A stretch of DNA of 64,000 bases from a virus. Made by a program: the position numbers and the translations under genes. This document shows, piece by piece, positions 1-64,000 of this stretch. How positions within the stretch are numbered: position 1 is the stretch's first letter; each line of letters opens with the position of its first letter. The stretch is taken from IMG/VR virus record IMGVR_UViG_3300028024_000105, positions 1-64,000 of that record; one strand, 5' to 3'. The notes beneath the pieces are model-generated. The model was not told where the DNA came from. It saw nothing but the letters and a program-made list of their open reading frames with translations, and ran no database searches.

Positions 1-8
1 CCGACGAG

Positions 9-350
9 ATGTTGGCCCGCCACTCCTTCGAGCACCTGTCGATCACAGAGGCGCGCTCGGCGCTCGTCAACCTGAACACGGTCATGAAGCTGGGCGGCGA
101 GCTGGTGCTCGACGTTCCGGATCACGAGGAGACGCTGCGGCTCTACCGTGAGACCGGCGACGAGTTTTACGTCCGCCACCTGCTCGGCCCGCGCCGCAAC
201 GACTACGGCTACCACTGCATGTCGTTCACCCCGGAACGGCTCACGACCCTGGTTCAGGAGTACGGCTTCGAGTTCAAGCAGTCGGAGCCCAACATCCACA
301 TCTACCCGGCCATCTGCCTGCGCTTCGTGAAGCTCGGAAATTCGAAATAG
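9..350 (+). CDS. SAM-dependent methyltransferase, C-terminal part (probably runs off the window start)
   Basis: HSFEHL...LKLGGELVLDVPD pattern typical of Methyltransf_11-like proteins in glycan loci. Confidence 0.6.
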   Translation: MLARHSFEHLSITEARSALVNLNTVMKLGGELVLDVPDHEETLRLYRETGDEFYVRHLLGPRRNDYGYHCMSFTPERLTTLVQEYGFEFKQSEPNIHIYPAICLRFVKLGNSK

Positions 351-375
351 TTTCGGCCGGGCGTCCTACGAATCA

Positions 376-1074
376 ATGAGTGCGCCACTTCTAAGCATTG
401 TGGTCGGAACGCTGGACCGCCCCGATCAGATCAAAGCGTGCATCCAGTCGGTGATCGCCCACACCGACATCCCCTACGAGCTGATCATCACGGACGCAGG
501 GCGGCGACCCATCGCTCTCGAGCCCCACCCTGACGAGATCAAGCTGATTCGGGAGTGGCCGCGCGAGGGGCACGCGAAGGGCTACAACAAGGCGTTCCGG
601 TCGGCCAAGGGCAAGTACGTCTGCTGGCTGAACGACGACGCCCGCTGCACCCCGGGCTGGGCGCGCACGGCCGCCGCGTTCATGGAAGACAACGCCTGGT
701 GCGGGCTCGGCGCTTTCTATTACTCCGAGCACGGCTGCTGCTACCACGTGAACTTCTACAAGGACCTGATCTACGCGAACTTCGGGATGATCTCGCGTGC
801 GTTCGGGGACGAGATCGAGTGGTTCGACGAGTGCGTGCGCATGTACGGCGCCGACAACTCGCTGACCTTCAAGACGATCCTAGCCGGACGCGGCGTCTGC
901 GGCATACCCGGCGCCAAGCTCCAGCACCTGCCGGTCATGGATCAGCAGCGCATGGAGAACGTCGCGGGCCAGAAGGCCGACGAGCGGAACCTGCTCGTCA
1001 AGTACGGCCCCTACATCCAGAAGATGCAGGACATGATGGCCCGGTACCCCACGACACCACTTCGAACCCACTAA
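376..1074 (+). CDS. Glycosyltransferase family 2
   Basis: LSIVVGT..R, ELIITDAG, YNKAFRSAKGKYVCWLNDD (DXD-like motif). Confidence 0.85.
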   Translation: MSAPLLSIVVGTLDRPDQIKACIQSVIAHTDIPYELIITDAGRRPIALEPHPDEIKLIREWPREGHAKGYNKAFRSAKGKYVCWLNDDARCTPGWARTAAAFMEDNAWCGLGAFYYSEHGCCYHVNFYKDLIYANFGMISRAFGDEIEWFDECVRMYGADNSLTFKTILAGRGVCGIPGAKLQHLPVMDQQRMENVAGQKADERNLLVKYGPYIQKMQDMMARYPTTPLRTH

Positions 1075-1085
1075 CCCGAGGAAGT

Positions 1086-1490
1086 ATGAACATTTCCAAG
1101 CTGCCCGTCACGACCCACGCCACCCCCGCACGCGGAGACCTGTCGGTGGTGAACGCCAACGAGATCCCGTTCGATGTCAAGCGGGTCTTCTGGATCTCTC
1201 GGATGCCCGTGCTCGCGCGCCGGGGTGGCCACGCGCATCGAGAGGGGCACCAGTTCCTGATCGTACCGCACGGCTCCATCCAGATCGTCGCCTGCGGGCC
1301 GGGCATGGTGAAGACCAAGTTCAACCTGGCGCGGCCGGAAGAGGCTCTCTACGTGCCCCCGCTCCACTGGCTGGAGATCACGAACACGAACGCCAAGACC
1401 GCGCTGGTGGTCCTGGCTTCCAACGAGTACAGCGAGAAGGACTACATCCGTGACTTCGCCCAGTTCCAAGAAATGGCTCGTTCCGTATAA
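1086..1490 (+). CDS. FdtA/WxcM-like dTDP-4-keto-6-deoxyhexose 3,4-ketoisomerase (cupin)
   Basis: RGDLSV..IPFDVKRVF..RGGHAH..LYVPPLHW..LVVLAS..Y...DYIRD; ATG at 1086 within the 555..1490 frame. Confidence 0.85.
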   Translation: MNISKLPVTTHATPARGDLSVVNANEIPFDVKRVFWISRMPVLARRGGHAHREGHQFLIVPHGSIQIVACGPGMVKTKFNLARPEEALYVPPLHWLEITNTNAKTALVVLASNEYSEKDYIRDFAQFQEMARSV

Positions 1491-2562
1491 CGATCTCCGG
1501 CCGCAGCTCCTTCACGAGCGCCGCGAGATCCTGAGCGCGGTCGAACGCGTCCTGCTCTCTGGGTCCCTGGTCATGGGGCAGGAGTGCGAGGCGTTCGAGC
1601 AGGAGTTGGCAAAGAAGTACGGCTACAAGCGCGCCGTCGGCGTCGCCAGCGGGACGGACGCTCTCGAGCTGGCGCTGCGATGCTTCGCTCGCGGCGGGGA
1701 CGTCCTGACCGTCGCCAACAGCGCCCCGGCCACGGTCGCAGCCATCATCCGGGCCGGATGCAAGCCGGTCTTCTGCGAAGTGGACGTGCGCGGCCTGATG
1801 AATCCGAAGCTGCTGGGCCACTTCCTCACCAAGGACACGAAGGCCATCGTTCCGGTCGATCTGTACGGACAGTGGTGCGACCGCCGGGCAATCGTCGAAT
1901 TCGCGAAGCAGCACAAGCTCAGGGTGATCGAGGACGCTGCGCAGGCGTACGGATCGGGGCACTTTCCGGCTGATCTGCCGGATGCCATGTGCTTCAGCTT
2001 CTATCCCACCAAGGCACTGGGCGCCCTGGGCGACGGTGGCGCCGTGCTCACGAACGACCCGGACGCCGAGACCAACATGCGCGAGCTGCGGTTCTACGGG
2101 ATCGCCGACCGCAAGTCCCTCTTCCAGATCCAGATGGGATTCAATTCCCGCCTGGACGAAGTGCAGGCCGCCATCCTTCGTGGCCGAGCGATGCACGTGC
2201 TCGAGGCTCGTGCACAGCGCTGCGGCATCGCGCAGAGATACGACGAGGACCTGCCCCAAGCGTTCCTGTCGCACGGCTACGACTGCAACCTGAACTACCA
2301 CATCTTCGACATCCACGTGCCAAACCGGGACTGGTTCCAGATGAAGCTGCGCGAGCTGGGGGTCGACACCACCGTCCACTATCCGGTCCCGGCGCATCGG
2401 CAGGTCCCGACGGAGGTCAAGGAACGCGTGTTGCCGATGACCGAACGGTTCTGCGCCACCACGCTGTCTCTGCCGTGCTGGTCCGGCATGACCGACGAAC
2501 AAGTCCAGCTCGTGATCGACAGCGTCTGCGAAGTGGCCGAAGTCAAGGAGCCCAAGTCGTGA
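1450..2562 (+). CDS. DegT/DnrJ/EryC1/StrS PLP sugar aminotransferase (FdtB-like)
   Basis: ASGTDALELAL, IVPVDLYG, IEDAAQA, FSFYPTKALGALGDGG, NSRLDEVQAA. Confidence 0.93.
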   Translation: MTSPSSKKWLVPYNDLRPQLLHERREILSAVERVLLSGSLVMGQECEAFEQELAKKYGYKRAVGVASGTDALELALRCFARGGDVLTVANSAPATVAAIIRAGCKPVFCEVDVRGLMNPKLLGHFLTKDTKAIVPVDLYGQWCDRRAIVEFAKQHKLRVIEDAAQAYGSGHFPADLPDAMCFSFYPTKALGALGDGGAVLTNDPDAETNMRELRFYGIADRKSLFQIQMGFNSRLDEVQAAILRGRAMHVLEARAQRCGIAQRYDEDLPQAFLSHGYDCNLNYHIFDIHVPNRDWFQMKLRELGVDTTVHYPVPAHRQVPTEVKERVLPMTERFCATTLSLPCWSGMTDEQVQLVIDSVCEVAEVKEPKS

Positions 2563-3611
2563 AGATCGCCTTCATCGACACCTACTACCCGCCGGTTCTG
2601 GCCAAGGCCGTGAACGACAGCTATCGCGCGCGGCTCTGGGATCTGCTCGGCAGGTACTTCGGGACGTCCTTCTTCTACTCCGAGGCGTTTCGCGTCTTCG
2701 GCTGGGATGTCCTGGACATCATCGCCAACGACGACGTCGGCCGCCAGTTGTGGTGCAAGGAGATGGGGATCGACTACAACACCAACGAAGTGTCGGTCGT
2801 CGACCAGCTCGTGATCTTCGAGCCCGACATCGTCTACTGCCAAGACCTGAACTTCTTCCCGGCCGCCATGATCCGAGAGCTGAAGCGGAAGTACGGGTGG
2901 AGGTTCGTGGCACAGCATTCCTGTCCGTGGGCCGGGGACGCTCAGGTGAGGGCGTTCGACCTAGTCTTCACGTCGTTCCCGCATTATGTCGGTCGGATCG
3001 CCGCGCTCGGCGTGCACGCTGGCTTCCTGCCCATCGCGTTCGGCCATCAGGTGCTGGATCACGTCGAGCCGATCCGCCGGGACATTAAGGTCTCATTCGT
3101 GGGCGGCCTGAACGGCGACCGTGGGCACTGGAGCGCGGGCACCGAGATGATGGAGCGCATCGCCGAAGAAGTCCCGGGCTTCAAGTGGTGGGGCTACTTC
3201 ATCGGTGACAGCTCGAAGCATCCCGCGCTCGTCAAGACGTATCAGGGCGAGGCGTGGGGGCTCGACATGTACAAGGTGTACGCCCGCAGCGAGATGGTCG
3301 TGAACCGTCACGGTGAAGTGGCCGAAGGCTACTCGAACAACATGCGGATGTTCGAGACGACCGGCTGCGGTGCGCTGCTCCTGACCGAGGCATCCAAGAA
3401 CCTGGACACCTACTTCCGACCCGGGGTCGAGTGCCTGGCCTACCGCGAGCCCGGCGAACTGATCGACGTCATCAACAAGGCTCTCCTCTGGAGTCCCGAC
3501 CTGGTCGCCCAGATCGCGGAGGCGGGGCAGGCCCGCACCATGTCCGAGCACACCTACGAGCGCCGTCTGCACGCCATCGAGCCGATTCTCCGCTCGATGC
3601 GCGGAGATTAG
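2559..3611 (+). CDS. Glycosyltransferase (Glyco_trans_1_2/CgeB-like)
   Basis: VSFVG, NMRMFETTGCGALLLTE, AEAGQARTMSEHTY..R; GTG overlaps the upstream stop. Confidence 0.8.
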   Translation: MKIAFIDTYYPPVLAKAVNDSYRARLWDLLGRYFGTSFFYSEAFRVFGWDVLDIIANDDVGRQLWCKEMGIDYNTNEVSVVDQLVIFEPDIVYCQDLNFFPAAMIRELKRKYGWRFVAQHSCPWAGDAQVRAFDLVFTSFPHYVGRIAALGVHAGFLPIAFGHQVLDHVEPIRRDIKVSFVGGLNGDRGHWSAGTEMMERIAEEVPGFKWWGYFIGDSSKHPALVKTYQGEAWGLDMYKVYARSEMVVNRHGEVAEGYSNNMRMFETTGCGALLLTEASKNLDTYFRPGVECLAYREPGELIDVINKALLWSPDLVAQIAEAGQARTMSEHTYERRLHAIEPILRSMRGD

Positions 3612-3665
3612 GTCCACTATTCTCCGCAGCGTCGATCATTCCTTTGTACCCGCGTCCTACAGAAC

Positions 3666-4571
3666 GTGAGGCATTACTGCACGCTCTTCAACATGGCGTA
3701 TGCGGCCAAGGGGCTCGCGCTCTACCAGAGCCTCGACCGCCACTCCGTCGATCCCTGGACGCTCCATGTCCTGCCGATGGATCGGAAGACCTACGACTTC
3801 CTCTGCTTCATGAAGCTGTCCGGGTACGGGAACATGGTTCTGCTGGACCCGGACGAGGTCATGAACGGCCAGTTCTCGAACTCGGTGCGCGGGCGAGACA
3901 TCGCCTACACCTGCTTCTCGGCGACCCCGTGGTTGATGCGGGTCGTGGCAGGCTGGAATCTATTGGAAGAGATCACGTATCTGGACTCCGATCTCTACTT
4001 CTTCTCGGACCCGATGAAAATCCATCGGCAGATCAACTTCGACAAGGACGTCGCCATCGTCCCGCATCGGTTCCTGAAGCACGACGTCGAACGTCTCCGA
4101 CCGAGCGGACAATTCAACGTCTCGTGGGTCACGATCAGAACTGACGGCGGCACGGGCAGGCGCATCCTGAACCAGTGGACGGAGCAGGTTCTCGCCAAGT
4201 GCGACCGCGAATCTTGCGGCGACCAGAAGTACCTCGACACCTGGCCCGACCAGCTCCACAAGAGGCTGCACATCCTCGAGGACCACGGCATCGGTGTGGC
4301 GCCGTGGAACGCGGACCGCTACAAGTTCGTGCCGGGTCCCGGGATCTTCAACACGGACCTGCCCTCGCAAGACCGCCCCGAGCCCGTCGTGTTCTACCAC
4401 TTCCACGAGCTGAAGCGGCGCGGACCCAACGACTACTACCTGACCGGCTACAAGCTGCCGGACGCCTGTGTCGACCTGATCTACAAACCCTACCTCGAGC
4501 AGCTCGAAGGCTTCGAGAAGATCATCGAGGAGTATCAGAGGAGCAGACCATGCTTAAAGTTTACTACCTGA
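3666..4571 (+). CDS. Putative GT-A glycosyltransferase
   Basis: YCTLF..Y..KGLALY.SL, ITYLDSDLYFF, DQKYLD.WP, VAPWN, FYHFH. Confidence 0.75.
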   Translation: MRHYCTLFNMAYAAKGLALYQSLDRHSVDPWTLHVLPMDRKTYDFLCFMKLSGYGNMVLLDPDEVMNGQFSNSVRGRDIAYTCFSATPWLMRVVAGWNLLEEITYLDSDLYFFSDPMKIHRQINFDKDVAIVPHRFLKHDVERLRPSGQFNVSWVTIRTDGGTGRRILNQWTEQVLAKCDRESCGDQKYLDTWPDQLHKRLHILEDHGIGVAPWNADRYKFVPGPGIFNTDLPSQDRPEPVVFYHFHELKRRGPNDYYLTGYKLPDACVDLIYKPYLEQLEGFEKIIEEYQRSRPCLKFTT

Positions 4572-5494
4572 CCGCCGAGCAGCTCGCGACCGTGGGCTAT
4601 CACAAGATCGACCCGATGCGCTTCAACAACGTGCAGGAAGTCGCGAGCGCCGAAGAGGCCGACCTGGTCGTCATCCCTCTGCCGCTCCGCGACATCATCG
4701 ACGGCAACGGAACCGGCGTGTTCCTCGACAACGAGGGGCTGGCCCGGATCATCAAGGCGTTCAACCTGGACGAGCGGCGCGTCACTGCCTACGACTGCAG
4801 CGACTGGTACGAGGACTACGAGCTGCACCCGAACTGCCTCTTCATCCGCTGCAACACCAAGAAGTGGTACCTACAGAAGATGCCGCGCACGATCTCGTGG
4901 CCGTGGCCGGTCGAGAACTGGGCCGAGGTTGTGCCGTTGCCGCCGGGCGGCTTCAAGTACGACGTCAGCGGCCACATGTGGATGTCCAGCCACGTCCGGC
5001 AGTCCGCCTGCGACAGCGTCAAGGCGACGTTCGGCGACCGCGCCGACATCGTCACCCGGAAGGAGTTCTGGGGCTACCTCGAGTACCAGAAGCCCGAGGA
5101 AGCCATGGCGATGAAGGCGGCCATGAAGCGGTCGATGCAGGAGAGCCGGATCGCGCTCTGCCCGTCGTCGATCCACGGCGTGTTCCCGTATCGCTTCTTC
5201 GAGGCACTGTCGTCGGGCCGGGTCCCGGCCCTGTTCTGCACGGACCACGTGTTCCCCTGGGAGAACAAGATCGACTACAGCTCCTGCTGCGCGCTCTTCC
5301 GCGAAGAGGACGCCCCAAACGCCGGTCGACTGATCAAGGAGTGGCTGTCGAAGCACTCCGACGAGGAGATCATCGAGATGGGCAAGCGGGGCCGGGCCTA
5401 CTGGGAGCAGTGGCTCGACCGGTCGAAGTTCGAGGATCTGAAGACCGTCGCCGTCGAGGAAGCTCTCGGGCGCGACGGCCTGTTGAGGTCGTAG
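4550..5494 (+). CDS. Exostosin/GT47-like glycosyltransferase
   Basis: C-terminal SRIALCP...YRFFEALSSGRVP...PWENKIDY pattern. Confidence 0.7.
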   Translation: MLKVYYLTAEQLATVGYHKIDPMRFNNVQEVASAEEADLVVIPLPLRDIIDGNGTGVFLDNEGLARIIKAFNLDERRVTAYDCSDWYEDYELHPNCLFIRCNTKKWYLQKMPRTISWPWPVENWAEVVPLPPGGFKYDVSGHMWMSSHVRQSACDSVKATFGDRADIVTRKEFWGYLEYQKPEEAMAMKAAMKRSMQESRIALCPSSIHGVFPYRFFEALSSGRVPALFCTDHVFPWENKIDYSSCCALFREEDAPNAGRLIKEWLSKHSDEEIIEMGKRGRAYWEQWLDRSKFEDLKTVAVEEALGRDGLLRS

Positions 5495-5495
5495 C

Positions 5496-5684
5496 ATGCC
5501 CGCGCTTCCGCACACCGGCAGGCGCGACTGCTGGTGCGAGCCGAAGGTCGCCCAGAACTGTCCCATCTGCAAGGGCAGCACGGCGAACCCGGCATGCTCG
5601 CGGTGTGATGGCAAGGGCATCGTCCCGCCCTACGACGACGGCTCCGTTCTCGTGATTCACCGGAAGAATCGAATCCGGAGATAG
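5496..5684 (+). CDS. Small Cys-rich (Zn-finger-like) protein
   Basis: CWCEP and two CxxCxG motifs; tightly packed in the operon. Confidence 0.55.
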   Translation: MPALPHTGRRDCWCEPKVAQNCPICKGSTANPACSRCDGKGIVPPYDDGSVLVIHRKNRIRR

Positions 5685-5698
5685 GGGTCCAAGTGAAC

Positions 5699-6421
5699 GT
5701 GCACATCATCGTTCCCTCGTGCGCGGCCTACTCCGACGCATGGATTCCCTTCTTCACATTCCTCTACCGGTTCTGGCCTGGATGTCCGTATCCCGTCACG
5801 CTCGTGACGGACACCGTGCCACCCGAGCTGCGCGATTACGAACCGGCCAAGCCGACCGGCCTGCACGTCGTGGGCGCCGACAAGGGCTGGTGCAAGAACT
5901 TCCTATACGCCATCCAAGCCATCAAGCAGCAGCCCGAGTTCGTCCTCATGCTTCAAGAGGACTTCTGGTTGTCGGCGCCGCCGGACACGACCTACATCGA
6001 GCGCGCGCTGATGATCATGCGCGGAGATCCAACAGTCGCGTGCTTCCGGATCTACCCGTGCCCCGGCGCGGACAAGTACATCGGCTGGGCCGATCACGGC
6101 GAGATCAGCCTGGACGCGGCGTACCGCGTGAGCTGTCAAGCCGGGATCTGGAGGACCAGCGAGCTGGTGAAGATCCTGGAGCGCCTCGACACTCCGGCCG
6201 ACTTCGAGATCAAGGGTACGGAGTTCTTCAGGACCGAGCGCCCGGCTGCGCGATTCCTCTCGGTCAACCGCACGGAAGACCCCAACGCGTGGCCCTTCCA
6301 GTACATCTGCACGGCCATCGTACGAGGCCAATGGCTACCCGGTGCCCTCGAGTTCGCGCACTCCCAAGGGGTGCCCGTGGACATGTCGAGACGTTCCGTC
6401 ATGCGCGGTCCAAGTGTGTAG
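5699..6421 (+). CDS. Putative glycosyltransferase-related protein
   Basis: SC..YSDAW.PFF...FWP, VLMLQEDFW, AIVRGQW; GTG lies 5 nt after GTCCAAG (alternative start 5693). Confidence 0.65.
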   Translation: MHIIVPSCAAYSDAWIPFFTFLYRFWPGCPYPVTLVTDTVPPELRDYEPAKPTGLHVVGADKGWCKNFLYAIQAIKQQPEFVLMLQEDFWLSAPPDTTYIERALMIMRGDPTVACFRIYPCPGADKYIGWADHGEISLDAAYRVSCQAGIWRTSELVKILERLDTPADFEIKGTEFFRTERPAARFLSVNRTEDPNAWPFQYICTAIVRGQWLPGALEFAHSQGVPVDMSRRSVMRGPSV

Positions 6422-6439
6422 TTGGAAGGCAGTTACCCG

Positions 6440-6691
6440 ATGACCGACAGCGAAAAACTCGACAAGCTGAGAGCCGAGGTCGCAGAGATCAAGGGCAGTA
6501 TCAACACCCTCGCGGCCATGCACGGCAACACAGCCGCGCAGGTCTCCAAGCTCGAAGGCCGGGTATGGGGTCTGCTTGTGGCAGTTCTGGGCGCCTTCGG
6601 CACCGCCATCCTCTCCCTAGTCATGGCCAAGTCCAACCTCTCACACGTAGCATCCGCCGCGCGCGAAGTGCTCGCGGCCTTGATTCAGTAA
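6440..6691 (+). CDS. Coiled-coil plus single-TM membrane protein (holin/XhlA-like)
   Basis: Heptad pattern followed by hydrophobic VWGLLVAVLGAFGTAILSLV; GGAAGG SD. Confidence 0.55.
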   Translation: MTDSEKLDKLRAEVAEIKGSINTLAAMHGNTAAQVSKLEGRVWGLLVAVLGAFGTAILSLVMAKSNLSHVASAAREVLAALIQ

Positions 6692-6703
6692 CCGGAGTAT
6701 CCC

Positions 6704-7189
6704 ATGAAGAAGTTCAATTGGCTCGTCGCGCTCGTCCTGTGTCTCGGCCTTTCCGTCCTGGGCGGCTGCGCCTTCGCACGACAGGTCGGGGATTTCCTGA
6801 CCGGGCATACGCCCGCCGTCGTCGACGACCCGAACACTCCCGAGGACGAGTCGCATCCGTCGGAAGACGTCCCTCCCGGGACGGCGCCGCTGGATCTGGT
6901 CTTCAAGGTGCTGGGCACCATCTTTCCCTTCCTCGCGGGCGGCGGCGGCCTGAGCGCCACGATTCGCTGGGTCTGGGTTGAGGCCCGGAAGCGCAACCTC
7001 GAAGGTATGTTCAAGTCCGTGGTCGTCGGCATCAAGGACGCCGTCGACGAGGCCAAGAACGGCAAGCTGGACAAGGCCGCCCTCTACGAATCCATTCAGG
7101 GCGCCCGAGACCTGTTCGCCAACCGCGACCTGTTCGACAAGATGGTCGACGAGATCAAGACGCTGCGGGACAAAGAGAATGGCGTCTAA
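6704..7189 (+). CDS. Predicted lipoprotein/membrane protein
   Basis: MKK, hydrophobic stretch, LGGC lipobox; second hydrophobic segment; GGAG SD. Confidence 0.6.
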   Translation: MKKFNWLVALVLCLGLSVLGGCAFARQVGDFLTGHTPAVVDDPNTPEDESHPSEDVPPGTAPLDLVFKVLGTIFPFLAGGGGLSATIRWVWVEARKRNLEGMFKSVVVGIKDAVDEAKNGKLDKAALYESIQGARDLFANRDLFDKMVDEIKTLRDKENGV

Positions 7190-7628
7190 GGTCAACGGGA
7201 CCTGGCGCGACTCTCTCGGCGAGAACGCCGAGTTCTGGCGCTGCTCTCGCGGAACCATCTTCTGCGGAGGCCAGTACCGGCCGAAGCTCGGGCTGTGCAC
7301 GAATTGCCGCACAGCCCGATACCACCAGCGGAAGGGAAAAGCGCTTCGCCGCCACGTGTTCAGCATCGTTCATCATCGAAGCGGCCGGACGAGACGATTC
7401 AATGGCGGTGGAGTGGTGAAGATCATCTACCTGCCTTCGCTCTTTCAAAGCAGGAGACGTATAGAAATGTCGTACGCGCGCGTCCTACATGAAAGAGTGA
7501 CGCGTACGACATTGCCTGCTTCCCAATCCGTAGTGGTTCTGAGCAACAAGCCACTGCCCGAGTTCTACGATCTCCTGGTAGTCCCCACCGGCTGCGCATC
7601 CGAGCGCAGCCCGAGCAACATCCTGTAG
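7179..7628 (+). CDS. Hypothetical Cys-rich basic protein
   Basis: ATG overlaps upstream gene end; 3' third doubtful because it overlaps a promoter motif at 7481. Confidence 0.35.
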   Translation: MASKVNGTWRDSLGENAEFWRCSRGTIFCGGQYRPKLGLCTNCRTARYHQRKGKALRRHVFSIVHHRSGRTRRFNGGGVVKIIYLPSLFQSRRRIEMSYARVLHERVTRTTLPASQSVVVLSNKPLPEFYDLLVVPTGCASERSPSNIL

Positions 7629-7657
7629 TTCGCCCACCTACCCGAAGGGAGCCCACC

Positions 7658-8560
7658 TTGAAGTGTCTTGAGCTTTTCATCGAGCCCAGCAAGAAGGATT
7701 CCGAGATCACCATCGACATCGGGTCCTGCCTGCATTTCGGCCACACCTGTCACGAGCGCGAGATGACGCTGGCGCTCTTCGACGAAGTCCAGAACACGGC
7801 CGACAGGTACTTCTGGTCGCTCGGCGACAATCAGGACAACGGGACGAAGAACTCGCCCGGCGCGTCGGTGTACGAGCAGACGCACAACCCCAAGGAACAA
7901 CTGATCCTGTCGACCGCCATGTACCGGCCGCTGGTCAAGGCGAACAAGGTCCTGATGTTCCAGAACTCGAACCACTCCGGCCGCATCTTCAAGGACACGG
8001 GCTTCATCTCCTCCGAGGAAGCCATGTACCGGTTGCTGACCGGCGAATCAGTCACCAAGAAGGACTGGAAGATCATCGAGCGCTACGCGGTAGGCGGCTT
8101 CCAAGGAGCCGAAGCCATGACGGCGGCGAAGTACATCGCCGACCTGGCCGGGGAGATCCCCGAGCCCCGCTCCACGCGTCCCCTCTGGGGCGGTTGGCAG
8201 GCGATGACCAAGGTCCATGTCGGCAAGCAGGTCTACGTGATCCACTCGATGCACGGCGAGGGCGCGGGCGTGGCCCACTCCAGCGCGCTCCAGTCCGTCA
8301 TCAAGCAGCAGGAGATCGCGGGCGCCGACATCTACATCCGGGGCCATCACCACAAGCGCGTCCTGGCGGATGCCAACGTCGGCGAGTTCACGTCGCACGG
8401 CAAGGACGCCAACTTCAAGCGGGTCGGCTACCTGACCACGGGCTGTATGCTCGGCTACCACAACTCGTACGGCGAGGCCAAGGGCTATCGGCCGACCTGT
8501 CCCGGCATGTCCCGCCTGCACCTGTCCTCCACGGAGAAGAAGTTCCGCCTGTCGATGTAA
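7658..8560 (+). CDS. Calcineurin-like metallophosphoesterase
   Basis: LHFG, LGD..D, SNH, HG, GHHH motifs; TTG start after AAGGGAG. Confidence 0.75.
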   Translation: MKCLELFIEPSKKDSEITIDIGSCLHFGHTCHEREMTLALFDEVQNTADRYFWSLGDNQDNGTKNSPGASVYEQTHNPKEQLILSTAMYRPLVKANKVLMFQNSNHSGRIFKDTGFISSEEAMYRLLTGESVTKKDWKIIERYAVGGFQGAEAMTAAKYIADLAGEIPEPRSTRPLWGGWQAMTKVHVGKQVYVIHSMHGEGAGVAHSSALQSVIKQQEIAGADIYIRGHHHKRVLADANVGEFTSHGKDANFKRVGYLTTGCMLGYHNSYGEAKGYRPTCPGMSRLHLSSTEKKFRLSM

Positions 8561-8671
8561 TCCTGCGCCGGGCGGGGATCTGATTCGCCGACCAGAGCGT
8601 TCAGCGTGGCGCGCGTGCGATGACGGTCACCAAGCCAAGATCCCAACCCGGCGCCTTTGAGAAGTGAGACC

Positions 8672-9211
8672 ATGGGAAGCAAAACCATCCGCCAGTGCAA
8701 CGTCTGCAACATGGCCTGCGACGGCGCGGTCAGCGAGTTCTGCAGCGAAACCTGCCGCATGAGCGCCATGGCCGCCGATTCCTTCGGCGACGCCATCAAG
8801 AAGCAGAAGCCGACGTCCGACAACCGGATCTACTTCTACGACTTCGCCTTCGGGGACCTGTGCGACCTGTTCTCCACGTACCTGATCCGGCGCATCCGGA
8901 CCAAGGACATCGTGAAGCAGCGCATCGTCGACCGAGCGTTGGAGAAGCTGGAGCGGGCGGTCCTGACCAAGCTGAACCGATACTCTCCAATCCCGCCGAT
9001 CCGCGTGAACATCTCGAACTCCCTGAAGCGCCTGGTCTCGCTCAACACCCGGATCTGGCTCTGGCGCGACGAGTTCTACTCGGCCGAGAGCGTCCCGGCC
9101 GAGGCGTGGAAGTCGTACAAGGCGCTCTATCGCGCGCGCGATGCCGCGCGGCAGGAGCTGGACATGCTGGTCGAAGGCCACACCATGACCGAGAAGGGCT
9201 ATGACAAGTAA
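8672..9211 (+). CDS. Hypothetical protein, N-terminal CxxC/CSxxC finger plus helical domain
   Basis: CNVC...FCSETC; coding-like codon usage; overlaps the fcl start. Confidence 0.55.
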   Translation: MGSKTIRQCNVCNMACDGAVSEFCSETCRMSAMAADSFGDAIKKQKPTSDNRIYFYDFAFGDLCDLFSTYLIRRIRTKDIVKQRIVDRALEKLERAVLTKLNRYSPIPPIRVNISNSLKRLVSLNTRIWLWRDEFYSAESVPAEAWKSYKALYRARDAARQELDMLVEGHTMTEKGYDK

Positions 9212-10154
9212 GATCCCCACCGTTCTCATTACCGGCGGGCACGGCTTCGTCGGCAACAACCTCCGGACCTACCTGACCCAGCACTTCAAGGATCAGTTGA
9301 AGGCCGTCCGGTTCAGCCACGACAAGTTCGACCTGACCCGGGAAGCCGACACGAAGATCCTGTTCAAGGCGGCCGAGCCCGACATCGTGGTCCACCTGGC
9401 GGCGCTCTGCGGCGGGATCTTCGCCAACCAGATGAACCCGGCGTCGTTCTGGGAACAGAACCTGCGCATGGGCATGAACGTGCTGGCCGCCTGCGTCGAC
9501 TACAACGTCAAGAAGCTGGTCACGCTGGGCACGGTCTGCAGCTACCCCAAGATCGCGCCCATCCCCTTCACCGAAGCCTCGCTCTGCACCGGCTGGCCCG
9601 AGATCACCAACCGGCCGTACGGCATCGCCAAGCTGGCGCTCTATGAGGGCTGCCGGGCCTTCGGCCTGCAGCACGGCCTGAACTTCTCCTACCTAGTCCC
9701 GACGAACATGTACGGGCCGCACGACAACTTCGACCTGGACTCGGGCCACGTGATCCCGGCTATCCTCCGGAAGTTCCACACCGCCGTTCACAAGGACCAG
9801 AGCGTCGTGGAGCTGTGGGGCGACGGCACCCCGACCCGGGACTTCCTGTACGCCGAGGACTGCGCGCGGGCCATCGCCATGGCCATCAACACGGACACCG
9901 GCTCGGAGCCCATCAACTTGGGGTCCGGCGAGGAAGTCAGCATGTCCGCCCTGGCCGAGATGGTCCGGGCGGTCACCGGCTACGAAGGCGAGATCATCTG
10001 GGACACGACCAAGCCCAACGGCCAGCCCCGGCGGGCGGTCGACGCCACACGGGCCCGGAACGTCCTAGGCTGGCATTCCACGGTCCCGGTCTTCGAGGGC
10101 CTGAAGCGGACCTACGGCTGGTTCCTGAACAGCCCGTTCGCCGAGGTCAAATAG
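9201..10154 (+). CDS. fcl: GDP-L-fucose synthase
   Basis: TGGHGFVG, HLAALCGGIFAN, LGTVCSYPK, YGIAK, PTNMYGPHDNF, HVIPA, WGDGTPTRDFLY, KPNGQPRR. Confidence 0.93.
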   Translation: MTSKIPTVLITGGHGFVGNNLRTYLTQHFKDQLKAVRFSHDKFDLTREADTKILFKAAEPDIVVHLAALCGGIFANQMNPASFWEQNLRMGMNVLAACVDYNVKKLVTLGTVCSYPKIAPIPFTEASLCTGWPEITNRPYGIAKLALYEGCRAFGLQHGLNFSYLVPTNMYGPHDNFDLDSGHVIPAILRKFHTAVHKDQSVVELWGDGTPTRDFLYAEDCARAIAMAINTDTGSEPINLGSGEEVSMSALAEMVRAVTGYEGEIIWDTTKPNGQPRRAVDATRARNVLGWHSTVPVFEGLKRTYGWFLNSPFAEVK

Positions 10155-10249
10155 CCAGAAACGCCGTTAAACGCATCGCAGATAGCAAATAGGTACCGGG
10201 AGACGTCCAAGCCCGGGAAAATCGCTCCTACCCCCCTTTCCGGACTCCT

Positions 10250-11761
10250 ATGAAGGCATTAGTCAGCACGGTCTGGACGGTTTTGGAGGGTGTTCCGATC
10301 CTGGAACGCCAGAAGCTGGACAAGGCGTTCGCCGTCCCCGTGAAGGACGCCATGCGTGTCCCCCACCTGCGGCGCCTGATCAAGATGAAGCGCTGGGACG
10401 GCTGCGAGCACTTCCTGAAGCTGGACGACAAGACGGACCAGATCCGGCTGCCCACGGGCCTGCTGCGCAAGCTGACGGCCATGTACCCCGGCCTGCAGGT
10501 CGAGGACCGGAGCCTTAACGGCTTCTCGGATACCTGGGCCACCGCCAAACTGGCAGCCCAGACTGTCGAGTTGAACGGGATCGAGTTCTCGGCCCACCAG
10601 CGCGCAGCCATCATCTCGGCGGTCACCAACCGGCGCGGCATCATGAAGCTGGCGACGAACGCGGGCAAGACCGAGGTCGGGGGCGGCGTCGTGAAGGCGC
10701 TCGGCATGCGGGCGCTCTGGGTCATCCACCTGAAAGGTCTTCTGCATCAAACGGCCGAGCGCCTGGAGCTGCGTCTAGGGATGCCGGTCGGCCGGATCGG
10801 CGACGGACTCGATAAACCATGCGGCATGGTCGACGTCGCCACGATGCAGTCGATCAAGCCCACCAAGAAGGGCATGAGGAAGCGGCTCGCCGACTACAAC
10901 GTCCTGATCTTCGACGAGGCGCACCACCTGTCCTCGACCACCCAGCAGAGCATCGCGAAGGCATGCGTCAACGCTCCCTTCCGCTACGCGTTCGGCGGCT
11001 CGTTCCCCGACGACGAGATCAAGCGGCTGAAGATCGCGTCCGCCACCGACGCGACGCTGCTCTACGACCTGACGAACCGGGAGCTGATCGAGACGGGCTG
11101 GTCCGCGAGCCCGACCGTCCACATCAACCGGATCGACCACCCCGGCTTCGACGACTCGAAGTACGTCGTGGAGCACACGGAGATTCCGGAGGACTTCGAC
11201 GAGGATGAAGACGAGAAGCCCGACACGGTCCGCCGGGTGCTCTTCCACAAGATCGACGAGGACCTGATCTCGAACAACCCCAAGGTGGACGAGATCGTGC
11301 TGGGCGAGATCGAGAAGTTCTTCATGAAGGGCATGACGGTCCTGGTCCTCGTCGACCGGATCGCGCACGGCGCCGCGCTCGGCCGGAAGCTGGGCGGCAA
11401 GGGCATCAGATACGAGTTCCTGAACGGCTCGCACAATAGCGCCTTTCGAGAGGAGCGCCTGCGAGAGTTCAAATCCGGAACACTGCCGGTGATCATCGCC
11501 ACCAGCATCCTGGACGAGGGCATCGACGTGCCCCGCGTGCAGGCCGTCGTGCTGGCGGGCGGCGGGAAGTCAACGGTCAAGCTGTTGCAACGAGTGGGCC
11601 GCGCTCTGCGTCGAAAGCAGGGGATCGGCGAGAACGTGGCCCACATCGTTGACTTCCTGCACACCGGCTCCCGGTACACCGCAAAGCATGGGCGCGCGCG
11701 TCTTACGGTCTACAACTCCGAGCAGTTCGAAGTCATCGAAGAAGGCAAATTCACCGTATGA
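10250..11761 (+). CDS. SF2 DEAH-box helicase (UvsW/ResIII-like)
   Basis: LATNAGKT, DEAHH, ILDEGIDVP, QRVGRALR. Confidence 0.9.
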   Translation: MKALVSTVWTVLEGVPILERQKLDKAFAVPVKDAMRVPHLRRLIKMKRWDGCEHFLKLDDKTDQIRLPTGLLRKLTAMYPGLQVEDRSLNGFSDTWATAKLAAQTVELNGIEFSAHQRAAIISAVTNRRGIMKLATNAGKTEVGGGVVKALGMRALWVIHLKGLLHQTAERLELRLGMPVGRIGDGLDKPCGMVDVATMQSIKPTKKGMRKRLADYNVLIFDEAHHLSSTTQQSIAKACVNAPFRYAFGGSFPDDEIKRLKIASATDATLLYDLTNRELIETGWSASPTVHINRIDHPGFDDSKYVVEHTEIPEDFDEDEDEKPDTVRRVLFHKIDEDLISNNPKVDEIVLGEIEKFFMKGMTVLVLVDRIAHGAALGRKLGGKGIRYEFLNGSHNSAFREERLREFKSGTLPVIIATSILDEGIDVPRVQAVVLAGGGKSTVKLLQRVGRALRRKQGIGENVAHIVDFLHTGSRYTAKHGRARLTVYNSEQFEVIEEGKFTV

Positions 11762-13086
11762 CGAAGCCCGGGTTCCTCCCTGAGTTTGAGCAGGCGGTCC
11801 TCGCGTGTCTGGTGCAAGACCAGAAGTTCATGCGCGAGGCGCTCTCCGTTCTTCGGCCGGACTACTTCATCGACGCCCAGTGCGCCAGCGCCTGCAAGGT
11901 CATCACCGCGAACTACATCAAGACGAAGCAGCCGCCCAGCAAGCCCGGCCTGCTGTCGGGTCTCGTCGAAGAAGAGCGTCGCCGGGCCAAGGGGATCAAG
12001 GCGAAGGACGAAGGCGCCCTGCTGCTCGACCCCTGCCGCGCTCTGGTCGAGAAGTGCTTCGAGCAGATGGGCGAGATGGCCGACGTCAAGGAGCGGTTCC
12101 TCGACTTCTGCCGCCAGCGTGAGATGGAGAACACGCTGCTGGAGCAGTACAACAAGATCGAGAAGGGCGAGATCAACGTCGCGCAGGCGGCCGAAGTCAT
12201 CCGCCGGGTCCATCAGCGGCTCTCGTCCCAGTCGCAGGGCGGCAGCAGCTTCTTCGGCGACCTGATGAACTTCCCGTCCGAGATCCTGGAGATGCAGGGG
12301 AAGGTCTTCACGACCGGATTCCCGAAGCTCGACATCAAGATGGGCGGCGGCGTTTCTCCGGGCACGCTCACCACCTGGATCGCGGGGCCCAAGGGCGGCA
12401 AGTCCACGGTCATGCTGAACACCGGCTTCTACAACCTGTGCAGGGGCAAGACCGTCGTCCACTTCACCTGCGAGATCAGCGAGCGCAAGACCAAGAAGCG
12501 CTACGCCGCGCGCATGACCGGCATCGACTACAACAAGATCCACCTGCAACCCAACGTGATGCTGGAGAAGTGCGCCGAGTTCTGGAACACCCACGGCGAC
12601 CCGAAGCTGATCGTCAAGGGCTACCCGGCCAGCACCGCGAGCTGCGACAACTTCCGGAGCTACCTCTACTGGCTCGAGATGGAACAGAACGTCAAGCCGG
12701 ACATCGTCATCGTCGACTACGGCGACGAGGTCGTGCCCATCGAGCGCAAGGGCGAGGTCCGCCACGACCTGGGGCAGGTCTACAAGGAGATGCGCGTGCT
12801 GGCCGAGGAGTTCGGCGTCCCGGTCATCACGGCTTCGCAGGGCAACCGCGAGTCCCTCTCCAAGCTCGTGATCCGGATGCAGGACATCGCCGAGTCGATC
12901 CAGAAGTGCGCCGTCAGCGACCACATCCTCTCGGTGTGCATGTCCGACGAAGAGAAGCTGAAGGGCGAGGCCCGGATCTTCTTCGCCGGATCGCGCGAGG
13001 CCGAGACCGGCGACCAGATCAACATCCGGCACGACTTCAAGACGTTCATGATGGCCGAGACCACCGCGTTCGTGGGCGTGAGGTAG
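11758..13086 (+). CDS. Replicative DnaB/T4 gp41-like helicase
   Basis: TTGFPKLD..GG, GPKGGKS Walker A, IVDYGD, TASQGNR, IAES. Confidence 0.9.
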   Translation: MTKPGFLPEFEQAVLACLVQDQKFMREALSVLRPDYFIDAQCASACKVITANYIKTKQPPSKPGLLSGLVEEERRRAKGIKAKDEGALLLDPCRALVEKCFEQMGEMADVKERFLDFCRQREMENTLLEQYNKIEKGEINVAQAAEVIRRVHQRLSSQSQGGSSFFGDLMNFPSEILEMQGKVFTTGFPKLDIKMGGGVSPGTLTTWIAGPKGGKSTVMLNTGFYNLCRGKTVVHFTCEISERKTKKRYAARMTGIDYNKIHLQPNVMLEKCAEFWNTHGDPKLIVKGYPASTASCDNFRSYLYWLEMEQNVKPDIVIVDYGDEVVPIERKGEVRHDLGQVYKEMRVLAEEFGVPVITASQGNRESLSKLVIRMQDIAESIQKCAVSDHILSVCMSDEEKLKGEARIFFAGSREAETGDQINIRHDFKTFMMAETTAFVGVR

Positions 13087-13087
13087 C

Positions 13088-14038
13088 ATGTCGACGGTCC
13101 TCGACGTCCTGAAGGAGCACGGCGTCGATCTCCACCCGACCGGCAATCCGGACGAGTGGATTCTGACGTGCCCCGAGACGCACTGCGGCAAGCGCAAGCT
13201 CTACCTGAACATCGAGAAGCGGCTCTTCACCTGCTTCGTGTGCTCGCAGTCCGGCGGCGTCAGGAAGCTCTTCAAGCTGCTCGGGATCAACAGCAAGTCC
13301 GAGCTGTCGCCGTCGTTCGAGACGCTGCGGCAGAAGGCCGCCGAGCAGATTGCAAAGCGCTCGCGGGTCGACCTAGTGCCCGAGTCGGACGGCACGTGTC
13401 CGCTCCCTCCCGAGTTCAAGGTCATCGACCCCTTTGCATCGCCCACGGCGACGTCTGAGGCAACCCGCGCGTACCTGAACGGGCGCGGGGTGACGGACGA
13501 CCAGATCCGCTACTGGTCCATCGGATGCTGCGAGACCGGGAAGTACGCCGGGTTCTGCGTGATCCCGATCACGGACCATCTGGGCTCGGTCGTGTCGTTT
13601 CAGGCGCGCCGCGTCGCGGGCATGGGGCAGAAGAGCCTGAACCCGCCCGGTGGCGACAAGTTCCTGTTCAACATCGACCATGCGAAGGCGTCCCCCGGGC
13701 TGGTCCTGGTCGAAGGCCCCTTCGACGCGATGGCGGTGCATTTCCGCATGCTGGAAGGCGGACTGCCTATCTCGTCCGTGGCGCTGCTCGGTCACTCCTG
13801 CTCGTCCGAGCAGGCGATGATGATCTCGCGAATCCTGCGGCCCGAGCTGGTGTGGATCGCACTGGACCCCGATATCACGAACATCGACATGCACAAGGTG
13901 GGCGCCGTTCTCCGGATGAATGGCTGCCGAGACGTCCGCGTGGCACTGTTGCCGCGCGACCCCGACGAAATGGAGTTCGTAGAGCTGGCCGACTGCCTGG
14001 ACACGGCAGAGCCCGCCCTGATTCTGAGGAAGTCATGA
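13088..14038 (+). CDS. DNA primase (Zn finger plus TOPRIM)
   Basis: CPETHC...CFVC finger; VEGPFDA, LDPD, DPDE TOPRIM motifs. Confidence 0.85.
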   Translation: MSTVLDVLKEHGVDLHPTGNPDEWILTCPETHCGKRKLYLNIEKRLFTCFVCSQSGGVRKLFKLLGINSKSELSPSFETLRQKAAEQIAKRSRVDLVPESDGTCPLPPEFKVIDPFASPTATSEATRAYLNGRGVTDDQIRYWSIGCCETGKYAGFCVIPITDHLGSVVSFQARRVAGMGQKSLNPPGGDKFLFNIDHAKASPGLVLVEGPFDAMAVHFRMLEGGLPISSVALLGHSCSSEQAMMISRILRPELVWIALDPDITNIDMHKVGAVLRMNGCRDVRVALLPRDPDEMEFVELADCLDTAEPALILRKS

Positions 14039-14826
14039 AGAAGAAAATCTGCGTCATCGGCCTGGGCGAAATCGGTTCGTCCGTCTTCTCGGAGCTGATG
14101 AACCACCTGGACAAGTTCGACCTAGTCGGGGTCGACATCGACTCCAACAAGTTCGACTACAACGTCGCGGTCGTCGAGTACAGCCTCGAGCCGGTCCCTG
14201 CGGACGTCTACATCATCACCGTCTGGACGATGGACCAGATCAAGAAGGTGTTGCGCACCATCTCCCCGTACGTGATCAGCCGGAACGCGCTGGTCAGCAT
14301 CGAAAGCACCATCGACACGGCGCACATCAAGGACCTGATGCAGTTCATTCAGAGCATGGACTTGGCGCACGACACCATCCACGTCCCGCACCGCTGGAAC
14401 CCCTGCGACCCCGAGCACGGCGTGTTCAACCAGCCGCGCGTGATCGGCGCCATGTCGACTTTCGGGATGATTCGGGGAGAGGAGTTCTACGAGCAGTTCA
14501 TGGGCAAGGGCATGCTCTACCGGACCACGTTCGAGACGGCCGCCGTGGCGAAGGTGTCCGAGAACGCCTACCGAGCCATGGAGATCATCCTGGCACAGGA
14601 GCTGAAGCGCTCGTGCGAGGCCCACGGCTACAACTTCGAGGATCTGCGCGAGGCGATGAACAGCAAGTGGAACATCGACGTGCGCGAGGCCCGGGACGGC
14701 GTGAAGGGAAAGTGTCTGCCCAAGGACCTGGGCATCTTCACCCGGACGTTCCCCGAGAACGTCCCGGCCCGCATTCTCTGCCTTCTCAACGAGGAATTCA
14801 AGAAGTCGTGTAACACTTCCTCGTGA
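14035..14826 (+). CDS. Nucleotide-sugar dehydrogenase family protein (UDP-Glc/GDP-Man DH; lacks C-terminal domain)
   Basis: VIGLGEIG, IEST, AKVSENAYR, GKCLPKD with catalytic Cys. Confidence 0.8.
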   Translation: MKKKICVIGLGEIGSSVFSELMNHLDKFDLVGVDIDSNKFDYNVAVVEYSLEPVPADVYIITVWTMDQIKKVLRTISPYVISRNALVSIESTIDTAHIKDLMQFIQSMDLAHDTIHVPHRWNPCDPEHGVFNQPRVIGAMSTFGMIRGEEFYEQFMGKGMLYRTTFETAAVAKVSENAYRAMEIILAQELKRSCEAHGYNFEDLREAMNSKWNIDVREARDGVKGKCLPKDLGIFTRTFPENVPARILCLLNEEFKKSCNTSS

Positions 14827-14844
14827 TCGCGCGTCTTACTGGGC

Positions 14845-15027
14845 ATGACGCTAACAGCATTGCTGATAACGCGAGAGGACGAGTCCTCAGACGCGTTTGA
14901 CCTTCAGGGCATGATCGAGCTGGAGAAGAACCACCGCACCAATGTTCTCCTGCTGGATATGATGCTCGACGGCAAGCCCCGGCGATGGCTCGACGACGAT
15001 CTCACAAGGAACTGGGAATCTCTGTAA
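14845..15027 (+). CDS. Small hypothetical protein (leaderless)
   Basis: ATG 5 nt after CGTCTTAC. Confidence 0.5.
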   Translation: MTLTALLITREDESSDAFDLQGMIELEKNHRTNVLLLDMMLDGKPRRWLDDDLTRNWESL

Positions 15028-15097
15028 CGGGAGTGCAGATAGCACGTCTCACCTACAGAGTTTACTGGAACGGATCGAGAACGGAAAGGAGCGAAAC

Positions 15098-16273
15098 ATG
15101 CGGTGCAAGGAAAACATCGTGGACCTGCCGGAGCTGACCCAGCGCCTGAAGACGGAGTCGGCGCGGACCCGGGACCTGCTCGCGCGCGCGGACGTGTGCG
15201 ACGTGCTCACCGACGGCAAGGAGACCCTCTTCAAGGTGAACGGCCGGGCCTACCGGATCGAGGAGCAGACCCACGGCCAGCTCGCGGGCAAGACGGGCGT
15301 GCCCAAGGCGTACTACGACAAGATGAAGCTCGATGCGCCCGAGCTGCTCGCCGAGAACCTGAACCACTGGCTGCACCAGAGCAAGAAGACCCATCTCGTC
15401 CGGCTGATGGACGACGCCGTCCGTGCCTTCCTGTCCGACCGCTACCGCCCGATCAACCACCTGGATCTGGTCACCGTCGCGATGCAGGTCCTCTGCGGGA
15501 TGGACGGGCAGGCCGGGGAAGCCAAGCCCCACGCGCGCGGCGCCCGCTGCATGTCGTGGGACCTGACGCCCACGATGCTCGACGTCCGCTTCGTCAACCC
15601 GGCCATCTGGGTCGACCTGGAGAAGCTCGACGAGGGCCTGCACATCGACACCGACCTGACCGACGACGAGATCGAGAAGCGCATCATGCGGCGCGGGCTC
15701 GCGGTCGACCGCACGGACTGGAGCGACACGACGGTCTACCCGTCGGCGCTGCTCTACAACAGCGAGACCGGCCACGGCGGACTCGGCATCGAACCCGGCC
15801 TGATGGAGGGGCTCTGCATCAACTTCAACTGGTACGGCAAGTCCCTCGAGCAGCGGCATCTCGGCAAGACGCTCGAGATGGACGACATGTTCTCGAGCGA
15901 GACCTACAAGAAGATGAACGCCGTCGTCTTCTCGAAGGCCGCCGACACCTTCCGGTCGGTGTTCGAGCCCGAGCAGTTCCTCGTGTCCTGCAGGCGCTTC
16001 GCGGGCCTGAAGGAAGTCGAGATCGACGTCAAGGACGCGGTCGACAACATCGTCGAGCTGCCCGGCATGACCGAGGGCCTGCGTGACGACATCATGCAGA
16101 CCTACCTGCTCTACAAGTCCCACGGCAAGCGCAAGCACGACAACCTGTTCGACCTGAACCGCGCGGTCACGGAAGTGGCCCAGAAGGTCGAGAACCCCGA
16201 GCAGGCGCTGGCCCTGGAACAGCTCGGCGGCGAGCTGATCCTGACGGGCGGGGATTCGAAACTGATTTCCTGA
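15098..16273 (+). CDS. DUF932-like phage protein
   Basis: QLA..TGVP..YY.KM...PEL...NLN.WL, RAFLSDRY, NSETG.G, C.N; strong SD. Confidence 0.7.
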   Translation: MRCKENIVDLPELTQRLKTESARTRDLLARADVCDVLTDGKETLFKVNGRAYRIEEQTHGQLAGKTGVPKAYYDKMKLDAPELLAENLNHWLHQSKKTHLVRLMDDAVRAFLSDRYRPINHLDLVTVAMQVLCGMDGQAGEAKPHARGARCMSWDLTPTMLDVRFVNPAIWVDLEKLDEGLHIDTDLTDDEIEKRIMRRGLAVDRTDWSDTTVYPSALLYNSETGHGGLGIEPGLMEGLCINFNWYGKSLEQRHLGKTLEMDDMFSSETYKKMNAVVFSKAADTFRSVFEPEQFLVSCRRFAGLKEVEIDVKDAVDNIVELPGMTEGLRDDIMQTYLLYKSHGKRKHDNLFDLNRAVTEVAQKVENPEQALALEQLGGELILTGGDSKLIS

Positions 16274-16336
16274 AGCGTCTTACGAGACGAGGGACGACGG
16301 TAGTACAGTCGTCCGTGCGACCGGTAGTTGCAGTAC

Positions 16337-16368
16337 GGGGCCGAGGGGTTCGAAACCTCTCGGCCCCA
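16337..16368 (+). ncRNA. tRNA minihelix (acceptor stem plus T arm only)
   Basis: GGGGCCG-AGGGG-TTCGAAA-CCTCT-CGGCCCC-A: 7+5 bp with a T-loop. Confidence 0.55.
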
Positions 16369-16389
16369 CGATCATCGGTCCAAGAGATT

Positions 16390-16480
16390 GAAGATTTCCG
16401 GAAGTGCCTGTTCGAATCGGGCGGCGAGGATTAGTCCTCGCTTGGTGTAATTGGCAGCACACCGGAGCAAAAGATTTTTC
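16390..16480 (+). ncRNA. Circularly permuted tRNA-like RNA (YrlA Y-RNA-like topology)
   Basis: Order: TCCGG, T arm, acceptor stem closed by TTAG loop, D arm, CCGGA; the two ends pair. Confidence 0.75.
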
Positions 16481-16520
16481 AAATTCCGCTGGTGGGGATC
16501 TCGATACAGCCAGCGGACAT

Positions 16521-16594
16521 GGGGTCCTCGTTCAACAGAAGGACCGCTGCTTTGCAAGCAGCAGATGCGAGTGCGATTCTCGCGGACTCCACCA
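16521..16594 (+). tRNA. tRNA-Ala(TGC)
   Basis: GGGGTCC/GGACTCC with G3:U70, anticodon arm GCTGC-TTTGCAA-GCAGC, encoded ACCA; atypical T loop TGCGATT. Confidence 0.9.
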
Positions 16595-16700
16595 AATTTC
16601 GGCGAGCGGTGCACGAACAAGAGCCACAATAAGGTCTCCGCACCTGTGGCCAGTAAAGGATGCACTCACGGACTCGCCGCAATATTTTGTCCAAGTAGTT

Positions 16701-17050
16701 ACCAACGAAGACGACGAACGACACACGACAGACGAAACCACCACACATCTAGCGCTGGCTTAGGAAGCTCCGGCGCATCTTCAGGAGCTACCTACCTGGG
16801 CCGCGTACGTCGCGGCTCGGTCGTGCTCTTTCCAAAAGCAAGACAACGGATACAGACCCCTTCCAGACGAACGGATGAAACCGCCGTCGTAGTGGTCCGC
16901 GAGGATCAGTGGGGGTTGTGCTGGCGCTGTACGCGGCGGTAAAGCTACACCTGGACGCTTCCTTCGGGACGGCACGACAAAATCTATACCCGACACACTT
17001 GGGACATCCCCTCAAGTCTGTGGCGTTGTCTGAACAAATTCACGCCTTCC
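16701..17050 (+). ncRNA. Putative structured ncRNA
   Basis: No credible ORF; starts 5 nt after GTCCAAG; A/C-rich 5' tract followed by many hairpins. Confidence 0.5.
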
Positions 17051-17148
17051 GAGAAGCGTAGGTGGCGCTCTGCCCCGACACGCCTTGGGACTTGCGGATT
17101 TCATCCGCGCTCCGCTCAAGTCTCCTGAACGCAAGCGTCCTACGGAAC

Positions 17149-17472
17149 ATGATGAACGAGAACGCATGCAGGCTGGACAGCCCCGGCTGGTGCTACGAGC
17201 ACGATCAGGCAGTAGAGAACTGCCTTCACTTCTTCCGCCTGTCCCGCAAGCTCCAGCACGACATCGTTTCGCTGCAGAAGGAGCGGATCGAGACCCTTGA
17301 GGGACAGCTCGGACACGCCGCCGATCTGTGCGGGCAGGCCAAGGACGTCCTCGTGAAGTCCGAAGAAGCGCTCGACCTGGAGCGCGCCAAGGTGACCTAC
17401 GAACAGGCCGAGAACGACGCGCTGCACGTCGAGAACTATCTGCTGCGCGAGCTGCTGAAGGCAGTGCTCTGA
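17149..17472 (+). CDS. Coiled-coil hypothetical protein (leaderless)
   Basis: ATG 5 nt after CGTCCTAC. Confidence 0.6.
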   Translation: MMNENACRLDSPGWCYEHDQAVENCLHFFRLSRKLQHDIVSLQKERIETLEGQLGHAADLCGQAKDVLVKSEEALDLERAKVTYEQAENDALHVENYLLRELLKAVL

Positions 17473-17474
17473 TC

Positions 17475-17606
17475 GTGCGGAAGGTGTTCGAAGGCTGCGT
17501 GTGCGCCGCTGCCGTGATCCTGTGCCTCGCCATCTTCGTGCTGACGGTCGTGAACCAGATGGTCGGTTTTTACCGGTTGCTCTGCTGGATCTTCGGAAGG
17601 AGCTGA
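17475..17606 (+). CDS. Small membrane protein
   Basis: Hydrophobic 43-aa ORF filling the gap between genes. Confidence 0.4.
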   Translation: MRKVFEGCVCAAAVILCLAIFVLTVVNQMVGFYRLLCWIFGRS

Positions 17607-17610
17607 TCTC

Positions 17611-17835
17611 GTGAAGCATCTCCACATCCTGCTGTTCACTCCTGCTTCGGAGCCCGCCGTGAAGCCGGGCACGAAGACCTATGTCTTCAACGGCCACCTG
17701 TACCTGGTCGCGACGCGGATCGTCGTGCACGGCGAGTTCACCCTCGAGCAGCAGGCCGAGACCGCCGAGAAGATCGCGCGGGCGCTCGGCCACGCCTGCT
17801 ACACGTTCGGCCTGATCGTGGATTCGGAGCGCTAG
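17611..17835 (+). CDS. Hypothetical protein
   Basis: AAGGAG SD, GTG start. Confidence 0.55.
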   Translation: MKHLHILLFTPASEPAVKPGTKTYVFNGHLYLVATRIVVHGEFTLEQQAETAEKIARALGHACYTFGLIVDSER

Positions 17836-17837
17836 CC

Positions 17838-18500
17838 ATGAATCTCGGCGACCGCATGAAGGCGTACGAGACGGCGACGCACTTCGTCCTGCCCGTCCGC
17901 ATGCCGGTGATCATCCGTCTGGACGGCAAGGCGTTCCACACACTGACCCGGGACTGCCTGAAGCCGTTCGACAGCACGCTCCGGCGGGCCATGGTTGAGG
18001 CGACGCTGGCTCTCCTGGACGAGATCCCGGCCCGGGTCGCCTACCACCAGTCCGACGAGGTCTCGCTGCTCCTGATCGACTACAACCTGTTCAACAGCCA
18101 GCAGTGGTTTCGCGGGCAGATCCAGAAGATGGCCAGCGTCGCGGCGTCGATCATGGGCGCCGAGTTCAGCATGAACTGGGGCAGCCCCGGCTACTTCGAC
18201 GCCCGGGTGTTCGCCGTTCCCGAGCGAGACGTCGAGAATTACTTCCTGTGGCGCCAGCGCGACGCCATGCGGAACGCCATCAGCGGCGCGGCGCAGGCGT
18301 ACTTCCCACCCGCCGCCCTGCACGGCCTGGACACCACGGCGATGATCGTCCTGCTCGACCAGATCGGCGTCACCTTCGAGGAGTACCCGGCCTGGTACCG
18401 GCGCGGCACGCTCGCGATGCGCGGACTCGCCGTCTCGGCGCCGGATTTCTCCGGGCCGGAGCACGTGATCCAACAGTTCCTCGAAATCGAAGAGCAGTAG
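17838..18500 (+). CDS. tRNA(His) guanylyltransferase Thg1-like protein (3'-5' polymerase)
   Basis: RMKAYE, IIRLDGKAFH, QSDEVSL, FDARVF, YFLWRQRDA.RN. Confidence 0.93.
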   Translation: MNLGDRMKAYETATHFVLPVRMPVIIRLDGKAFHTLTRDCLKPFDSTLRRAMVEATLALLDEIPARVAYHQSDEVSLLLIDYNLFNSQQWFRGQIQKMASVAASIMGAEFSMNWGSPGYFDARVFAVPERDVENYFLWRQRDAMRNAISGAAQAYFPPAALHGLDTTAMIVLLDQIGVTFEEYPAWYRRGTLAMRGLAVSAPDFSGPEHVIQQFLEIEEQ

Positions 18501-18665
18501 TTCCAAGATTCCTGTGGTGCCGCGTCCTACGGACCATGGGAACCGCGACGAGGGCTGACGGGCCGCCATCGCGTGTAAGACTCTTCACGGTCGTGTCCGG
18601 GTCGCCGGACCGGCGAGGATCTGCTCCATTAAAATCCTGATCTCTTTCTCTATACGGAGGGCGCC

Positions 18666-19094
18666 ATGAAGCGATTCGCGATGTTCCTGGGTCTCCTGCT
18701 CGTCCTGACGATGTTCAGCGGCTGCACCGCCGTCCCGCCCGATCCGGGCCCGAACGCCCACGTGAAGTTCGAGGAATTCAAGACGACCGGCACGCACACG
18801 ATCAACAAGGAGACGTCGGCGGAACACGACCTGGTCGTGACCTTCTTCGACACGTCGGGCGTGATGCTCGCGTCGATCAAGTGCGAGCACGGCATGACGC
18901 TGCTGAACGGATCGCAGGCGGCCGACCTGTACAAGCGCCTGACCGCCGGTCGCGACAAGCCGCGAACCCCGCTCACGAATCCCGAACAGGCCAGCTACGC
19001 GCCGAAGACTGGAGCAGCTCGAATGTGTGAGCTGTGCGAGATCGCGGCGATGCGCCACGCGGGCTGGCGGCTGTCGAACCGAACCGACATCTGA
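18666..19094 (+). CDS. Predicted lipoprotein
   Basis: MKR, hydrophobic stretch, FSGC lipobox; GGAGG SD. Confidence 0.65.
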   Translation: MKRFAMFLGLLLVLTMFSGCTAVPPDPGPNAHVKFEEFKTTGTHTINKETSAEHDLVVTFFDTSGVMLASIKCEHGMTLLNGSQAADLYKRLTAGRDKPRTPLTNPEQASYAPKTGAARMCELCEIAAMRHAGWRLSNRTDI

Positions 19095-19200
19095 CGAACC
19101 GACCATCGGGCTGTAACAGGGGAGCAAGCAGTAAAGACCAGCCCGCCCCCGAAGCGCGCAGTACGGCGCACGGGCTGGCAAAAATTGTGAGGATGAAGAC

Positions 19201-19539
19201 ATGAAAGACGTGACCGAGACGCTGGCCCTGGGGATGGCCGACCTGAGCACCAAGGAGCTGCGGAACCTGAAGTTCCACCTGGAGAAGAAGTCCCCGATCA
19301 TCTGCGGGAAGGATGCCAATCTGTTCGCGAAGCCCGGATGCGGCTGTCCCGCGACGCTCGCGGCGGCCCGCCGCCTGCCCAAGGACACGACGCGCTGGGG
19401 GTCCGGCTCCGTGAGCGACGCGTGGGAAAAGATCACGAACGCCACGGGCGGCAACAAGTTCTACAACGCGCTGCGCAAGGCCCAGCCGCGCCACGTCCGC
19501 GCCGCCATCGAGAAGGCCCTGGAGCTGCGCGGCATCTGA
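19201..19539 (+). CDS. Hypothetical protein
   Basis: Coding-like codon usage, SD. Confidence 0.55.
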   Translation: MKDVTETLALGMADLSTKELRNLKFHLEKKSPIICGKDANLFAKPGCGCPATLAAARRLPKDTTRWGSGSVSDAWEKITNATGGNKFYNALRKAQPRHVRAAIEKALELRGI

Positions 19540-19549
19540 CGAGGACAGC

Positions 19550-19858
19550 ATGAACGAGAACAAGCCCGCTCCCGAGCTGATGCGGATCGTCGACAAGGAC
19601 CGCATCGTGCCCATCAAGCACGGACCGCCGAACAAGGTGAAAGGTCCGGGTCTCCTGGCGCGCATCCACGCCGCCAAGAGCGTCGACGAGGTCGACAGCT
19701 TGGTGCGCGAGGGAAGCCTCTACCGTGGGGCGTCGATCCGGACCCGTCAGCGCTGGGTCCGCGCGGCAGCCAACCGGAAGGTGGCCATCACCGCCCCGGC
19801 GCCGCAGCCCAAGGCCGAGCAGCCGAAGAAGGACAAGAAGCCACCCAAGCCGAAATAG
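19550..19858 (+). CDS. Basic hypothetical protein
   Basis: GAGGA SD; Lys/Pro-rich tail. Confidence 0.55.
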   Translation: MNENKPAPELMRIVDKDRIVPIKHGPPNKVKGPGLLARIHAAKSVDEVDSLVREGSLYRGASIRTRQRWVRAAANRKVAITAPAPQPKAEQPKKDKKPPKPK

Positions 19859-19882
19859 ACGCATCTCGCGTCACCTTCGGCC

Positions 19883-20015
19883 GACCGCAGGGCGAGCGCC
19901 GTATCAGCGGCCCGCGCCCGGAAGAGTGCAATAGAGCCGCAACGTCTACTGATAATAGCGCGCGGTTCACTGGTCTTGAAAGCCAGACTCGCGGGATCGT
20001 AACCCGCTGCGGTCA
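19883..20015 (+). tRNA. Atypical tRNA-like gene, Ser(TGA) anticodon, greatly expanded D arm
   Basis: GACCGCA/TGCGGTC acceptor; CTGGT-CTTGAAA-GCCAG; T arm GCGGG-ATCGTAA-CCCGC; about 80 nt between acceptor and anticodon arms. Confidence 0.6.
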
Positions 20016-20022
20016 AATTTCT

Positions 20023-20123
20023 GGGGTCGTGGCGAAAGAGGGCAAACGCGGGGTGCGCCCTGGACCCTGTCTGAGCAGGTCGACCTGAACTCGGACTTGA
20101 TGGTTCGACTCCATCCGGCCCCA
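20023..20123 (+). tRNA. Atypical class II (Leu-like body) tRNA-like gene with degenerate anticodon arm
   Basis: GGGGTCG/CGGCCCC-A; D arm GCG-AAAGAGGGCAAA-CGC; T arm GATGG-TTCGACT-CCATC; very long variable arm. Confidence 0.65.
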
Positions 20124-20356
20124 ACAAAATTAAGCGTGTCGGTCTCGCGGAGTGAGTGCGGCAAGGAGTGGCCCAAGCCGTGCAATGCCCTGAAAAGGAC
20201 TCCCGACCACCCGAGACCGGCAATCTTGGCCTGCGTTGCAGCGTGGGCCGGTGACCGTGATGCTGGAGCAAAGGGCGCCGCACAGGCTCGTGTCGATCAT
20301 CACCCGGTTCAAGCGCGCGAGATCCTGACGCCGGGGGCGGCCACGGTCACCAGAAT

Positions 20357-21049
20357 TTAGTCGCCGAGGAACTCGAGGAGCGCGACCGGTCCGACCGAGA
20401 AGGTGATGTGCGGAAGAGGATGGACTCGCTGCCCGTCCAAGAGCCACACCTGGACGAGGACGCCGACGAGCCGCCACTTGCCGTCGATCTGCACGAAGAC
20501 ACCGCCGCCGCTGTTGCCGTAGATCGCGTTCGCCGACTGCCGCATCAGGCCGCCCTCGTTGAAATCGCAGAGCATGCCCGACGTGATGTGCGTGGTGTGA
20601 ACTTCGACGGGGTAGCCCGAGATCAGGCACTGCTGGTAGATCGTCAGCTCCCGCTGGTACTGCTTCTTCGTGATCACAGAGGCGGCCGAGCCCCAGACCG
20701 GCATGGTCTCGACCAGCGCAAGATCGGCCTTCGGGTCGACCTTGACGACCTTGCCGAGCGCAGTGATCACTTCTCCGGACATGCCGTCGATGTAGGACAC
20801 CTTCACCGACTTGTAGGTCCCGACCACGTGCTTGGCGGTTACGATCTGTGCGACCGTATCCGTCATCCGGACTACGATGCCCGAGCCGCCCCCGCCGTTG
20901 GAGGTGTCGATCTTCACCGTGCAGGCCGCCACTTCCTTGTTGATCTTGTAGGCCGCGCAGACCGCCGTGGGCGCCTGGAAGCACCTGTCGACGGCGGCCA
21001 CAGAGAGAAACGCCATCAGAATGAGAGTCCAAATGTGCATTTTCTTCAT
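20357..21049 (-). CDS. Secreted trypsin-like serine protease
   Basis: Signal peptide; TAKHV, DLAL, GNSGG catalytic triad. Confidence 0.88.
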   Translation of the reverse strand: MKKMHIWTLILMAFLSVAAVDRCFQAPTAVCAAYKINKEVAACTVKIDTSNGGGGSGIVVRMTDTVAQIVTAKHVVGTYKSVKVSYIDGMSGEVITALGKVVKVDPKADLALVETMPVWGSAASVITKKQYQRELTIYQQCLISGYPVEVHTTHITSGMLCDFNEGGLMRQSANAIYGNSGGGVFVQIDGKWRLVGVLVQVWLLDGQRVHPLPHITFSVGPVALLEFLGD

Positions 21050-21226
21050 ACGAATCTCCTATAAACCCTTGGACGGCACGTCCTACGGGATGTGGGCATC
21101 AATGTGATGGGTGAGTCGTTCAAATTGATGCACATTCGCATAAAATGTGGTAACAGGATTGCAGATAGCGCAGTCTTGATTGCCGGGTAAGGGGCGTTCA
21201 AAAGCCAGTAGAACGGGTGGTGGGAC

Positions 21227-21799
21227 ATGGCAGAGATCGGCAGCATTGTTTCCGCGCGTCCGACGTTCGAAGATCGGCTGAAGAGGTACAACGGGTGGCT
21301 GCACAAGGTGGCGGCCCACCACTCGGGCACGCATCCCTACGGGGGTGAGGACGACATCTTTCAGGACCTATGCCTGGTCCTCTTCAAGTGCCACGAGAAG
21401 TACGTCACCGAAACTGGTGGCTGCCTCTCATTCCCCGGCGGCGAATTCCACAACCTGTTCGCCACGGCGGTCGCCAACCAGATCGCATCGCACTTCCGTC
21501 TCAAGATGCTGGAGCACGACAAGAAGATGTTCCGCATCGACGCCGCCAAGGCGCGCGGAACGGTCGGCAACGGCGGTCGCGAGCAAGGCTCTGAACCCGA
21601 CGTCGTCGCTCTCGCGTCGGCCGTCCGGACCGAGGAGTCCGAAGACTTCTACCGCGCCGGGATCTTCGATCTGATCGGCGAGCTGGACCCCGAGACGGCC
21701 AAGGTCGTCATGGAGGCGCTGGAGCCGCAGAACCGGGGGCCGAAGGCCGGGCGCGCGGCGGCCTACCACAAGGTCCGCAACAAGCTGAACGATCTGTGA
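21227..21799 (+). CDS. Sigma-factor-like protein (region 2-like)
   Basis: Y.GWLHKVA...EDDIFQDLCL.LF.C..KY...F..LF..AV.N resembles sigma region 2. Confidence 0.6.
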   Translation: MAEIGSIVSARPTFEDRLKRYNGWLHKVAAHHSGTHPYGGEDDIFQDLCLVLFKCHEKYVTETGGCLSFPGGEFHNLFATAVANQIASHFRLKMLEHDKKMFRIDAAKARGTVGNGGREQGSEPDVVALASAVRTEESEDFYRAGIFDLIGELDPETAKVVMEALEPQNRGPKAGRAAAYHKVRNKLNDL

Positions 21800-22182
21800 T
21801 CAAGCCGGACTGTTACGGCAGGCTGCACGATCCGAAGAACACATGGTGCAAGGGCTGCGCGCTCTTCCTACCCTGCGCCATCGCTTCCGCCAAGGCGCCG
21901 CCGGGCGACATTGCCGAAATAGGCCACATCACGAGGAGTCCAAGCGAACGCCCCAACCTATTCAAGGAGGGCTCGCGCGCCTGGGCTGCCTGCCGGGCCG
22001 CGAACCTGAAAGGCGGGACGTTCCGAGAATCCGAGATCCTGCCGCTGTACATGGCGACCTGCCGTGCCTGGGGCATCGAGCCCGGCAGCGCGGAGCGAAA
22101 CGTCCACCACGCCGTCGTGCAAATGGTGAAGCGGGGCGTCCTACGGAGAGTACGGAAATCCTACATGTCTCATGCTGACTGA
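21796..22182 (+). CDS. Hypothetical protein, N-terminal Cys cluster, possible winged helix
   Basis: CYG..D....CKGC....C. Confidence 0.55.
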   Translation: MIKPDCYGRLHDPKNTWCKGCALFLPCAIASAKAPPGDIAEIGHITRSPSERPNLFKEGSRAWAACRAANLKGGTFRESEILPLYMATCRAWGIEPGSAERNVHHAVVQMVKRGVLRRVRKSYMSHAD

Positions 22183-25100
22183 CGCCGACTTCACCGACCT
22201 GCACGTCCATTCCAGTTTCTCTCTCCTAGACGGCGCCGCGAATCCCGAACAGTTGCTCGAGGCCAGCCAGCGTCTGGGCCGAAAGCACATGGCCGTGACG
22301 GATCACGGGAACGTCGACGGCTGGCTCCGATTCCAGAAGGCCGCCAAGAAGATGGACGTCAAGCCCATCTTCGGCATCGAGCTGTTCATGCTCGAGAACT
22401 TCGAGGAGCGCCACACCGGCAAGCCAAAGAACCTCCACCTGACGGCCATCGCCAAGACCGAGCAGGGCCTGGGCAAGCTCGTGCAGGCGTGCGGCTTCGC
22501 GAACATGGAGGGGATGGGAAAGAGCGGCTACGCCGCCCGGCCGTTCCTTCCGATGGACTACCCCATCGTGAACAAGTGGCCCGGCGACGTGATCATCATG
22601 ACCGGCTGCGCCAGCTCGCCTTTCTGGAACGCCGCCGACGGGATCGAGCTGCTCGGCTACTACGCCGACGCGTTCAAGGGCGACCTGTACGCGGAGATCA
22701 TGCCGAACGAGGAGTTCGAGCTGCAGAAGACGATCAACGCGTCGGCGATGCAGGCCGCGAGCTACTTCGGGATCAAGCCGGTGGTCACCACCGACATCCA
22801 CTACATCTCGCCCGAAGACAGCGAGTTCCACGAGGTCGTCATCGGCCTGTCCCAGAAGTACATGACCTGGAGCAACCCGAAGCGCTGGAAGTTCGAGTCG
22901 CACAACAACTACGTCCACAACATCACGCAACTAGTCGAATCCCTCATGCGCATGGGCCTGACCGAAGAGCAGGTCCGGCAGATGGTGTTCAGCACCAGCG
23001 AGATCGCCGAGAAGACCATCCACAAGATCCACCAGCCGACCATCAAGTTGCCGCCAGTGATCGGAGACATCAGTGAAGAAGAAGAGCGAGAGCGGTTCCT
23101 ACAGCTCGTCCTCGACGGGCTCCGCACCCGAGGCGTTGCGAACACGCCCGGGTATCTCGAGCGCGTCGCGGCCGAATACGACATCATCGCTCCCAAGGGC
23201 TTCGTCCGGTACATGCTCATGGTTTGGGACGTGGTGCGCTGGGCCAAGTCGCACGGCATTCTTATCGGTCCGGCGCGCGGTTCTGTGGGTGGGAGCCTGG
23301 TTGCGTTTGCTCTTGGAATAACCGACATCGACCCGATCAAGTACCGGCTCTGGTTCGAGCGCTTCATCGACCCCGAGCGCATCGACATGCCGGACATCGA
23401 CATCGACATCGAGGACCGCAACCGACACCTGGTCGAGCAGTACCTCAAGGAGAAGTACGGCCAGTGGAACGTCGCGCACGTCTCGACCTTCGCGTCGATG
23501 CTGGGCAAGATGGCGCTGAAGGACGTCGGCCGCCTGTTCGAGGTCCCGCTCGCCGAAGTGCAGAAGATGTGCAACTGCATCATCCACGCACACGAGTCGG
23601 ACGTCCGAGCGCACCTGACGATTCAGGACACCATCGCGAGCGGCGACGCGACGGCCGTCGAGTTCCAGAAGAAATACCCTCATGTCGTCCACTTCGCCCA
23701 GAAGCTCGAGGGGCAGGTCCGTGGGTGCGGCATCCACGCGGCCGGGTTCGTGATCTCCGACGAGGACCTGCGCACGTCGGCGCGCGCCTACCTAGTCACC
23801 CGGCGCGACAAGGTCACGATCAACTGGGACAAGAACGACGCCGAATCCATGGGCTTCGTCAAGCTCGACCTGCTCGGGCTGCAGACTCTGTCGGCCGTCG
23901 CCGAGGCATCGCGTCTGATCGAGGCGCGCCACGGACGCAAGATCGACTTCACTCAGCTCCCCCTGGATGACCCCAAGACGTACGAGATGATCCAGCGCGG
24001 CGACACGGTGACCTGCTTCCAGATCAACACGCCCAGCATGCAGAGGTACTGCGCGAAGCTGAAGCCCGAGAACTTCGAGCACCTGGCCGCCATCACCGCG
24101 CTGTGGCGCCCCGGCCCAATCCAGTCCGGCGCCGCAGACATGTACGCCAAGTGCAAGAACGGCCTGGAGCCTGTCCACTACGCCAGCGACGCCTTCAAGA
24201 GCATCACCGAGATCAGCTACGGGCAGATGATCTATCAGGAGCAGGTTGCCCAGATGCTGATGAAGCTGGCGGGCTACACCTACGCGCAGGCCGACAAGGT
24301 CCGCAAGATCGTGTCGAAGAAGGGCGGCGTTCAGGCGTGGGACGACGAGGAGCCCAAGTTCGTGGCGGGCTGCGAGAAGATCGGCCTGCTGAACCCCGAT
24401 CAGGCACACGAGCTGTGGCAGTCCTCCAAGATGTTCGCGCTCTACGCGTTCAACCGTGCGCACTCGGTCGGCTACGGCATGCTGGCCTACTGGACCGCGT
24501 ACCTGAAGGCGAACTACCCGGCCGAGTGGCTCTGCTCGTTCCTGAACTACGGCAACGCGGACCGCGAGGATCTGAAGACCGGGGAGATCAACCGAGATGT
24601 TGCTCTGCGCGAGGCCCTGCGCTCGGGCATCGAGATCCTGGTCCCCGACATCAACGAGTCCGACGTGATCTGGACCGTGGCAACGACCAAGCACAACAAG
24701 CCCGCCCTTCGGGTCGGCCTGCAGGACATCAAGTTTGTCGGCGAGACGGCTGTCGAGGAGATCCAGAAGCTGAAGTCCCGTACCCGCCAGATCGAGACGC
24801 TCGAGAAGTTCGTGCTCGAAGGGGTCGACCGGCGCTGCTGCAACAAGAAGGTGATCAAGGCTCTATTCTACTGCGGCGCTTTCGATCAGATCATCTCGCC
24901 CGACATCTACGACCGCTGGGTGAAGCAGTACGACCAGATGTACGACACCATGGAGAAGCCCAAGAAGCGGGCCGAGCTGCTTGCGACCGCCGTTCCTGAA
25001 GGTGAGAAGCAGGAGATCATCGCGCGCGAGCGCAACATCTTCCTGCGGTTCGATCCTCTCGCCATCGACGGTGCGAACGCGGCCGAGCGCATGGCCAAGA

Positions 25101-25798
25101 TCCTGGGAGGCACGCTCGACCTGGACGCCGAGGAGCCCTTCATCCAGCGTGGCGAACTGAAATGGCCGGTCTCCGATGCTACTCTTGGATTGCTGCCCGG
25201 CGCCAACGGCGTGCTCGGCGAACGTCCGGCGGACGTCCGGCAGATCCGCAAGGACACCAAGGACTGCCAGCTCTGCGACCTGCGTGGCTCCTGCAAGGCA
25301 CCCGTGCCCGTCGACCCGGGCCAGCTCGACATCATGGTGGTGGCCGAGGCGCCCGGGAAGAACGAGGACAAGGTCGGCAAGCCGCTGATCGGAGACTCCG
25401 GAAACGTGCTCTGGCCTGAGCTGGAGCGTCTCGGTGTCTCTCGCGAGATGGTCTACGTCTCGAACTCCGTCAAATGCCTGCCCCCGGCGAAGACCAAGCC
25501 CACGCCCGAGCAGATCGACGGTTGCCCGTGGCTCGAGAAGGAGATCAAGGCCATCAAGCCGAAGACCATCCTGGCGCTGGGCAACTCCGCGCTCTACTAC
25601 TTCACGGGGAAGGAGAAGGGCATCATGGAGATGAACGGCAAGACGGAGTGGAACACCAAGGCGAACGCGTGGGTGACCTTCTGCATCCACCCGGCCAATC
25701 TGCTGTACGCGCGCGAGGCCGAGGAACTGGCGTCCCGGGAGCTGATGTTCCGCGAGGCGTTGACCGAATTCGCGCGGGTCATTTTTCAATTTGCATGA
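22172..25798 (+). CDS. dnaE: DNA polymerase III alpha subunit with C-terminal family-4 UDG domain
   Basis: PHP DLHVHS/TDHG; GPARGS, FERFIDPER..MPDIDID, KLDLLGL, YAFNRAHS; C-terminal CxxC..C, AEAPG, NSVKC.PP, HPA. Confidence 0.95.
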   Translation: MLTDADFTDLHVHSSFSLLDGAANPEQLLEASQRLGRKHMAVTDHGNVDGWLRFQKAAKKMDVKPIFGIELFMLENFEERHTGKPKNLHLTAIAKTEQGLGKLVQACGFANMEGMGKSGYAARPFLPMDYPIVNKWPGDVIIMTGCASSPFWNAADGIELLGYYADAFKGDLYAEIMPNEEFELQKTINASAMQAASYFGIKPVVTTDIHYISPEDSEFHEVVIGLSQKYMTWSNPKRWKFESHNNYVHNITQLVESLMRMGLTEEQVRQMVFSTSEIAEKTIHKIHQPTIKLPPVIGDISEEEERERFLQLVLDGLRTRGVANTPGYLERVAAEYDIIAPKGFVRYMLMVWDVVRWAKSHGILIGPARGSVGGSLVAFALGITDIDPIKYRLWFERFIDPERIDMPDIDIDIEDRNRHLVEQYLKEKYGQWNVAHVSTFASMLGKMALKDVGRLFEVPLAEVQKMCNCIIHAHESDVRAHLTIQDTIASGDATAVEFQKKYPHVVHFAQKLEGQVRGCGIHAAGFVISDEDLRTSARAYLVTRRDKVTINWDKNDAESMGFVKLDLLGLQTLSAVAEASRLIEARHGRKIDFTQLPLDDPKTYEMIQRGDTVTCFQINTPSMQRYCAKLKPENFEHLAAITALWRPGPIQSGAADMYAKCKNGLEPVHYASDAFKSITEISYGQMIYQEQVAQMLMKLAGYTYAQADKVRKIVSKKGGVQAWDDEEPKFVAGCEKIGLLNPDQAHELWQSSKMFALYAFNRAHSVGYGMLAYWTAYLKANYPAEWLCSFLNYGNADREDLKTGEINRDVALREALRSGIEILVPDINESDVIWTVATTKHNKPALRVGLQDIKFVGETAVEEIQKLKSRTRQIETLEKFVLEGVDRRCCNKKVIKALFYCGAFDQIISPDIYDRWVKQYDQMYDTMEKPKKRAELLATAVPEGEKQEIIARERNIFLRFDPLAIDGANAAERMAKILGGTLDLDAEEPFIQRGELKWPVSDATLGLLPGANGVLGERPADVRQIRKDTKDCQLCDLRGSCKAPVPVDPGQLDIMVVAEAPGKNEDKVGKPLIGDSGNVLWPELERLGVSREMVYVSNSVKCLPPAKTKPTPEQIDGCPWLEKEIKAIKPKTILALGNSALYYFTGKEKGIMEMNGKTEWNTKANAWVTFCIHPANLLYAREAEELASRELMFREALTEFARVIFQFA

Positions 25799-25818
25799 GT
25801 CCGAGCGTCCTACAGAAC

Positions 25819-26265
25819 ATGACCGCGAAGCTGAAAGTCGTCCTGAAACTCGACGGAGTCGAGCACAAGCTGACGATCCCTGATGACCTTCAGGTGTCCG
25901 TCCAGAGTCTGAACAAGGACCTGGGCGAGCAGCCCGGCTGGTATGCCCACTACGGGCTGATCGCAGCGCGACTCTCGGGAATCCGAGAGCAGAAGGCACA
26001 GGCCCTGAAGGACATTTCAGCCGCCGTCGAGATCGACATCCGCGCCGAGGTCCTGAAGTCCGGAGAGAAGTCGACCGAGGACAAGATCCGGGCCAAGGTC
26101 CAGCTTCACGAGACCGTCATCGGCGCCCGGCAGGATCTGATGGACGCCGAGCGCTCCGCATCCGAAGCATCCGTGATCAAGGAGTCCTTCTACCATCGCA
26201 AGGACGCCCTGATCGCGCTCGCAGCAAACTACCGCGCAGAACTGACACAGCCCAATTCCCACTAG
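25819..26265 (+). CDS. UvsY-like recombination mediator (helical)
   Basis: Helical about 148 aa, upstream of SSB, ending F.HRKDALI.LA...RAE; leaderless ATG. Confidence 0.55.
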   Translation: MTAKLKVVLKLDGVEHKLTIPDDLQVSVQSLNKDLGEQPGWYAHYGLIAARLSGIREQKAQALKDISAAVEIDIRAEVLKSGEKSTEDKIRAKVQLHETVIGARQDLMDAERSASEASVIKESFYHRKDALIALAANYRAELTQPNSH

Positions 26266-26280
26266 TTGTTCGGAGATCGT

Positions 26281-27276
26281 ATGCCCATCCACAAGACCAA
26301 CATGGCCGGAGTCCGCGAACGCCGCAACGTGCTGCTTCGCATGAAGGAAGAGCGCGAGGCCAATTCCGTCATCGCGGACATCGAGTCCGGCGAGAACTAC
26401 TACCGCTTCCTGCCGCCGTGGTCGGCGGCCGGAGAGTGGCGCAAGGAAGCCTGGTTCCACAACCTCTTCAAGGCCGAGATGAAAGTCTCGGGCAAGAAGG
26501 TCGTCGTGTGCCTGAAGCGCACCTACGATCAGGCGTGCGCGCTCTGTGAGCAGGTCGATCAGATGTTCAAGATGAAGGACCCCGAGGCCGAAGAGCTGGC
26601 CAAGGAGATCCGCGCGAAGCAGCGATTCTTCTCGAACGTCCTGGACCTGACGAAGAAGGACGGCAAGGTGTACGTCCTCCCCTTCGGCCAGAAGCTCGAG
26701 GAGCGGATCGTCGGCATCATGGAGGGCGGCAAGGGCCCCGACGGCATGGAGTCCTTCGGCGTCGGCGACATCACGGACGTCCAGACCGGACGCAACATGA
26801 TGATCACCAAGAAGGTCAACCCGAAGAACACCAAGGAGACCGACTACGCGGCGCAGGCGTCGCCCCAGCCGTCCGTCCTGCCGAACGCCGAGGCGTTCTG
26901 CAGCGCGCTCAACAACCTGGACGAGTTCGTGATGCGCGACTGCGTCACCTACGACCAGATGAAGGCCGCGCTCAACGGGACGGAACAGGCCCCGTCTCCG
27001 GCACCCGCGCCCAGTTCCGCACCTGCAGCAGCCGGTTTCCCCCTCCCGGCGTCCCCGGCGCCTTCGCCCCTGACCGCCGAGTTCATGCCGGTCCCCGGCG
27101 CAGGAGCGCCCCCGGCCGCAGCCCCCGCGCCCAGTCCCGCACCGGCCCCGGCGCCGGTCGCATCGGAGTTCGGACCGCCGCCCGGCACCGCCCCCGCATC
27201 GCAGCCCCCCGGCGGCAAGCCCGCAGGAGCCCTCGCGCGCCTTCAGGCCATGAACGCCCAGAAGGCGGCCAAGTAG
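26281..27276 (+). CDS. T4 gp32-like ssDNA-binding protein with Pro/Ala tail
   Basis: RFLPP, H...C...CALCE, RFFSNVLD, DITD..TGR. Confidence 0.75.
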   Translation: MPIHKTNMAGVRERRNVLLRMKEEREANSVIADIESGENYYRFLPPWSAAGEWRKEAWFHNLFKAEMKVSGKKVVVCLKRTYDQACALCEQVDQMFKMKDPEAEELAKEIRAKQRFFSNVLDLTKKDGKVYVLPFGQKLEERIVGIMEGGKGPDGMESFGVGDITDVQTGRNMMITKKVNPKNTKETDYAAQASPQPSVLPNAEAFCSALNNLDEFVMRDCVTYDQMKAALNGTEQAPSPAPAPSSAPAAAGFPLPASPAPSPLTAEFMPVPGAGAPPAAAPAPSPAPAPAPVASEFGPPPGTAPASQPPGGKPAGALARLQAMNAQKAAK

Positions 27277-27295
27277 ACCCCCTTTCCTGCCATAG

Positions 27296-27329
27296 CCCCA
27301 GTCTCGGGACCTACCACCGAGACTGGGGT
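27296..27329 (+). terminator. Hairpin after SSB
   Basis: GCCCCAGTCTCGG/CCGAGACTGGGGT; weak U tract. Confidence 0.5.
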
Positions 27330-27346
27330 CAATATTCGAGGTCGCC

Positions 27347-27784
27347 ATGCACGAGTCGAACAAGGAATCCACCGTCGACATCCGGCCCATGATCAAGATT
27401 GAGGCAATTCATGCGCGTCGTGACGAGCTGCTGAAAGCCGAGAAGATCGCCGAATCCGTCTGCGCCGAGGCGGATCGCATCGTCTCGAGCGACCGTGGTA
27501 ACGACTACGGTCGTCCCATCGACGATTTCTCCAAGACCGCCGTCTTGTGGGGCGTGATTCTCGGGATCGAGATCACCCCCGAGCAGGTCGCGATGTGCAT
27601 GGCGCAGGTCAAGGTCTCGCGAGAGCTGAACAAGCACAAGCGCGACAACCTGGTCGACCTGATCGGCTACACGAAGTGCCTGGACATGGTGGTCGAGGAT
27701 CGTGTCAAGCGCACCGCCGAGGGCTGGGAGTACAACCGGATCGTCGGTGTGTGGATCAAGCCCGGACAGGAAGAACCGTCGTAA
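27347..27784 (+). CDS. DUF6378-like phage nucleotide-metabolism protein
   Basis: DRGNDYG.P..DF...A.LW...VA.CM..VKVSR.....DNLVDLIGY. Confidence 0.75.
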   Translation: MHESNKESTVDIRPMIKIEAIHARRDELLKAEKIAESVCAEADRIVSSDRGNDYGRPIDDFSKTAVLWGVILGIEITPEQVAMCMAQVKVSRELNKHKRDNLVDLIGYTKCLDMVVEDRVKRTAEGWEYNRIVGVWIKPGQEEPS

Positions 27785-27794
27785 GGCATCAGTC

Positions 27795-28754
27795 ATGCCC
27801 AAGAAGATCAAGGCGCTCCCGGGCGCCGCAAAGCTCAAGTCCCTCTCGTCGTCCTTCAACCGGGTCGAGCCCACAGTGTGGTTGCCGACCGGCATCCATG
27901 CGCTGGACCTGTCCATCGGGCACGGCATTCCGCGAGGCCGAATCATCGAAATCTTCGGCGGCGAGTCGGCGGGCAAGAGCCTGCTCGGGTGGGAGATCCT
28001 GAAGCAGTTCCAGAATGTGGGCGGCGAGACCATGCTGCTCGGCAACGAGGCGACCGAGTCCGAGCGCTTCATGCGCCTAGTGGGCATCGACGTCGACAAG
28101 CTGGCGTACGAGCGGCCGGAGACCGTAGAGGAACACCGCGACCTGATCGTCACGTTCGTGACCGGCGTTCGGAAAATCAGCAAGGCACCCATCGGCATCA
28201 TGTGGGACTCCATCGCCAACACGAGCGCCGAGAAGGAGTGGGAGAAGGACGAAGAGGTCGGAGAGAAGCCGCGCGACAACGACATGGCCAGCCGCGCCGC
28301 GTCGCTTTCCAACTTCTTCAAGCAACACAGCACCTGGATGGTCAAGAACGACGTGACGCTGCTGCTGATCAATCAGATCCGCGAGAAGATCGGGGTCATG
28401 TTCGGCAAGAAGACCGACAGCCCCGGCGGCCGGGCGCTCAAGTTCGCCGCTTCGGTCCGGATCGAGCTGACGCGCGGCAAGCGCTTCGAGAAGGAAGGAA
28501 TCATCGCCGGGACCGACTGCTACATGACCGTGGAGAAGAACAAGTGCGCCCGTCCGTTTCGCAAGGCGTGCCTGCGCATCAACTGGAATCAGGGATACGA
28601 CCGCTACGCCGGATTGGGCGACACGCTCGTCGCGGCGGGTCGCGTGAAGGACCTGAAAGGCAACACGTTCGCCATCGGTGACGAGAAGTTCACCACGAAC
28701 GATTGGCCCGCCGTTCTCGAAAAGCATCCCGAGTTGATGGCGCCCTGGATCTGA
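27795..28754 (+). CDS. recA: RecA/UvsX recombinase
   Basis: TG..ALD..G.PRGRIIEIFGGESAGKS, WDSIA, INQIREKIGVMFG...PGGRALKF.ASVR, KNK. Confidence 0.92.
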   Translation: MPKKIKALPGAAKLKSLSSSFNRVEPTVWLPTGIHALDLSIGHGIPRGRIIEIFGGESAGKSLLGWEILKQFQNVGGETMLLGNEATESERFMRLVGIDVDKLAYERPETVEEHRDLIVTFVTGVRKISKAPIGIMWDSIANTSAEKEWEKDEEVGEKPRDNDMASRAASLSNFFKQHSTWMVKNDVTLLLINQIREKIGVMFGKKTDSPGGRALKFAASVRIELTRGKRFEKEGIIAGTDCYMTVEKNKCARPFRKACLRINWNQGYDRYAGLGDTLVAAGRVKDLKGNTFAIGDEKFTTNDWPAVLEKHPELMAPWI

Positions 28755-28761
28755 GGGACCG

Positions 28762-28953
28762 ATGAACATCTACGCGCTGAGTCTTTGCGTCCTGGCGTTC
28801 ATGTTCGTGTCGATCCGGGCGGGCCTGCCGGACTTTCTGGCGGGTGAGTTCTATCGCTGGTCCTTGATTTGGGACTGGCCCTACGGCCTGTTCCGCCGCG
28901 CCGAGAAGTCGCTGCGCGAACGGGGTCGAAAGCCCAAAAGGTGCTGCCGGTGA
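28762..28953 (+). CDS. Small membrane protein
   Basis: Hydrophobic N-terminus, GAGG SD. Confidence 0.45.
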   Translation: MNIYALSLCVLAFMFVSIRAGLPDFLAGEFYRWSLIWDWPYGLFRRAEKSLRERGRKPKRCCR

Positions 28954-30047
28954 AGATCGCAGTTTTCAGCGACATCCACTTCCATCCGTTCCCGGCCTTC
29001 GCCAAGGTCGAATCAGACGGTCTGAATTCGCGTCTGAAGATGACCGCAGCGCGAGCCAAGGACATCGTCCGCATCGCCAAGGCCGAGGGTTGCGCAGCCA
29101 TTCTCTTCGCGGGCGACCTGTTTCATACCAAGTCTATTGGGGCCGAGACCATCGACGAGGCCGTGCGCGCCTTCTCCGGTGCCGACATCCCCATCATCGG
29201 GGTCCCCGGCAACCACGACATGGCCACCGACGGAGGGAACACGCGGCACTCGGCCCGAGCCCTGGGCGGGAAGATCCGCTGGCTGGACAACTTCGAGGGC
29301 CGCACGGCCGAGATCACGCAGGGGAACGAGGACCTGATCGTGTACGGCATCCCCTACGTGGCCAAGCAGGAAGAGCTGCGCAAGGAGATGCAGGCCGCGC
29401 CCAAGTGCGACATCCTGTTGATGCACGCAGGCTTCTCCGGGTCCTTCATGGGAAGCGACTACATCGCCGATATGGGCGACTGCATCGACTACGCGTCGAT
29501 CCTGGAGACGAAGGCCAAGCTGGTGGTCTCGGGACACTTCCACCAGCCGCAACTGATCACCATCGACGAGAACCTGGACATCGACAATAAGCGCCCCAGC
29601 GGAGATGCACAGCGCGGGCCCTACGTCCCCGGCCGGTCGATCCTGGTGCCCGGCTCCCCAGAGCAGCACAACTGGGGCGATGCCGGAAGCCACCATGGCT
29701 TCTGGATCGTGGACACGCTCCAGAAGATGGCCGAGTTCCACAAGCTCGGATCGCCCGAGTTCGTGAAGATCGTAGACGGGCCGAACACGGTTGTGCCGAA
29801 ATCCGGAGACTACGTTCAGGTTTCCGGCAAGCCGGATGCTGAGTTCATTGAATCGCTGAAGCAGACGACTCCGCACGTGATCGTCGAGCACACTCTCGCA
29901 CCTGCCGCACGGCCCGTGCGCGCATTCGACGCCGGAATCGCCGATGCACCCAAGACCCTCGTCCAGAAGTTCGTCGAGACGTCCGAGACGCCGCTCGACA
30001 AGAAACGGCTGGTCGAGGCGGGCCTGAAGTATCTGGGCTGCGACTGA
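28950..30047 (+). CDS. SbcD/Mre11/gp47-like nuclease
   Basis: SDIH, AGDLF, GNHD, H, SGHFH, PGSP. Confidence 0.9.
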   Translation: MKIAVFSDIHFHPFPAFAKVESDGLNSRLKMTAARAKDIVRIAKAEGCAAILFAGDLFHTKSIGAETIDEAVRAFSGADIPIIGVPGNHDMATDGGNTRHSARALGGKIRWLDNFEGRTAEITQGNEDLIVYGIPYVAKQEELRKEMQAAPKCDILLMHAGFSGSFMGSDYIADMGDCIDYASILETKAKLVVSGHFHQPQLITIDENLDIDNKRPSGDAQRGPYVPGRSILVPGSPEQHNWGDAGSHHGFWIVDTLQKMAEFHKLGSPEFVKIVDGPNTVVPKSGDYVQVSGKPDAEFIESLKQTTPHVIVEHTLAPAARPVRAFDAGIADAPKTLVQKFVETSETPLDKKRLVEAGLKYLGCD

Positions 30048-30048
30048 C

Positions 30049-32064
30049 ATGAAACTGAAGACCATCGTCCTGTCGGACTTCCTGTCGTTCCAAGACGAGG
30101 AGATCCAGTTCCCCGAGGGCCTGGTCGCCATCTCCGGCCGGAACGCCGACAGCCCCGGCGCCGGGTCCAACGGCAGCGGCAAGTCTGCACTCTTCGACGC
30201 CGTGTCCTGGGCGCTCTATGGCCGGACGCTGCGCGAGATCGGGTCCGACGATGTCATCCGCATGGCGTGCAAGTCGTGCGAAGTCGCGCTGTCCTTCACG
30301 GCCGACGGCAAGGACTACTTCATCAATCGCCAGCGCGGCGGCAAGAACCTGCTGCACTTCTTCTGCGGCCAGAATGACCTGACGCAGTCCACCATGGCGC
30401 TGACGCAGGAGAAGATCGACCAGACGCTCGGGATGGACTACAAGATTTTCCGGGCAGTGGCGACCTTCTCCGGCGACGCGCTACGCTTCGCGCATGCGAC
30501 GGACAAGGAGCAGAAGGAGATCCTCGAGAAGCTGCTCGGCCTGGACGCCTACGGCTTGGCCCTGGAGAGAGTTCGGAAGGACCTGAACGCGTTGGTCCCC
30601 GGCATCAAGTACAAGGAGCAGCAGGTCGAGCGGGAGAAGGGTCTGCTGCAGACGCGCCGCGACGAGATCGTACGCCTAGGCGGCGAGAAGGACAAAGCCT
30701 CGAGCGACATGGCGCTCGCGGTCGAGAGCGCGAAGGTCCAGTGCGAGGCGCGGCAGAAGCAGATCGCGACCAACGAGTCGGGCATCACCGGCTACAAGGA
30801 GCATCGGACCAAGTTCGAATCACAGCTCGCCGACGTCTCGACCGGGACCAGCGCCGCTTACGGCCACCTGGCCACCGCTCGTGCAGAATACGCCGCAGCC
30901 ATGACCAAGATGCGGGCGGCGAAGGAGTCCATCGACAAGGGCAACGGCGAGCTGGCCAACATCCAGAAGCGGATCGGGACCCCGTGTCCCTCGTGCGCCC
31001 GGCCGCTCGGGCAGGAGCACATCGACCCCCTGTGCGAATCCATCGCCCAGCGCATCCTGGATGCGAACGACGAGTGGGAGAAAGCCGACGGCGCCCTCAA
31101 GGCGGCCGAGCAGCGGGTCAACGGGCTCGCGGCTGAAGTCGAAGCCCTGCAGCGCGCGGACTCCGAACGTGCCGCCGCTCGCGGTGCCTTGCTTCAGAAC
31201 ATCAAGACCTGCAACGCAAAGATCGAGGAGCTGAATCGCTCTACCACCAGCCTGCGCGCGGAGATCGAGCAATTCCGTCGCTCGGGTGACCAGTTCAAGG
31301 CGACCATCTCGACCTACGAAGCGCGCATCAAGGATGCGCAGGCCCGGCTCGACGAGGCCGAATCGCAGATCCAGAAGTCGACCGAGGACTTGGTCTCCGA
31401 CAGGGATCGAGTCAAGTACCTCGAGTTCTGGGAGAAGGGCTTCGGCTACTCGGGCATTCGATCCATGTTGCTCGACGGCGTCGCGCAGAAGCTGACGGAG
31501 CAGACCAACAAGTACCTGAAGATCCTCTCCGGCGGCACGCAGTGGGCAGAGTTCGCGACGCAGTCGACGACCGGCGCGGGAGAACTGCGGGAAAAGTTCA
31601 TCGTCCACGTCTTCAACGCCTACGGCGCCGGAGCTTACGAGGGCAATTCGGCCGGGGAGAAGAAGCGGGTCGATATCGCAATCTGTCTCGCCCTCCACAG
31701 CCTGGCCAGCCAGCGGGCATCGCGCCCTCTGGGCTTCGCCATCCTCGACGAGATTTTCGAGAACCTCGACGAGATCGGCTGCGACAACGTCATCAACCTG
31801 ATCCGGCAGGAGAAGGACCAGCTCGGCACCATCTTCGTGGTGTCCCACAACCCCGCGCTGTCCGCCCGGTTCCCGAGCACCATGGAGATCATCAAGAAGG
31901 ACGGAGTCTCCCGACTCGTCCGACACGAGAAAGCAGCACCCGAATGCGCAACAACAAAGCCGACGTCTACTACGACGCCAAAGGCAAAATCATCCTCGCG
32001 TACCCGAAAGGCCAAGTCGCCGAAGTCGACGGAGCCGAGCGAAAGGGCTTCGGCTACATCGTAA
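30049..32064 (+). CDS. SbcC/Rad50/gp46-like ATPase
   Basis: NGSGKS, coiled coil with CPSC hook, SAGE signature, LDEIFENLD, VSH. Confidence 0.92.
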   Translation: MKLKTIVLSDFLSFQDEEIQFPEGLVAISGRNADSPGAGSNGSGKSALFDAVSWALYGRTLREIGSDDVIRMACKSCEVALSFTADGKDYFINRQRGGKNLLHFFCGQNDLTQSTMALTQEKIDQTLGMDYKIFRAVATFSGDALRFAHATDKEQKEILEKLLGLDAYGLALERVRKDLNALVPGIKYKEQQVEREKGLLQTRRDEIVRLGGEKDKASSDMALAVESAKVQCEARQKQIATNESGITGYKEHRTKFESQLADVSTGTSAAYGHLATARAEYAAAMTKMRAAKESIDKGNGELANIQKRIGTPCPSCARPLGQEHIDPLCESIAQRILDANDEWEKADGALKAAEQRVNGLAAEVEALQRADSERAAARGALLQNIKTCNAKIEELNRSTTSLRAEIEQFRRSGDQFKATISTYEARIKDAQARLDEAESQIQKSTEDLVSDRDRVKYLEFWEKGFGYSGIRSMLLDGVAQKLTEQTNKYLKILSGGTQWAEFATQSTTGAGELREKFIVHVFNAYGAGAYEGNSAGEKKRVDIAICLALHSLASQRASRPLGFAILDEIFENLDEIGCDNVINLIRQEKDQLGTIFVVSHNPALSARFPSTMEIIKKDGVSRLVRHEKAAPECATTKPTSTTTPKAKSSSRTRKAKSPKSTEPSERASATS

Positions 32065-32567
32065 CCCCGCTCAAGAAGGGGACCGCGCGGGCCAAGGGCA
32101 ACAACTTCGAGATCCAAGTCGCGAAGACGTTCTCCACCTGGCTCTACGGCGACGACCGGGTCATGCGCCGTACGCCGCTGTCCGGCGGCTGGGGCTCCGG
32201 CAAGCTGGGTGACATCACGATGGACCCGGCTCTGGCGCAGGACCTGAAATTGGTCCCGCCCAAGGTGTACGTAGAGTGCAAGAACTACGCGGACCTGCTC
32301 GGGCACTCGTTCTTCCGCTGGCAGTGCTCCGGCGACGCTGGGCTGATCGGCGGCTGGTTGTCGGACACCGCAATGAAGGCCAAGGGCATGCCTTGGTTCC
32401 TAGTCCTGAAGGGCAACGGCACCGACCCCTGGCTGATGACGCCGCTTTGTCCGACGAGTCCGTTTGAGCCCATCGAGGTCGCTCACAAAGGGGTCAACTA
32501 CTTCATGGCTCCTTTGGTTTCGCTGAAGGCCGCCTTCGATTTTCATCGGAAGTCCATTCTCGGTTAA
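31944..32567 (+). CDS. PD-(D/E)xK Holliday-junction resolvase-like nuclease
   Basis: KG..FE..VA...RTPLSGG...GDI...VECKN. Confidence 0.75.
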   Translation: MRNNKADVYYDAKGKIILAYPKGQVAEVDGAERKGFGYIVTPLKKGTARAKGNNFEIQVAKTFSTWLYGDDRVMRRTPLSGGWGSGKLGDITMDPALAQDLKLVPPKVYVECKNYADLLGHSFFRWQCSGDAGLIGGWLSDTAMKAKGMPWFLVLKGNGTDPWLMTPLCPTSPFEPIEVAHKGVNYFMAPLVSLKAAFDFHRKSILG

Positions 32568-32571
32568 CCCC

Positions 32572-33195
32572 ATGTCGCACAGCATCGACGCCAAACGTCT
32601 CGAGCAAGTCCTGTCCGCCGTCCGGGCCGACTCCGCGAGCAACGAGAGCCTGGTCGCCTTCCTCGACCTGATGAAGCCGATCATCGCACTCACGCTCGAC
32701 CGTTTCCCCGATCACATGTCCGACGATCTGGCACAGGAGATCCGGATGTCTCTGATGCGCAAGGCCAAGAGCATCGCGGATTCCTACTTCGCCGGGCGGA
32801 TCAAGAACCCGACGAACTACTTCTTCACCGCCTGCAAGAACTGGGGCATCAACTACCTGAACAAGGAGCTGAAGACCATCGACCGGATGATGCCCATCGA
32901 CGACCTGAAGCTGGAGCCGGTCTACGAGGCGCGGTCGCACAAGGAGCAGCTCATTCAGGAGATCCGCGAGGAGTGCCTGGAGTTCATCCGCAGGCGCTTC
33001 ACGAAGAAGCACGCCCAGCACGTGGCCGAGCGGTTCATGGAGGCCATTCTGCGCGGCGAGCGCCCCAGTTTCAACACGGGCAAGGTCGAGCGGTTCGCGC
33101 GCAGCCAGCGACAGCCAGCGAAAGACACTTACAGCATCGTCTTAATCAAGCTCCGCGAGCTGGTCTCCGAGCACATAGAAGAATTGACCGACTAG
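32572..33195 (+). CDS. Phage RNA polymerase sigma factor-like protein
   Basis: DDLAQEI...L.......NPTNYFFTACKN..INYL region-2 pattern. Confidence 0.7.
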   Translation: MSHSIDAKRLEQVLSAVRADSASNESLVAFLDLMKPIIALTLDRFPDHMSDDLAQEIRMSLMRKAKSIADSYFAGRIKNPTNYFFTACKNWGINYLNKELKTIDRMMPIDDLKLEPVYEARSHKEQLIQEIREECLEFIRRRFTKKHAQHVAERFMEAILRGERPSFNTGKVERFARSQRQPAKDTYSIVLIKLRELVSEHIEELTD

Positions 33196-33696
33196 ATGTC
33201 TCGTACGACACACGGCCTGACCAAAGATCCGCTTGTACAGCAGCTTTATAGAGTGATTTACCGGGAAGCCAAACGCGACCTGATCAATGCCGCTGCACGC
33301 AAAAACTACCATCGTCGCCGACCTAAGTTTCTGCGCAAGAACAAACTGTACCGACAAAAGCACCCCGTCGAAGTGTTCAATAGACACCGCACACCACGTA
33401 ATAGATACGTCCGATTTCTGCGAAACGCCGGTCTCAGAGGTCACGTTGTCTCGATATCCTTCGAACACTTCAGAATTCTGATTCAAGAGCCTTGCTTCTA
33501 TTGTGGTGGCGACCTTCCTCCAACTGGCTGTGGCCTTGATCGCACAAACAGTAATTTGGGCTATACAAAATCCAACGTCGTGCCATGTTGCACAACCTGC
33601 AATATCGCGAAACATACCATGAGCCCCGCCCAATACGTTGTGCACTGTCGTCGCGTCGTTTCCAAGAATGTTTCGCTTCAGCGTCTTACGAAGTAA
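33196..33696 (+). CDS. HNH (homing) endonuclease
   Basis: PCFYCG...GLDR.NS..GY...NVVPCC..CN..K; visibly more AT-rich than neighbours. Confidence 0.88.
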   Translation: MSRTTHGLTKDPLVQQLYRVIYREAKRDLINAAARKNYHRRRPKFLRKNKLYRQKHPVEVFNRHRTPRNRYVRFLRNAGLRGHVVSISFEHFRILIQEPCFYCGGDLPPTGCGLDRTNSNLGYTKSNVVPCCTTCNIAKHTMSPAQYVVHCRRVVSKNVSLQRLTK

Positions 33697-34124
33697 TGGA
33701 TAGCATCTTCAGTCAGTATGCACGCCAGCACATCGAGCCCGCCGACTTCCTCGACCTGGTGTCGTATCGGAATCAACAACACAATATTACGAACCTTCGC
33801 GCCGTCGTCGGCGACGAGAAGTACATCCTGCTGCTGGACAAATTCAGTGGTTCATATACCCGCTTTCCTACCCCTCGCAATTCAATGCAGGCCGTGGACG
33901 ACATCATGCTTGCCCAGCTCTGGGCAGACCTGAAGGACAAGGCCGGTCAGAAGGGCCTGGTCGAGTGGAACGAAGCGGAGACACGCTTCATCCGGCAGGC
34001 CGCCAAGATGGGCATGGAGTACCAGCAGGCCCATCGCCGCGCCGCGACCGTTCTGAAGGAGCTGATCAAGGCCCGCCAGTGGGCCAACATGCATGACGTC
34101 AACCGGGGCGGCACGCGCCCGTGA
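33696..34124 (+). CDS. Hypothetical protein (leaderless)
   Basis: ATG 6 nt after CGTCTTAC. Confidence 0.6.
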   Translation: MDSIFSQYARQHIEPADFLDLVSYRNQQHNITNLRAVVGDEKYILLLDKFSGSYTRFPTPRNSMQAVDDIMLAQLWADLKDKAGQKGLVEWNEAETRFIRQAAKMGMEYQQAHRRAATVLKELIKARQWANMHDVNRGGTRP

Positions 34125-34678
34125 AGACCCCGCTCCGATCCTTTCTCCGTCCGGACGCCTACGCGCCGTTCTTCAGCTTCGGACGCCGGATAGCATCGCC
34201 CGAAGCCTTCTTCCATGGTCTCAAGTTCCGGCACGGATCGCCATTGCAGAGCGCGGTCATGATGGAGCGCGAGTTGGCGCAGTACCGTGGCCGCCCGTTC
34301 GCTCGCCGGACCTATATCTTCGCGGGCTTCCACTTCGGCGTCGACACCCTAGAGCACTATCTCCTGCTCAAGACCGTGATGCGCAGCAAGTTGACCCAGC
34401 ACAAGCAAGAGCTGCTGTGGTTGATGGACGACACGGTCCTGGAGGACTACGGCCGCCTAGGCGGCTGGCACGGAGACGGCTTCGGAGGTCCCGAGTACGC
34501 TCGGATCATCCGCGAGCTGCGACAGGAGTTCCAGTGCCGTCTCGAGGAGACCGGCTCCATCAACTTCACATCCGCCAGCGAATTCAGCGCCATGACGAAC
34601 AGGCAGTTCTTGTTCGGCGACACCCACGGCGTGCGTCCGCACCACAAGAGGCGAGCCCATGAGTCAGTTCAAGGTTGA
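34121..34678 (+). CDS. Hypothetical protein
   Basis: GTGA start/stop overlap; coding-like codon usage. Confidence 0.55.
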   Translation: MKTPLRSFLRPDAYAPFFSFGRRIASPEAFFHGLKFRHGSPLQSAVMMERELAQYRGRPFARRTYIFAGFHFGVDTLEHYLLLKTVMRSKLTQHKQELLWLMDDTVLEDYGRLGGWHGDGFGGPEYARIIRELRQEFQCRLEETGSINFTSASEFSAMTNRQFLFGDTHGVRPHHKRRAHESVQG

Positions 34679-35672
34679 GATCGTCCGCGTCGGCAAGATC
34701 GGCAAGCACCCCAACGCCGACACTCTGTCGGTCACGCACGTGTTCGATTTCCCCGTGGTGTTCCGGACCGGAGACTTCATCGAAGGCCAGAAGGCTGTCT
34801 ACGTGCCCGTGGACTCGCTCGTGCCCACTGATCGGCCGGAGTTCGAATTCCTGAAGGAAGAAGGCAAGACGCACGCGCGGATCAAGGCCAAGAAGCTGCG
34901 CGGCATCTTCTCGATGGGCATGATCGTCCCGATCTGCGTTGCGACGTTCGGCGAGCGTTGCGCGGAGCTGGGTGACAACGTCGCCGAGCTGCTGGGCGTC
35001 ACCAAGTACGAACCCGAAGTCCCGATGCACTGGGGCGGCCAGAACGAGCGCGACCCCGGCTTCATCCCGGTCTACACCGACATCGACCATTACCGCCGGT
35101 ATCCCGACATCCTGCAACCCGGAGAAAACGTCATCGTGACGGAGAAGCTGCACGGCGCCAACGCCCGCTTCACCTTCCACGAGGGACGGCTGTGGGTCGG
35201 CTCGCACAACTGCATCAAGCGAGACGCGCCCGAAAGCATGTGGTGGAACATGGCCCGGAAGTACCAGCTCGCCGAGCGACTGGCCAAGTTCCCCGGCCAT
35301 GTCTTCTACGGCGAGGTCTACGGCCACGTGCAGGACCTGAAGTACGGCTCGAAGGGGCCTGTCGACACCTGGTTGCGGTTCTTCGACGTCTTCAAGTGGA
35401 GCACCGGCAGCTACGCCGACCAAGACGAGACGGCCAACATCATCCTGGGGCTGGGCCTGAACATGGTGCCGCTGCTCTACGTCGGCGGCTGGCAGCCCGA
35501 GTTCATCCTCCCTCTGGCCGACGGATCGACGACGCTCGGAGGCCAGTGCATTCGTGAAGGCATCGTGATCAAGCCCGCCAAAGAGCGGCGAGACGACCGG
35601 CTCGGCCGCGTCATCCTGAAGCACGTCAGCGAAGGATACCTCACGCGGAAATCCGGAACCGAATACCACTAG
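34659..35672 (+). CDS. RNA ligase, DRB0094/Rnl5 family
   Basis: N-terminal OB (HPNAD.L, LRG..S.G), TEKLHGAN, YGEVYG, FDV, VPLLY, REGIVIK, LK. Confidence 0.9.
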   Translation: MSQFKVEIVRVGKIGKHPNADTLSVTHVFDFPVVFRTGDFIEGQKAVYVPVDSLVPTDRPEFEFLKEEGKTHARIKAKKLRGIFSMGMIVPICVATFGERCAELGDNVAELLGVTKYEPEVPMHWGGQNERDPGFIPVYTDIDHYRRYPDILQPGENVIVTEKLHGANARFTFHEGRLWVGSHNCIKRDAPESMWWNMARKYQLAERLAKFPGHVFYGEVYGHVQDLKYGSKGPVDTWLRFFDVFKWSTGSYADQDETANIILGLGLNMVPLLYVGGWQPEFILPLADGSTTLGGQCIREGIVIKPAKERRDDRLGRVILKHVSEGYLTRKSGTEYH

Positions 35673-35696
35673 ACGCGAGCGTCCTACGGAGAAGAG

Positions 35697-35924
35697 ATGA
35701 AGTTGCTGGCCGTTCTTCTTGCTGTTTTGTTCTGCTTCACGTGCTGGGCCGTCCTCTCGTTCGTGATGGCTGTGCCTTTCATGCTGATCTGGAACTACGC
35801 CATCACGCACGCGTTTCATGCGCCGGAGCTGGGGTACTGGCACGCCTACTGGCTCTTGATCTTCGGCTCTCTGTTCGTCATCAGGCCCAACACGGAACTC
35901 AATCGAGATGTACGCAAGACTTAA
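35697..35924 (+). CDS. Small membrane protein
   Basis: Two hydrophobic segments, WN motif. Confidence 0.6.
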   Translation: MKLLAVLLAVLFCFTCWAVLSFVMAVPFMLIWNYAITHAFHAPELGYWHAYWLLIFGSLFVIRPNTELNRDVRKT

Positions 35925-36171
35925 GACCTGGGACGGCTTCGAGAAGATCGAGCCGCTCAGTGGAGCACCGCCCCTCACCATTCGGATCAGCAGAAGTCAT
36001 CGGGAATGCGGACGTCACCCGAAGTGGACGGTCAAGACCTACACCGAGGAGATCGCGGAGCAGAAGGCGTGCTGCTTCAACGACACGTTCGGTCGCCTGC
36101 CCGACCGGGTCTTCAAGCTGAAGAAGGTCGAGGGCCTGCTCGCCGAATACGAGGAAGAGACCAGAATATGA
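35908..36171 (+). CDS. Hypothetical protein
   Basis: Operonic packing. Confidence 0.5.
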   Translation: MYARLKTWDGFEKIEPLSGAPPLTIRISRSHRECGRHPKWTVKTYTEEIAEQKACCFNDTFGRLPDRVFKLKKVEGLLAEYEEETRI

Positions 36172-36425
36172 GACCCCTGATCGAGCTGCCGTCCACGAGC
36201 ACCATCGCCGGGCCGAAGATTTACATCAACCCCGATCACATCAGCGCGGTCGAGATCAACGAGCCCAACGTGATCATCCGGCTGTTCGGATACAGCTACG
36301 ACTACTACGACCAGAACAAAGCCAAAGCGCTGGCGGCCCTGATCGAGGCGCGAGTGATCCCCGGCAAGCCCGATGATCTGCCGGAGCCCACCGAGAAACC
36401 CATCACCCTGGAGCTGCGGAAATGA
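36168..36425 (+). CDS. Hypothetical protein
   Basis: ATGA overlap; IYINPDHI..VE. Confidence 0.55.
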   Translation: MRPLIELPSTSTIAGPKIYINPDHISAVEINEPNVIIRLFGYSYDYYDQNKAKALAALIEARVIPGKPDDLPEPTEKPITLELRK

Positions 36426-37210
36426 AGAAGCTCGACGACGATGTGGTTGGCGTCCTTTCGCGCCTGAGCTACGACGAGAACGACGGAGCGACCGTCGCCT
36501 TCATCACGGACGGCCAGCTCGACCCCAAGCTCTACAAGAAGCTCAACGAGGTCCTAGTCTCCTTCGGCGGGAAGTGGAACCGGAAGGTCAAGGGCCACAT
36601 CTTCGCCGAGAACCCGCACGACAAGATCGACGGTGTCATCCTGTCGGGCGAGTTCGTCGACTCCCACGCGTTCGACTTCTTCGAGACGCCGTTCTCCCTC
36701 GCCCAGCGCATGGTCGGAGAGGCGGGCATCGCGAACCTGAAGGACGGCGGCCGAGTCCTGGAGCCGTCGGCCGGTCGCGGCTCCATCGCCGACGCCATCA
36801 TGGCGGTCATCCCGGTCCTGAACTCGTGGACGTTCACGATGTGCGAGCTGCGAGAGGACAACCGGAAGGTGCTCGAGGAGAAGGGCTACAAGGTCGGCCC
36901 CTACGACTTCATGGGGGTATCAGGTCCCGACGACCTGGACAGAGGCGGCTACGACGCCATCGTGATGAATCCCCCGTTCTCGAAGCAGCAGGACATCGAG
37001 CACGTGCTGCACGCCTACCAGATGCTCCGGCCCGGCGGCAAGCTCGTCGCCATCATGTCGGCCGGAGTCAAGTGGCGCGAGAACAAGCGGGCGCAGGCGT
37101 TCCGCGACCGGCTCAACGAGTGCGGGTACTTCAGCGACCTGCCCCAAGGCACCTTCAAATCGAGCGGCACCATGGTCAACGCGGTCATGGTGACCATGAA
37201 CAAGGAGTAG
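36422..37210 (+). CDS. Amino (N6-adenine type) DNA methyltransferase
   Basis: FFETP, VLEPSAGRG, MNPPF, L.PGG.LVAI. Confidence 0.85.
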   Translation: MKKLDDDVVGVLSRLSYDENDGATVAFITDGQLDPKLYKKLNEVLVSFGGKWNRKVKGHIFAENPHDKIDGVILSGEFVDSHAFDFFETPFSLAQRMVGEAGIANLKDGGRVLEPSAGRGSIADAIMAVIPVLNSWTFTMCELREDNRKVLEEKGYKVGPYDFMGVSGPDDLDRGGYDAIVMNPPFSKQQDIEHVLHAYQMLRPGGKLVAIMSAGVKWRENKRAQAFRDRLNECGYFSDLPQGTFKSSGTMVNAVMVTMNKE

Positions 37211-37213
37211 ACG

Positions 37214-37498
37214 ATGTCCGCAGTGAATCATCCCTCCCACTACGGCGGCGACACCACCTACGAAGTCATCAAGGTCATCCGGGCCTGGGGCCTGATGAAC
37301 AACGCCTGCCGCTTCAACGCCATCAAGTACATGGCGCGCGCCGGAAAGAAGAACGACGACGTGCTGCAGGAGCTGGAGAAGGCGCGCTTCTACCTGGACT
37401 ACGAGATCAAGATGCTCAAGGAAGCACGCGACGCGCAGGCCAAGAAGATCGAGGTCGCGGTCGAGCAGTCGCTGCCCGCGAGCAACGACAATGCGTAG
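37214..37498 (+). CDS. DUF3310 (T7 gp1.7-like) protein
   Basis: VNHPSHY, NAIKY..RAG.K....ELEKA.FYL. Confidence 0.85.
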   Translation: MSAVNHPSHYGGDTTYEVIKVIRAWGLMNNACRFNAIKYMARAGKKNDDVLQELEKARFYLDYEIKMLKEARDAQAKKIEVAVEQSLPASNDNA

Positions 37499-37940
37499 GC
37501 CCAGCGTCTTCCCGGCCGACATCGGCTGGCGAGTCTGGAAGCCCCATGAGAAGACCCTGCGCTGCTTCCAACTGGAGCACGCACTCTGGTCCCATCGCAA
37601 CTTCCCGGGCAGCCGGAAGAATCCGATGCACGGCTTCATGGGGATGGTCGAGGAGCTGGGCGAACTCTCGCACGCCCTACTTAAGAGCGCGCAGGGAATC
37701 CGAGGCAGCAAGGCCGAGCACGAAGCGGCAGCCAAGGACGCGGTCGGCGACATCCTGATCTACATGATGGACTTCTGCACCAAGAAGGGCTGGAGTCTGC
37801 AGGACATCCTCACGGAGACCTGGGCCGAGGTCGGCCAGCGCGACTGGACCAAGCACAAGAAGACCGGCAAAAAGGTCGGCAGGAAAACACCAGCCAAGCG
37901 CGCAAAGCGCCAGTACCCACGGACAAGCATCTGTAGGTGA
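37491..37940 (+). CDS. MazG-like nucleotide pyrophosphohydrolase
   Basis: EELGEL...DAVGD. Confidence 0.8.
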   Translation: MRRPSVFPADIGWRVWKPHEKTLRCFQLEHALWSHRNFPGSRKNPMHGFMGMVEELGELSHALLKSAQGIRGSKAEHEAAAKDAVGDILIYMMDFCTKKGWSLQDILTETWAEVGQRDWTKHKKTGKKVGRKTPAKRAKRQYPRTSICR

Positions 37941-38091
37941 TCGGCAATCCAACATACCTGCGCCCCAGCGTCCTACTGGGCATGCACTTCTGAGTGGACG
38001 AACTCCGGCAGGCGGCGCCTGTCGTGGTTGCGATGATCGCGGCGGCCCGCGTGTGCTACTGCTGGCTCCGCGACAAGATCAAGGGGAAGCC

Positions 38092-38307
38092 GTGACCGAT
38101 CTGTGCTGGCGCGATGACCTGCAGCTCCTAGAGCTGGCTGCGAAGGCGGTCTGCCTTCCCTGCAGGCAGTTGATGCCACTCAAGAATCAGAACGTCCACG
38201 AGGTCGCGCCCAACGGCATCAGCGTCTTTTGCTCGGCCGCACCGATCAACGAGCTGATGGAGATCCGTATGATCACGGGAGTTCCCGGGGCCTGGTGGTC
38301 GTGCTGA
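38092..38307 (+). CDS. Hypothetical protein
   Basis: GGGG SD plus GTG; Cys/His pattern. Confidence 0.45.
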   Translation: MTDLCWRDDLQLLELAAKAVCLPCRQLMPLKNQNVHEVAPNGISVFCSAAPINELMEIRMITGVPGAWWSC

Positions 38308-38609
38308 ACAGAATTCGCGCCAGCCAATCCATCCGACAGCCTGCCCTGATCGTGCTGGAGGCTCTGTTGATGGGCATGCCCATCAAGATCGGCAAGGACG
38401 AGTACCATCTCAACGACGGCGTCTTCGGAGTCCGTCGAACCCGCCACACCATCGGCAGGCCCGAGCTGGACGAGGAAGTCTTGCTCCGCGTCGATGTCAC
38501 CATCCCCGGATTCATCCACATGTGTGAGAAGCTCTCGCCGCAGGAGCTGCTCGAGATCGCCGCGAACATCGGCCTGAATCGGGTGAAATCGAATAGGCGC
38601 CGAATCTAG
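38301..38609 (+). CDS. Hypothetical protein
   Basis: Coding-like codon usage. Confidence 0.5.
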   Translation: MLNRIRASQSIRQPALIVLEALLMGMPIKIGKDEYHLNDGVFGVRRTRHTIGRPELDEEVLLRVDVTIPGFIHMCEKLSPQELLEIAANIGLNRVKSNRRRI

Positions 38610-38674
38610 GAAACGGATAGGCGGCAGGGACGTCTTATCTGCACAGCAGATACGATCAGAAAGGAAGGCCGCAG

Positions 38675-38851
38675 ATGAATCCGAATCAGAGCGAGAACCT
38701 GAAGCAGCAGCACGAGCGGAACGAGGCCGAGATCGCGCGTGGCGAAGCGGAGTATCGGCGTTCCATCGAGGCCCAGTACGAAGGCGGCGACGGCTTCGCC
38801 CCGGCGCATGATCCTGAGTGTTGCGACTGCGAAGAGTGCCGTTTTTCGTAA
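38675..38851 (+). CDS. 58-aa protein with C-terminal HxxxCCxCxxC (below ORF-track cutoff)
   Basis: AGAAAGGA SD; class-A promoter at 38609. Confidence 0.6.
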   Translation: MNPNQSENLKQQHERNEAEIARGEAEYRRSIEAQYEGGDGFAPAHDPECCDCEECRFS

Positions 38852-38869
38852 GACGGCAAGAACCATGAC

Positions 38870-39080
38870 TCCACTGAGTGGGGAGCCTCTGGTGCTGGGA
38901 TCGCATCCCACCTAGGCCACGGCCGGACTCTGGGTAGCCAATCCTGGGTCCAGATCGCGAGTGGACTGGGCGACAGAGAATAAGCGCCCCCGGGATTGCA
39001 CGAGTTCTAGACTCCCGTGCAAGAGCAAGGGTGACGAAACCCCGCCTGATGGCGGGCGAAAAGGCTCCCCACTCAGTGGA
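38870..39080 (+). ncRNA. Structured element bounded by a perfect 19-bp inverted repeat
   Basis: TCCACTGAGTGGGGAGCCT (38870-88) / AGGCTCCCCACTCAGTGGA (39062-80), with nested stems. Confidence 0.65.
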
Positions 39081-39111
39081 TTCGACAAGGTAAAGAGAAG
39101 GAATACGATCT

Positions 39112-39288
39112 ATGCCGAAACGCGATGGATTGGTCGATGCCGCCAAAGCTGCGATTGACGAGGTCTTCGGCGACACCAGCGTCAGCAAGGAGCAGACCCT
39201 GGATCGGATGAACGAACTCAGCAACCACATCGAGTCGTCGATTAGCTGCCTGGAGGAAGACATCAAGCGCGAGGCCCGGGACGAGTAG
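39112..39288 (+). CDS. 58-aa helical protein (below ORF-track cutoff)
   Basis: AAGGA SD; MPKRDGLVDAAKAAIDEVFGDTSVS... Confidence 0.6.
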   Translation: MPKRDGLVDAAKAAIDEVFGDTSVSKEQTLDRMNELSNHIESSISCLEEDIKREARDE

Positions 39289-39307
39289 ACGTGCGAAGGA
39301 GGAGTCG

Positions 39308-39604
39308 ATGAAGAAGCCCATTATCCGGACCGTCCAAGGCATGCGGATCATCACGTGGCCGCAGACCGACGGCGGCACGCACATCGAGGTCTGCCCGTTC
39401 AAGGACGAGGACCTGCATTCGGTCACGATCTACCAGCACGCGAGCGTCACGCTGTGGGGCCGCAAGAAGGTCGACAAGGCCGAGGTCAACTGGGGCACCT
39501 GGGGCCCGGAAACGCCCCGGCGCGCTCGGCAGTTCGCGCGGGCCGTGCGGCTGGCCAGCACCATGGCAGACGAGATCAACGCCAAGATGGTGGTGACGAC
39601 GTGA
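39308..39604 (+). CDS. Hypothetical protein
   Basis: AGGAGGAG SD. Confidence 0.6.
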   Translation: MKKPIIRTVQGMRIITWPQTDGGTHIEVCPFKDEDLHSVTIYQHASVTLWGRKKVDKAEVNWGTWGPETPRRARQFARAVRLASTMADEINAKMVVTT

Positions 39605-39810
39605 ACCGCGAGCCGGTCCAGTCGTCGAACGTCGTCTCCGTGGGCTACGACGCCCTGGGCGAGATCCTCGAGATCGAGTTCAAAGGCGGCGCCGTCTACC
39701 AGTACAAGCAGGTTCCGCTGCACATGTACGAGCAGCTCAAGGCGTCCGAGTCGGTCGGCTCGTTCATCGCCGGGCAGATCAAGCCGAACTACAACTGCGT
39801 GCGGATGTGA
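39601..39810 (+). CDS. KTSC domain protein
   Basis: VQSSNV.SVGYD....LEIEF..G.VYQY..VP...Y..L..SESVG.F...IK. Confidence 0.9.
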   Translation: MNREPVQSSNVVSVGYDALGEILEIEFKGGAVYQYKQVPLHMYEQLKASESVGSFIAGQIKPNYNCVRM

Positions 39811-40043
39811 GGAAGCGCCACATCACCGTCACTGTCAGCGGCCCGCCGAGATCGGGCAAGAGCACGGTGGCGGTCACCATCGCGGCCTACCTCAACGCCG
39901 TGCCCGGCTGTCGCGTGAAGTTGGAGGACTCCGACTCGACCGCCGCGCTGGCCACGAAGTACGAGCACGCCCGGCAGATCCTGCGCAACAGCAGCGTGAC
40001 GATCAAGACCAAGAACTGGGAGCCCATGCCGGGAGAACGATGA
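39807..40043 (+). CDS. Small P-loop-containing protein
   Basis: VSGPPRSGKST. Confidence 0.55.
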   Translation: MRKRHITVTVSGPPRSGKSTVAVTIAAYLNAVPGCRVKLEDSDSTAALATKYEHARQILRNSSVTIKTKNWEPMPGER

Positions 40044-40396
40044 AGACCTGCGTCGAGATGCTCTGCGAGAACTACGGCACCTACATGCCGTACACGCACG
40101 AGCACGAGCTGCGCCTGGACCGGCCCAAGCGGATGGAATTCACGGGCCTGTTCGACAGCCAAGGCGCGCCGCTCTATGAGGGCGACATCCTGCTGGAGTA
40201 CATCAACGATTACTTCGGGAACGCTCCGGCCGTGGTACACTGGGCCCCGGACAAGGGAGCCTGGATCAGCTTCGGCGCCTACGACGGGGGCGGCGCCCAT
40301 TCCAGCCTGAATGGAGAGCACTTCAGGCGGCACGAGAAGATCGGGAGCATCGAGACCACCCCGCACTGGTACTTCCCGGCCAAGAAGCGCGCCTAG
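40040..40396 (+). CDS. YopX-like protein
   Basis: MEFTGLFD..G..LYEGDIL...IG.I. Confidence 0.75.
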   Translation: MKTCVEMLCENYGTYMPYTHEHELRLDRPKRMEFTGLFDSQGAPLYEGDILLEYINDYFGNAPAVVHWAPDKGAWISFGAYDGGGAHSSLNGEHFRRHEKIGSIETTPHWYFPAKKRA

Positions 40397-40463
40397 GCAT
40401 CGGATTCCTGTAACGGGAGAGCAGATAGGCCGTCTCATGAGTATGAACGGAAAGGGATTGACG

Positions 40464-40601
40464 ATGAAGACGACCTTCAAGACCCTGCGGCAGTGGATCG
40501 AGTCGAAGTACGGCCGGGGCGTGGTGACCGACATCCGGAAGCTGCCGCGCCAGACCCAGCGCTACCTTCGCTCGCAGTGGCAGGAAGAGGGCAACGCATG
40601 A
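40464..40601 (+). CDS. Small hypothetical protein
   Basis: Class-A promoter and GAAAGG SD. Confidence 0.5.
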   Translation: MKTTFKTLRQWIESKYGRGVVTDIRKLPRQTQRYLRSQWQEEGNA

Positions 40602-40945
40602 GCCACACCCCCGGCCCCTGGAAGGTCATCAACACGAACGGCTGCAAGGGCATCGGCTACAAGCCGGGCCGGAACCCCAATCCACAGACGCAGTACCGGG
40701 AACTCTTCACCACGGTGGGGCTCTGCGCGACCGACGAGGCAGAGGCCGAAGACCTGGCCAACGCCCGCCTCTGCGCCGCCGCCCCCGAGCTGCTGCAGTA
40801 CCTCAAGGGCATGATCGAGCGCTTCGAGGAGAAGGCCGGGGAACGCCCGCACAAGTTCTGCGGCTGCACCTACTGCTTCGCCATCGCGGCGGTCGTCAAG
40901 GCCGAGAAAGGCACCCCCATGCCGAAGGTCGAGCGGCCCACATGA
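40598..40945 (+). CDS. Phage protein (HTPGPW...ANARL.AAAPELL family)
   Basis: Widespread phage motif pair. Confidence 0.7.
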   Translation: MSHTPGPWKVINTNGCKGIGYKPGRNPNPQTQYRELFTTVGLCATDEAEAEDLANARLCAAAPELLQYLKGMIERFEEKAGERPHKFCGCTYCFAIAAVVKAEKGTPMPKVERPT

Positions 40946-41289
40946 AGCGCACCGAGACGGACAAGGGACTCTGCAGCCATTACCGGTTCACCGTCGGCGC
41001 CTACAAGAAGTGGTGCACCCGCAAGTCCGTCGTGACCGAGGACGGCCGGGAATGGTGCCGCCAACACGCCCCCAGCAGCTACAAGAAGCGCCGGGACGCC
41101 AGCAGTGCGGAGATCAAGCGGAGGATCATCGGGTACGGACGGGTCGACGAGATCCACCGCGCGCAGGACGCTGTCGTCGAGGCCGCCAAGGCATGGAGGA
41201 AGGCGGGAGAGGAGACCCTAGCCGACGCCGTGGCCAACCTAGTGGAGGCTGTCGAGGTCCTGGAGAAGCTCGAGGACCCGAAGCCGTGA
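40942..41289 (+). CDS. Hypothetical protein, C..C..CxxH finger
   Basis: ATGA overlap. Confidence 0.55.
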   Translation: MKRTETDKGLCSHYRFTVGAYKKWCTRKSVVTEDGREWCRQHAPSSYKKRRDASSAEIKRRIIGYGRVDEIHRAQDAVVEAAKAWRKAGEETLADAVANLVEAVEVLEKLEDPKP

Positions 41290-41654
41290 ACCGCCGCCGC
41301 TTCCTGACCCTCGCCGCCGGGGCAGCAGCTCTCCCGCTAGTGCCCCTGCCCGCCATCCTACCCACCCCCAACATCTGGATCTGGTCTGGCCTGCAGATCC
41401 TCGCACAGCGGGAACGCGCGATGCGGGAGAACAGAGTGATCATCACGGCCAACCAGCAGCCGAGAGGATAACCCCTGCCAGCCGGTAAACCCGCAATCCC
41501 GAAAACGCCGTTAGACGCATTGCAGATAGCGGGTATGACCCGGAAGTCATCCCACTAGAATGCGCGCGTCCTAGACCCCTTTGCGGCCTTCCTGGTGCAG
41601 ATTACGGGGCGGGGTGCTGGTCGTGCCAAGCCGTTCCGCCCTGTCCAAGAGTGC

Positions 41655-42377
41655 ATGGAAGACGAGAAGGCCGACCAGACGCCCACCGATCCACGGAAGC
41701 CCGTCAAGGCGAAAGACCTTGATTTCGAGGCGCTTGCAGACGAATTGACCCGCACGCCGGAGAAGGTGACCAAGCGCAAGCCCCTAGCGCAGCCCCTTGA
41801 AGGTCAGACAGTTGCAAAGGCCGACACTGGAGAAAAGAAGGGGGAAAAGGAGAGCTTGCCCACAGAGGGGACGCCGGGACGCGGGCAGGCGCCACCTAGG
41901 GCGCCCGGCGCGGACGTTCCCGCCCCCGCCGACCCCCCGCGAGCCCCGATCTTTCACAGCCTGGAGCCGATCCCCGACCATCCCGGGCAGATGCTCGCTG
42001 CCTCCGACCGGCTCACCGAGAAGATCGTCTTCCGGCTCAAGCAGCGCATGATGCAGCTCCTCGACCGCCTGGACGAGCTGTCCCCCTACGACCAGATCAA
42101 GCTGGCCCCCGAGATCCTCGAGATGCTGGCGCAGGCGCAGGACATGGCCCTCACGGCCCACTGGACCAAGAAGCTCGAGAAGGCCATCGCCGAGAAGGCT
42201 GCCCTGCTGAACCAAGGCAGGGGCGGCCCCATGCTCAAGAAGCTGGGCGCCGTAGCAGCGCAGGTGCAGAAGGCCCAGCACGTGGATGGGCGTACGGTGC
42301 AGGGGCGCAACAAAGCCCGTGCCCTGGGGCGCCTGGCCCCCGACGACCTACCCGCAGCAGAGGCGTCAGAGGGGTAG
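41655..42377 (+). CDS. Hypothetical protein; possible terminase small subunit
   Basis: ATG 5 nt after GTCCAAG; disordered N-terminus then helical domain; next to a long non-coding region. TerS is a guess. Confidence 0.5.
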   Translation: MEDEKADQTPTDPRKPVKAKDLDFEALADELTRTPEKVTKRKPLAQPLEGQTVAKADTGEKKGEKESLPTEGTPGRGQAPPRAPGADVPAPADPPRAPIFHSLEPIPDHPGQMLAASDRLTEKIVFRLKQRMMQLLDRLDELSPYDQIKLAPEILEMLAQAQDMALTAHWTKKLEKAIAEKAALLNQGRGGPMLKKLGAVAAQVQKAQHVDGRTVQGRNKARALGRLAPDDLPAAEASEG

Positions 42378-42636
42378 GCCCAACTGTCCCTATTCCCCTA
42401 GAATGCGGGACAGTTCAGCTATCTGCAGAGCTGAAAAGCGCAGGGAAGCAGGACAGTTCACTACCTGCATTGTGCGACGTCCTACCTGCTTCGTCGTATA
42501 GCAGGACATGAAGCAGGCCACGTGCCCACGATGCGGCAGCACACACACCACGGAGCAGCAGGGCGGGATCATGCACTGCCTCGATTGCGGGGCGCATTGG
42601 ATTCCGTCCTGGTCACTGTCCTGGTGACCGGCGCCG

Positions 42637-42672
42637 TGGCACGGGAATTGCCCTAAAGCAAACGGCGTGCCA
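42637..42672. promoter_or_regulatory. Two convergent sigma-54 (-24/-12) consensus sites
   Basis: TGGCAC-GGGAA-TTGC (+, 42637-51) and TGGCAC-GCCGT-TTGC (-, 42672-58). Confidence 0.7.
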
Positions 42673-42874
42673 ATCGAATCTCGAATCGCGCGAGGGGACG
42701 TGGGGGTGGCTCCGAAACAGCGCGCGGACCCCGGCCGCCACTAGGTGGCGCCCCCAAAAATCGGCCACAACATTCGAGGGGCCCTCTCCGCCCCCCGCCT
42801 GCCCGCTATCTGCATTTCTGACTGTCTATCTGCATTACCGGTAACGAATGGCTCTATGCCCCCGTCTTACAGGC

Positions 42875-43078
42875 ATGATGAACACCAAGCCGCCGGTCGG
42901 ATCGCCCGAGTGGGACCAGCAGTACACCTTGGGCTGGTCCGCCGGGCTCGATATCCTGCGCCTGGACCGCCGCGCCGCCTTCAACTGGGAGTTCGAGGTC
43001 TACCGCGCCAACCGGGACCCGTCGGCCTTCGACATGGGCAAAGCTGACGTGATCTCGGAACATCGGGTTGGATTCTAG
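42875..43078 (+). CDS. Hypothetical protein (leaderless)
   Basis: ATG just after the class-A promoter at 42840-42870. Confidence 0.55.
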   Translation: MMNTKPPVGSPEWDQQYTLGWSAGLDILRLDRRAAFNWEFEVYRANRDPSAFDMGKADVISEHRVGF

Positions 43079-43096
43079 GACAGAAAGGACACGACG

Positions 43097-43519
43097 ATGA
43101 CGACCGAACAGGAAGTGACCGACATGATCGCGCGGCAGGTGATCGGCCTGCTGGACTCCACGATGGCGAACCTGCAGACCGCCCGGGAGAGGATCGCGGG
43201 CCTGGGCCCAGTGCTCGCGGTGCATGCACCCGGTGGAGGTCCCGGCCGCCCGTGCTTCTGCAACACCTTCGTCCGGCCGGAGCGCCAAGTCACCAAGCTG
43301 GCGGGCATCGTCGCCGCCAATTACGCGCGCACGGCCGTGCCCCTGGAAGGCACCCTGGAAAGCCTGCACCTGCAGCACCCGGTATATGTTCGCGAGGCCA
43401 TCCGCAAGGCGTTCTTCGACGGCGTCCGGGCCGCTTCGGATCTGAGCGCCGCGCGCCAGAAGTGGCCGGACGATCCGCGCCATGGCAAGGGCGGCTATCA
43501 CGACAACCGGAGGAAATGA
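43097..43519 (+). CDS. Hypothetical protein
   Basis: CAGAAAGGA SD. Confidence 0.6.
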   Translation: MTTEQEVTDMIARQVIGLLDSTMANLQTARERIAGLGPVLAVHAPGGGPGRPCFCNTFVRPERQVTKLAGIVAANYARTAVPLEGTLESLHLQHPVYVREAIRKAFFDGVRAASDLSAARQKWPDDPRHGKGGYHDNRRK

Positions 43520-43567
43520 TGTTCGAGAGATCGCGGGTCACGTCACGTACGAAGATGGGAGGATGAA

Positions 43568-43822
43568 GTGAGCGCAGGCTGCATTCCGAACAAGGCCGAC
43601 CGCAAGGCGGTGATCTCGCGGGCCGTCGAGCACCTGGAGAAGGCTCTGAAGATCCTCCGCAAGTGTACGGAACCCGACAAGGCCAAGCGCGACGTCGAGG
43701 AAGCGTCCGGGCATGTCTCGCGCGCCCTGGGCGACTTCTACGACGACGGCACGGTCCATGACGACCCGGAGGCGCCCAAGCAGCCGGGCCTGCGCCGTCT
43801 CACCGAGCACTACTTCAGCTAG
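43568..43822 (+). CDS. Hypothetical protein
   Basis: GGAGG SD. Confidence 0.55.
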   Translation: MSAGCIPNKADRKAVISRAVEHLEKALKILRKCTEPDKAKRDVEEASGHVSRALGDFYDDGTVHDDPEAPKQPGLRRLTEHYFS

Positions 43823-44055
43823 ACGAGCGCGTAGTGCCCGCCCCCGAGCGCCCGCACGTGCGCGCGAGCGACGAGGAAGACCTTGGGGTTCCGGGGCTTC
43901 TCCGGCGTGTACTCGGTCTGGCACGGCACGCGGATCTCGACCGAGCGGGCCGGGATGCACGCCTGGGCGGTGTGGATGGTCCACGGCATGCCCGCCGCAC
44001 CCTTGGAGATTTCCCGCTTGTTCACATGAAGCCTGATCTTGCGTCTACGTTCCAT
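43819..44055 (-). CDS. Small beta-rich phage protein (leaderless)
   Basis: ATG 5 nt after CGTCCTAC on minus strand; resembles 46528..46761. Confidence 0.6.
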   Translation of the reverse strand: MERRRKIRLHVNKREISKGAAGMPWTIHTAQACIPARSVEIRVPCQTEYTPEKPRNPKVFLVARAHVRALGGGHYALV

Positions 44056-44142
44056 GTCCCGTAGGACGCTCGAGAAAATCGCAATTCTGTAACAATCATG
44101 CAGGTAGAGCGTCTTACCTACATGAACAGAATGGAGACCAAG

Positions 44143-44340
44143 ATGACGGAGGCCCAAGCCCTCAAGGAAGCCCAGCGGCAGGTCCACGGAGTGCTTGCGA
44201 TCAAGAAGTATTTCCGCCTGCGCTACGACGGCCGGAGCGCCGACCGCCTGAACCCCACGCACCACGTCCGGGTGTTGTCCACCCGCAGCGGGTTCCGACC
44301 CTTCACCCTGTTCATCACGGACACGAAGGTGGCCCGGTGA
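44143..44340 (+). CDS. Small hypothetical protein
   Basis: Class-A promoter; in-frame leaderless ATG also at 44122. Confidence 0.5.
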   Translation: MTEAQALKEAQRQVHGVLAIKKYFRLRYDGRSADRLNPTHHVRVLSTRSGFRPFTLFITDTKVAR

Positions 44341-44519
44341 TGGCCCGCGAGGACCGCCGGAAGCTGGCGTTCGCCATCCTGTACACGCTGGTTCCCGTCA
44401 TGCGCCGAGACCCGGCCAACTGGGTGAACGCGGCCTACCGCGCACTGCACGAGATCAACTACACGATGGCCGAGACGGAGATCATGGTCCGCGAGTGGAA
44501 GAAGTCCTGGAGGTAGCCA

Positions 44520-44714
44520 ATGACCGACGCCGCCTACACGCGCACTGCCATCGAGGCGATGGCCAACAGCCTGGGCGTGACGCTGACTCCTCCGCAGCAC
44601 CGCTCGGCCGCCAAGAAGCTGGGCATCTGGCTGCGGATGCGGCAGGAGCACACGACGGCCGACGTGTTGATCAAGTCCGAGGAGCTGGTCCGTGATCTGC
44701 AGGTGAAGTTGTGA
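44520..44714 (+). CDS. Small hypothetical protein
   Basis: GGAGG SD. Confidence 0.5.
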   Translation: MTDAAYTRTAIEAMANSLGVTLTPPQHRSAAKKLGIWLRMRQEHTTADVLIKSEELVRDLQVKL

Positions 44715-45035
44715 GCGATTGCAAGCACGAGTACGAGCGCTCGGTCTCGCTGGCGTGGGCCGGTGGGATGATCTGCGTCGTCTACCGATGCATCCACCGC
44801 TGCGGCTGGTGGATTTACGCGCGCTAGAGCGCGGATCGGCGATGCTTCGGCACGTACTCCCAGCCACGAAAGAAGCCGTGGGTGCAGGGTCCACCGAACA
44901 TGGCCTGGAAAATCTCGCACATCACCGCCTGGGCGACGCGCTTGCGGGCCTCGTCGGTGATCAGCTCGTCGGCCAGCCCGCCCTCGAGAATCGGCACGCC
45001 GTGCAGCTTGGTGAGGCCGTGTCGCCTAGGTAGCT

Positions 45036-45947
45036 TCACGCCGGAGTCCTCATTCGCCGAGCAAGGCTGACAAACGCGTACGCTGACTGGAGAGGTACGA
45101 CTCCGTTTCCGGCGCATCGAATCCGGTCCAGCCAATCGGCCATCCCATCATCCACTCCCAGAACAACGGGTTCTGTCCCAACTGGGAATAGAGAGAGGTC
45201 GGAATCGGGTCGAGGGGGGAATAGGGGTCCGTAGTCTCCCACTCCTCTATCGGAGGGCACGGACAGTCCGCCACATGATCCCCCCGATGGAGCGTGCACA
45301 GGAAATCCTCGCACATCTCGCAGCGCGTCCAAGGCGCGAAGCGCTTGCGGAACGCCCACGCGGCCCTGTCGAGCTGATCGAATTGCGGAACCCCCTCGCG
45401 CATGATCGTCGCCGGGGAGCCCTTCCAGTCGCGTGCGGCCGGAGTCGGCCAGAATGAACAGCCTTTCTCTTCGGTGCGGCGCGCCGACTTCGCGCGCGCT
45501 GAAGATTCCCGCTTCAACTCGGTAACCCAGCTCTCGAAGGTCTCGCCAGACGACGTCGAGCCCGAGGTTGACGTGTCCTGGGACGTTCTCGAAGAAGCAC
45601 CGGGGGGGGCGAATCTCCGCGATGATGCGCTTGATGAAGGGCCAGAGATGTCGCTCGTCGTCGGTTCCTTTTCGGTCGCCGATGAGGCTGAACGGCTGGC
45701 AGGGGTAGCCGCCAGAGAGGAGATCCACTCGGTCGCGGTACGGGCGGCCGTCGAAGGTTGAGACATCGTCCCAAACAGGAGCATGATCCAAGACCTGGTC
45801 TGCCATCCGGGCCACGAGAGTGGCTGCAGCGTAGGCTTCCCGCTCAACGTAACCCACGCACCGGTATCGCTCTCCAAGAGCGACTTTGAGTCCGAGTTCG
45901 AGGCCACCAACCCCGGCACATAGAGCCAGCCCATTCAACATCTCCAC
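45036..45947 (-). CDS. C5-cytosine DNA methyltransferase, alpha chain (motifs I-VIII and X)
   Basis: LCAGVGG, GGYPCQPFS, FENVPG, HRRERLF, RIRCAGNGVVP. Confidence 0.92.
   Translation of the reverse strand: MEMLNGLALCAGVGGLELGLKVALGERYRCVGYVEREAYAAATLVARMADQVLDHAPVWDDVSTFDGRPYRDRVDLLSGGYPCQPFSLIGDRKGTDDERHLWPFIKRIIAEIRPPRCFFENVPGHVNLGLDVVWRDLRELGYRVEAGIFSAREVGAPHRRERLFILADSGRTRLEGLPGDDHARGGSAIRSARQGRVGVPQALRALDALRDVRGFPVHAPSGGSCGGLSVPSDRGVGDYGPLFPPRPDSDLSLFPVGTEPVVLGVDDGMADWLDRIRCAGNGVVPLQSAYAFVSLARRMRTPA
45050..45934 (-). CDS. Overlapping alternative-frame MTase beta chain (TRD plus motif IX)
   Basis: WPTPAARDWKG and QNPLFWEWMMGWPIGWT; stop-free across the alpha gene; true start uncertain. 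Confidence 0.75.
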   Translation of the reverse strand: MGWLYVPGLVASNSDSKSLLESDTGAWVTLSGKPTLQPLSWPGWQTRSWIMLLFGTMSQPSTAARTATEWISSLAATPASRSASSATEKEPTTSDISGPSSSASSRRFAPPGASSRTSQDTSTSGSTSSGETFESWVTELKRESSARAKSARRTEEKGCSFWPTPAARDWKGSPATIMREGVPQFDQLDRAAWAFRKRFAPWTRCEMCEDFLCTLHRGDHVADCPCPPIEEWETTDPYSPLDPIPTSLYSQLGQNPLFWEWMMGWPIGWTGFDAPETESYLSSQRTRLSALLGE

Positions 45948-45959
45948 GGCAGCGCCGCT

Positions 45960-46478
45960 CTAGGTCTCGAGGTCGAAGGCGTTGCCGGAGAAGAAGCCCT
46001 GGATCTTGCCGATCAGCGGGCCTTCGTAGGTTCGCAGGTCGACGCCGGACTCCATGAACATCACACGGACTCGCTTCGCCTGCTCGGCCCACTTCGTGTC
46101 GGCGCCGACGTAGCGCTCGTCCCAGCGCTTGTCGACGACCACTTCGTAGATTCCGGCTTGGATGATGGCGCGAGCGCAGTCGGCGCACGGCGTGCCGATG
46201 GTGTACATCGTGCGTCCGCGCGTCTTGATGCCGTTCCGCGCGGCCTGATAGATCGCGTTCCGCTCGGCGTGCTCGTACCAGAGGTACTTCTCCGGCCGCT
46301 CGTTCCGCTCGGGGACGTCGTCGTTGACGTGGACCGGCATGCCGTTGTAGCCGGTCGAGATGATCTCGTGCTCGTAACCGATCAGCACTGCGCCGATGTG
46401 CGTGCTCGGGTCCTTGCTCTTCTGAGCAACGAAGTACGCCAGCGACATCAGGTAGGAGTCCCAGTCGATCTTGTTCAT
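45960..46478 (-). CDS. dCMP deaminase (ComEB family), leaderless
   Basis: SKDPST.IGA, TGYNG, HAERNAI, PCADC. Confidence 0.93.
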   Translation of the reverse strand: MNKIDWDSYLMSLAYFVAQKSKDPSTHIGAVLIGYEHEIISTGYNGMPVHVNDDVPERNERPEKYLWYEHAERNAIYQAARNGIKTRGRTMYTIGTPCADCARAIIQAGIYEVVVDKRWDERYVGADTKWAEQAKRVRVMFMESGVDLRTYEGPLIGKIQGFFSGNAFDLET

Positions 46479-46527
46479 GTTCCGTAGGACGCCTGGTCGC
46501 GGGAATGTCGAATCGGTCCAAGCCGGT

Positions 46528-46761
46528 GTGAAGAAGTTCATCGACGTCGATCAGCAGGCCATCGCGCGGCGGGACCCGTGCCCGATCAACGTGCGCGTGG
46601 GCGCGCTACACCTGCGCGCGTCGTTCGTGGACGTCCTGGGCGCAGTGCAGGCCCGGTGCGACTACGAGCGGCCCTGCTCGTTCGGCGCTCGCGTGTGGGT
46701 GGAGACCGAAGGGCCGGTTGTGTTCTGGGATTCGTCAGGAGAGCCGACGCTTCTTTCCTGA
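46528..46761 (+). CDS. Small phage protein (..GARVWVET family), leaderless
   Basis: GTG 5 nt after GTCCAAG. Confidence 0.6.
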   Translation: MKKFIDVDQQAIARRDPCPINVRVGALHLRASFVDVLGAVQARCDYERPCSFGARVWVETEGPVVFWDSSGEPTLLS

Positions 46762-46790
46762 AATGCTCGGGACGGCGCGTCCTACGAAAC

Positions 46791-47030
46791 GAGCGAGAAG
46801 CCGACGTAACCCGGGGCTGCACCTGTACGTAGCTGCGCACCGTACAGCAGGGCCTGCCAATACCGGGGTACATCGCTCAAAGACAGCTCGTCGGGCGCGA
46901 ACGCGGGCGAAAACGGCCGTAGCGTGACAGCCGGAGAGACGGCAAAAATTCGCCCTGGTGGTGGCTTTCTGCTGCTTCACCACCTTCGCCGCGTTGGAAG
47001 CCGAGCAGCGTCACGACGCGGACAGGGTTG
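46791..47030 (+). ncRNA. Putative structured ncRNA(s)
   Basis: Predicted TSS G46791 equals the first base of closing stem GAGCGA/TCGCTC(46873-78); further hairpins to about 47030. Confidence 0.55.
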
Positions 47031-47055
47031 GAATCGTGGAAACGGAGTAGTGGTC

Positions 47056-47250
47056 ATGGGCGTCCCATCAACCGATGCCAAACCACCGTGCAGCGAATGC
47101 GGGAAGCCCTCCATTTCGATGTGTCCGTACTGCAAGCTCTACGTCCATCAGGGTTTCGGCCTACACAACGGCAACTGCAGCGGAAAGCACGAGGCCAAGT
47201 GCTCCGGGGCTCGATGGTCCCGCGATTCCGACCAGTCCAAGCAGGTGTGA
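47056..47250 (+). CDS. Small Zn-finger protein
   Basis: CSEC..CPYC..H..C..H..C; GGAG SD. Confidence 0.55.
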   Translation: MGVPSTDAKPPCSECGKPSISMCPYCKLYVHQGFGLHNGNCSGKHEAKCSGARWSRDSDQSKQV

Positions 47251-48173
47251 TCCATCTCCAGCGTCCGGACGACTTTCTGAAGGACTACGACGAGTCCAAG
47301 CACCCGCGCGACGAGCGCGGACGTTGGGCATCGGGCGGCAGCGGAGGGGCATCGAGTCCGGACATCTCGCCTGGCTCGCGCACCCTCCCTTCCGTCATGC
47401 GGGAGGCGAGCGGACACCCCAACAAGGTGGACATCGAGCGCCTGGGCGACGAGACCACGAGCGTCGGCACGGTCTACAAGGCCACCTTCAAGGACGGCAG
47501 CAAGGCCGTCTACAAACCCGAGAAGGGGAACGGCTACACGACCACGGGCTTGGACGAGCAGGACAACGAAGTTCAGGTCAAGCTCCGGCGCGACATGGAC
47601 ACCAGCGTGCCCCAGTACAAGAAGGAGCTGGCCACGATGGAGATTGACCGGGAACTCGGATTCAACCGAGTGCCGCACGTTGAGGTCGTGGATTACGGCC
47701 ACGGGCTCGGGCATGCGCAGGCGTTCATCGAGGGCGAGGTCGCGGCCAATGTCGACTACAACACGGTGTCCAACGACGTGTTGACGGGCGCGAGCATGCA
47801 GCAGGTCGCAGCCCTAGACATGATCACCGGGAACACGGACCGGCACTTCGGAAACTTCATGCTGGGCCGGGACGACGATCAGTGGTACGCCATCGACAAC
47901 GGTCTGACGTTCCCCGACAAGAACGGCCAGTTCAACAGCGTGCCGGTCCGGACGTTGGGCAAGGGCGGTGTCTCGATCCACGAGAGCGTGAAGGCGTCGC
48001 TCGCGAAGTTCACGCCGGAGAAGCTCGACGTCATCATGTCGCGCAACGGTATCGGCAAAGCCGCGCGCGAGCAGGCGAAGGCTCGCCTGAACATATTGAA
48101 GACCAAGAGTACCTGGACGGGCGTGGCGCATGAGATGATCGCCTACAACCCCTCAAATGGAATTGAGTTCTGA
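47247..48173 (+). CDS. HPR-tagged PI3/4K- or HipA-like kinase effector
   Basis: YDESKHPRDERGRW; AVYKP, E, GNTDRHFGNF, AIDNGLTF. Confidence 0.8.
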   Translation: MIHLQRPDDFLKDYDESKHPRDERGRWASGGSGGASSPDISPGSRTLPSVMREASGHPNKVDIERLGDETTSVGTVYKATFKDGSKAVYKPEKGNGYTTTGLDEQDNEVQVKLRRDMDTSVPQYKKELATMEIDRELGFNRVPHVEVVDYGHGLGHAQAFIEGEVAANVDYNTVSNDVLTGASMQQVAALDMITGNTDRHFGNFMLGRDDDQWYAIDNGLTFPDKNGQFNSVPVRTLGKGGVSIHESVKASLAKFTPEKLDVIMSRNGIGKAAREQAKARLNILKTKSTWTGVAHEMIAYNPSNGIEF

Positions 48174-48180
48174 GGGCACA

Positions 48181-48435
48181 ATGCTTCGAGGCGTTCGAGT
48201 CAAGGTCCTGGAGTCACGGGGGCAGCGCACCCTCTCCGAGTACATGCTCGCGGGAGACCGCGCAGTCCTGACGTCCGGCAAGCCCATCCCGACCCTTTCG
48301 ATCTCCGCTGCCGATGCCGCCCTAGCCCCCGGCCTGGTCGCCCGCGTCTACACGCCCGACGACGGCAAGTGGTTCCTCCGTGCGCTGCTCGTCACCTTCA
48401 AATCCGGCTCTCGGATGCTGGCCGAGCGCTTCTAG
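48181..48435 (+). CDS. Small protein downstream of kinase (possible immunity/partner)
   Basis: GAGG SD; TP.DG..FL.AL...F..S motif. Confidence 0.55.
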   Translation: MLRGVRVKVLESRGQRTLSEYMLAGDRAVLTSGKPIPTLSISAADAALAPGLVARVYTPDDGKWFLRALLVTFKSGSRMLAERF

Positions 48436-48455
48436 CCCGACCGGTCCAAGGGTAC

Positions 48456-49271
48456 GTGATCCATTTCACGTATCCGGACGGCTACTTCGAGAAGCGGCGC
48501 GACCTGACCATCGGAAAGGTCGGTTACTGGGACGAACAGCAGCATCCGCGCGCCGAGGACGGCAAGTTCACGGACGGATCTGGCGGCGCCACGTCGAGCG
48601 ACGGTCCGGGTATCCCGAGTTCGGCCGCAGGTGCGGCGCTCGTGAGTCGGGCCGGACAGATGCCCAACTACGAGAGCGTCGCCGACTTTGCGGCGGCTCG
48701 AGAGTACATGGGCAAGCTGGGCACGAACCTGCTGGTGCTGAACGGTGCGAATCCCTCAGACGTTCGTGTCGCGATGCAGTCGACACGTGACTTCATTGAG
48801 AAGACCGGCCTGTCGCCCGAGCGTCTGTACGTGACAACCGACCAATTTATGGTCGACCGCTTCGGCGCACCCACGGCAGACTTGGCTCAGGCTCTGTACG
48901 ATCCGCAGACCCGTGCTGTCATGTCGTCGAAGCTGACCGCACTTTCGGCGAAGCCTACTCAGCCCGGCGGATTCACCATCGGCGAGGACGGATTCAACGA
49001 GGCGCAGACGGCTCTGTGGCACGAGTTCGGTCACTCCGTGCACTTCACGGCCCACGTGGGTTCGCCTGGTCGAGTCCCGCCCAATTTCCGAGGGGCGGTA
49101 GAATCGCATTTGGTTGGAACGTTCAAGGCTCAGGGCATGTCAGACTACGGAGTGACCATGCGAGCCGAGTTCGTGGCCGAGTACGTGTCCGGCCGCATGA
49201 TGGGCCGCAAGTTCGGACCGGCGGTCCACGAGGCGTATATCCGATACGGTGGCCCGAAGTTGGGAGACTAA
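48456..49271 (+). CDS. HPR-tagged zincin-like metallopeptidase effector
   Basis: WDEQQHPRAEDGKF; HEFGH...S.YG....EFVAE. Confidence 0.75.
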   Translation: MIHFTYPDGYFEKRRDLTIGKVGYWDEQQHPRAEDGKFTDGSGGATSSDGPGIPSSAAGAALVSRAGQMPNYESVADFAAAREYMGKLGTNLLVLNGANPSDVRVAMQSTRDFIEKTGLSPERLYVTTDQFMVDRFGAPTADLAQALYDPQTRAVMSSKLTALSAKPTQPGGFTIGEDGFNEAQTALWHEFGHSVHFTAHVGSPGRVPPNFRGAVESHLVGTFKAQGMSDYGVTMRAEFVAEYVSGRMMGRKFGPAVHEAYIRYGGPKLGD

Positions 49272-49272
49272 G

Positions 49273-49392
49273 ATGACGCCGAACAAGCCGTTGACCCCCG
49301 AGCAGGTCCAGCAGGTCTGGGACAAGATCGAGCAGGCCAAGCCCGATCTGCCCGAGAACTCCAAGGACAAGCCGGACCAGCCCAAGCCATAG
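49273..49392 (+). CDS. 39-aa peptide downstream of peptidase
   Basis: GGGAG SD; MTPNKPLTPEQVQQVWDKIEQ... Confidence 0.45.
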   Translation: MTPNKPLTPEQVQQVWDKIEQAKPDLPENSKDKPDQPKP

Positions 49393-49400
49393 TCAGCAGA

Positions 49401-49457
49401 CCTTTCTGTTCTAACCCCGCCGGGAACTTATCGAGACCCGGCGGGGTTTTTTATTTT
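49401..49457 (+). terminator. Intrinsic terminator with anti-leader prefix and conserved loop
   Basis: CCTTTCTGTTC, 12-bp stem, loop AACTTATCGAGA, U tract. Confidence 0.85.
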
Positions 49458-49529
49458 CTATATTCCGAATCATTCAAGATCCCTTCGACCGCGCGTCCTA
49501 CGGGACATGACGGTAGAAAGGAAAGAGGA

Positions 49530-50381
49530 ATGACCATCGAAGTTCGAACCAAGGCACAATTCGAGGCCGCGCTCAAGATTCCCAACTCCATCATCGACAT
49601 CCTGGAGGGCATCTACGAGCTGGTGACGTACGGAAGCGAGGCTCCGTTCATCCGGCTGTTCGGCAAGGCCGAACTGACCGTCGAGGCGCGGGGATCGTCC
49701 CAGCCGCGCGTCGAGGCGTGGGGATCGTCCCAGCCGCGCGTCGAGGCGTGGGGATCGTCCCAGCCGCGCGTCGTGGCGTGGGAATCGTCCCAGCCGCGCG
49801 TCGAGGCGTGGGGATCGTCCCAGCCGCGCGTCGAGGCGTGGGAATCGTCCCAGCCGCGCGTCGTGGCGTGGGAATCGTCCCAGCCGCGCGTCGAGGCGTC
49901 CGGTTTCGTGCAGCTTTCGCTTCTCGGCAAGATCGTCGCGAAAGCTGCAGCGAAGGTCGCCGTGCTGATCGAGGGTGACGGCCCGAAGGTCACGGGCGGG
50001 AAGCAGATCCGCCGCCAGCTCTTCAAGAACGGGAAGGGATGGTGCGAGTATTACGGAGTCCCGGTCAAGGCAGGGAAGGCCATCGTGTTCAAGGCCCTCG
50101 ACAAGGACCTTCGGAGCAGTCACGGTCTCGTCTATCCGGTCGGCGCGACCGTCAAGAGCGACGGCTGGAACAAGAACGAGTGCGATCAGGGACTCCACTT
50201 CATCCCTACGCCCAAGATGGGATACGAGTTCGCGCCGGAGGCCGAGCGGTTCGTCGCGTGTGAAGTCGCCGTGAAGGACATGCTCGTCTTCTCCACCGGC
50301 TCGTACCCGAACAAGGCGAAGGCTCCGGAGTGCAAGGTCCTCTACGAGTGCAACGACGACGGCGAGGAGATCAAGAAGTAG
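49530..50381 (+). CDS. Phage protein with 10-aa beta-repeat region
   Basis: (E/V)AW(G/E)SSQPRV repeats; C-terminal FKA...Y.VG...C..GLHF...K.KA domain. Confidence 0.8.
   Translation: MTIEVRTKAQFEAALKIPNSIIDILEGIYELVTYGSEAPFIRLFGKAELTVEARGSSQPRVEAWGSSQPRVEAWGSSQPRVVAWESSQPRVEAWGSSQPRVEAWESSQPRVVAWESSQPRVEASGFVQLSLLGKIVAKAAAKVAVLIEGDGPKVTGGKQIRRQLFKNGKGWCEYYGVPVKAGKAIVFKALDKDLRSSHGLVYPVGATVKSDGWNKNECDQGLHFIPTPKMGYEFAPEAERFVACEVAVKDMLVFSTGSYPNKAKAPECKVLYECNDDGEEIKK
49681..49899 (+). repeat. 30-bp tandem repeat, about 7.3 copies
   Basis: tcg(a/t)ggcgtggg(g/a)atcgtcccagccgcgcg. Confidence 0.97.
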
Positions 50382-50388
50382 ATCAACG

Positions 50389-50442
50389 CCCTTTTCTTTC
50401 AACCCCGGCGATGCATCCAAGTGTCGCCGGGGTTTTTCTTTT
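50389..50442 (+). terminator. Intrinsic terminator
   Basis: AACCCCGGCGA/TCGCCGGGGTT plus U tract. Confidence 0.85.
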
Positions 50443-50484
50443 CCCACCGTTCGAATTGTGTTTCGTCACCGCGTCTGACGGAGC

Positions 50485-50970
50485 ATGCAAGCGACCCTGG
50501 ACGCGCGGCGCATCCGGCTGACGGCGCCGCCGAGCCATTCGTCCGAGGGTACACCGCCGGTTCTCCTAGACGGCGTCGTGATTGGTCGAGCCCGGCGAAG
50601 CACCAGCCGACTGGTGTTCGGGTACGGCCGGTACATCGTGAAGGTCGGCCACCAGAGCAGGAACGAAGTCGAAGTCTGGGATGGGCTTCCCGATGTAGAC
50701 CGGCCGTACTTCGCGGCCCCAGTGGCGTGGGGGACCGTTGAAGGCGACGTCGAGCGCCGTTGGTGGGTCGCCCAGCGCGTGCTCCCGATCAAGCGTGCCC
50801 TTCAGTGCTACAGCCTGGCCGAGTGGCAGACCGCCTGGGAGGAACTCTATCCCGTGCTTCTGCGCAACGACATCCGCGACGTGCTGTTCGACGAGGTCAT
50901 CGGCATGCCGCGTCCGCACAACTGGACCATCGTCGATGACGCTCCTGTCGTGTTCGATTACGCTTCGTAG
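50485..50970 (+). CDS. Small protein-kinase-like fold protein
   Basis: R.VF...IVK...NEVEVW...D.....N.....PVVFDY. Confidence 0.55.
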   Translation: MQATLDARRIRLTAPPSHSSEGTPPVLLDGVVIGRARRSTSRLVFGYGRYIVKVGHQSRNEVEVWDGLPDVDRPYFAAPVAWGTVEGDVERRWWVAQRVLPIKRALQCYSLAEWQTAWEELYPVLLRNDIRDVLFDEVIGMPRPHNWTIVDDAPVVFDYAS

Positions 50971-50982
50971 CCGGAGACCGAA

Positions 50983-51195
50983 ATGATCCACAGCGTGCAG
51001 ATGCGTCCGTTGCTGAAAGGCGAAGCCTATCCGCCGGAAACCCGGGACATGAACCGGACGCCGCCGAAGCCCGCGCGATGCGAGGGATGCAAGGCGGTCC
51101 ACACGCCGCGCGACCCGCTCTTCAAGGCGACGCCGATGATGGCGCCAGAGTTCATCACGTGCTGGTACTGCTTCCAGATGGGGAAGTCGGGCTAG
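50983..51195 (+). CDS. Small Zn-finger protein
   Basis: CEGC...CWYC; GGAG SD. Confidence 0.5.
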   Translation: MIHSVQMRPLLKGEAYPPETRDMNRTPPKPARCEGCKAVHTPRDPLFKATPMMAPEFITCWYCFQMGKSG

Positions 51196-51416
51196 CTGTA
51201 CTGCTCCGCGTAGGGCTGCAGAGCCTGGATCACGGTAGGTGGGATGTCGATCTCTTCGGTACCGCTGGTCGTGCCCACTTCGAGGGCGAAGGCGAGGGAC
51301 GCCGACTCTCGTCCGCCCGGTGCGAAGACGAACCCCTGGTACTCGCCGGGCTCGCGAGTCGATCCGTCCAGTTCCATCCACCACCCCAAGGGCAGCCTGA
51401 TCTTCTTGTTGGCCAT
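51192..51416 (-). CDS. Hypothetical protein
   Basis: Class-A promoter and CAGAAAGGA SD on minus strand. Confidence 0.6.
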   Translation of the reverse strand: MANKKIRLPLGWWMELDGSTREPGEYQGFVFAPGGRESASLAFALEVGTTSGTEEIDIPPTVIQALQPYAEQYS

Positions 51417-51549
51417 CGTCGTGTCCTTTCTGTTCATGTAGGTAAGACGCCGAGGGCTCTCGTTCGTTACCGGGAATGCAGATAATCGCATTCCGTGTAA
51501 CAGTCATGCAGGTTTGGCGTCTCACTCATGTGAACAGAAAGGAGATCGG

Positions 51550-52998
51550 ATGAACTGGTTCGAGGTCGACAAGAAGGGCCTAGCCAATCTGCTGGGACGC
51601 CGGGGCAAGGCGTTCCTCGTGCACGAGCTGGTCCAGAACGCCTGGGACACGAACGCGACGCGCGTCGACGTGAACCTCGTGTCGCTGCCCGGCCGCAAGC
51701 TGGCCCGGCTGACCGTGGAAGACGACGACCCGGAGGGCTTCAAGGACATCTCGCACGCCTTCACGCTCTTCGCGGAGTCCGCCAAGAAAGGCGACGCCGA
51801 GAAGCGTGGGCGCTTCAACCTTGGCGAGAAGCTCGTCCTCGCGCTCTGCAAAGAGGCGAAGATCACGACGACGACCGGAGGGGTCAAGTTCAGCGACAAG
51901 GGGCGCCAAGTGATCGGCGCCACGACCATGTCCGGTTCCATCTTCGAAGCCCTGATCCCGCTGACCGACGCCGAGTTGGGCGAGATGACCAAGTCGGTCG
52001 CGTGTCTGATCCCGCCCGCCGGGATCGCCACGTTCTACAACGGCGACGCGCTCCTGGAGCGCATGCCGCTCCACGAGTTCGAGATCACGCTCCCGACGGA
52101 GATCGCCAACGCCGAGGGCCAGCTCCGGCGGACCGAGCGCAAGACCAAGGTGCAGGTCTTCGATCCGCAGGATGGAGAGCAGGCCAGCATCTACGAGATG
52201 GGCATCCCCATCGTCGAGACCGAGGACAAGTGGCACTACAACGTGCTGCAGAAGGTCCCGCTCAACATGGATCGGGACAACGTGACGCCGCACTACCTCA
52301 AGACGGTGCGCGCGGCCGTGCTGAACGCCATGCACGAGAAGCTCACGCCCGAGGACGCCAGCACCCCGTGGGTGCGCGAGGGCGCGGCCGACGAGAACGC
52401 CACCAAGGAAGCCACCGAGAAGGTGATGGACCTTCGCTTCGGGAAGAAGCGCGTCATCTTCGACCCCTCCGACCTGGAGGGCAACAAGCTCGCCGTGTCC
52501 GAAGGCTACACCGTGATTCCGCCCCGGTCCCTGAACAAGGACGAGTGGGACAACGTCCGCAAGCACGACCTAGCAAAGCCCGCCGGGCAGGTCACGCCGT
52601 CGCCCAAGCCCTACTCGCCCGAGGGCGACCCGCTCAAGATCCTGCCCGAGCTGGAGTGGACCGACCCCATGAAGCGGGTGGCCGAGTACGCGCGCTGGCT
52701 CGCGCAGGAGCTGCTGGGGAACAACCGCCTGCACGTGATCATCGCGCGCGAGGCAACGTGGCCTTACGGCGCGACCTACGGCATGGATCAGTTGACCCTC
52801 AACCTGGGCCGACTGGGGCACGACTGGTTCAAGTCGGTCGGCCAGCACACGGATCGCTTGCTGATCCATGAGTTCGGGCACCACTACGCGGCGGACCACC
52901 TGTCGAAGGAATACTACGATGCCCTGTGCAAGCTCGGCGCGAAGATGACGGCCTTGGCCCTGCAGTACCCGGAGGTCTTCAAGGGTTTCCGGATCTGA
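51550..52998 (+). CDS. GHKL ATPase with C-terminal HExxH metallopeptidase-like domain
   Basis: ELVQNAWD, EDDDPEG, RGRFNLGEK; LLIHEFGH. Confidence 0.8.
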   Translation: MNWFEVDKKGLANLLGRRGKAFLVHELVQNAWDTNATRVDVNLVSLPGRKLARLTVEDDDPEGFKDISHAFTLFAESAKKGDAEKRGRFNLGEKLVLALCKEAKITTTTGGVKFSDKGRQVIGATTMSGSIFEALIPLTDAELGEMTKSVACLIPPAGIATFYNGDALLERMPLHEFEITLPTEIANAEGQLRRTERKTKVQVFDPQDGEQASIYEMGIPIVETEDKWHYNVLQKVPLNMDRDNVTPHYLKTVRAAVLNAMHEKLTPEDASTPWVREGAADENATKEATEKVMDLRFGKKRVIFDPSDLEGNKLAVSEGYTVIPPRSLNKDEWDNVRKHDLAKPAGQVTPSPKPYSPEGDPLKILPELEWTDPMKRVAEYARWLAQELLGNNRLHVIIAREATWPYGATYGMDQLTLNLGRLGHDWFKSVGQHTDRLLIHEFGHHYAADHLSKEYYDALCKLGAKMTALALQYPEVFKGFRI

Positions 52999-53003
52999 AC
53001 TAG

Positions 53004-53060
53004 CCTTTCTGTTCTGACCCCCGGCAGGAATTTATCGAGACCTGCCGGGGGTTCTTTTTT
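53004..53060 (+). terminator. Intrinsic terminator, paralog of the 49401 element
   Basis: CCTTTCTGTTC, 13-bp stem, loop AATTTATCGAGA, U tract. Confidence 0.85.
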
Positions 53061-53092
53061 CGACATTCCTGCATCGGCGCGTCCTACGGAGC

Positions 53093-53761
53093 ATGAGGTA
53101 TCTGCTCGCGCTGCTGCCCCTGCTGATGCAGGACTGGGGCCATCAGGAACGCAGCGGCCTGGACACGGGGGACCTGGCGGCGGCTCTCGAGGAAGCCGAC
53201 AAGGAAGTGGTCGAGGTTCAAAAAGAGGCTCGAGAGCTTCGCATCGAGAACAGAGCGACGTTCGAGCAGCTCGAGATCCTCGTCGCCGAGAACGGCACCC
53301 TGAAATGGGAGCTGGAGCGCGCTGGTAGGCATCGGGTGATCAACGCCCTCGAGCGAGTGCTGCTTCAGAGGCTGATGGAGCCCGTGGATCGGTGGCTCGC
53401 GGCCCCCATGATCTCGAATGAGCCGCTACCCCTAGTCAAAGAGGGCCAGCGCTGGTACGTGCTGGTCATCCAACCACGGAACGCCCTTCGTTCCGGTCCT
53501 CTGTGGGTGAAGTTCTATCTCGACGCGGCGGAAACCGACGCCCGGTGGTACGCCGAACGTGAATCCCAGTTCATGGCGATGTCCATCCACGCGAAGAGCA
53601 AGCGTCGCGGGCTGATCGACGTCCTCGAGCGCCACCTGGTCCTGTCTCTCGGCGACCCAGAGGCCGTCGAGACCATGATCGACGGCACGCCGCATCTGTA
53701 TCGACTCGTGACCAAGGACAGCGACGTCGACAAGCTGCGGAAAGAAGACCTGATCTACTGA
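53093..53761 (+). CDS. Hypothetical exported/coiled-coil protein (leaderless)
   Basis: ATG 5 nt after CGTCCTAC; short hydrophobic N-terminus. Confidence 0.6.
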   Translation: MRYLLALLPLLMQDWGHQERSGLDTGDLAAALEEADKEVVEVQKEARELRIENRATFEQLEILVAENGTLKWELERAGRHRVINALERVLLQRLMEPVDRWLAAPMISNEPLPLVKEGQRWYVLVIQPRNALRSGPLWVKFYLDAAETDARWYAERESQFMAMSIHAKSKRRGLIDVLERHLVLSLGDPEAVETMIDGTPHLYRLVTKDSDVDKLRKEDLIY

Positions 53762-53891
53762 TGCCTCCACGCCGCCGCAAGACACCGCGCCGGAAGCGGC
53801 AGCACTGGGTGACCGGGTCCGCAATGAACATCGACCGACGGCAGCGCGCTCCGCGCCGCCTGAATGAAATCGACGGAAGACAGAGGTAGTT

Positions 53892-54512
53892 ATGAGTCAC
53901 GCCTGGTTCGTCGGCGCCCACGGTGTCGAAGGTGTCTTCGAGGCCATGGACATCATGAAGTGCGATCCCGCCGAGTGCGACGACGAGGGCAAGGATCGCT
54001 GGGTTGAGTTCCTCAAGAAGAATGGCCGCTGGGATGATGCCAAGTGCTCGGCGGAAAAGACGGACTCGGTGTTTCTCGACGGTGGCGGCATGGTCATGAT
54101 CAAAGAGGCCAAGGTCGCGTGGGAGGCCAACGGCTGCAAGTTCGAGACATACGCCCGGCAGATCCCGATCCTACTGGGCACGTTCAAGCGGATTCTCGGG
54201 CGCCCGGTGCCCGAGTTCCCGAGCTGCACAGGCTTCGGAGGGTTCTGCCGGAAATATTTCTTCTCCCTGAAGACCGTCACAGACTCCATCCCGATCCTGG
54301 AACGGCTCGCCGTCGAGACGGACGAAGATCGTCTGAAGACCGAGGGCGAGCTGCAGGACGCGCTGAACCGCACGCCGAACGCGACGAGCGTCCGGACATG
54401 CAGTTGCGATTCCGGACGCCAGTACGCCGACTGCTGCGGCAAGGGCACGGAGTCGCCGGAGCAGAACTCGCTTCGGCGCGGCATCACGATGAATCAGGTG
54501 GAGAAGAACTAG
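53892..54512 (+). CDS. SEC-C motif protein
   Basis: CSCDSGRQYADCCG. Confidence 0.65.
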   Translation: MSHAWFVGAHGVEGVFEAMDIMKCDPAECDDEGKDRWVEFLKKNGRWDDAKCSAEKTDSVFLDGGGMVMIKEAKVAWEANGCKFETYARQIPILLGTFKRILGRPVPEFPSCTGFGGFCRKYFFSLKTVTDSIPILERLAVETDEDRLKTEGELQDALNRTPNATSVRTCSCDSGRQYADCCGKGTESPEQNSLRRGITMNQVEKN

Positions 54513-54883
54513 TGAACGACGCGCAGCAGCTCCTCTCCGATCTCGCAGCCAGTCCGTGCGTGTGCTCGGGTCACGCGGCTCTATGCTTCCCGTGTCGAGC
54601 GCGCGCCGCAGGCATGCCGCTGCGGCCGAGCGTGACCGACATGTACCACAAGGTCGCCCAGCTTCGCGTCCAGCAGAAGCTGAAGGAGCGCCTGGAGAAG
54701 CGGGGCAAGCACGCGTTCATCTCCACGCATGAAATCTACGGCATCGTCGCCGAGGAGTTCAAGGAGCTGGGCGACGCGCTGCAGGCCAACGACCGGGAGG
54801 CGTTCGTGTCGGAACTGGTCGACATCTGTGTCGGCGCCCTGCACGGGATCGCCAGTCACTACTCGGGGGCCCTGGAGTGGTGA
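54512..54883 (+). CDS. MazG-like helical protein
   Basis: S.HE.YG..AEEF.EL...EL.DI. Confidence 0.55.
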   Translation: MNDAQQLLSDLAASPCVCSGHAALCFPCRARAAGMPLRPSVTDMYHKVAQLRVQQKLKERLEKRGKHAFISTHEIYGIVAEEFKELGDALQANDREAFVSELVDICVGALHGIASHYSGALEW

Positions 54884-55098
54884 GACGGATACCTCCGGCC
54901 GCCTTCGACATCATCCGGTGCCCGTCTTGCGGCTGCATGGTCGACTTCACGTTCGCCCTGCGCCCGTGCGCGGACTGCGACAAGAAGCTCTGCCACAACT
55001 GTGCGTATCGGACCAACGACATCGCGGATAAGTCCCGCTGCAAGAAATGCTTCCGTAAACGAATTGCGGTAACGAATCCCGTTAAGCGTCGTCCTTGA
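54877..55098 (+). CDS. Small Cys-rich Zn-finger protein
   Basis: Four CxxC motifs. Confidence 0.55.
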   Translation: MVRRIPPAAFDIIRCPSCGCMVDFTFALRPCADCDKKLCHNCAYRTNDIADKSRCKKCFRKRIAVTNPVKRRP

Positions 55099-55123
55099 CA
55101 CCATCTAAGGGAGGGGGCATTCT
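55095..55123 (+). promoter_or_regulatory. Sigma-70-type promoter upstream of the lipoprotein-integrase operon
   Basis: TTGACA-N17-CATTCT. Confidence 0.6.
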
Positions 55124-55150
55124 TAGGTAGTGTCAAAGAGGGTCACAGCC

Positions 55151-55510
55151 ATGAAGCGTGCTCTGTTGATTCTGTGCCTGGCCGGATGCGTGCCCCAGCC
55201 CGCCGAGCTGCCGCAGGAAGCTCCCACGATCCGCGCGTCTCACCCCGAGTGGAGCGCGAAGGTCTGCGAGGCTGTCGAGCGCGGCCTGATGTGGGAGGGG
55301 ATGAACATCGACCAGTTCCAGTGCTCGGCCCTGTACGGACAGGGCAACGCTCTGGTCTATCCCGACGGCCCCCATCACCATCGGGCCGCCGACACCGCGA
55401 GCGAATCCAAGAACGGCTACATGCTTAGGTACGAGAAGTCGTACGTCTGGATCACCGGCTTCTTCGACAAGGGCGGCATGATGGTCGACTACCGGAAGAC
55501 GGCTCGCTGA
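55151..55510 (+). CDS. Predicted lipoprotein (possible superinfection exclusion)
   Basis: MKR..LAGC lipobox; directly upstream of integrase. Confidence 0.65.
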   Translation: MKRALLILCLAGCVPQPAELPQEAPTIRASHPEWSAKVCEAVERGLMWEGMNIDQFQCSALYGQGNALVYPDGPHHHRAADTASESKNGYMLRYEKSYVWITGFFDKGGMMVDYRKTAR

Positions 55511-56601
55511 TGGGCTACGTCTACCGGCGCGTCTGGCCGAGTGGCAAGGTCCGTTTCATCATCGCCTACACCGACGTCGACGGCCGCACCAAGCGCCGAG
55601 TGACGAAGGCCGAGTCGAAGCTGGTGGCCAAGCGTCTGCTGTCGGCCGCCGAGAACGACGTCGAGCGCGCGAAGCTGCAGGGCATGCAGTCCCGAGACAC
55701 CATCGTGACCCGGCCCGAGGTCGTGACGTTCCGCGCCGCAACGGCCGAGTACGTGAAGCACCACGCGTCTAAGCTGAAGGCGAGCACCAAGGACTCGTAC
55801 GAGCTGATCCTGGAGAAGCACCTTCTGCCCTCGTTCGGCTCCAGCGCGCTCCGCGACATCACCATCCGCGACGTCGAGAGGTACATGACGGCGCGCCTGG
55901 GCGCCGACAACGGGGACGGTGGGAAGATCCAGCCCGCCACCGTCCGCAACGAAGTCCACTGCCTGTCGAGCGTGTTCCGGTACGCCGTCCGCTCGGCCAT
56001 GGTCCAGCACAATCCCGTCCGAGATTCCCAGAAGCCGAGGACCGAGCAGAAGATCCTGCGCTTCCTGGACCCGGCCGAGGAGAAGGAGATCCTCTCGCGC
56101 GCGTACTCGCCCCTGCGCGAGGCCATCGTGACCGCCATCCACTCCGGCATGCGCGAGGGGGAACAGGCCGCGCTGCTCTGGTCTGACGTCCGCATGGACG
56201 AACGCAAGATCATCGTCCGGCACACCAAGAACGGCCGGGACCGGGCCATCGACATGAGCGACACGCTGTACGAGACGCTCAAGAGCCTGATCCGGTACAC
56301 CGACTGCCCGTACGTCTTCGTGAACCCGCGCGCGCACGAGCGGTACGAGCGGTTCAACAACACGGCCTGGAGGAAGGTCTTGCGGGACGCCGACGTGAAG
56401 AGCCTGCGCTGGCACGATCTTCGGCACACGTTCTGCTCGCGGCTCGCGCAGCGCGGCGTCCACCCCAAGACGATCATGGAGCTGTCCGGCCACAGCAGCC
56501 TGAGCCAAGTGGAGCGGTATGCCCACATGACGCCGGACCATCGGGCGGCGGCCGTCAAGGTCCTGGACCAGAAGCCCAAGAGGAAGGCCAAGGCGCAGTG
56601 A
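55510..56601 (+). CDS. int: Tyrosine integrase with N-terminal arm-binding domain
   Basis: SGMREGE, TKNG, HDLRHT, SGHSS, RY catalytic Tyr. Confidence 0.93.
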   Translation: MGYVYRRVWPSGKVRFIIAYTDVDGRTKRRVTKAESKLVAKRLLSAAENDVERAKLQGMQSRDTIVTRPEVVTFRAATAEYVKHHASKLKASTKDSYELILEKHLLPSFGSSALRDITIRDVERYMTARLGADNGDGGKIQPATVRNEVHCLSSVFRYAVRSAMVQHNPVRDSQKPRTEQKILRFLDPAEEKEILSRAYSPLREAIVTAIHSGMREGEQAALLWSDVRMDERKIIVRHTKNGRDRAIDMSDTLYETLKSLIRYTDCPYVFVNPRAHERYERFNNTAWRKVLRDADVKSLRWHDLRHTFCSRLAQRGVHPKTIMELSGHSSLSQVERYAHMTPDHRAAAVKVLDQKPKRKAKAQ

Positions 56602-56792
56602 TGGACCGAGTCGACACCTGGCTTGTGCTTCTCGTGGGCCTGCTGCTCTTCGAGATCCTAGCGGTCCCACCCAACGATCAATCATGGAACTCGGATCGCG
56701 TCATCATCGGGATTGTCATCCTGGGGATGACCATGCTCTGCGCGCTGATGCGGTGGTGGGCGTGGCGCGAAAGAAAGCGCAGGGTACCATGA
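56598..56792 (+). CDS. Small 2-TM membrane protein
   Basis: Two hydrophobic helices. Confidence 0.5.
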   Translation: MMDRVDTWLVLLVGLLLFEILAVPPNDQSWNSDRVIIGIVILGMTMLCALMRWWAWRERKRRVP

Positions 56793-56959
56793 AGAGGCTG
56801 AAGAATCGGACCTGTCCCTACCACTGCAGGTTCTGCGGTGCCCGGCTACGCCGGGACACGAACGGCCACTATTGCCCATCCCGCAACTGCCAGTGGTCTC
56901 TGAACGGCTCCGGCTGTCCGTGCACGTGCACCTAAGATCCCGTCTCGGTCCAAGAGGAC

Positions 56960-57376
56960 ATGAGCGGTCACATCCTTGGCGACATCTCTTCCCAGAAACT
57001 CCCCGAGCGATTCAGCGCGAGCTACTTCTTCGAGCGCGACTGTTGGATCGACTGCCGGGTTCCTGAGATGATCACCATCGACCCCACGGCCGAGATCGGC
57101 TGGGAGGTCAAGATGGTCTGCATGTCGCACGACATCAACCCCGGTATGTTCGGCCGCCTGGTCGGACGCCCCATCAAGATCGGCGCAAAAGCCTTCATCG
57201 CGGGGTTCGCGCTGTTGTACAATTGCGAGATCGGCGAAGGTGCCGTCGTCGCCGTGGGCTCGGTGGTGAGAAGCCAGAAGGTCGAGCCCTGGACGGTTGT
57301 GGCCGGGAATCCGGCCGTGCCCGTGAAGCGCTACGACTGGGGCCTGAAGAAGTGGGTCCCGATCCCGCCCCCGTAG
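56960..57376 (+). CDS. Hexapeptide-repeat O-acetyltransferase (leaderless)
   Basis: PIKIG..AFI, IGEGAVVAVGSVV, VAGNPA. Confidence 0.85.
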   Translation: MSGHILGDISSQKLPERFSASYFFERDCWIDCRVPEMITIDPTAEIGWEVKMVCMSHDINPGMFGRLVGRPIKIGAKAFIAGFALLYNCEIGEGAVVAVGSVVRSQKVEPWTVVAGNPAVPVKRYDWGLKKWVPIPPP

Positions 57377-57443
57377 GTCAATTGGATAGACCATCCGGTT
57401 TCTACCCGGATAGTTGCAGGTTCGAGTCCTGCCGGGGGTACCA
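57367..57443 (+). tRNA. tRNA-Arg(TCT)
   Basis: GCCCCCG/CGGGGGT, D arm GGTC/GACC, TCCGG-TTTCTAC-CCGGA, GCAGG-TTCGAGT-CCTGC, ACCA. Confidence 0.95.
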
Positions 57444-57992
57444 TCAGCTCCTGGGCAGGACCTTCCAATGTGAGAACGGCGGCAGCTCCGCGTCGTCCGG
57501 CACGATCACACCGTAGGCCGCGACCGGCCGGGGCATCGAGTAGTCCGGCACGATCACTCGGCCGTAATGCTGCAGCTCGGCGGGCTTCGTGAGGTTCTGC
57601 CCCAGCGACCCGGGCATGTCGAGGTTGTTCACGAACACGATGGCTTCGGGCCAGCGCTGCTTGACGATCTCCATCTGCTGGTGGAGCAGACGATCCGCCA
57701 CCCACACGGTATCCATGTAGAACATCGAGGGGCGCGGAGGGTCGATCCTGCGCAGCCACTCCACGGCGTTGGCGGTCTCGAGATGGATGCGCGGGTACCT
57801 CTGCTGTCCGATCTTCACCGCCTGGTCGTTCAGATCGCAGCCCAAGCCGAAGCTGTCTGGCACGAACTGTGAGAAGTAGCCGACCGTCTCGCCTTCGAGG
57901 ACGCCGCACTCGACCCAGCTCTTGATGCCGAACCGGCCGATCAGCCAACCGGCGAGGCACATGCGATGGAAATTTTCTTGATGCGTGGCCAT
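57444..57992 (-). CDS. Class I SAM-dependent methyltransferase-like protein
   Basis: VECGV..GET, GCD, ANAVEWL, FYMD. Confidence 0.6.
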   Translation of the reverse strand: MATHQENFHRMCLAGWLIGRFGIKSWVECGVLEGETVGYFSQFVPDSFGLGCDLNDQAVKIGQQRYPRIHLETANAVEWLRRIDPPRPSMFYMDTVWVADRLLHQQMEIVKQRWPEAIVFVNNLDMPGSLGQNLTKPAELQHYGRVIVPDYSMPRPVAAYGVIVPDDAELPPFSHWKVLPRS

Positions 57993-58000
57993 TTTTGCCT

Positions 58001-58891
58001 TCAACTGTAGGATGGGAGCTTGCACAGATCCTTGCACATCTGGTTCAGGTCACCGGCAAGGTGGCGCCGCCGAGCGGCCCGGTACTTCTCTCCGTTCCAG
58101 ACTTCGGCCAGCGTGTTCTCGTGGATGTTGCCCATGACCATCGCCGCGTTGTAGTCGTAGCAGCACGTGACGACGTCTCCGTTGGGGTTGACGTACACGG
58201 TCTCCCAGAACTCGCGACATCCCAGCTTGTCGGCCTTCAGGACCGGCGTGCCTTCCGCATCGAAAGAGTAGCGGTGGTAGCTCTTGTTCTTCGGCAGCAT
58301 CTCTCGCTGGGCCCGCTCGTCGACCAAGTACGGAGGCTTGAAGCCGATGCGGATGCCGAGGGAGTCGGCCATCGCCTGGGCAGCAGGCATCTGGTGTTCG
58401 TTGTGGGCGAAGACGATGAAGGTCCAGATCGTCTTCTTGGGCGCGAGCTTGGCCAGCAACCGCAGGCCGTTCATCGCCTTCTCGATGTCGCCGCGCACCC
58501 GGTACTTCTCGTAGGTGGCCTGATCCATGCCGTCGATGGAGACCGCGATGTCGTCGCAGAGCGCGATGTCCTGGGCCAGCTCTTCGGTCACGAACATGCC
58601 GTGCGTAGTGAACTGCACGGCCGAGAACTCCTTCACCTTCCGGATGATCTGCCCGATCTCCTTGTGGAGCGTCGGCTCGCCCCAGTTGTGGACGTAGGTG
58701 TAGCGCACCGAGTCCTTGGCTTCGCGGCAGACCTTGTCGACCAGATCCATCGGCATGAAGGGGACCTTGGTGGTCTTGGCGCGCGTGACCTGGCCCGCGC
58801 CCGTGCGGCACGAGGGGCAGCGCAGGTTGCAGACGGACACGGTCTCCAGCACGAGCTGGCGCGGGGCCGGGGCGACTTCCGAGTATTCCAT
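58001..58891 (-). CDS. Radical SAM protein with SPASM/twitch domain (leaderless)
   Basis: CNLRCPSC, WGEPTL, SIDG, C...W...NPNGDV..CC.D, CKDLC; ATG 5 nt after GTCCAAG. Confidence 0.9.
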   Translation of the reverse strand: MEYSEVAPAPRQLVLETVSVCNLRCPSCRTGAGQVTRAKTTKVPFMPMDLVDKVCREAKDSVRYTYVHNWGEPTLHKEIGQIIRKVKEFSAVQFTTHGMFVTEELAQDIALCDDIAVSIDGMDQATYEKYRVRGDIEKAMNGLRLLAKLAPKKTIWTFIVFAHNEHQMPAAQAMADSLGIRIGFKPPYLVDERAQREMLPKNKSYHRYSFDAEGTPVLKADKLGCREFWETVYVNPNGDVVTCCYDYNAAMVMGNIHENTLAEVWNGEKYRAARRRHLAGDLNQMCKDLCKLPSYS

Positions 58892-58927
58892 ACCACCTTG
58901 GACCCTGCGCCGCTCGGCGGCGCGAAT

Positions 58928-59166
58928 CACTACACCCAGCACTACACCTGGAATCGCGGTTGATGGAGCCGCGCGAAACACTTAGGGAATCAGTGCATTG
59001 TGGGCGACAACGTCGTCAAGCACTCAATTTCTAATCTTGGCCGACGCCCAGTGTATCGCGTTTTGATCTGTCTTTTCCCAGTGGACGGATGGTACATGGT
59101 GGGTCGCTGTGGGTCCTGAAAGGACGCATTCACTACACCCAGCACTACACCCAGCACTACACCTGG
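58928..59166. repeat. Probable attP: 2 + 3 direct 12-bp arm-type repeats CACTACACCYRG
   Basis: Copies at 58928, 58940, 59131, 59143, 59155 flank about 180 bp of non-coding DNA. Confidence 0.7.
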
Positions 59167-59179
59167 GCGTCTTTGTAGG

Positions 59180-59386
59180 TCACGGCCTTGCTCCGTATTC
59201 GATCTCCGCGCCGTCCTTCTTCAGCCGAGCCACGAGCGCGTCGGCATCTTTCTTCGACAGGTGCGAGTGGATCTCGTAGACCACGACGGTGATCTTCTTC
59301 GAGGACGCCTGATTCTCTTCTTCTGGAATGCTGATGCCGAGATTGTAGGTGCCGCGCCCGTCGTACAGGTAGGCAACGCTCTTCAT
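59180..59386 (-). CDS. Hypothetical protein
   Basis: ATGA overlap with upstream gene. Confidence 0.5.
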   Translation of the reverse strand: MKSVAYLYDGRGTYNLGISIPEEENQASSKKITVVVYEIHSHLSKKDADALVARLKKDGAEIEYGARP

Positions 59387-59797
59387 TTGTGCACCTGCAT
59401 CATGAGGTTGTACCGCTCGATGTCCTTGGCTTTCTTGATACTCCAGTTCCGGCCGTACGCCAGAGCAAGGACCCGTTCGCGCTCCTTCAACGACATCCAG
59501 AACCAGACCGCGTTCGTGTTGACTTCGCGCTGCGCCGTCACAAGGATCTCGTCGAACTTCTTCCCGAAGTCGGTACGACGTTTGGAACCGTAAGTGCTCA
59601 CGCTCCCACCGCCTTCTTCGTCTTCTTCCACCACACCTTCAGCCTGGTCTCGTGGCGCCTGCCGTCGCCGTGCTCCCAGCCCGGGATCTCGTCGCTGCAG
59701 AGCCCGGTGTGGCCCGTCTTGCGGCTGCACTGGAGCGAGTTGCCCGCTTCGCCTGGTAGGCCGCCGACCCTGATCTCGGCGTAGCTGCCGCAGCGGG

Positions 59798-60235
59798 TCA
59801 TTTCTCGTTCTCCTCGAGCGGCAGCAAGCCCGAAGACATCTGCTCGGGCGTGACTCCGTAGGCTGCGTCGGCGTTGAAGCCGCAGCCCTTCATGATCCCC
59901 GGGTTGGTTGGACGCTCGATCTCCGGCGTGGCGTAGAAGGGGTAGCCGCTGCACATCTTCGGCTTGTCGGCCTGGATCGTGCAGCCCTGCTTGCCGTCGG
60001 CCATCACTCCGAGCATCTTGCACGGGCCGTAGTAGAACCTCATGCCGTAGCCGACGTCGCGTTTGCCGAGGCATCGACCCTCGAGCATCGGGAACAGCAT
60101 CCAGATATCTTGCATGATCGTGATTCCCGGCGCTTGGTCGCGCCAAGCGCGGAAGTTGTCTCTCAGCTCGCGCGGACTCGGCGGGATGTGAAGGACCTTG
60201 CAGCACATTCCGCTGCGCTGGCATCCGATGCTCAC
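59798..60235 (-). CDS. YkgJ-like Cys-cluster (Fe-S/Zn) protein
   Basis: CQRSGMCC...C...C.I...KP..C..YPF. Confidence 0.75.
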   Translation of the reverse strand: MSIGCQRSGMCCKVLHIPPSPRELRDNFRAWRDQAPGITIMQDIWMLFPMLEGRCLGKRDVGYGMRFYYGPCKMLGVMADGKQGCTIQADKPKMCSGYPFYATPEIERPTNPGIMKGCGFNADAAYGVTPEQMSSGLLPLEENEK

Positions 60236-60444
60236 GACCTACTCCTTCTTTGCCGGACTCTGCGCCCATCCGCAGCGCGGGCAATACTGGCGGCCGTTGT
60301 CCCAGTCCGCCCCTTCGACCTTGATGTCGGACTGGCGGATCGCGGACTTGTCGAGGCTGCGGCAGGTGTCGGACGCGTCGATGAAGACGTTGATCTTCAT
60401 CCGCAGCTTGCGCTCGCCGCACCTGGGACACCTGGGCTGCACGA

Positions 60445-61038
60445 TCATGGATTGTCCAGCTTGTCGTACTTGTTCCACGCGACCCATCCGGTCTTCGCGT
60501 AGAAGCCCCAGATCCTCCGCACCGGCCCGCAGATGACGAGCGTCCAGACCGGGCTGCGGCTCACCCACTTGATGGTGTGGCTGTCCTCCGCGCGCTTCCA
60601 GTTGAACCAGCGCCTGCGCTCGGGCTCGGGATCGCCGATGAACGGGCAGGACTGGTGCCCGCAGTGATGCGGCACGTCCTCGACATAGTGGCCGCGCAGG
60701 ATGATCGACAGGAAGCTCCACGGGTGATCGTGGAGATCCCGCTGCTGGTCCGGCCGGAAGATCCGGTGGAACTTGACGGAGAACCACGGCGTCGTGATCA
60801 GCGACACCCGGTCGATGTAGACCGTCTTGCCGTCGCTGATCTTCGTCCGGTTCATGAGGCCCCAGCGGCGGCCCTGCCGCTCGGTCTCCAGAGTGAGTTC
60901 GTCGCCTTCGAGCGGACTGCGCGTCACGCTCGCTTTCTGGTATTGGGACAACAGTGTGATCAGAAACGCGATGAGGGTGCCGACGACGACGAATCCTACG
61001 CCGAACGCGCGGGGGTCAATGTCGTAGATACTGAACAT
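60445..61038 (-). CDS. Membrane-anchored cupin-like phage protein
   Basis: TM helix then LHDHPW.F.S.IL.G.Y.E...WTL...G...WGF. Confidence 0.7.
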   Translation of the reverse strand: MFSIYDIDPRAFGVGFVVVGTLIAFLITLLSQYQKASVTRSPLEGDELTLETERQGRRWGLMNRTKISDGKTVYIDRVSLITTPWFSVKFHRIFRPDQQRDLHDHPWSFLSIILRGHYVEDVPHHCGHQSCPFIGDPEPERRRWFNWKRAEDSHTIKWVSRSPVWTLVICGPVRRIWGFYAKTGWVAWNKYDKLDNP

Positions 61039-61041
61039 GCT

Positions 61042-61272
61042 CTACTCCTGTGTCCTCAACCACTCCAGCAGGTCGGGCTTGCGGAACATCACGCGGCGCC
61101 GACCGATGCGGACCTTGATCTCGAGAAGTGCGGCACCCAGCGGATCAGTGATTCCGCTCTTGGCGCGCTTCATGGTCTGGCGGACTGCGGCGGGAGAGCG
61201 GCCGACGTACCTGGCGACTTCGTCGACGGTGATCAGGGGTGCGTCAGCCGGGCTCGTACGCTCTTGTCCCAT
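61042..61272 (-). CDS. Excisionase-like HTH protein
   Basis: LITVDEVARYVG.S...VR...IGRRRVMFR..DL.EWL. Confidence 0.7.
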   Translation of the reverse strand: MGQERTSPADAPLITVDEVARYVGRSPAAVRQTMKRAKSGITDPLGAALLEIKVRIGRRRVMFRKPDLLEWLRTQE

Positions 61273-61672
61273 GCTCCGTCAGACGCGCGGTCGCAGGAAT
61301 TATCGACGCCTGGTGCGGATCAACGTCTTGGTTCGACCCTGCTTCTTGCAGTCGACGCAGGCGAAGCCCACGAGGACGTAGTCGAACGGCTTGGGCTGAT
61401 GTGTGGTGACGAGGAAGTGACAGCAGGAGAAAGGGTGATCGGGATTGCAGCGGTGACGTTCTGGGATCAGCACGAGTAGCGCCACGCTCGCGCGGCACCC
61501 GTCCACTCGAAGCCCATCTTCTCCATCGTCATGCGGTCCGGCAGCGAGAGCCGGTCCGGCCGGATGTCCGTGCCGATGTAGACGCTGTCGTCGGCGACGA
61601 AGAGACCGAGATCCTGGGAGACGGGGATGTACTTCTGCAGGAGCTGCAGGGCCTGGAGGAAATGGCGGCCTT

Positions 61673-61837
61673 TCATTCGTCGCTCGCTTTCTCTTTGCGC
61701 TTCTCGGTGTTGTGGGTCCGGTCGTCGCGACACCATCCGCAGGAGCCGCCGGTCCGACAGGCCCGGCAGAACCGCCCGGCCCGCCGGTACGGTTTCCGCT
61801 TGTCCTTCCGCTTGGGGTAATTCTTGTCGAAGCTCAC
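61673..61837 (-). CDS. Small basic Cys-rich protein
   Basis: GTG 5 nt after GTCCAAG; CR.GGSC.WC..R.H. Confidence 0.55.
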   Translation of the reverse strand: MSFDKNYPKRKDKRKPYRRAGRFCRACRTGGSCGWCRDDRTHNTEKRKEKASDE

Positions 61838-62241
61838 GTCGTCTTGGACTCGGTGTCGATGCGCCAGATGGTCTGGATGCCGCCCGAGCCCGGCTTGGTG
61901 ATGTCCACCTGGCTGGACCGCACGTGCATGTGGGTCTGGACCGGGAAGTACATGCTCCCGATCTTGCCCTTGCGCGCGGCTGCGTAGAGCAGGCCCTGGG
62001 GGCTGTACTCCACGTGCAGCGCGACTTCCGGCGTGACGGCGGGCTCGGCTGCCCGCATGATGGTCTCGAGGCTGCTCGTCAGCTCGGCCGCGAAGGCGTC
62101 GAGCTGCCCCTCGGTCAGAAGCGGCTTGATCGCGCAGAACGATGCGCGGTAGTAGCTCCCCGCCGAATCCGAGATGTCCTGCTTCGCATTCTTGAGGACG
62201 TCTCGCCACCACGCAACGGCCGCGCTGATCGCATCGTTCAT
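61834..62241 (-). CDS. Hypothetical protein
   Basis: GGAGAGG SD; AV.WW...L.VEY.P...L..AA...FP..T.M. Confidence 0.6.
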   Translation of the reverse strand: MNDAISAAVAWWRDVLKNAKQDISDSAGSYYRASFCAIKPLLTEGQLDAFAAELTSSLETIMRAAEPAVTPEVALHVEYSPQGLLYAAARKGKIGSMYFPVQTHMHVRSSQVDITKPGSGGIQTIWRIDTESKTT

Positions 62242-62363
62242 CGCTCTTTCCTCTCCAAAAGATGAATGATCAGGGCAGCGAGAGCGATGCCCGTTGCGAG
62301 CACTAGCCAGAGTTCAAAGCCCAAACGGGCCAATAGCTCCGGCAGGGGAACTGCCCTGACCAT
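62238..62363 (-). CDS. 41-aa single-TM peptide (leaderless)
   Basis: ATG 5 nt after CGTCCTAC; stop overlaps next ATG. Confidence 0.5.
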   Translation of the reverse strand: MVRAVPLPELLARLGFELWLVLATGIALAALIIHLLERKER

Positions 62364-62549
62364 GTTCCGTAGGACGTGTTCACGAATGATTTCTGAAACG
62401 ATTGCCCATTACCAACCGTCTATGCATTGGGAGCAGTGCGACCGGGAGAGCAGTTAGGAGTACCGAGCGGCTATCGAGCAAAGCCGTTATGAGGTTGCTT
62501 CCCGGGCGCGAGCTGCTATACTCTCGGAGGGGTAATAGGAGACCGTACC

Positions 62550-63218
62550 ATGGAGCAACGCCTGAAGCAGTGCGTCAAGGTCGAGAAGCCGCTGGTCGGA
62601 GGCAAGCTCCGAGCCAAGAAGGGGTACATCTACTTCTGGACCGAAGACGGGATGCGCTGGTTCCGCCACAACGAGCGGGCCTACCGTAGCATGCGCCAGA
62701 TCCGGTCTCTCGAGAACAAGCTGGCCAGACACTTCCCTGAAGTGAAGATCAAGAACCACGTCGACAAGCACGGGGAGCTGCCGGACGGTCTGGACAAGGG
62801 CGGCCTGCCGATCAAGACCTTCCCCCTGGTGTTCGGTGACGGGCGGCGCCGAGATCACCCCCGCCTGGAGCACCTGCAGAAGAAGATCGGCCAGCTAGAG
62901 CGTGAGAAGAAGGAGCTGCAGGCCATCGTCGCGCTGACCGGCGATGCCGATTTCGTGCCCACCGATTTCGTCACCAATCTAGGCTCCAACCTGGTGCAGG
63001 AGTACACTCGGCCGGACGGGACCAAGACGCTCGGCATGCAGATAGCGGGCGAGCCCGAGATCCGCCTGACCCGAGCACAGTGGCAGAACATGGTCGAGTT
63101 TCAAGAGGTCATCGTCGACGCGCTCCGGAAGTACGGAGAGCACGTCAAGCGCCGGACCTTGGGATACGACCGGAGCGCGCAGGACGCGCCGTCGGACGTC
63201 CACATGCCGAAGAACTGA
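62550..63218 (+). CDS. Hypothetical protein with coiled coil
   Basis: AGGAG SD. Confidence 0.6.
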   Translation: MEQRLKQCVKVEKPLVGGKLRAKKGYIYFWTEDGMRWFRHNERAYRSMRQIRSLENKLARHFPEVKIKNHVDKHGELPDGLDKGGLPIKTFPLVFGDGRRRDHPRLEHLQKKIGQLEREKKELQAIVALTGDADFVPTDFVTNLGSNLVQEYTRPDGTKTLGMQIAGEPEIRLTRAQWQNMVEFQEVIVDALRKYGEHVKRRTLGYDRSAQDAPSDVHMPKN

Positions 63219-63303
63219 CCACTATCTGCAGGGCAGTTACAGATTGCCTGTCACACCGATAGGCCACTGCCGTCCTATTCCCGTCACCGAAACGGAGGAT
63301 GGG

Positions 63304-63975
63304 ATGAAGACCTGGGCGCTGCACCGCGAAGACCTGATGACCCGCGAGGAGTGGCTGAAGCTCCGTTCCCACCTGCAGGCCAAGTACGACCTGGCCGTCG
63401 CCCGCGACACCTGGACGGCGGTTCAGGATCTGGTCATCTGCTTCACCGCCATCTACACGGGCCTGCGCCGGATGGAGCTGGCCGGACTTCGGCTCGGTGA
63501 CCTGCACCTGACGAATGAGAATCCCTTCATCGTGGTCCGCCACGGTAAGGGTGACAAATTCCGCGAGGTCGTGATCTCCCCGAGCACGCGCGCGATGCTG
63601 AAGTCCTTCCTGCGCTCGCAGCACGTGACGCCCGAGGACGCGCCGGATCGCTTCCTGTTCGTCCCGCAGCGCGGCGAGCACTACACCCCGGACGGGATCT
63701 ACCGGGTCTGGAAGACGGCCTGCCGCGAAGCGGGCATCCGCGAGGTCTCCATCCACAAGGCCCGGCACCTGTACTGCACCACCCTCTACGCGGTGAAGAA
63801 GGACGCCCGGTTCGTGCAGCGGCAGGCCGGACACACGCGCCTGACCACGACGCAGGTGTACATCGACATCACCGACGTGGACGCCAACGAGAATCTGGTC
63901 CTTCTCGATAAGGCTTTGACGCAGCGTCCTACGGTGCATGAATCTGTCGGAGGCGCTGGCTGCCGCACAGCGTAA
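63304..63975 (+). CDS. Short XerC/D-like tyrosine recombinase (catalytic domain only)
   Basis: TGLRRME, GKGDK.R, HKARH, GH, TTQVY. Confidence 0.88.
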   Translation: MKTWALHREDLMTREEWLKLRSHLQAKYDLAVARDTWTAVQDLVICFTAIYTGLRRMELAGLRLGDLHLTNENPFIVVRHGKGDKFREVVISPSTRAMLKSFLRSQHVTPEDAPDRFLFVPQRGEHYTPDGIYRVWKTACREAGIREVSIHKARHLYCTTLYAVKKDARFVQRQAGHTRLTTTQVYIDITDVDANENLVLLDKALTQRPTVHESVGGAGCRTA

Positions 63976-64000
63976 GTGCTCCTGCGGCAACCGCGTCCAC

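What the first reader, a model, noticed from the sequence alone, without database searches (positions are those of the whole stretch)
16289..20351. Candidate new system: array of tRNA-mimic RNAs flanking a Thg1-like enzyme
Seen: two non-coding blocks (16.3-17.05 and 19.86-20.35 kb) hold one near-normal tRNA and at least four tRNA-shaped RNAs. Each keeps the acceptor/T-arm module but remodels something else: no D/anticodon arms, permuted, giant D arm, or broken anticodon with giant variable arm. Stems are intact, arguing against simple decay. A Thg1-like 3'-5' polymerase sits between the blocks and an Rnl5 ligase is at 34.7 kb. Inference: a decoy/repair toolkit against tRNA-targeting host defences, or non-ribosomal aminoacyl carriers.
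Basis: partly seen in the sequence, partly recalled or inferred. Interest (0 to 1): 0.85.

Follow-up and report, generated by a model that had tools for sequence, protein, structure and literature searches.

The report
Phage island of tRNA look-alike RNAs
Two gene-free stretches of an uncultured soil phage hold one working alanine tRNA, four differently rebuilt tRNA-shaped RNAs and other folded RNAs around a tRNA-end-repair enzyme gene, but I found no evidence that RNAs and enzyme form one conserved system.

Summary
The window is a 96.8-kb IMG/VR soil-phage record with T4-like replication genes. Gaps 16274-17061 and 19859-20356 are non-coding. They hold:
- one tRNA-Ala(UGC), a subtype also found in an unrelated phage;
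- a 7+5-bp acceptor/T-arm minihelix;
- a circularly permuted, closed-acceptor tRNA mimic of the YrlA design, with no Ro60 gene in the record;
- a Ser(UGA)-anticodon tRNA shape with about 80 nt in place of the D arm;
- a Leu-type body with a 4-bp "anticodon" stem and a roughly 30-nt variable arm;
- an EGFOA-family RNA and several long hairpins.

The gene between the blocks is a bacterial-type Thg1-like protein (TLP). The ligase at 34.7 kb is of the Naegleria Rnl5 type.

The "one system" reading is only partly supported. One other contig (L173) puts a permuted mimic, tRNAs, three RNA ligases, a Macro domain and a TLP within 8 kb. But 39 of 47 TLP-carrying phages have no tRNA within 6 kb of the TLP gene. 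I found no relatives of three of the odd RNAs, so conservation is untested.

Thg1 in phage RNA repair and YrlA-type mimics are already published. This scan has noted Ro60-less mimics in other phages before.

Verdict: real, unusual, a new variant of a known kind.

The parts
16292..16333 (+). Two hairpins (7 bp with a 9-nt loop; 6 bp with a 5-nt loop) just upstream of the minihelix. Both loops contain GGTA, as D loops do.
   Evidence: Fold, (z -5.0 together with the minihelix).
16337..16368 (+). Acceptor/T-arm minihelix: 7 bp plus 5 bp, T loop TTCGAAA, then A, then CGA (no CCA). Its acceptor differs by one base from that of the 20023 element.
   Evidence: Local match to the Rfam mascRNA model across its acceptor and T arm (22.7 bits, below cut-off).
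16392..16470 (+). Circularly permuted tRNA mimic of YrlA design: stem, 4-nt variable loop, T arm, closed 8-bp acceptor, D arm with GG, stem.
   Evidence: Aligns with YrlA-type units of L031/L033. Scores 72.8 bits with model R1, but it was one of the five sequences R1 was built from, so this shows self-consistency, not an independent match. No Rfam YrlA hit at E<=10.
16485..16517 (+). Hairpin abutting the 5' end of tRNA-Ala.
16521..16596 (+). tRNA-Ala(UGC) with G3:U70 and encoded CCA. Unusual elbow: T loop TGCGATT and no GG in the D loop.
   Evidence: Same subtype in L392 with five compensatory pair changes.
16598..16682 (+). Long imperfect hairpin RNA of unknown kind.
   Evidence: z -1.9.
16857..16977 (+). 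EGFOA-family RNA (Rfam RF02955 relative).
   Evidence: 29.6 bits against a cut-off of 37.7, E 0.014. 16 IMG/VR loci share both conserved motifs, and the stem around the second motif covaries.
17838..18500 (+). Thg1-like protein (TLP), a template-dependent 3'-5' RNA polymerase.
   Evidence: PF04446 3.8e-25; phrog_4717 1.5e-66; PDB 4KGK 2.3e-46. The D29 and S72-D73-E74 columns are invariant in alignment A1.
19883..20013 (+). tRNA-shaped RNA: perfect 7-bp acceptor, about 80-nt structured insert in place of the D arm, Ser(UGA)-type anticodon arm, 4-nt variable loop, T loop ATCGTAA, then A. No CCA.
   Evidence: z -2.5. Partial local tRNA-model match, 16.4 bits. Trailer shared with tRNA-Ala.
20023..20124 (+). 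tRNA-shaped RNA: Leu-type acceptor and D arm, 4-bp stem with 9-nt loop at the anticodon position, about 30-nt two-tier variable arm, canonical T arm, then A. No CCA.
   Evidence: z -1.3.
20136..20224 (+). Structured RNA closed by an 11-bp stem, kind unknown.
   Evidence: z -3.5.
20251..20351 (+). Long hairpin domain closed by a 10-bp stem, at the point where the convergent gene on the opposite strand ends.
34659..35672 (+). Rnl5-type ATP-dependent RNA ligase with an N-terminal OB domain.
   Evidence: PF09414 7.9e-25 and PF21189 4e-14; PDB 5COT 2.3e-20.

Best explanation
The two blocks are the small-RNA and tRNA island of a soil phage with T4-like replication genes. It encodes one decoding tRNA-Ala, an EGFOA-family RNA and four non-decoding tRNA look-alikes.

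Each look-alike keeps the half of a tRNA that processing and end-acting enzymes read: the stacked acceptor and T arms, and for three of them the D-loop/T-loop elbow. The decoding half is missing or rebuilt.

Inferred mechanism:
1. The RNAs are transcribed together with the flanking + strand genes.
2. Host RNase P and 3'-end enzymes cut them out as they do tRNAs.
3. They then bind proteins that recognise tRNA shape. They would act as competitors or decoys for host tRNA-damaging enzymes, or as cofactors of RNA repair in the way proposed for YrlA.

The TLP and the Rnl5 ligase are genuine phage tRNA end-repair enzymes. They probably serve the same conflict. A direct, dedicated partnership with these RNAs is not shown.
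For: Shown:
- The blocks are non-coding.
- Three of the record's four strict T arms lie in 1.3% of its length.
- All helices of the four mimics are paired. The additions are themselves perfect helices, and they are not repeated elsewhere in the genome.
- The motif CAAAWTT occurs three times in 96.8 kb, each time directly after the 3' end of tRNA-Ala, the 19883 element or the 20023 element. This suggests shared 3' processing.
- The minihelix and the 20023 element share an acceptor.
- The permuted element aligns column for column with units that Rfam's YrlA model recognises.
- tRNA-Ala is a conserved phage subtype, with compensatory changes in L392.
- L173 is an independent island combining a mimic, tRNAs, a TLP and three ligases.

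From the literature:
- The tRNA-like domain of YrlA folds like tRNA. The M. smegmatis form is cut by RNase P and CCA-tailed. tRNA-like RNAs are proposed to aid RNA ligation (bioRxiv 10.1101/312249).
- Thg1 and RNA ligases are listed as jumbo-phage RNA-repair enzymes (PMC7824862).
Against: - I found no relative of the minihelix, the 19883 element or the 20023 element, so there is no covariation evidence for them.
- Two of the folds have weak z-scores (-1.3 and -2.0).
- For the 19883 element the acceptor pairing spans 120 nt, and a second 5' partner exists at 19936.
- TLP genes in other phages are usually not next to tRNAs or mimics.
- No phage CCA-adding enzyme, RtcB or Ro60 gene is in the record. 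The record is about 73% complete.
Confidence: 0.4

Rival explanations
1. They are relics. The phage once had a larger tRNA array, and these are tRNA genes on the way out. They were rearranged by deletions and insertions, and any transcripts have no function.
For: - They are singletons with no detectable relatives.
- Standard tRNA models miss them.
- None encodes CCA, whereas both canonical tRNAs do.
- In other phage loci, about 3 in 10 strict T arms lie outside ARAGORN-called tRNAs, in TLP flanks and control loci alike, so odd tRNA-like pieces may be common by-products of tRNA arrays.
Against: - Decay should break helices. Here every stem is paired, the T loops of three of the four are canonical, and the extra parts are long perfect helices.
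- The permuted element needs a precise rearrangement that matches a known functional design.
Confidence: 0.25
2. It is a dedicated system. The TLP acts directly on these RNAs, or uses them as guides or decoys, together with the ligase, to defeat tRNA-targeting host defences.
For: - The TLP lies between the two blocks.
- L173 combines a permuted mimic, tRNAs, Rnl5, Rnl1, a Macro domain, a TLP and RtcB.
- L031/L033 and L063 have permuted mimics 3-5 kb from a TLP.
- An RNA ligase lies within the flank of 25 of 163 TLP loci, and is directly adjacent in L050 and L010.
Against: - 39 of 47 TLP phage records have no tRNA within 6 kb of the TLP, and tRNA density is not raised there.
- None of 9 closed-acceptor mimics found by pattern has a TLP in its flank.
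- No acceptor stem here has the 5' mismatches or truncation that TLPs repair.
- The ligase is 16 kb away.
- A ligase near 15% of TLPs is close to what two ligase genes per 180-kb genome would give by chance (my estimate).
Confidence: 0.15
3. They are processing punctuation. The tRNA-shaped modules serve mainly as RNase P and 3'-end cleavage sites that cut a long early or middle transcript into separate mRNAs and protect their ends.
For: - Both blocks sit between + strand genes, or at the end of a + strand unit, and no sigma-70-like promoter lies inside them.
- The elements share a 3' trailer motif.
- tRNA-like 3'-end formation by RNase P is known for mascRNA (cited in 10.1101/312249).
Against: - One or two such sites would be enough.
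- A closed-acceptor permuted mimic is a poor RNase P substrate according to the YrlA literature.
- The diversity of bodies is left unexplained.
Confidence: 0.12
4. They are chargeable, non-decoding amino-acid carriers: Leu on the 20023 element, and others, feeding a non-ribosomal aminoacyl transferase.
For: - The 20023 element has a Leu-type D arm and A73.
- From my own knowledge, E. coli LeuRS does not read the anticodon.
Against: - None of them encodes CCA.
- No aminoacyl-transferase gene was seen among the proteins I scanned.
- The permuted element has no free end at all.
Confidence: 0.05

Closest known systems
YrlA (Y RNA-like A, Rfam RF02553), partner of bacterial and phage Ro60/Rsr
   Same: The permuted element has the same order of parts (stem, variable loop, T arm, closed acceptor, D arm, stem). 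It keeps the T-loop and D-loop GG positions needed for the elbow.
   Different: No Rfam YrlA hit even at E<=10, a different D-stem sequence, no recognisable Ro60-binding helix and no TROVE gene in the 96.8-kb record.
Phage RNA-repair gene sets (RNA ligases, polynucleotide kinase/phosphatase, CCA-adding enzyme, Thg1), as surveyed for jumbo phages in PMC7824862
   Same: A TLP plus an ATP-dependent RNA ligase in one phage genome that also carries its own tRNAs.
   Different: The enzymes here are 16 kb apart, and no kinase/phosphatase, CCA-adding enzyme or RtcB was found. The survey describes tRNAs and a Ro60-type protein with its tRNA-like partner, but I did not find in the passages read any array of remodelled tRNA shapes.
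EGFOA RNA (Rfam RF02955)
   Same: 16857-16977 shares both conserved sequence blocks and the covarying stem.
   Different: It scores below Rfam's cut-off, and it is not tRNA-like, so it is not part of the proposed mimic set.
tRNA minihelices and mascRNA-type RNase P substrates
   Same: A 7+5-bp acceptor/T-arm stack with a canonical T loop and an unpaired base after the 3' strand.
   Different: It is encoded as such in a phage genome, preceded by two hairpins and not followed by CCA. Processing is untested.
[quoted passage not shown]
   Same: A tRNA look-alike in an RNA-repair gene context.
   Different: There is no Band-7/SPFH gene or RtcB here. I could not read that paper.

Membership tests
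tRNA (RF00005), for 16521-16594 | Score above Rfam's gathering cut-off, with a full cloverleaf. | tested here: met
   50.4 bits against a cut-off of 29; ARAGORN calls Ala(tgc).
tRNA (RF00005), for the four odd elements | Score above the cut-off. | tested here: not met
   No hit, or a 16.4-bit partial hit, at E<=10. ARAGORN finds them only at a lowered threshold, and then with mismatched stems.
YrlA (RF02553), for 16392-16470 | Permuted tRNA-like domain: T arm, closed acceptor, D arm, inside a stem. | tested here: met
   Aligns with L031/L033 units that RF02553 matches at 33-37 bits. The R1 score of 72.8 bits is circular, because this element was one of R1's five training sequences.
YrlA (RF02553), for 16392-16470 | Score above Rfam's cut-off (69 bits). 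| tested here: not met
   No YrlA hit at E<=10 in 4.4-kb and 0.6-kb searches.
YrlA (RF02553), for 16392-16470 | A Ro60/Rsr (TROVE) gene in the same genome, usually adjacent. | tested here: not met
   PF05731 is absent from the 96.8-kb record. The record is about 73% complete, so absence from the whole phage is not proven.
YrlA (RF02553), for 16392-16470 | A long terminal helix with the conserved Ro60-binding site. | tested here: inconclusive
   Only short A/U-rich pairings flank the module. There is no shared handle like those of L031 or L063.
EGFOA (RF02955), for 16857-16977 | Score above Rfam's cut-off (37.7 bits). | tested here: not met
   29.6 bits, E 0.014.
EGFOA (RF02955), for 16857-16977 | The conserved sequence blocks and the stem enclosing the second block. 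| tested here: met
   Both blocks are present. 16 IMG/VR loci share them. Two stem pairs covary: GC/UA, and CG/UA/AU.
Thg1-like protein (TLP) | Thg1 catalytic domain above the Pfam cut-off, closest to bacterial TLPs rather than eukaryotic Thg1. | tested here: met
   PF04446 at 88.8 bits against a cut-off of 29.2. 4KGK (B. thuringiensis TLP) at 2.3e-46, against 1e-7 for human and yeast Thg1.
Thg1-like protein (TLP) | Template-dependent 3'-5' addition to 5'-truncated tRNA. | not testable with these tools
   This is an enzyme assay. The conserved acidic residues are present.
Rnl5 (Naegleria-type RNA ligase) | Nucleotidyltransferase domain plus an N-terminal OB domain. | tested here: met
   PF09414 and PF21189. 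5COT at 2.3e-20 over residues 10-306.

The most novel reading that the evidence does not exclude
The phage carries a tailored set of non-decoding tRNA decoys, each presenting a different part of a tRNA: an acceptor end only, a body without ends, a Ser anticodon arm on a foreign body, and a Leu body without an anticodon. The decoys would soak up different host tRNA-targeting defence enzymes, while the TLP and Rnl5 mend the tRNAs that do get hit. That would be a combined decoy-plus-repair counter-defence not yet described.
Probability: 0.12. Interest if true: 0.85.

Novelty: new variant of a known kind. Interest (0 to 1): 0.5.

Why it matters
Phage tRNAs, RNA ligases and Thg1-like enzymes are thought to counter host attacks on tRNA. 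tRNA-shaped Y RNAs are known, but their job is unclear.

A single phage carrying four different "partial tRNAs" beside such enzymes would be a compact test bed. Each RNA isolates one face of a tRNA, so binding and protection assays could show which host or phage proteins read which face.

It also adds to the cases where a YrlA-type mimic exists without Ro60. That suggests these mimics have partners other than Ro60.

Tried and rejected
**Looking for relatives**
- Megablast and blastn against GenBank phages matched only the tRNA-Ala part.
- Protein-anchored searches with the upstream DUF932-like gene and the TLP found no syntenic relative in IMG/VR, the JGI metagenomes or the GTDB genomes.
- An 82%-identical DUF932-like protein sits on an 83.9-kb NCBI contig, and 60-65% TLPs sit on Logan contigs.
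- A minihelix pattern scan gave one unrelated hit, L177.

**Expression and population variation**
- No RNA holder was listed; the only run holding the stretch is the probable source soil metagenome.
- Laying its contigs showed no variants.

**Association tests**
- TLP against tRNA density: no enrichment.
- Orphan T arms are more frequent near TLPs than in control loci, but only in proportion to tRNAs.
- Pattern-found closed-acceptor mimics: 0 of 9 have a TLP or a Ro60 gene in the flank.

**Ideas rejected**
- The inserts in the 19883 and 20023 elements are mobile repeats: there are no other copies.
- The upstream 391-aa protein is Ro60-like: its relatives carry PF06067, DUF932.
- The 20023 element is part of a permuted tmRNA: only 10 bits, E 7.5.

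**No result**
- The protein atlas gave nothing for the 74-aa gene ahead of the TLP. The first two tries did not complete.
- Relaxed ARAGORN cloverleaves have mismatched acceptors and were not used.

Full report
**Source and setting.** The window is the first 64 kb of a 96.8-kb IMG/VR virus record, about 73% complete by CheckV. It has 63% G+C, and the only sequencing run that holds it is a soil metagenome.

Gene calls from third-position G+C give this + strand order:
- helicase, DnaB, primase, and a DUF932-like gene (15098-16273);
- gap 1 (16274-17061);
- two small genes, the Thg1-like gene (17838-18500), and three small genes, one of them a lipoprotein;
- gap 2 (19859-20356);
- a convergent trypsin-like gene;
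- a sigma-like gene, a DnaE-UDG fusion, gp32, a RecA-like gene, Mre11/Rad50-like genes, and further on the RNA ligase (34659-35672).

ARAGORN and Rfam call only tRNA-Ala(UGC) in the two gaps. A scan for strict T arms finds four on the + strand of the whole record: three in the gaps and one in tRNA-Arg at 57367. If four hits fell at random, three landing in 1.3% of the sequence would be a roughly 1-in-100,000 event (my calculation).

- **Minihelix, 16337-16367.** It has exactly 7+5 bp and a TTCGAAA loop.
- **Permuted element, 16396-16465.** It runs T arm, 8-bp acceptor closed by four bases, then a D arm with GG, all inside a 5-6-bp stem.
- **Element at 19883-20013.** It has a perfect 7-bp acceptor, a Ser(UGA)-type anticodon arm, a T arm with loop AUCGUAA, and about 80 structured bases where the D arm should be.
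- **Element at 20023-20124.** It has a Leu-type start (U8, a 3-bp D stem, a 12-base loop with GGG), a canonical T arm and A73. At the anticodon position there is only a 4-bp stem with a 9-base loop. The variable arm is a 7+4-bp helix of about 30 bases.

Folding z-scores range from -5.0 to -1.3.

Three further details tie the elements together.
- CAAAWTT occurs three times in 96.8 kb, each time right after the 3' end of tRNA-Ala, the 19883 element or the 20023 element.
- The minihelix and the 20023 element share an acceptor, apart from one base.
- The two canonical tRNAs encode CCA, and the three open-ended mimics do not.

The inserts are not repeated elsewhere in the genome.

**What else is in the gaps.** 16857-16977 matches Rfam EGFOA at 29.6 bits, below the 37.7 cut-off. 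A motif scan found 16 IMG/VR loci with both conserved blocks and the same layout, and the stem around the second block covaries. None of those loci has a tRNA or a TLP nearby. So this RNA is an independent passenger, not part of a tRNA-mimic set. A preprint reports that EGFOA RNAs form homo-oligomers (10.64898/2026.07.01.735769).

tRNA-Ala itself is odd: its T loop is UGCGAUU and its D loop has no GG. The same subtype, with the same trailer and five compensatory pair changes, sits in the tRNA array of a 176-kb phage with 46% G+C (L392). It is therefore a conserved phage tRNA type, with G3:U70 for AlaRS.

**The permuted element.** L031 and L033 are phage contigs with a Ro60 gene and an array of Y RNAs about 4.5 kb from a TLP. 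Their units are matched by Rfam YrlA over the tRNA-like domain. The window's element aligns with them part for part. The design is therefore YrlA-like. I built model R1 from those four units plus the window's element, so the element's own R1 score (72.8 bits) is circular.

Family membership fails on three counts:
- no Rfam YrlA hit at E<=10;
- no TROVE gene in the record;
- no shared handle.

Earlier notes of this scan describe similar Ro60-less mimics in other phages. Those were leads only. Here I confirmed one independent case, L173:111-191 (37 bits with R1).

**The enzymes.** The TLP is closest to the Bacillus thuringiensis TLP (4KGK, 2.3e-46) and keeps the invariant acidic residues. The ligase is closest to the Naegleria gruberi Rnl5 (5COT, 2.3e-20) and has its N-terminal OB domain. 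Thg1 and RNA ligases are already listed among jumbo-phage RNA-repair enzymes (PMC7824862).

**Is it one system?** I collected 163 TLP loci, 1.33 Mb in all.
- For: L173 holds a permuted mimic, tRNA-Met, tRNA-Lys, Rnl5, Rnl1, a Macro domain, a TLP, tRNA-Arg and RtcB within 8 kb. Rnl5 is directly next to the TLP in L050 and L010. An RNA ligase lies in the flank of 25 loci. L063 has handle-type Y-like RNAs, one of them a permuted mimic, in a tRNA array 3 kb from a TLP.
- Against: the closest reachable TLP loci (58-60% identity) share no other gene with the window. In 47 whole TLP phage records there are 585 tRNAs in 7.25 Mb, about 81 per Mb. The TLP flanks hold about 46 per Mb, and only 8 of 47 have any tRNA within 6 kb. 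T arms outside called tRNAs are more frequent near TLPs than in control loci, but in the same ratio to tRNAs, 0.40 against 0.43. None of 9 closed-acceptor mimics found by pattern has a TLP nearby.
- No acceptor stem in the window has the 5' mismatch or truncation that a TLP would mend.

The adjacency is therefore suggestive in a few lineages but is not a conserved rule.

**Most likely mechanism.** Shown: these are non-coding, tRNA-derived, helix-intact elements that keep the acceptor/T-arm face. Inferred: they are cut from the + strand transcript by host tRNA-processing enzymes and act as non-decoding tRNA look-alikes that occupy tRNA-binding proteins. The TLP and Rnl5 would serve the same tRNA-damage conflict in parallel.

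The main rival is that they are relics of a shrinking tRNA array. The intact helices and the perfectly paired additions speak against that. Without relatives I cannot test covariation for three of the four.

**Limits.** No RNA data exist for this phage.

**Verdict.** This is a new variant of known kinds (phage tRNA islands, YrlA-type mimics, phage RNA-repair enzymes). Interest is moderate.

Noticed in passing
window 46952-47028 (+): A CyVA-1 RNA (Rfam RF02965) scores above the gathering cut-off (49.4 bits against 41.4), just upstream of the gene at 47028.
   Followed up: no
window 16521-16596 and L392:10232-10313 (-): A phage tRNA-Ala(UGC) subtype with T loop UGCGAUU, no GG in the D loop and the trailer ACCAAAUUU is shared by two unrelated phages (63% and 46% G+C), with five compensatory stem changes. 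A remodelled elbow in a conserved, chargeable tRNA is unexplained.
   Followed up: partly
L173:111-8055: A dense RNA-repair island on a 305-kb contig: permuted tRNA mimic, tRNA-Met, tRNA-Lys, Rnl5-type ligase, Rnl1-type ligase, Macro domain, Thg1-like protein, tRNA-Arg and RtcB.
   Followed up: partly
L063:9184-10026: Small RNAs sharing a repeated 5'/3' handle lie between tRNA genes about 3 kb downstream of a Thg1-like gene. One carries a permuted tRNA module with a 22-nt loop closing its acceptor.
   Followed up: partly
L161:6600-6720; L170:9740-9840; L159:1590-1690: Other non-canonical tRNA shapes lie near phage Thg1-like genes: one with an 11-12-bp acceptor and a large insert, one with a much elongated anticodon arm, and one cloverleaf with two T-arm-like hairpins. 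ARAGORN calls none of them.
   Followed up: no
window 16593, 20014, 20125: CAAAWTT occurs only three times in the 96.8-kb record, always directly after a tRNA or tRNA-like 3' end. It may be a processing or termination signal.
   Followed up: partly
window 22172-25798 (+): A DnaE-type polymerase (PHP, Pol III alpha, HHH) carries a C-terminal uracil-DNA glycosylase superfamily domain (PF03167, 2.1e-24).
   Followed up: no
window 15098-16273 (+): The 391-aa protein ahead of gap 1 is a divergent DUF932 relative (phrog_1362). Mycobacteriophage homologues are about 25% identical. Its function is unknown.
   Followed up: partly

Follow-up and report, generated by a model that had tools for sequence, protein, structure and literature searches.

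The DNA studied here (the window) comprises the first 64 kb of the 96.8-kb IMG/VR contig IMGVR_UViG_3300028024_000105, from an uncultured soil phage. The contig has a G+C content of 63% and an estimated completeness of ∼73% (CheckV), and the identity of its polymerase to those of the nearest cultured phages is only 31–34%. It contains a 750-nt non-coding block, bordered on the 5′ side by a replication module (helicase, DnaB and primase) and a gene for a 391-aa DUF932-like protein, and on the 3′ side by a gene for a Thg1-like 3′-5′ nucleotidyltransferase (17838–18500, plus strand; PF04446, 3.8e-25; phrog_4717, 1.5e-66) and a PolIII-alpha/UDG fusion. Within the block, 3′ of the DUF932-like gene, lies the element analyzed below, a single module of ∼93 nt. 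At a spacing of 55 nt it is followed by a tRNA-Ala(UGC) gene (16521–16594, plus strand; called by ARAGORN, 50.4 bits with the Rfam tRNA model), in which G3-U70 is present and the D and T loops are non-standard. A hairpin, CCGCUGG ... CCAGCGG, is predicted between the two (16486–16518, plus strand), and a T-arm-like minihelix lies just 5′ of the element (16337–16367). ARAGORN, run with -m, reports two tRNAs only in the contig. The Thg1-like gene is 1.4 kb downstream of the element, and an RNA ligase gene (OB fold plus nucleotidyltransferase; PF09414, 7.9e-25; PF21189, 4e-14) is found at 34659–35672 on the plus strand. No DUF7873 model matched any of the 66 contig ORFs scanned with Pfam.

Architecture and proposed transcription of the element

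The original prediction described the element as a tRNA whose 3′ half precedes its 5′ half, and every segment that it listed is present, base for base, at 16397–16466 of the plus strand. TCCGG (16397–16401) and AAGT (16402–16405) lead into the T arm, GCCTG/TTCGAAT/CGGGC (16406–16422); then come GGCGAGG plus A (16423–16430), the loop TTAG (16431–16434) and T plus CCTCGCT (16435–16442); TG (16443–16444), the D arm GTGT/AATTGGCA/GCAC (16445–16460), A (16461) and CCGGA (16462–16466) complete the series. Read as RNA, U plus UCCGG (16396–16401; tRNA positions 39–43) and CCGGA plus G (16462–16467; positions 27–31 for CCGGA) are predicted to pair as the 3′ and 5′ strands of an anticodon-stem analogue. 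AAGU forms a variable region of 4 nt, seen in the sequence and in the ARAGORN drawing, with G46 and U48 present. The T arm GCCUG/UUCGAAU/CGGGC emerges alike from the sequence, RNAfold and ARAGORN, as does the sealed acceptor hairpin (16423–16442), composed of GGCGAGG (66–72), A73, UUAG, U(-1) and CCUCGCU (1–7), so that an acceptor stem of 7 bp is closed by a U(-1)-A73 pair and the UUAG loop. The sequence and ARAGORN place U8, G9, the D arm GUGU/AAUUGGCA/GCAC and A26 at 16443–16461.

All 23 modelled pairs are standard pairs, and the tertiary residues are standard throughout: U8, A14, the A15-U48 Levitt pair, G18 and G19, A21, G46, G53-C61 and T54-A58. The cloverleaf is the minimum-energy fold given by RNAfold (z of -2.3 and, in a second prediction that none of 200 shuffles equalled, -2.55). 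When the halves were joined in conventional order through a 7-nt dummy loop, ARAGORN called a 75-nt tRNA. The same re-joining at all 193,460 registers on both contig strands produced an ARAGORN call only at 16396/16397; this single call indicates that the structure is real and rules out a chance origin. We also considered and rejected an attP remnant, which leaves the complementary 5′ half and the D arm unexplained.

The two ends of the element are joined less firmly. The proposed pairing of GAAGA with TTTTC exists, but it is weak and absent from the fold predicted for an RNA starting at G16390. A 7-bp helix of UUGAAGA (16388–16394) and UUUUCAA (16476–16482, 3′ of an 8-nt one-sided internal loop; both on the plus strand) appears in the minimum-energy fold of 16385–16485 and forms only if the RNA starts at or before 16388. 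Because this outer helix has only 5–7 AU-rich pairs, a Ro60 docking site is not evident, in keeping with the earlier remark that the long Ro-binding stem could not be discerned.

Circularly permuted tRNA genes are found in Cyanidioschyzon merolae, some green algae and Thermofilum, and their intervening sequence is removable by RNase P and a 3′ nuclease. They resemble the element in that the 3′ half is encoded 5′ of the 5′ half and a short intervening sequence links the acceptor ends (reviewed in PMC4090602). If the element were a true gene of this kind, an enzyme such as the phage RNA ligase would join its ends, and RNase P and a 3′ nuclease would excise its acceptor loop, yielding a working tRNA, probably on a Gln/Trp scaffold. 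Both halves are indeed complete and closest to phage tRNA-Gln/Trp genes, to which the D arm is identical, the phage does encode an RNA ligase, and a 7-bp acceptor suits RNase P. However, the flanks supply G32 and U37 and hence no standard anticodon loop, and the helix continues past the stem with a U-G pair, so that a permuted tRNA gene, one of the two identities originally put forward, is very unlikely. Permuted tRNA genes rebuild a whole tRNA via a bulge-helix-bulge motif and circularization, whereas the element, in the context of a bacterial virus, has neither anticodon-loop halves nor such a motif. The closeness of both halves to phage tRNA-Gln/Trp suggests instead that these genes were the scaffold from which a tRNA mimic arose. 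In a two-piece (permuted) tmRNA, too, the tRNA-like domain is permuted and an intervening segment interrupts its acceptor end, but here there are a full D arm, no tag reading frame and no encoded CCA; ARAGORN found no tmRNA in the contig, and we rejected this candidate.

The element is preceded by the motif GTCCAAG (16378–16384, plus strand), 5 nt ahead of G16390, which copy statistics mark as a candidate phage-specific promoter element. The contig contains 38 copies of the motif where 12 would be expected, and 34 of the 38 are on the plus strand; several copies lie 5 nt ahead of an ATG or GTG, and a further one precedes the next RNA at ∼16701. The "class C" motif invoked in the original prediction is thus real. 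A sigma-70-like promoter was not found in 16200–17200, nor was an intrinsic terminator in the stretch from the element to the tRNA-Ala gene. It is reasonable to take GTCCAAG, from its sequence context, as a putative phage-specific promoter from which transcription would start at G16390 and carry the mimic and the tRNA together. The tRNA-Ala would then probably be a co-transcript whose RNase P processing sets the 3′ end of the mimic, and the intervening hairpin probably belongs to the same transcript. A likeness of GGUCCAAG to GGUCCGA, the contact sequence of vertebrate Ro60, was set aside because the motif is present in those 38 copies, several of them before start codons.

A tRNA-like structure in such a transcript could serve as a processing signal only, recruiting RNase P or RNase Z to cut the non-coding RNA and having no later role, for which mascRNA and mitochondrial tRNA punctuation are precedents. 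The position of the element in a block of non-coding RNAs with an adjoining tRNA, and the T-arm-like minihelix just upstream, fit this explanation. Nevertheless, a T arm and an acceptor minihelix would be enough for the purpose, leaving the D arm, the Levitt pair and the anticodon-stem analogue superfluous, and a cut in the sealed acceptor loop would leave the halves paired and so release neither of them. We therefore assign this explanation little probability.

Relatives in other phages

To find relatives, we ran a covariance model built from this element alone (R1), together with a pattern scan of IMG/VR. Most of the R1 and pattern matches were junctions between tandem tRNA genes, and these false positives were removed by discarding every match that overlapped an ARAGORN tRNA. 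R1 identified full-length, stand-alone copies with a sealed acceptor in two other phages, G004 and G005, both of which encode TROVE. In G005 the copies are found among five repeated Y-RNA-like units, ∼1 kb 5′ of the Ro60 gene and in the same orientation as it. The two copies in G004 (251 kb, complete) stand back to back between tRNA-Phe and tRNA-Asn, without flanking arms, 48 kb from TROVE and 56 kb from a Thg1-like gene. The permuted core in G004, G028, G054 and G055 scores 47–50 bits with the model built from this element.

In a five-sequence alignment, which was fitted to the model and so favours it, 97% of the cells are paired, compensatory changes occur in 16 of the 23 pairs, and none of 500 shuffles was as good. 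The anticodon-stem analogue is 92% paired with compensatory changes in 3 of 6 pairs, the T arm 100% paired (4 of 5), and the acceptor 97% paired (7 of 8). For this particular copy, R1 found no match at 25 loci carrying relatives of the upstream DUF932-like gene (27–51% identity), so that there is no orthologue and no covariation for the copy itself. A distant-mode BLAST of 16280–16700 against 50,697 GenBank phages gave no match, and exact-word scans of viral and genome contigs with the neighbouring tRNA-Ala sequence returned nothing. Contigs from four other sequencing runs cover the tRNA-Ala and its flanks, with the element lying outside them. The upstream gene itself has an 82%-identical relative (P0002, on an 83.9-kb NCBI contig).

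These data bear on a further explanation, that the element is a functionless, decaying remnant of two tandem tRNA genes, the 3′ half of one and the 5′ half of the next. Tandem junctions do mimic the T-then-D order, as the false positives of the models illustrate, and no orthologue shows conservation of this copy. Against this, all 23 modelled pairs are standard, including those of the acceptor and of the anticodon stem, each of which would need strands from two source genes; every tertiary residue is standard; both sides break precisely at the anticodon stem; the element is preceded by a GTCCAAG motif; and the architecture recurs with compensatory changes in many phages. A remnant is accordingly a highly improbable origin.

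We then asked how such elements are distributed with respect to Ro60-like genes, searching a second model (R2), TROVE and Thg1 in 50 phage records picked via Thg1-like genes and in 50 Thg1-free records; survey records at least 85% complete, plus G004, were tabulated. DUF2828 was checked in the element-bearing records without TROVE. Stand-alone elements were present in 11 tabulated records, of which 8 encode TROVE, 2 encode DUF2828 (G015 and G020) and 1 neither (G094), so that a Ro60-like gene (TROVE or DUF2828) accompanies the element in 10 of 11 near-complete records. TROVE was found in none of the 22 records without elements (hypergeometric ∼1e-5 for TROVE versus element, several of the positive records being related phages). 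In G005, G020, G025, G028, G054, G055 and G092/G093 the Ro-like gene immediately follows the element and has the same orientation. This association indicates that the design is a phage version of the YrlA tRNA mimic that marks Ro60-like systems, and supports a YrlA-class mimic over a working permuted tRNA gene. The exception, G094, is a complete 74-kb phage that carries the element and lacks TROVE, DUF2828 and Thg1 alike.

Closer comparison of the surveyed elements separates copies with a terminal handle from copies without one. TROVE-adjacent elements have in common a 5′ arm, GRUGCGNAG ... UACUUC, ∼8–12 nt before the core, together with matching 3′ arms, while elements of the DUF2828 type bear a UUACAGCAA-like terminal handle. 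Neither GRUGCGNAG ... UACUUC nor a UUACAGCAA-type handle is present 5′ of the core of the element studied here. Although UACAGC in the loop of the downstream hairpin (16505) looks like the DUF2828-type handle, we rejected it as one, since the contig contains 27 copies of this sequence and this copy is not on the side of the core where the handle belongs.

Judged by their sequences, the handle-less copies are a recognisable subgroup, comprising this element, that of G094 (which has a short outer stem), the two of G004 and that of G015; we found no description of the subgroup in the literature. Like the element here, the G004 and G015 units consist of a bare core with little or no outer stem among tRNA genes, give no RF02553 (YrlA) hit and share their genome with a Thg1-like gene. 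They differ in that their genomes encode TROVE or DUF2828, whereas the present 96.8-kb contig encodes neither, and in that they abut tRNAs directly, with 0–14 nt to spare, whereas this element is preceded by a GTCCAAG motif of its own and enclosed by a short outer helix. The Ro-like gene lies 45–50 kb from the G004 and G015 copies, and the lack of both a handle and a neighbouring Ro gene is thus compatible with a Ro-encoding genome. The tight spacing of these homologues, and the long arms rather than loop halves borne by the Ro60-adjacent ones, argue further against a permuted tRNA gene.

Comparison with YrlA and search for a Ro60-like gene

Y RNAs with a tRNA-like module have been known since 2014. 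Three features define YrlA: the motif GNCGAAN0-1G on the 5′ side, a tRNA-like domain whose T arm, acceptor and D arm follow one another in that order, and a Ro60 gene within 4 kb on the same strand (Chen et al. 2014, PMC4201824). [quoted passage not shown] The element has the defining succession of T arm, acceptor-like stem-loop and D arm, with the tertiary residues, including the 15-48 Levitt pair, that are conserved in YrlA (RF02553). The likeness is closest to the form of Mycobacterium smegmatis, which has the same 7-bp acceptor, and it extends to a helix that bears both RNA ends in place of the anticodon stem. Unlike YrlA, the element has no long bulged Ro60-binding stem and no GNCGAAN0-1G motif (no match in 16370–16400, the nearest sequence being GUCCAAG), and it is shorter, ∼93 nt against the 114 positions of the RF02553 model.

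Searched with the YrlA covariance model, as the original prediction had recommended, the element fails formal membership: RF02553 gave no hit at E≤10, either in a 451-nt search or over the whole contig, and nothing in Rfam 15 matched the element even at E≤10. For calibration, 13 TROVE-linked phage elements likewise fall short of its gathering threshold of 69 bits, but they do score 26–46 bits. RF02553 gave no hit at E≤1 on this element or those of G094, G015 and G020, and none at E≤0.1 on those of G004.

Ro60/TROVE (PF05731) had no match in the 96.8-kb contig (∼73% complete), in which positive controls were detected; the observation that the window holds no Ro60 gene therefore extends to the whole contig, beyond the 4 kb of the YrlA definition. 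RtcB, sought alongside it as had been recommended, is absent from the contig, and so is DUF2828 (PF11443), a family that the same search finds in G015 and G020. A strong YrlA hit with an adjoining Ro60 gene, which would have made the element a known one, was found in neither part. What stands of the YrlA-like reading is the architecture and the association of the design with Ro60 and DUF2828; what does not is any RF02553 hit, motif, handle or Ro60-like gene at this locus.

Phages do contain Ro60 together with Y-RNA-like partners. Thermus phage phiLo has Ro60 with Yrl1 and Yrl2 (PMC12135203), and gp130 of Bas63 is a Ro60-like protein encoded beside tRNA genes (PMC11482910). Phage Ro60-like proteins have been tied to the hijack of host PNPase (PMC12135203) and to the countering of a defence system (PMC11482910). 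These pairs, and the TROVE- and DUF2828-adjacent elements of our survey, share the permuted tRNA-like core of the present element and, like it, lie within or next to phage tRNA genes, but the Ro-adjacent elements carry a shared handle, whereas the present one lacks both handle and partner gene.

Proposed processing, partner and role

Our preferred reading, held with a confidence that only modestly exceeds an even chance, is that the element is a phage gene for a stripped-down tRNA mimic of the YrlA class, with a Ro60-like ring protein, encoded in the unrecovered part of the genome or by the host, as its most likely partner. The chance that a Ro60-like gene lies in the missing quarter of the genome is roughly even. 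The lack of a handle genuinely counts against docking in the known way, and G094, complete and yet devoid of any Ro-like gene, also speaks against a Ro60 partner.

The same observations lend themselves to a reading that is independent of Ro60, in which this element and its counterparts in G094, G004 (two copies) and G015 form a class of handle-less, anticodon-less, acceptor-sealed mimics residing in phage tRNA islands. Such an RNA, nicked by RNase P into a two-piece, CCA-ended form, might take part in tRNA-end repair, for example as its substrate, template or regulator, alongside the RNA ligase and the Thg1-like enzyme, or it might be a decoy for a host factor or a defence that reads the tRNA elbow and acceptor. 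The absence of a handle and of a Ro-like gene from the 96.8-kb contig is consistent with this, as are the Ro-less G094 and the ligase encoded in the contig; elements of TROVE-less records (this one, G094, G015 and G020) give no RF02553 hit, unlike the TROVE-linked ones, and a Thg1-like gene lies within 10 kb of the element here and in G015, G024, G025, G028 and G055. A specific link to Thg1 is nonetheless not demonstrable, because elements are also common among the 50 Thg1-free records and the Thg1-positive sample was selected via Thg1; moreover, tRNA-related genes cluster in phages anyway, and 10 of 11 near-complete element-bearing phages encode a Ro60-like protein. We consider a Ro60-independent class possible but doubtful.

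For the YrlA-class mimic that we prefer, we infer transcription, processing and partner as follows, the fold itself being a prediction. Transcription would proceed from the GTCCAAG element with G16390 as the first base, probably through the downstream hairpin and the tRNA-Ala; RNase P cleavage at the 5′ end of the tRNA-Ala, followed by trimming, would set the 3′ end. The RNA would fold into the L-shape of a tRNA via a standard D-loop/T-loop elbow; its anticodon stem would continue into the short open-ended helix, leaving no anticodon loop. [quoted passage not shown] By analogy, the 7-bp acceptor, U(-1) and A73 make it likely that host RNase P nicks the mimic in its acceptor loop and that the resulting 3′ end is then extended by the CCA-adding enzyme. 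The product would be a two-piece, tRNA-shaped RNA that is unable to decode, in which pairing in the acceptor stem and the anticodon-stem analogue, and perhaps also in the outer helix, keeps the two strands together.

Such an RNA could offer the surface of a tRNA (elbow, T arm and acceptor) to tRNA-binding proteins, as the RNA partner or adaptor of a Ro60-like ring protein or, failing that, as a free decoy within a tRNA-repair set that includes the Thg1-like enzyme and the RNA ligase. A bare mimic, with neither handle nor nearby Ro60, separates the tRNA-like module from the Ro-binding module; if expressed and stable, it would provide a direct way to ask what the tRNA-shaped part binds alone. 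Elements of this kind are common in large phages and usable as a marker for Ro60-like genes, and recognising them is an aid to annotation, since they are easily taken for pseudo-tRNAs or overlooked. The downstream hairpin (16486–16518) also occurs in a relative's contig from another sequencing run, where it carries 2 changes and is retained.

Permuted tRNA-like units and Ro60 islands in other phages

At locus L014 of IMGVR_UViG_3300042127_000003 (8900-9560, minus strand), a phage Ro60 gene is preceded upstream by five tandem Y-RNA-like units. Every unit starts with GAUGCG(U/C)AG ... UACUUC and ends with UUUCUAG, and only two of the five contain the permuted tRNA module; thus the handle, the terminal arm of Ro-linked phage Y-like RNAs, is common to these units, while the effector part is variable. 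Handle-less units are found at locus L020 of IMGVR_UViG_3300049144_000095 (2545-2682, minus strand), where a pair of permuted tRNA-like units, one directly behind the other, fills the space between tRNA-Phe and tRNA-Asn, with zero spacer. That record is a complete 251-kb phage, in which the genes for the TROVE (Ro60 family) and Thg1-like proteins are 9 kb apart.

Compact islands of ∼5 kb were observed in two surveyed phage records, G028 (45.8-51.1 kb) and G025 (16.1-21.3 kb; loci L219, L221, L157 and L160 across the two), both with the same order: two permuted tRNA-like Y RNAs, then the Ro60/TROVE gene, then the Thg1-like gene. The trio of Y RNA, Ro60/TROVE and Thg1-like genes extends across 9 kb in a third record, G055. 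Overall, TROVE is present in 9 of the 50 Thg1-bearing phage records.

RNA features flanking the element

Immediately downstream of the DUF932-like gene lies a GC-rich hairpin of 12 bp with the loop UUCGAAA (16337-16367, plus strand), which lacks a U tail. It resembles a tRNA minihelix, with a T arm stacking on a stem like that of an acceptor, and its match to mascRNA-menRNA is weak (22.7 bits). Just 3' of the element, a hairpin loop (16499-16512, plus strand) includes GAUACAGCC, which is similar to the UUACAGCAA-type handle that phage RNAs linked to DUF2828 carry. However, GAUACAGCC sits 3' of the core, and UACAGC occurs 27 times in the contig, this loop included; the likeness is therefore probably due to chance.

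The tRNA-Ala(UGC) that follows (16521-16594, plus strand) retains G3-U70. Its elbow is non-standard, because the D loop (AACAGAA) lacks G18 and G19 and the T loop is UGCGAUU, with G at position 55. Three other studies include soil and groundwater runs whose contigs contain copies with 0-2 differences, set in different flanks. One contig, from a groundwater run, joins the tRNA to 16744 onward through 54 other letters, compared with 147 here (16596-16744), indicating that the stretch between tRNA-Ala and the next RNA varies among relatives.

The GTCCAAG motif and matches to other RNA families

In the whole contig, GTCCAAG occurs in 38 copies (for example at 5687, 41643, 46516, 47235, 48444 and 56948) where 12 are expected, a three-fold excess, with a strand split of 34:4 favouring the plus strand. 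It often lies exactly 5 nt ahead of ATG or GTG, as would fit a candidate promoter that is specific to the phage and drives leaderless mRNAs. The contig also has a sigma-factor-like gene at 21227-21799 (phrog_1740, E 5.7e-5).

Within the RNA starting after GTCCAAG at 16689, a match to EGFOA RNA (RF02955; 16857-16977, plus strand) retains the core GGUAAAGCUA.ACCUGG and scores 29.6 bits, below the gathering score of 37.7. CyVA-1 RNA (RF02965; 46952-47028, plus strand) scores 49.4 bits, above its gathering score of 41.4.

Protein genes in the window

Two tyrosine integrases are encoded on the plus strand (55510-56601 and 63244-63975), one of them ∼0.8 kb upstream of tRNA-Arg(UCT) (57367-57443, plus strand), a hint of a temperate phage. 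Also on the plus strand are an RNA ligase carrying an OB fold at its N terminus (34659-35672; PF09414 and PF21189) and a single 1208-aa ORF (22172-25798) in which DNA polymerase III alpha (PHP, NTPase, finger and HhH) is fused to a uracil-DNA glycosylase domain at the C terminus.

Follow-up and report, generated by a model that had tools for sequence, protein, structure and literature searches.

In the genome of an uncultured soil phage we identified a tRNA-like element of 133 nt (positions 19883-20015, plus strand), in which 80 nt take the place of the D arm. Tentatively, and with a little less than even confidence, we interpret it from its sequence as a tRNA-derived gene for a non-decoding tRNA mimic, which would be released from the 3' end of an operon beginning with a Thg1-like gene. 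The phage is represented by an IMG/VR viral contig of 96.8 kb with ~63% G+C, derived from a soil metagenome, and the stretch is present in one sequencing run of soil DNA; the window analyzed here, to which all positions refer unless stated otherwise, is the first 64 kb of this contig.

The 3' three quarters of the element have the form of a class-I tRNA: comparison with the canonical model (RF00005) reveals a shared acceptor stem, anticodon arm, 4-nt variable loop, T arm and discriminator, with the acceptor, anticodon arm and T arm all in canonical register (Table 1). There is no mismatch in any of the 17 stem pairs. A preliminary description of this DNA had reported perfect acceptor, anticodon and T stems, a 4-nt variable loop and a discriminator A, all of which we recover. 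The element departs from the canonical class-I form in that 80 nt stand where the D arm would be, CCA is lacking and the Rfam score falls below the gathering threshold. A conventional D arm, i.e. 3-4 bp closing a G18G19 loop, 2 nt past the acceptor and 1 nt before the anticodon stem, is absent; the interval between the acceptor 5' strand and the anticodon stem, earlier put at about 80 nt, is exactly of that length. The T loop AUCGUAA retains G53-C61, U55 and C56, and its A54 and U58 make it a variant of the usual T loop. As judged from annotated Mycobacterium phage tRNAs carrying the same loop, this is no defect: 172 Mycobacterium phage records have an identical T arm in their tRNA-Gly(GCC) annotation, and the loop also occurs in the annotated tRNA-Gly and the neighboring tRNA-Asp of Mycobacterium phage Erdmann. 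This sharing hints at an actinobacterial host.

Several lines of evidence indicate that this arrangement is not a chance product of composition. We scanned both strands of the 96.8-kb genome for an anticodon arm followed, after a variable loop of 4-5 nt, by a T arm, with a 7-bp acceptor formed within 150 nt, and obtained three sites, namely tRNA-Ala, tRNA-Arg and the element; 60 dinucleotide shuffles yielded 0.08 such sites per genome. For an anticodon arm to fall by chance 4 nt from the T arm, as is canonical, the probability is about 0.002, as estimated from shuffle rates. The fold is stronger on the plus strand (z = -4.24) than on the minus strand (z = -2.76), and the three G.U pairs in the plus-strand model point to a plus-strand RNA. 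The heptamer AAATTTC occurs three times in the 64-kb window, twice exactly at the 3' ends of the element and of tRNA-Ala. ARAGORN did not call the element under default, intron or lowered settings, and Rfam returned no match at the gathering score (29 bits for tRNA); the best match was a partial tRNA of 16.4 bits (E = 2) over 19955-20008, spanning model positions 7-64 with the D arm skipped. A tmRNA identity is excluded, with no call by ARAGORN -m and a third acceptor pair that is C3-G70 (G3:U70 is absent). A literature search for a published phage tRNA with an expanded D arm found nothing relevant.

Table 1. Coordinates of the tRNA-like element, its parts and the surrounding genes (positions in the 64-kb window)
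Feature	Position	Strand	Details
Thg1-like gene	17838-18500	+	Pfam E = 3.8e-25; PHROG E = 1.5e-66
Small ORFs (n = 3)	18666-19094, 19201-19539, 19550-19858	+	
Acceptor stem, 5' strand	19883-19889	+	GACCGCA; 7/7 Watson-Crick pairs with 20008-20014
Hairpin H1	19890-19919	+	MFE fold: outer stem GGGCG/CGCCC, inner stem GCCG/CGGC; loop region UAUCAG at 19902-19907
Linker	19920-19933	+	GGAAGAGUGCAAUA, 14 nt; in the MFE fold GAGU pairs with the variable loop ACUC
Hairpin H2	19934-19968	+	MFE fold: 7-bp outer stem GAGCCGC/GCGGUUC; 5-bp inner stem with bulge
H2 loop	19949-19955	+	CUGAUAA, 7 nt; sequence also that of an Ile(GAU)-type anticodon loop
Anticodon arm	19970-19986	+	Canonical, 5 bp: CTGGT (19970-74), CTTGAAA (19975-81), GCCAG (19982-86)
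Anticodon	19977-19979	+	UGA; loop CUUGAAA with U33 and A37
Variable loop	19987-19990	+	ACUC, 4 nt, class-I type
T arm	19991-20007	+	5 bp: GCGGG (19991-95), ATCGTAA (19996-20002), CCCGC (20003-07)
Acceptor stem, 3' strand, and discriminator	20008-20014; 20015	+	TGCGGTC; discriminator A; CCA not encoded, AAT next
Trailer	20016-20021	+	AATTTC; 6-nt spacer to el2; same hexamer after the CCA of tRNA-Ala (16595-16600)
el2, second tRNA-like element	20023-20123	+	101 nt; starts 6 nt downstream of the 133-nt element
Trypsin-like protease gene, convergent	20357-21049	-	
Sigma-like gene	21227-21799	+	
128-aa ORF	21796-22182		
DnaE fused to a uracil-DNA-glycosylase (UDG) domain	22172-25798	+	

The element lies in a non-coding gap of 498 nt, measured from the last plus-strand stop codon to the end of the convergent protease gene, and its 5' end is 24 nt past that stop codon, the last of the operon that begins with the Thg1-like gene. 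ORFs overlapping the element or the gap have a third-position GC content (GC3) of 0.64-0.68, compared with 0.86-0.94 in real genes, and lack any Pfam match; without codon signature or domain, they were rejected as coding. Immediately downstream is the second tRNA-like element, el2. Its D arm is of the Leu type, a 9-nt loop on a 4-bp stem stands where the anticodon arm belongs, and a variable arm of ~10 bp is followed by a T arm of canonical form and by A73; it too does not encode CCA. As no promoter-like site was found in 19400-20700, el2 and the 133-nt element probably constitute the tail of the plus-strand operon. The surrounding 14.7-21.6 kb are a variable, fast-changing part of the genome. 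The window contains two canonical tRNAs, tRNA-Ala and tRNA-Arg(UCU), both with encoded CCA; a phage CCA-adding enzyme was not found in the genome.

The 80-nt interior (19890-19969) is predicted to fold into two hairpins joined by the linker, the first of which abuts the acceptor stem with zero spacer in the MFE fold. Two internal pairings had been proposed previously, TATCAG (19902-07) with CTGATA (19949-54) and GCGGC (19907-11) with GCCGC (19937-41), and both do exist in the sequence. If the former is formed as a nested helix the structure reaches -50.7, as against -61.9 for the two hairpins, a cost of 11 kcal/mol. The same segments are the H1 and H2 loops, complementary over 6 nt, a degree of complementarity reached in 3 of 1500 shuffles and found post hoc; as a kissing contact, this pairing of the loops is compatible with both hairpins. 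Taken alone the interior is only modestly structured (z = -1.95).

We accordingly favor, tentatively as stated above, a non-decoding tRNA mimic with the following predicted course. The element would be transcribed as the tail of the plus-strand operon starting at the Thg1-like gene. Its acceptor/T-arm minihelix would be recognized by host RNase P and 3' trimming enzymes, whose cleavage would free a stable RNA of ~133 nt along with its 101-nt neighbor, and would also set the 3' end of the upstream mRNA. In the released RNA the H1 and H2 loops would form a kissing pair bracing the 80-nt domain. This RNA would neither be charged by seryl-tRNA synthetase (SerRS) nor read codons; instead, it would occupy a protein that reads the tRNA shape or a Ser(UGA)-type anticodon loop, acting as a bait and not as an adaptor. 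A candidate for such a target is a host tRNA-targeting nuclease. Of the options raised in the preliminary description, a decoy or mimic appears closest to this reading.

An independent view of the locus is offered by a relative reached via the DnaE-UDG protein, a 93.7-kb genome with terminal repeats (record G001, seen as locus L002; a further locus, L003, is identical in the region). It is the sole syntenic relative examined, so that all comparisons below are of n = 2 sequences. Its DnaE is 68% identical to that of the phage, and the two genomes are collinear with 66-76% nucleotide identity over 37.6 kb. Around the site the genes keep their order: a homolog of the 102-aa ORF is followed by the gap, the convergent protease, the sigma-like gene, the 128-aa ORF and DnaE. 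The gap, here of 326 nt, contains one tRNA-like element of 120 nt (L002 7903-8022) with the acceptor GACCGGA/GCCGGTC, the T arm GCAGG-TTCAAAT-CCTGC and a discriminator G. Two compensatory changes distinguish the stems of the phage element from those of the relative (n = 2 sequences), 6:67 going from C-G to G-C and 51:63 from G-C to A-U; pair 7:66 is broken in the relative, where leader and trailer lengthen the terminal helix to 10 bp. The interior of the relative's element is 91 nt long, cannot be aligned with that of the phage and is without an anticodon arm; MAFFT alignments of both the element and the whole intergenic region were informative only at the acceptor and T arm. An H-type pseudoknot considered for this interior is sterically unlikely, in that its third loop would be 1 nt, and the words TCTGAGCA and CTCGGAC, common to el2 and the relative, are not significant. 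Under relaxed rules, elements of the relative's type gave 12 genome-wide matches versus 8.6 per shuffle; because such matches are common, the weight of this element derives from its position and shared sequence. The comparison indicates that an oversized element is kept at the same site in both phages, with selection visible only on its acceptor/T-arm half. As the relative has the element without a Thg1 gene, the Thg1-like neighbor is not an obligate partner, and an obligate link between the two was rejected.

Wider searches for relatives of the locus were for the most part negative. The closest relatives of the DnaE are P0003 (77%) and P0004 (70%), with P0013 and P0005-P0011 as further DnaE-UDG proteins. 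A single-query search of IMG/VR with DnaE recovered none, and an alignment of DnaE against GTDB genomes and JGI metagenomes only relatives of <=38% identity. The protease recovered only itself among 5.8 billion proteins; the two adjacent ORFs had no close relatives in IMG/VR, nor did the exact DNA pattern of anticodon arm plus T arm occur there. Comparison of the region with GenBank phages by blastn gave no match, and tblastn with DnaE and the Thg1-like protein gave none at >=60% identity.

The persistence of the upper half bears directly on the possibility that the locus is a dead tRNA gene, in which an insertion or rearrangement of 60-80 nt destroyed the D arm of a class-I tRNA and left a functionless relic. 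We consider this unlikely. The abnormality is confined to the D region and the remainder scores as a partial tRNA; CCA is absent, unlike in the two working tRNAs of the phage; and the locus is situated in the variable region of the genome. Moreover, no bacterial isoacceptor combines UGA with a class-I body; this resembles the outcome of drift, and the loop is presumably one change away from the UGU loop of a Thr tRNA. Against decay speak the stems, which are intact in all their pairs, the structured insert with its complementary loops, and the trailer motif in common with tRNA-Ala. The relative's element is likewise oversized, and there the acceptor and T stems were kept by way of the two compensatory changes even though the interior had diverged beyond alignment, which implies long-term selection on the upper half.

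The same restriction of conservation to the upper half would also be accommodated by a pure processing signal, with the acceptor/T minihelix as a cut site for RNase P and RNase Z, the interior as filler and the released RNA devoid of any role; this we likewise hold to be unlikely. Punctuation of transcripts by tRNA-like cut sites has precedents, such as the t-elements of plant mitochondria, and the location just past the last stop codon of the operon, with no promoter-like site nearby, is well suited to it. A cut site, however, requires neither an intact anticodon arm nor complementary loops, and tandem tRNA-like units exceed what a single cut would need. The 10-bp terminal helix of the relative also argues against this alternative, a helix so extended being unfavorable for RNase P.

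The anticodon arm raises the question of a serine identity. A run of 19 nt of this arm is identical to the annotated tRNA-Ser of the jumbo phage KP13-7 of Klebsiella, and the anticodon loop CUUGAAA is that of bacterial and phage tRNA-Ser(UGA). The anticodon UGA, however, belongs to a class-II family, unlike the class-I body that here carries it, and the element differs from tRNA-Ser(UGA) in lacking the long variable arm and the Ser-type D arm and in having A73 for G73. Bacterial SerRS needs both the long variable arm and G73. Since the former is absent and the latter replaced by A73, the element is not a serine tRNA and SerRS is not expected to charge it. The clash between anticodon and identity noted in the preliminary description is therefore real.

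Two versions of a more specific proposal assign a necessary part to the anticodon arm, and together they strike us as quite unlikely. In one, the RNA may be a bait presenting an authentic tRNA-Ser(UGA) anticodon stem-loop on an unchargeable scaffold braced by the kissing loops, its target being a tRNA-modifying enzyme or an anticodon nuclease of the host. The other would make it a decoder with a new D domain that places a non-serine residue at rare UCA codons. A working decoder with a novel D domain, to which the host adds CCA, which some synthetase charges and which reads UCA, appears to us improbable in its own right. In its favor, the anticodon arm is perfect, has U33 and A37 and is spaced from the T arm in a way that chance would rarely produce, and the T loop matches annotated actinophage tRNAs. 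The codon served would be a rare one ending in A, UCA making up 2% of Ser codons, as with the tRNA-Arg(UCU) of this phage, whose AGA makes up 2% of Arg codons. Charging by IleRS could be envisaged from the sequence of the H2 loop together with A73 and C4:G69, which are identity elements of E. coli tRNA-Ile; that loop, however, is probably taken up in pairing with the H1 loop. CCA is not encoded, none of the Ser identity elements is present, and UCA codons are few (29 in 77 genes). Further, there is no D arm and hence no G18G19 partner for the T loop, an 80-nt domain would sit at the inner corner of the L-shape, and the counterpart in the relative is without an anticodon arm. The option of a mischarged decoding tRNA, put forward in the preliminary description, is unlikely on the same grounds of D arm, CCA and the relative's missing anticodon arm.

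The remaining option of that description, a pre-tRNA with an intron in the D region that is spliced to a normal tRNA, we regard as extremely improbable. The insert is indeed compact, structured and restricted to one arm, and a putative RNA ligase gene elsewhere in the window had been noted in the preliminary reading. However, when every segment with ends in 19884-19965 was deleted in silico and each of the 3003 variants run through ARAGORN, none acquired a canonical D arm, so that the option fails. In each of the 21 variants that passed, the D stem is of 3 bp and includes a wobble or mismatch, and the D loop is not canonical. The relative's element is likewise irreducible to a tRNA, and 80 nt is far too short for the known introns of bacterial and phage tRNAs, which are of group I, much longer and located in the anticodon loop. 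Nor does the element become a shorter, degenerate tRNA by taking AGCCGCA at 19935 as its true 5' strand, as had been suggested: this strand pairs worse (A.C at 1:72, G.U at 2:71) and is used by ARAGORN only once 14 nt are deleted, and 6-of-7 matches of its kind are expected by chance an estimated ~0.8 times per element. That each phage has a further potential 5' strand (AGCCGCA at 19935; GACAGGC at L002 7956) is likewise at chance expectation.

Beyond the syntenic relative, the upper half recurs in other phages. A degenerate pattern of the T arm and acceptor 3' strand recovered the relative and, in an unrelated AT-rich phage contig, an element of 106 nt that is not called by ARAGORN. We then used a broad pattern in IMG/VR combining a canonical T loop with an acceptor ending in ...CCGGTC, and the acceptor ...CTGGCC as control. 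The former yielded 53 distinct sites, including 16 ordinary tRNAs, and the latter 84 sites, including 29. Oversized elements, whose 7-bp partner is found only at >=96 nt and which have no ARAGORN call, accounted for 12 of the 53 sites but for only 1 of the 84 control sites. The relative's element is therefore a member of a recurrent oversized set of phage tRNA-like elements. We define this GACCGG set by three features: an acceptor in which GACCGG pairs with CCGGTC, a T arm of canonical form, and a length of >=88 nt that goes uncalled by ARAGORN. Its members span 88-188 nt, conserve the upper half (acceptor and T arm), mostly have A73 and possess interiors specific to each element, many with a Leu-type D arm. 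The relative's counterpart has all three features of the set. The phage element, in contrast, has GACCGC (a 5/6 match), with C6-G67 for G6-C67, a variant T loop and no Leu-type D arm, and we classify it by these features as an unusual relative of the set. A canonical anticodon arm at the canonical place was seen in 0 of 22 set members, and the phage element is the only one to have it among the 24 examined. As this intact arm is absent from the 22 others, the phage element may work differently from them; such an arm is also precisely what decoding would require, which counts against the preferred reading.

A precedent for such an arrangement is offered by phage T4, in which rnaD (71053-71171, 119 nt) and rnaC (70908-71046, 139 nt) lie 6 nt apart directly past tRNA-Arg. 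Both are detected as late RNAs (PMC9697503), and their roles are unknown (PMC3014915, PMC9697503). These RNAs, also termed species 1 (RNAC) and species 2 (RNAD), form an adjacent pair of 120-140 nt at the end of the T4 tRNA cluster; the pair in our phage, likewise 6 nt apart, is of 133 and 101 nt, a likeness of layout only. In RNAC a canonical T arm adjoins the terminal helix, and there are large internal hairpins; A/T-rich trailers are found in T4 and in the phage. The helix of RNAC contains imperfections and an anticodon arm is lacking, whereas in the phage element all 7 acceptor pairs are perfect and the anticodon arm is canonical. In base composition the two differ strongly, the T4 RNAs being rich in A and T, and by eye we saw no sequence similarity between them and the phage element.

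A second comparison is with the YrlA-type Y RNAs, the partners of Ro60/Rsr, which are likewise non-decoding, have a tRNA-like module and occur in both bacteria and phages (PMC7824862). They share with the phage element a context of RNA repair, here by way of the Thg1-like neighbor (PMC7824862). The phage element differs in having neither the long Ro-binding stem nor an Rfam match to YrlA, and no Ro/TROVE gene was found in the phage genome; a YrlA or Y RNA identity was excluded on account of the missing gene and Rfam match. We also discarded an attP-like 3' half of a host tRNA, as no integrase stood out among the nearby ORFs inspected, the genome has a lytic appearance and the acceptor is complete with its 5' strand.

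That phages carry tRNA-sized look-alikes beside their tRNA genes has been recognized ever since T4, and what these RNAs do is still unexplained. In their usual design the upper half is retained and the anticodon lost, and it is from this design that the phage element departs: an intact anticodon arm, with only the D arm replaced, appears to be its distinguishing mark among phage mimics. That the GACCGG-type acceptor recurs among phage contigs without relation to one another suggests that this stem has a sequence-specific reader. Mimics devoid of an anticodon cannot tell a role as bait from one as processing handle. If its RNA is made and stable, the element described here would separate the two, namely recognition of the anticodon, as predicted for a bait, from a need for the upper half alone, as predicted for a processing handle.

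Besides the putative tRNA look-alike at window 19883-20015 (+), oversized elements are found in further IMG/VR contigs (Table), where they span 88-188 nt and draw no ARAGORN call. Their T arm is canonical, they share GACCGG(N)/(N)CCGGTC as acceptor, and most have A73; many of them display a Leu-type D arm, GCGGAATTGGTAGACGC. They account for 12 of the 53 IMG/VR sites that match a canonical T loop plus ...CCGGTC, as against one of 84 for the control acceptor (...CTGGCC). Additionally, distant DnaE-bearing phage contigs encode tRNA-framed elements that measure 115-159 nt and have canonical T arms; in one of these elements the D arm is normal and the anticodon region carries about 40 inserted nt.

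Immediately downstream of the window's oversized element is a second tRNA-like element, starting 6 nt 3' of the first and lacking an encoded CCA. Its D arm is of the Leu type, its variable arm comprises about 10 bp, its T arm is canonical, and it has A73. Its anticodon-arm position is occupied by a 4-bp stem with a 9-nt loop, GCGCCCUGG, and its sole ARAGORN call is 'Val with a 5-nt intron'. The CGCCCUG in its loop is complementary to CAGGGCG at 19888-19894 of the first element, a match of marginal significance. Part of the remaining gap is taken up by a long imperfect hairpin, CGGTCTCG ... CGAGACCG, which overlaps a terminator-like site on the opposite strand; this site could terminate the protease transcript. 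The collinear relative L002 encodes a tRNA-like element in which 37 nt take the place of the anticodon arm. It also encodes a tRNA whose anticodon is UCA and whose T loop has 8 nt; this tRNA may be of the opal-suppressor type.

The tRNA-Ala(UGC) of the window phage has the D loop AACAGAA, which lacks GG, and the T loop UGCGAUU; thus, the elbow is non-standard in the normal tRNAs of this phage too. The first non-coding block also yields two Rfam matches under the gathering score, one to the mascRNA-menRNA model (a minihelix; 22.7 bits, E = 0.38) and the other to the EGFOA RNA model (29.6 bits versus a gathering score of 37.7). A CyVA-1 RNA match elsewhere in the window scores above its threshold.

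Comparison with the relative's record G001, which has terminal repeats, identifies the entire stretch from 14.7 to 21.6 kb of the window as a variable region flanked by conserved blocks; the Thg1-like gene is present in the window phage and missing from G001. The window phage's DnaE polymerase has a family-4 UDG domain fused at its C terminus, and this fusion is conserved in a clade of uncultured phages, with more than 25 proteins of 42-77% identity combining PF03167 with DnaE domains.

Table. Coordinates of the features discussed
Feature	Location	Strand	Remarks
Rfam matches, first non-coding block	window 16337-16367 and 16857-16977	+	
tRNA-Ala(UGC)	window 16521-16594	+	G3:U70; CCA encoded
Thg1-like gene	window 17838-18500	+	
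Second tRNA-like element	window 20023-20123	+	
Long imperfect hairpin	window 20141-20218	+	
Terminator-like site	window 20220-20195	-	
DnaE-UDG fusion	window 22172-25798	+	
CyVA-1 RNA match	window 46952-47028	+	49.4 bits; gathering score 41.4
tRNA-like element	L002 4687-4780	+	94 nt; Rfam 34.2 bits
tRNA(UCA)	L002 4924-4994	+	71 nt
tRNA-framed elements, distant DnaE phage contigs	L013 17361-17475, 19945-20103; L023 13661-13785; L070 3747-3893; L076 16823-16951		
Oversized elements, IMG/VR loci	L258, L260, L263, L266, L273, L278, L286, L300, L302, L303, L311, L312 and others

Follow-up and report, generated by a model that had tools for sequence, protein, structure and literature searches.

A locus at positions 45036-45947 of a virus genome fragment raises the question of whether one stretch of phage DNA encodes, in two overlapping frames of the same strand, the two chains of a single DNA cytosine-5 methyltransferase. 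The window analysed here comprises 64,000 nucleotides (positions 1 to 64,000) of the 96.8-kb IMG/VR virus record IMGVR_UViG_3300028024_000105, for which the best-matching public run is a soil metagenome. A sequence-only reading of the window had proposed a phage enzyme resembling M.EcoHK31I with near-complete overlap of the alpha and beta genes, and this proposal gained support from the complementary motifs of the two frames, from more than 100 related loci, from a cultured phage and from a switch of selection between the frames. On the evidence of sequence comparison we consider it probable that the two polypeptides form one DNA cytosine-5 methyltransferase, in which alpha would be the catalytic chain and beta would contribute recognition and motif IX.

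The catalytic frame

Frame A, coding for the putative alpha chain, is located on the minus strand (45947..45036) and comprises 303 amino acids when counted from GTG at 45947, with a TGA stop at 45036-45038; all window genes and motifs described below lie on the same strand. Its match to the Pfam family PF00145 (E 1.5e-32) is confined to residues 7-167, and of the features of this family motif I (LCAGVGGLELG, AdoMet binding, 45891-45923), motif IV (GGYPCQPFS, whose PCQ holds the catalytic cysteine, 45687-45713), motif VI (FFENVPG, with ENV, 45576-45596) and motif VIII (HRRERLFILA, 45447-45476) are all present. Motif X (GN.V.P), which closes the AdoMet site, is present in the same frame as GNGVVP (45093-45110); its residues G280 and N281 are invariant among 44 alpha homologues and the motif is predicted with a pLDDT of 86-95. 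Members of PF00145 also carry a TRD and motif IX on the same chain. Frame A carries neither, and the motif IX-like sequence belongs to frame B. The motif content and the limited extent of the PF00145 match thus bear out the earlier description of a frame with motifs I-VIII and X that lacks a TRD and motif IX.

Past motif VIII, alpha continues into a linker of about 75 residues (residues 168-242, 45222-45446), which is non-conserved, has a pLDDT of 32-60 and is the recognition part of beta read in the other frame. The linker is followed by residues 243-259 (FPPRP..., 45171-45221), a conserved FPPxP..W..P segment 5' of motif X, across which frame B is variable. The homologues of alpha, annotated as 'DNA cytosine methyltransferase' in, e.g., Agrobacterium, Mesorhizobium and Sinorhizobium, are built in the same manner: the first 167 residues are conserved, the middle varies in length and composition with no conserved column, and the C-terminal part follows the consensus FPPxP..W..P..DG.A.R.DRLR..GNGVVP. 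In the structure predicted with AlphaFold2 from the family alignment (pTM 0.70), residues 1-170 and 271-303 reached a pLDDT of about 85-97, and residues 171-270 a pLDDT of 32-60. The alpha model aligned with M.HhaI over about 173 of 327 columns (Foldseek, E 8.5e-13), covering the large domain only.

The second frame

Frame B, coding for the putative beta chain, extends from 45934 to 45050 in the +1 frame relative to alpha (294 amino acids, stop at 45050-45052). The 294-codon frame that had been picked out on the same strand, with its WPTPAARDWKG sequence, its NPLFWEWMMGWPIGWT sequence and its Cys-rich insert, was recovered here in full. Residues 8-130 (45545-45913) are an other-frame reading of alpha motifs I-VI with a pLDDT of 40-55; in the counterpart of this region in relatives the amino acids change freely, yet the frame stays free of stops. 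The recognition part begins with the WPTPAARDWKG module (45419-45451), a WPTPxAxDxKG unit that occurs once in the window beta and up to four times in some relatives, followed by a Cys/His mini-domain (W202-Y238, 45221-45331) and by the motif IX-like NPLFWEWMMGWPIGWT (45125-45172).

The latter is identified as motif IX by a match that is short and collinear, together with the family consensus LNPxFxEWLMGxPxGWT. The match is to a single-chain methyltransferase, L140, that has all motifs in one frame: alpha residues 1-166 align to its residues 58-219 (E 7e-21), the beta mini-domain to residues 322-357 (E 2e-14), and beta motif IX to residues 439-469 (RLTPLECERLQGFPDGWT, E 0.048), in collinear order. 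The segment 45125-45172 encodes both the motif IX-like NPLFWEWMMGWPIGWT of beta and the conserved DG.A..DR.R segment of alpha, which includes an Arg five residues 5' of the motif X Gly.

The AlphaFold2 model of beta, likewise built from a family alignment, has a pLDDT of 40-55 over residues 1-130, one helix at residues 133-146 and a folded part over residues 160-294 (pLDDT 63-95), within which the Cys/His insert exceeds 90. Comparison of this model with solved structures gave no match (Foldseek best E 6.2; VIA-align wide best Z 2.2), and the beta profile searched against PDB sequences yielded chance matches only and no solved methyltransferase. The assignment of beta to the small domain is therefore based on the short motifs and their collinearity, and the missing fold match is no evidence of a new fold.

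Profile searches, which had been suggested for both frames, assigned A to PF00145 and B to phrog_1008 ('DNA methyltransferase', PHROGs v4; E 3.8e-22, residues 56-174), frame B being without any match in Pfam. The phrog_1008 match falls in the other-frame reading of the alpha motifs, outside the recognition part, and phrog_1008 is a product of clustering rather than of functional study; the match does imply that frame-B ORFs of phage genomes have on occasion been picked up by gene callers. A phmmer search with beta returned 732 matches. The C-terminal 139 amino acids of beta found no match by tblastn among cultured phage records and no relative in a scan of genome contigs, and a search of a protein atlas gave sub-threshold leads only, to small viral hypothetical proteins. 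With P0124 as the tblastn query against cultured phage records, the matches were two Synechococcus phages only. Short beta-like proteins of 170-180 amino acids also exist (P0127, P0128 and P0130).

Open frames and conservation of the layout

The GC content of the window is 63%, and other ORFs of at least 300 amino acids that overlap in alternative frames are common in it. Under a synonymous-codon shuffle the probability of the open +1 frame in the window alone is about 0.1-0.28, which is not significant; the openness of frame B in the window alone is not beyond chance and was counted against the two-chain reading. What does exceed chance is the motif content of frame B, a switch of the GC-rich codon position and the fact that related loci conserve the layout. 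Over motifs I-VIII, the GC fractions at alpha codon positions 1/2/3 are 0.72/0.45/0.69, and past motif VIII they are 0.80/0.61/0.56, so that the GC-rich position moves from the third position of alpha to its first, which is the third position of beta.

Related loci were taken from viral (51) and metagenome (80) sequences, about 130 in total, and in one locus after another tblastn placed sequence resembling frame B in the +1 frame of the alpha homologue. In 107 of the 114 loci with a complete alpha, frame B was open from the start of alpha to approximately its stop, and this openness persisted at 45-55% GC. Among the 47 loci with a GC content below 56%, the ORFs had a median length of 352 amino acids in frame B and 359 for alpha vs 26 in the +2 frame. 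With alpha codons shuffled synonymously, the +1 frame was predicted to hold 3-11 stops; 0-2 were seen, with P ≤0.003 in many loci. The same two ORFs are also present in the cultured Synechococcus phage Yong-M2-251 (L053, 825-1964 and 832-1947), the annotation of which covers frame A only. A copy in an E. coli prophage, interrupted by stops in both frames, carries the annotation of an internal-stop pseudogene. No family-level description of this layout was found in the literature searched.

Frame-specific selection

The closest alpha relatives share about 50% identity over the full length and up to about 70% in the N-terminal half; none closer was found, and none of the 80 loci added by the metagenome scan was close to the window gene. 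For lack of close relatives, other clades of the family had to serve for the selection test. Substitutions were classified in two clusters of relatives, X and Y, with 81-96% nucleotide identity. Over codons 61-180, which span motifs IV-VIII, changes synonymous in frame A and nonsynonymous in frame B numbered 198 vs 50 of the opposite class (nonsynonymous in A, synonymous in B) in cluster X, and 215 vs 103 in cluster Y. The relation was reversed in the middle of the gene (codons 181-300), with 60 vs 417 changes in cluster X and 10 vs 280 in cluster Y; the counts are pairwise and non-independent, and their direction is unambiguous. Changes in the last 40 codons or so were fewer and mixed in class, which is what constraint on both frames would produce; the corresponding zone in the window is 45125-45172. 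Along the gene, purifying selection acts first on frame A, then on frame B and then on A again, and the handover from A to B falls approximately at motif VIII (45447-45476 in the window). The few differences listed for partial relatives from runs X2, X3 and X6 leaned weakly towards changes synonymous in A over the N-terminal half (14 vs 10), a lean that is given no weight here.

Furthermore, frame A contained 0 stops vs 144.8 expected in the beta-selected middle of 28 distinct low-GC loci. That both frames stay clear of stops where they are unselected argues against sequencing errors as well as against a double frameshift.

Starts and translation

Three start candidates are available for alpha, GTG 45947, ATG 45941 and TTG 45938, an ambiguity that was counted against the two-chain reading; ATG 45941 is the likelier start, since homologues begin with MLNGLAL. 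The beta ATG at 45934 stands directly 3' of a TGA in frame B, within the start sequence GTG GAG ATG TTG A-ATG-GGC. Among these start codons, it is the only one with a well-spaced GGAG, a candidate Shine-Dalgarno-like sequence at 45942-45945, 7 nt 5' of the ATG. The N-terminal MGWLYVP of beta (45914-45934) fits the family pattern [MVL](x)W[LI]xxP, which is found directly past a start codon adjoining the alpha start in 90 of 97 distinct loci. In 71 of these 90 loci the alpha GTG lies 2 nt 3' of the beta start (RTGTGG), with one purine-rich tract upstream. The arrangement in the window is of a minority type, the plain form of which occurs in 13 loci. No RNA run is listed for the stretch among the public runs; one run guessed to be RNA contains only short, diverged pieces of it.

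A Cys/His mini-domain shared with other phage proteins

The mini-domain of beta follows an invariant pattern, C-x2-C-x4-C-x2-H-x3/4-H-x3-C-x-C, then PPIEEW..DPY. It was present in none of the approximately 130 loci found via alpha, and a search for the DC.CPPIEEW pattern at the DNA level located it in 17 viral loci. Seven of these carry it in a +1-frame beta over an alpha that is 36-38% identical to the window alpha, and another seven in free-standing short ORFs of 40-129 amino acids from stop to stop. Of the remaining three, one has it inside the single-chain L140 enzyme, one (L143) in a beta-like frame, located at the end of a contig, whose neighbouring frame has motif X, and one (L145) in fusion with an unrelated N-terminal domain. 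In line with the free-standing ORFs, phmmer returned many proteins of 50-120 amino acids made up of the module. This distribution marks the mini-domain as a mobile module that goes with the recognition regions of methyltransferases, where it may serve in metal binding, DNA reading or regulation. New here is a mini-domain of metal-binding type that is inserted in beta and recurs in a single-chain methyltransferase and in free phage mini-ORFs.

Genomic context

The methyltransferase gene is the second in a short minus-strand unit within a mostly plus-strand region. The gene upstream codes for a dCMP deaminase (45960..46478; PF00383, E 1.2e-22; probable start ATG 46478), and its stop lies 12 nt 5' of the alpha GTG. 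A repeated promoter-like motif, CGTCCTAC, is located 5 nt 5' of ATG 46478 (46484-46491) and occurs in 26 copies vs 2.3 expected; judging from its position, it probably marks the start of the minus-strand transcription unit. Downstream, the GTG of a 71-amino-acid ORF (44824..45039) overlaps the alpha TGA (GTGA), an arrangement that suggests coupling of this ORF to alpha; a family search with the ORF gave no match. No restriction enzyme is apparent in an adjoining gene, so the locus looks like that of an orphan phage methyltransferase.

Alternative explanations

The selected segments succeed one another as A-B-A, which reproduces the canonical order of motifs I-VIII, recognition part, IX and X seen in L140. 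The same succession would arise if a single polypeptide were made via two programmed ribosomal frameshifts, from A by +1 into B past motif VIII and by -1 back into A for motif X. We regard this explanation as improbable. It would leave the unselected parts never translated, yet these parts are stop-free (0 vs 144.8 stops; 107/114 loci), a conserved start motif belonging to frame B adjoins the alpha start, and no conserved slippery site or in-frame stop was seen at the boundaries in a non-systematic look. A frameshift gene has its zero frame closed past the shift site, whereas both frames are open here, and in low-GC relatives too. Moreover, motif IX of beta and the pre-motif X segment of alpha share bases 45125-45172, so a single chain cannot hold both. 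The shared bases, together with the stop-free unselected parts, lead us to favour two polypeptides over a double frameshift, and to do so with good confidence.

It is very improbable that alpha functions alone and that frame B is an untranslated leftover of a single-chain ancestor or a frame left open by chance in DNA rich in GC. Such a view can draw on the abundance of long alternative ORFs at 63% GC, where openness by itself is non-significant, and on the M.EcoHK31I literature, which puts the predicted recognition domain on alpha. It is opposed by the purifying selection that acts on the middle of the gene in relatives in frame B and not in A, by the open frame B at 45-55% GC, by an alpha middle that is unconserved and predicted to be disordered, and by an alpha without motif IX or a recognisable recognition part. 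A sequencing or assembly artefact, in which two compensating indels split a single-frame gene, had been named as an outcome that would overturn the two-chain reading, and the contig is indeed a metagenome assembly with a run of 8 G at 45593-45600. Such an artefact is scarcely credible, as the two frames stand in this relation in more than 100 independent loci as well as in the genome of a cultured phage, and two indels would not leave both frames open end to end. For run X1, probably the source sample, a contig of the separate Logan assembly (depth 14) spans 44900-46100 with 0 differences and 0 gaps.

Proposed organisation of the two-chain enzyme

According to the two-chain reading, one stretch of mRNA would encode both alpha and beta. 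Alpha would consist of the catalytic large domain with motifs I-VIII, the unselected linker of about 75 residues, the FPPxP segment and motif X, the last of which would complete the AdoMet pocket. Beta would start 7-13 nt 3' of the alpha start, at ATG 45934 behind GGAG; its first 130-150 residues or so would be a mere other-frame reading of the catalytic motifs of alpha, followed by the recognition part with the WPTPxAxDxKG module, then the Cys/His mini-domain, then motif IX. The assembly of alpha and beta may resemble the two domains of monomeric M.HhaI, with beta reading the major groove. In this reading both chains would be made, would associate with each other and would both be needed, and the insert would bind metal; the absence of stops from the unselected parts of either frame and the conserved starts lend indirect support to the production of, and need for, both chains.

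Beyond this, we tentatively suggest, as a proposal that stands slightly nearer to doubt than to acceptance, that the family combines a fixed translational design with a captured portable mini-domain, possibly a transferable DNA-reading or regulatory module. In the fixed design, one ribosome-binding site would feed two starts 2-7 nt apart in different frames, arranged as RTGTGG in most members and as ATG..A-ATG-G in the window, and each ribosome would make either alpha or beta. Each chain would drag along 75-150 unselected residues for which the only requirement is the absence of a stop. In the clade of the window, beta would have captured the portable Cys/His mini-domain, of which phages seem to encode free versions of 40-80 amino acids as well.

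If both chains are made, the locus is a case of same-strand dual coding that extends over about 290 codons and is conserved in many phages and prophages; typical gene overlaps in bacteria or phages are far shorter. Annotation pipelines would then record half of the enzyme, the recognition part would have been sought on the wrong chain, possibly in M.EcoHK31I too, and predictions of the methylation specificity used by phages in anti-restriction would need the beta frame. The family would also provide a clean natural system for two overlapping starts sharing one ribosome-binding site and for sequence evolution under interleaved constraints.

Comparison with known methyltransferases

The catalytic fold and motifs of alpha are those of the monomeric PF00145 enzymes M.HhaI and M.HaeIII, and the C-terminal motif of beta resembles motif IX of the single-chain L140 enzyme. 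Unlike monomeric M.HhaI, the window enzyme would comprise two chains, of which alpha spans about half of M.HhaI. A two-subunit C5 methyltransferase is known in M.AquI (CYCGRG), which is split within the variable region and has motifs IX and X on its small subunit (PMC3404938). The window enzyme resembles M.AquI in its predicted division into two polypeptides and differs from it in that alpha keeps motif X and both genes occupy the same DNA as superimposed frames.

The closest parallel is M.EcoHK31I from E. coli HK31 (YGGCCR), an alpha/beta C5 methyltransferase described by Lee, Kam and Shaw in 1995 (PMC2836561, PMC3404938). Its alpha chain carries motifs I-VIII and X together with a predicted recognition domain, its beta chain carries motif IX and is encoded entirely within the other frame of the alpha gene, and both chains are required (PMC2836561, PMC3404938); the published work agrees with the account of this enzyme in the initial proposal. 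Internal Met codons of its beta are usable as starts (PMC2836561, PMC3404938), and methylation persists after removal of the first 42-67 residues of beta, at a reduced level or with a need for zinc-finger tethering (PMC2836561). By analogy, these truncations fit an N-terminal part of beta that would be non-essential for catalysis. Searching plasmid and E. coli collections for the M.EcoHK31I gene turned up other methyltransferases only, and comparison is made here with the published description; one plasmid match with two annotated features was an ordinary M.NgoMIV-type system.

As in the published description of M.EcoHK31I, the window alpha has motifs I-VIII and X while beta has motif IX, and beta (45934..45050) lies in an alternative frame within the alpha gene (45947..45036). 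Unlike in M.EcoHK31I, selection and conservation place the recognition part of the window family on beta, the 'variable region' of alpha being an unselected linker. Beta of the window also overlaps nearly all of the alpha gene, with adjacent starts, and the gene belongs to a phage and has no visible restriction partner, its neighbours being the dCMP deaminase gene and the 71-amino-acid ORF. Though the layout has proof behind it for just one E. coli enzyme, most of the approximately 130 related loci keep it.

Genes adjoining the two-frame methyltransferase

Directly downstream of alpha, the catalytic chain of the predicted C5 DNA methyltransferase, a 71-aa ORF (44824-45039, minus strand) begins at a GTG codon sharing bases with the stop codon of the methyltransferase (GTGA), and its translation may be coupled to that of alpha. 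The third-position GC of this ORF was consistent with coding, and it was without a Pfam match. Upstream of alpha, the longest ORF of the dCMP deaminase extends back to 46541 and encloses the motif CGTCCTAC (46484-46491, minus strand), which is represented in the window by 26 copies versus 2.3 expected. Since this motif lies within the longest ORF and 5 nt ahead of the ATG at 46478, the deaminase probably starts there, with MNKIDWD, and its mRNA is perhaps leaderless. Elsewhere in the window, a PI3_PI4_kinase match (29.5 bits against a cut-off of 27.1) was obtained for a 381-aa protein (47028-48170, plus strand) and a HATPase_c_3 match for a 494-aa protein (51514-52995, plus strand).

Within alpha, the interval between motifs V and VI carries an eight-G run (45593-45600; eight C on the coding strand, codons RPPR), and no length variants of it were found in the Logan contig of sequencing run X1, a separate assembly probably derived from the source sample.

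Related loci

The Cys/His mini-domain (CxxC..C..H...H...C.CPPIEEW) of beta, the putative recognition chain, was also represented on viral contigs as free-standing ORFs of 40-129 aa, measured stop to stop (L139, L141, L144, L146, L147, L148 and L151), and at L145 (11-781) joined to an unrelated N-terminal domain. The fetched stretches of L139, L141, L144-L148 and L151 contained no methyltransferase homologue.

In a second alpha clade (L135-L138, L142, L149 and L150), with TFGSLFAGIGGFDLG as motif I, the +1 frame does not open until approximately 75-150 codons into alpha, close to where motif IV is read in the other frame; this late opening indicates that the predicted N-terminal overlap of beta differs in length among clades.

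The two-frame gene copy in the prophage of E. coli PCP07014 (NZ_CM129871.1; L152, 1864-2644) has two starts separated by 4 nt (GTGAATG), both its frames are interrupted by stops inside a 7-nt stretch (2227-2233), and in the PGAP annotation it is a pseudogene containing an internal stop.
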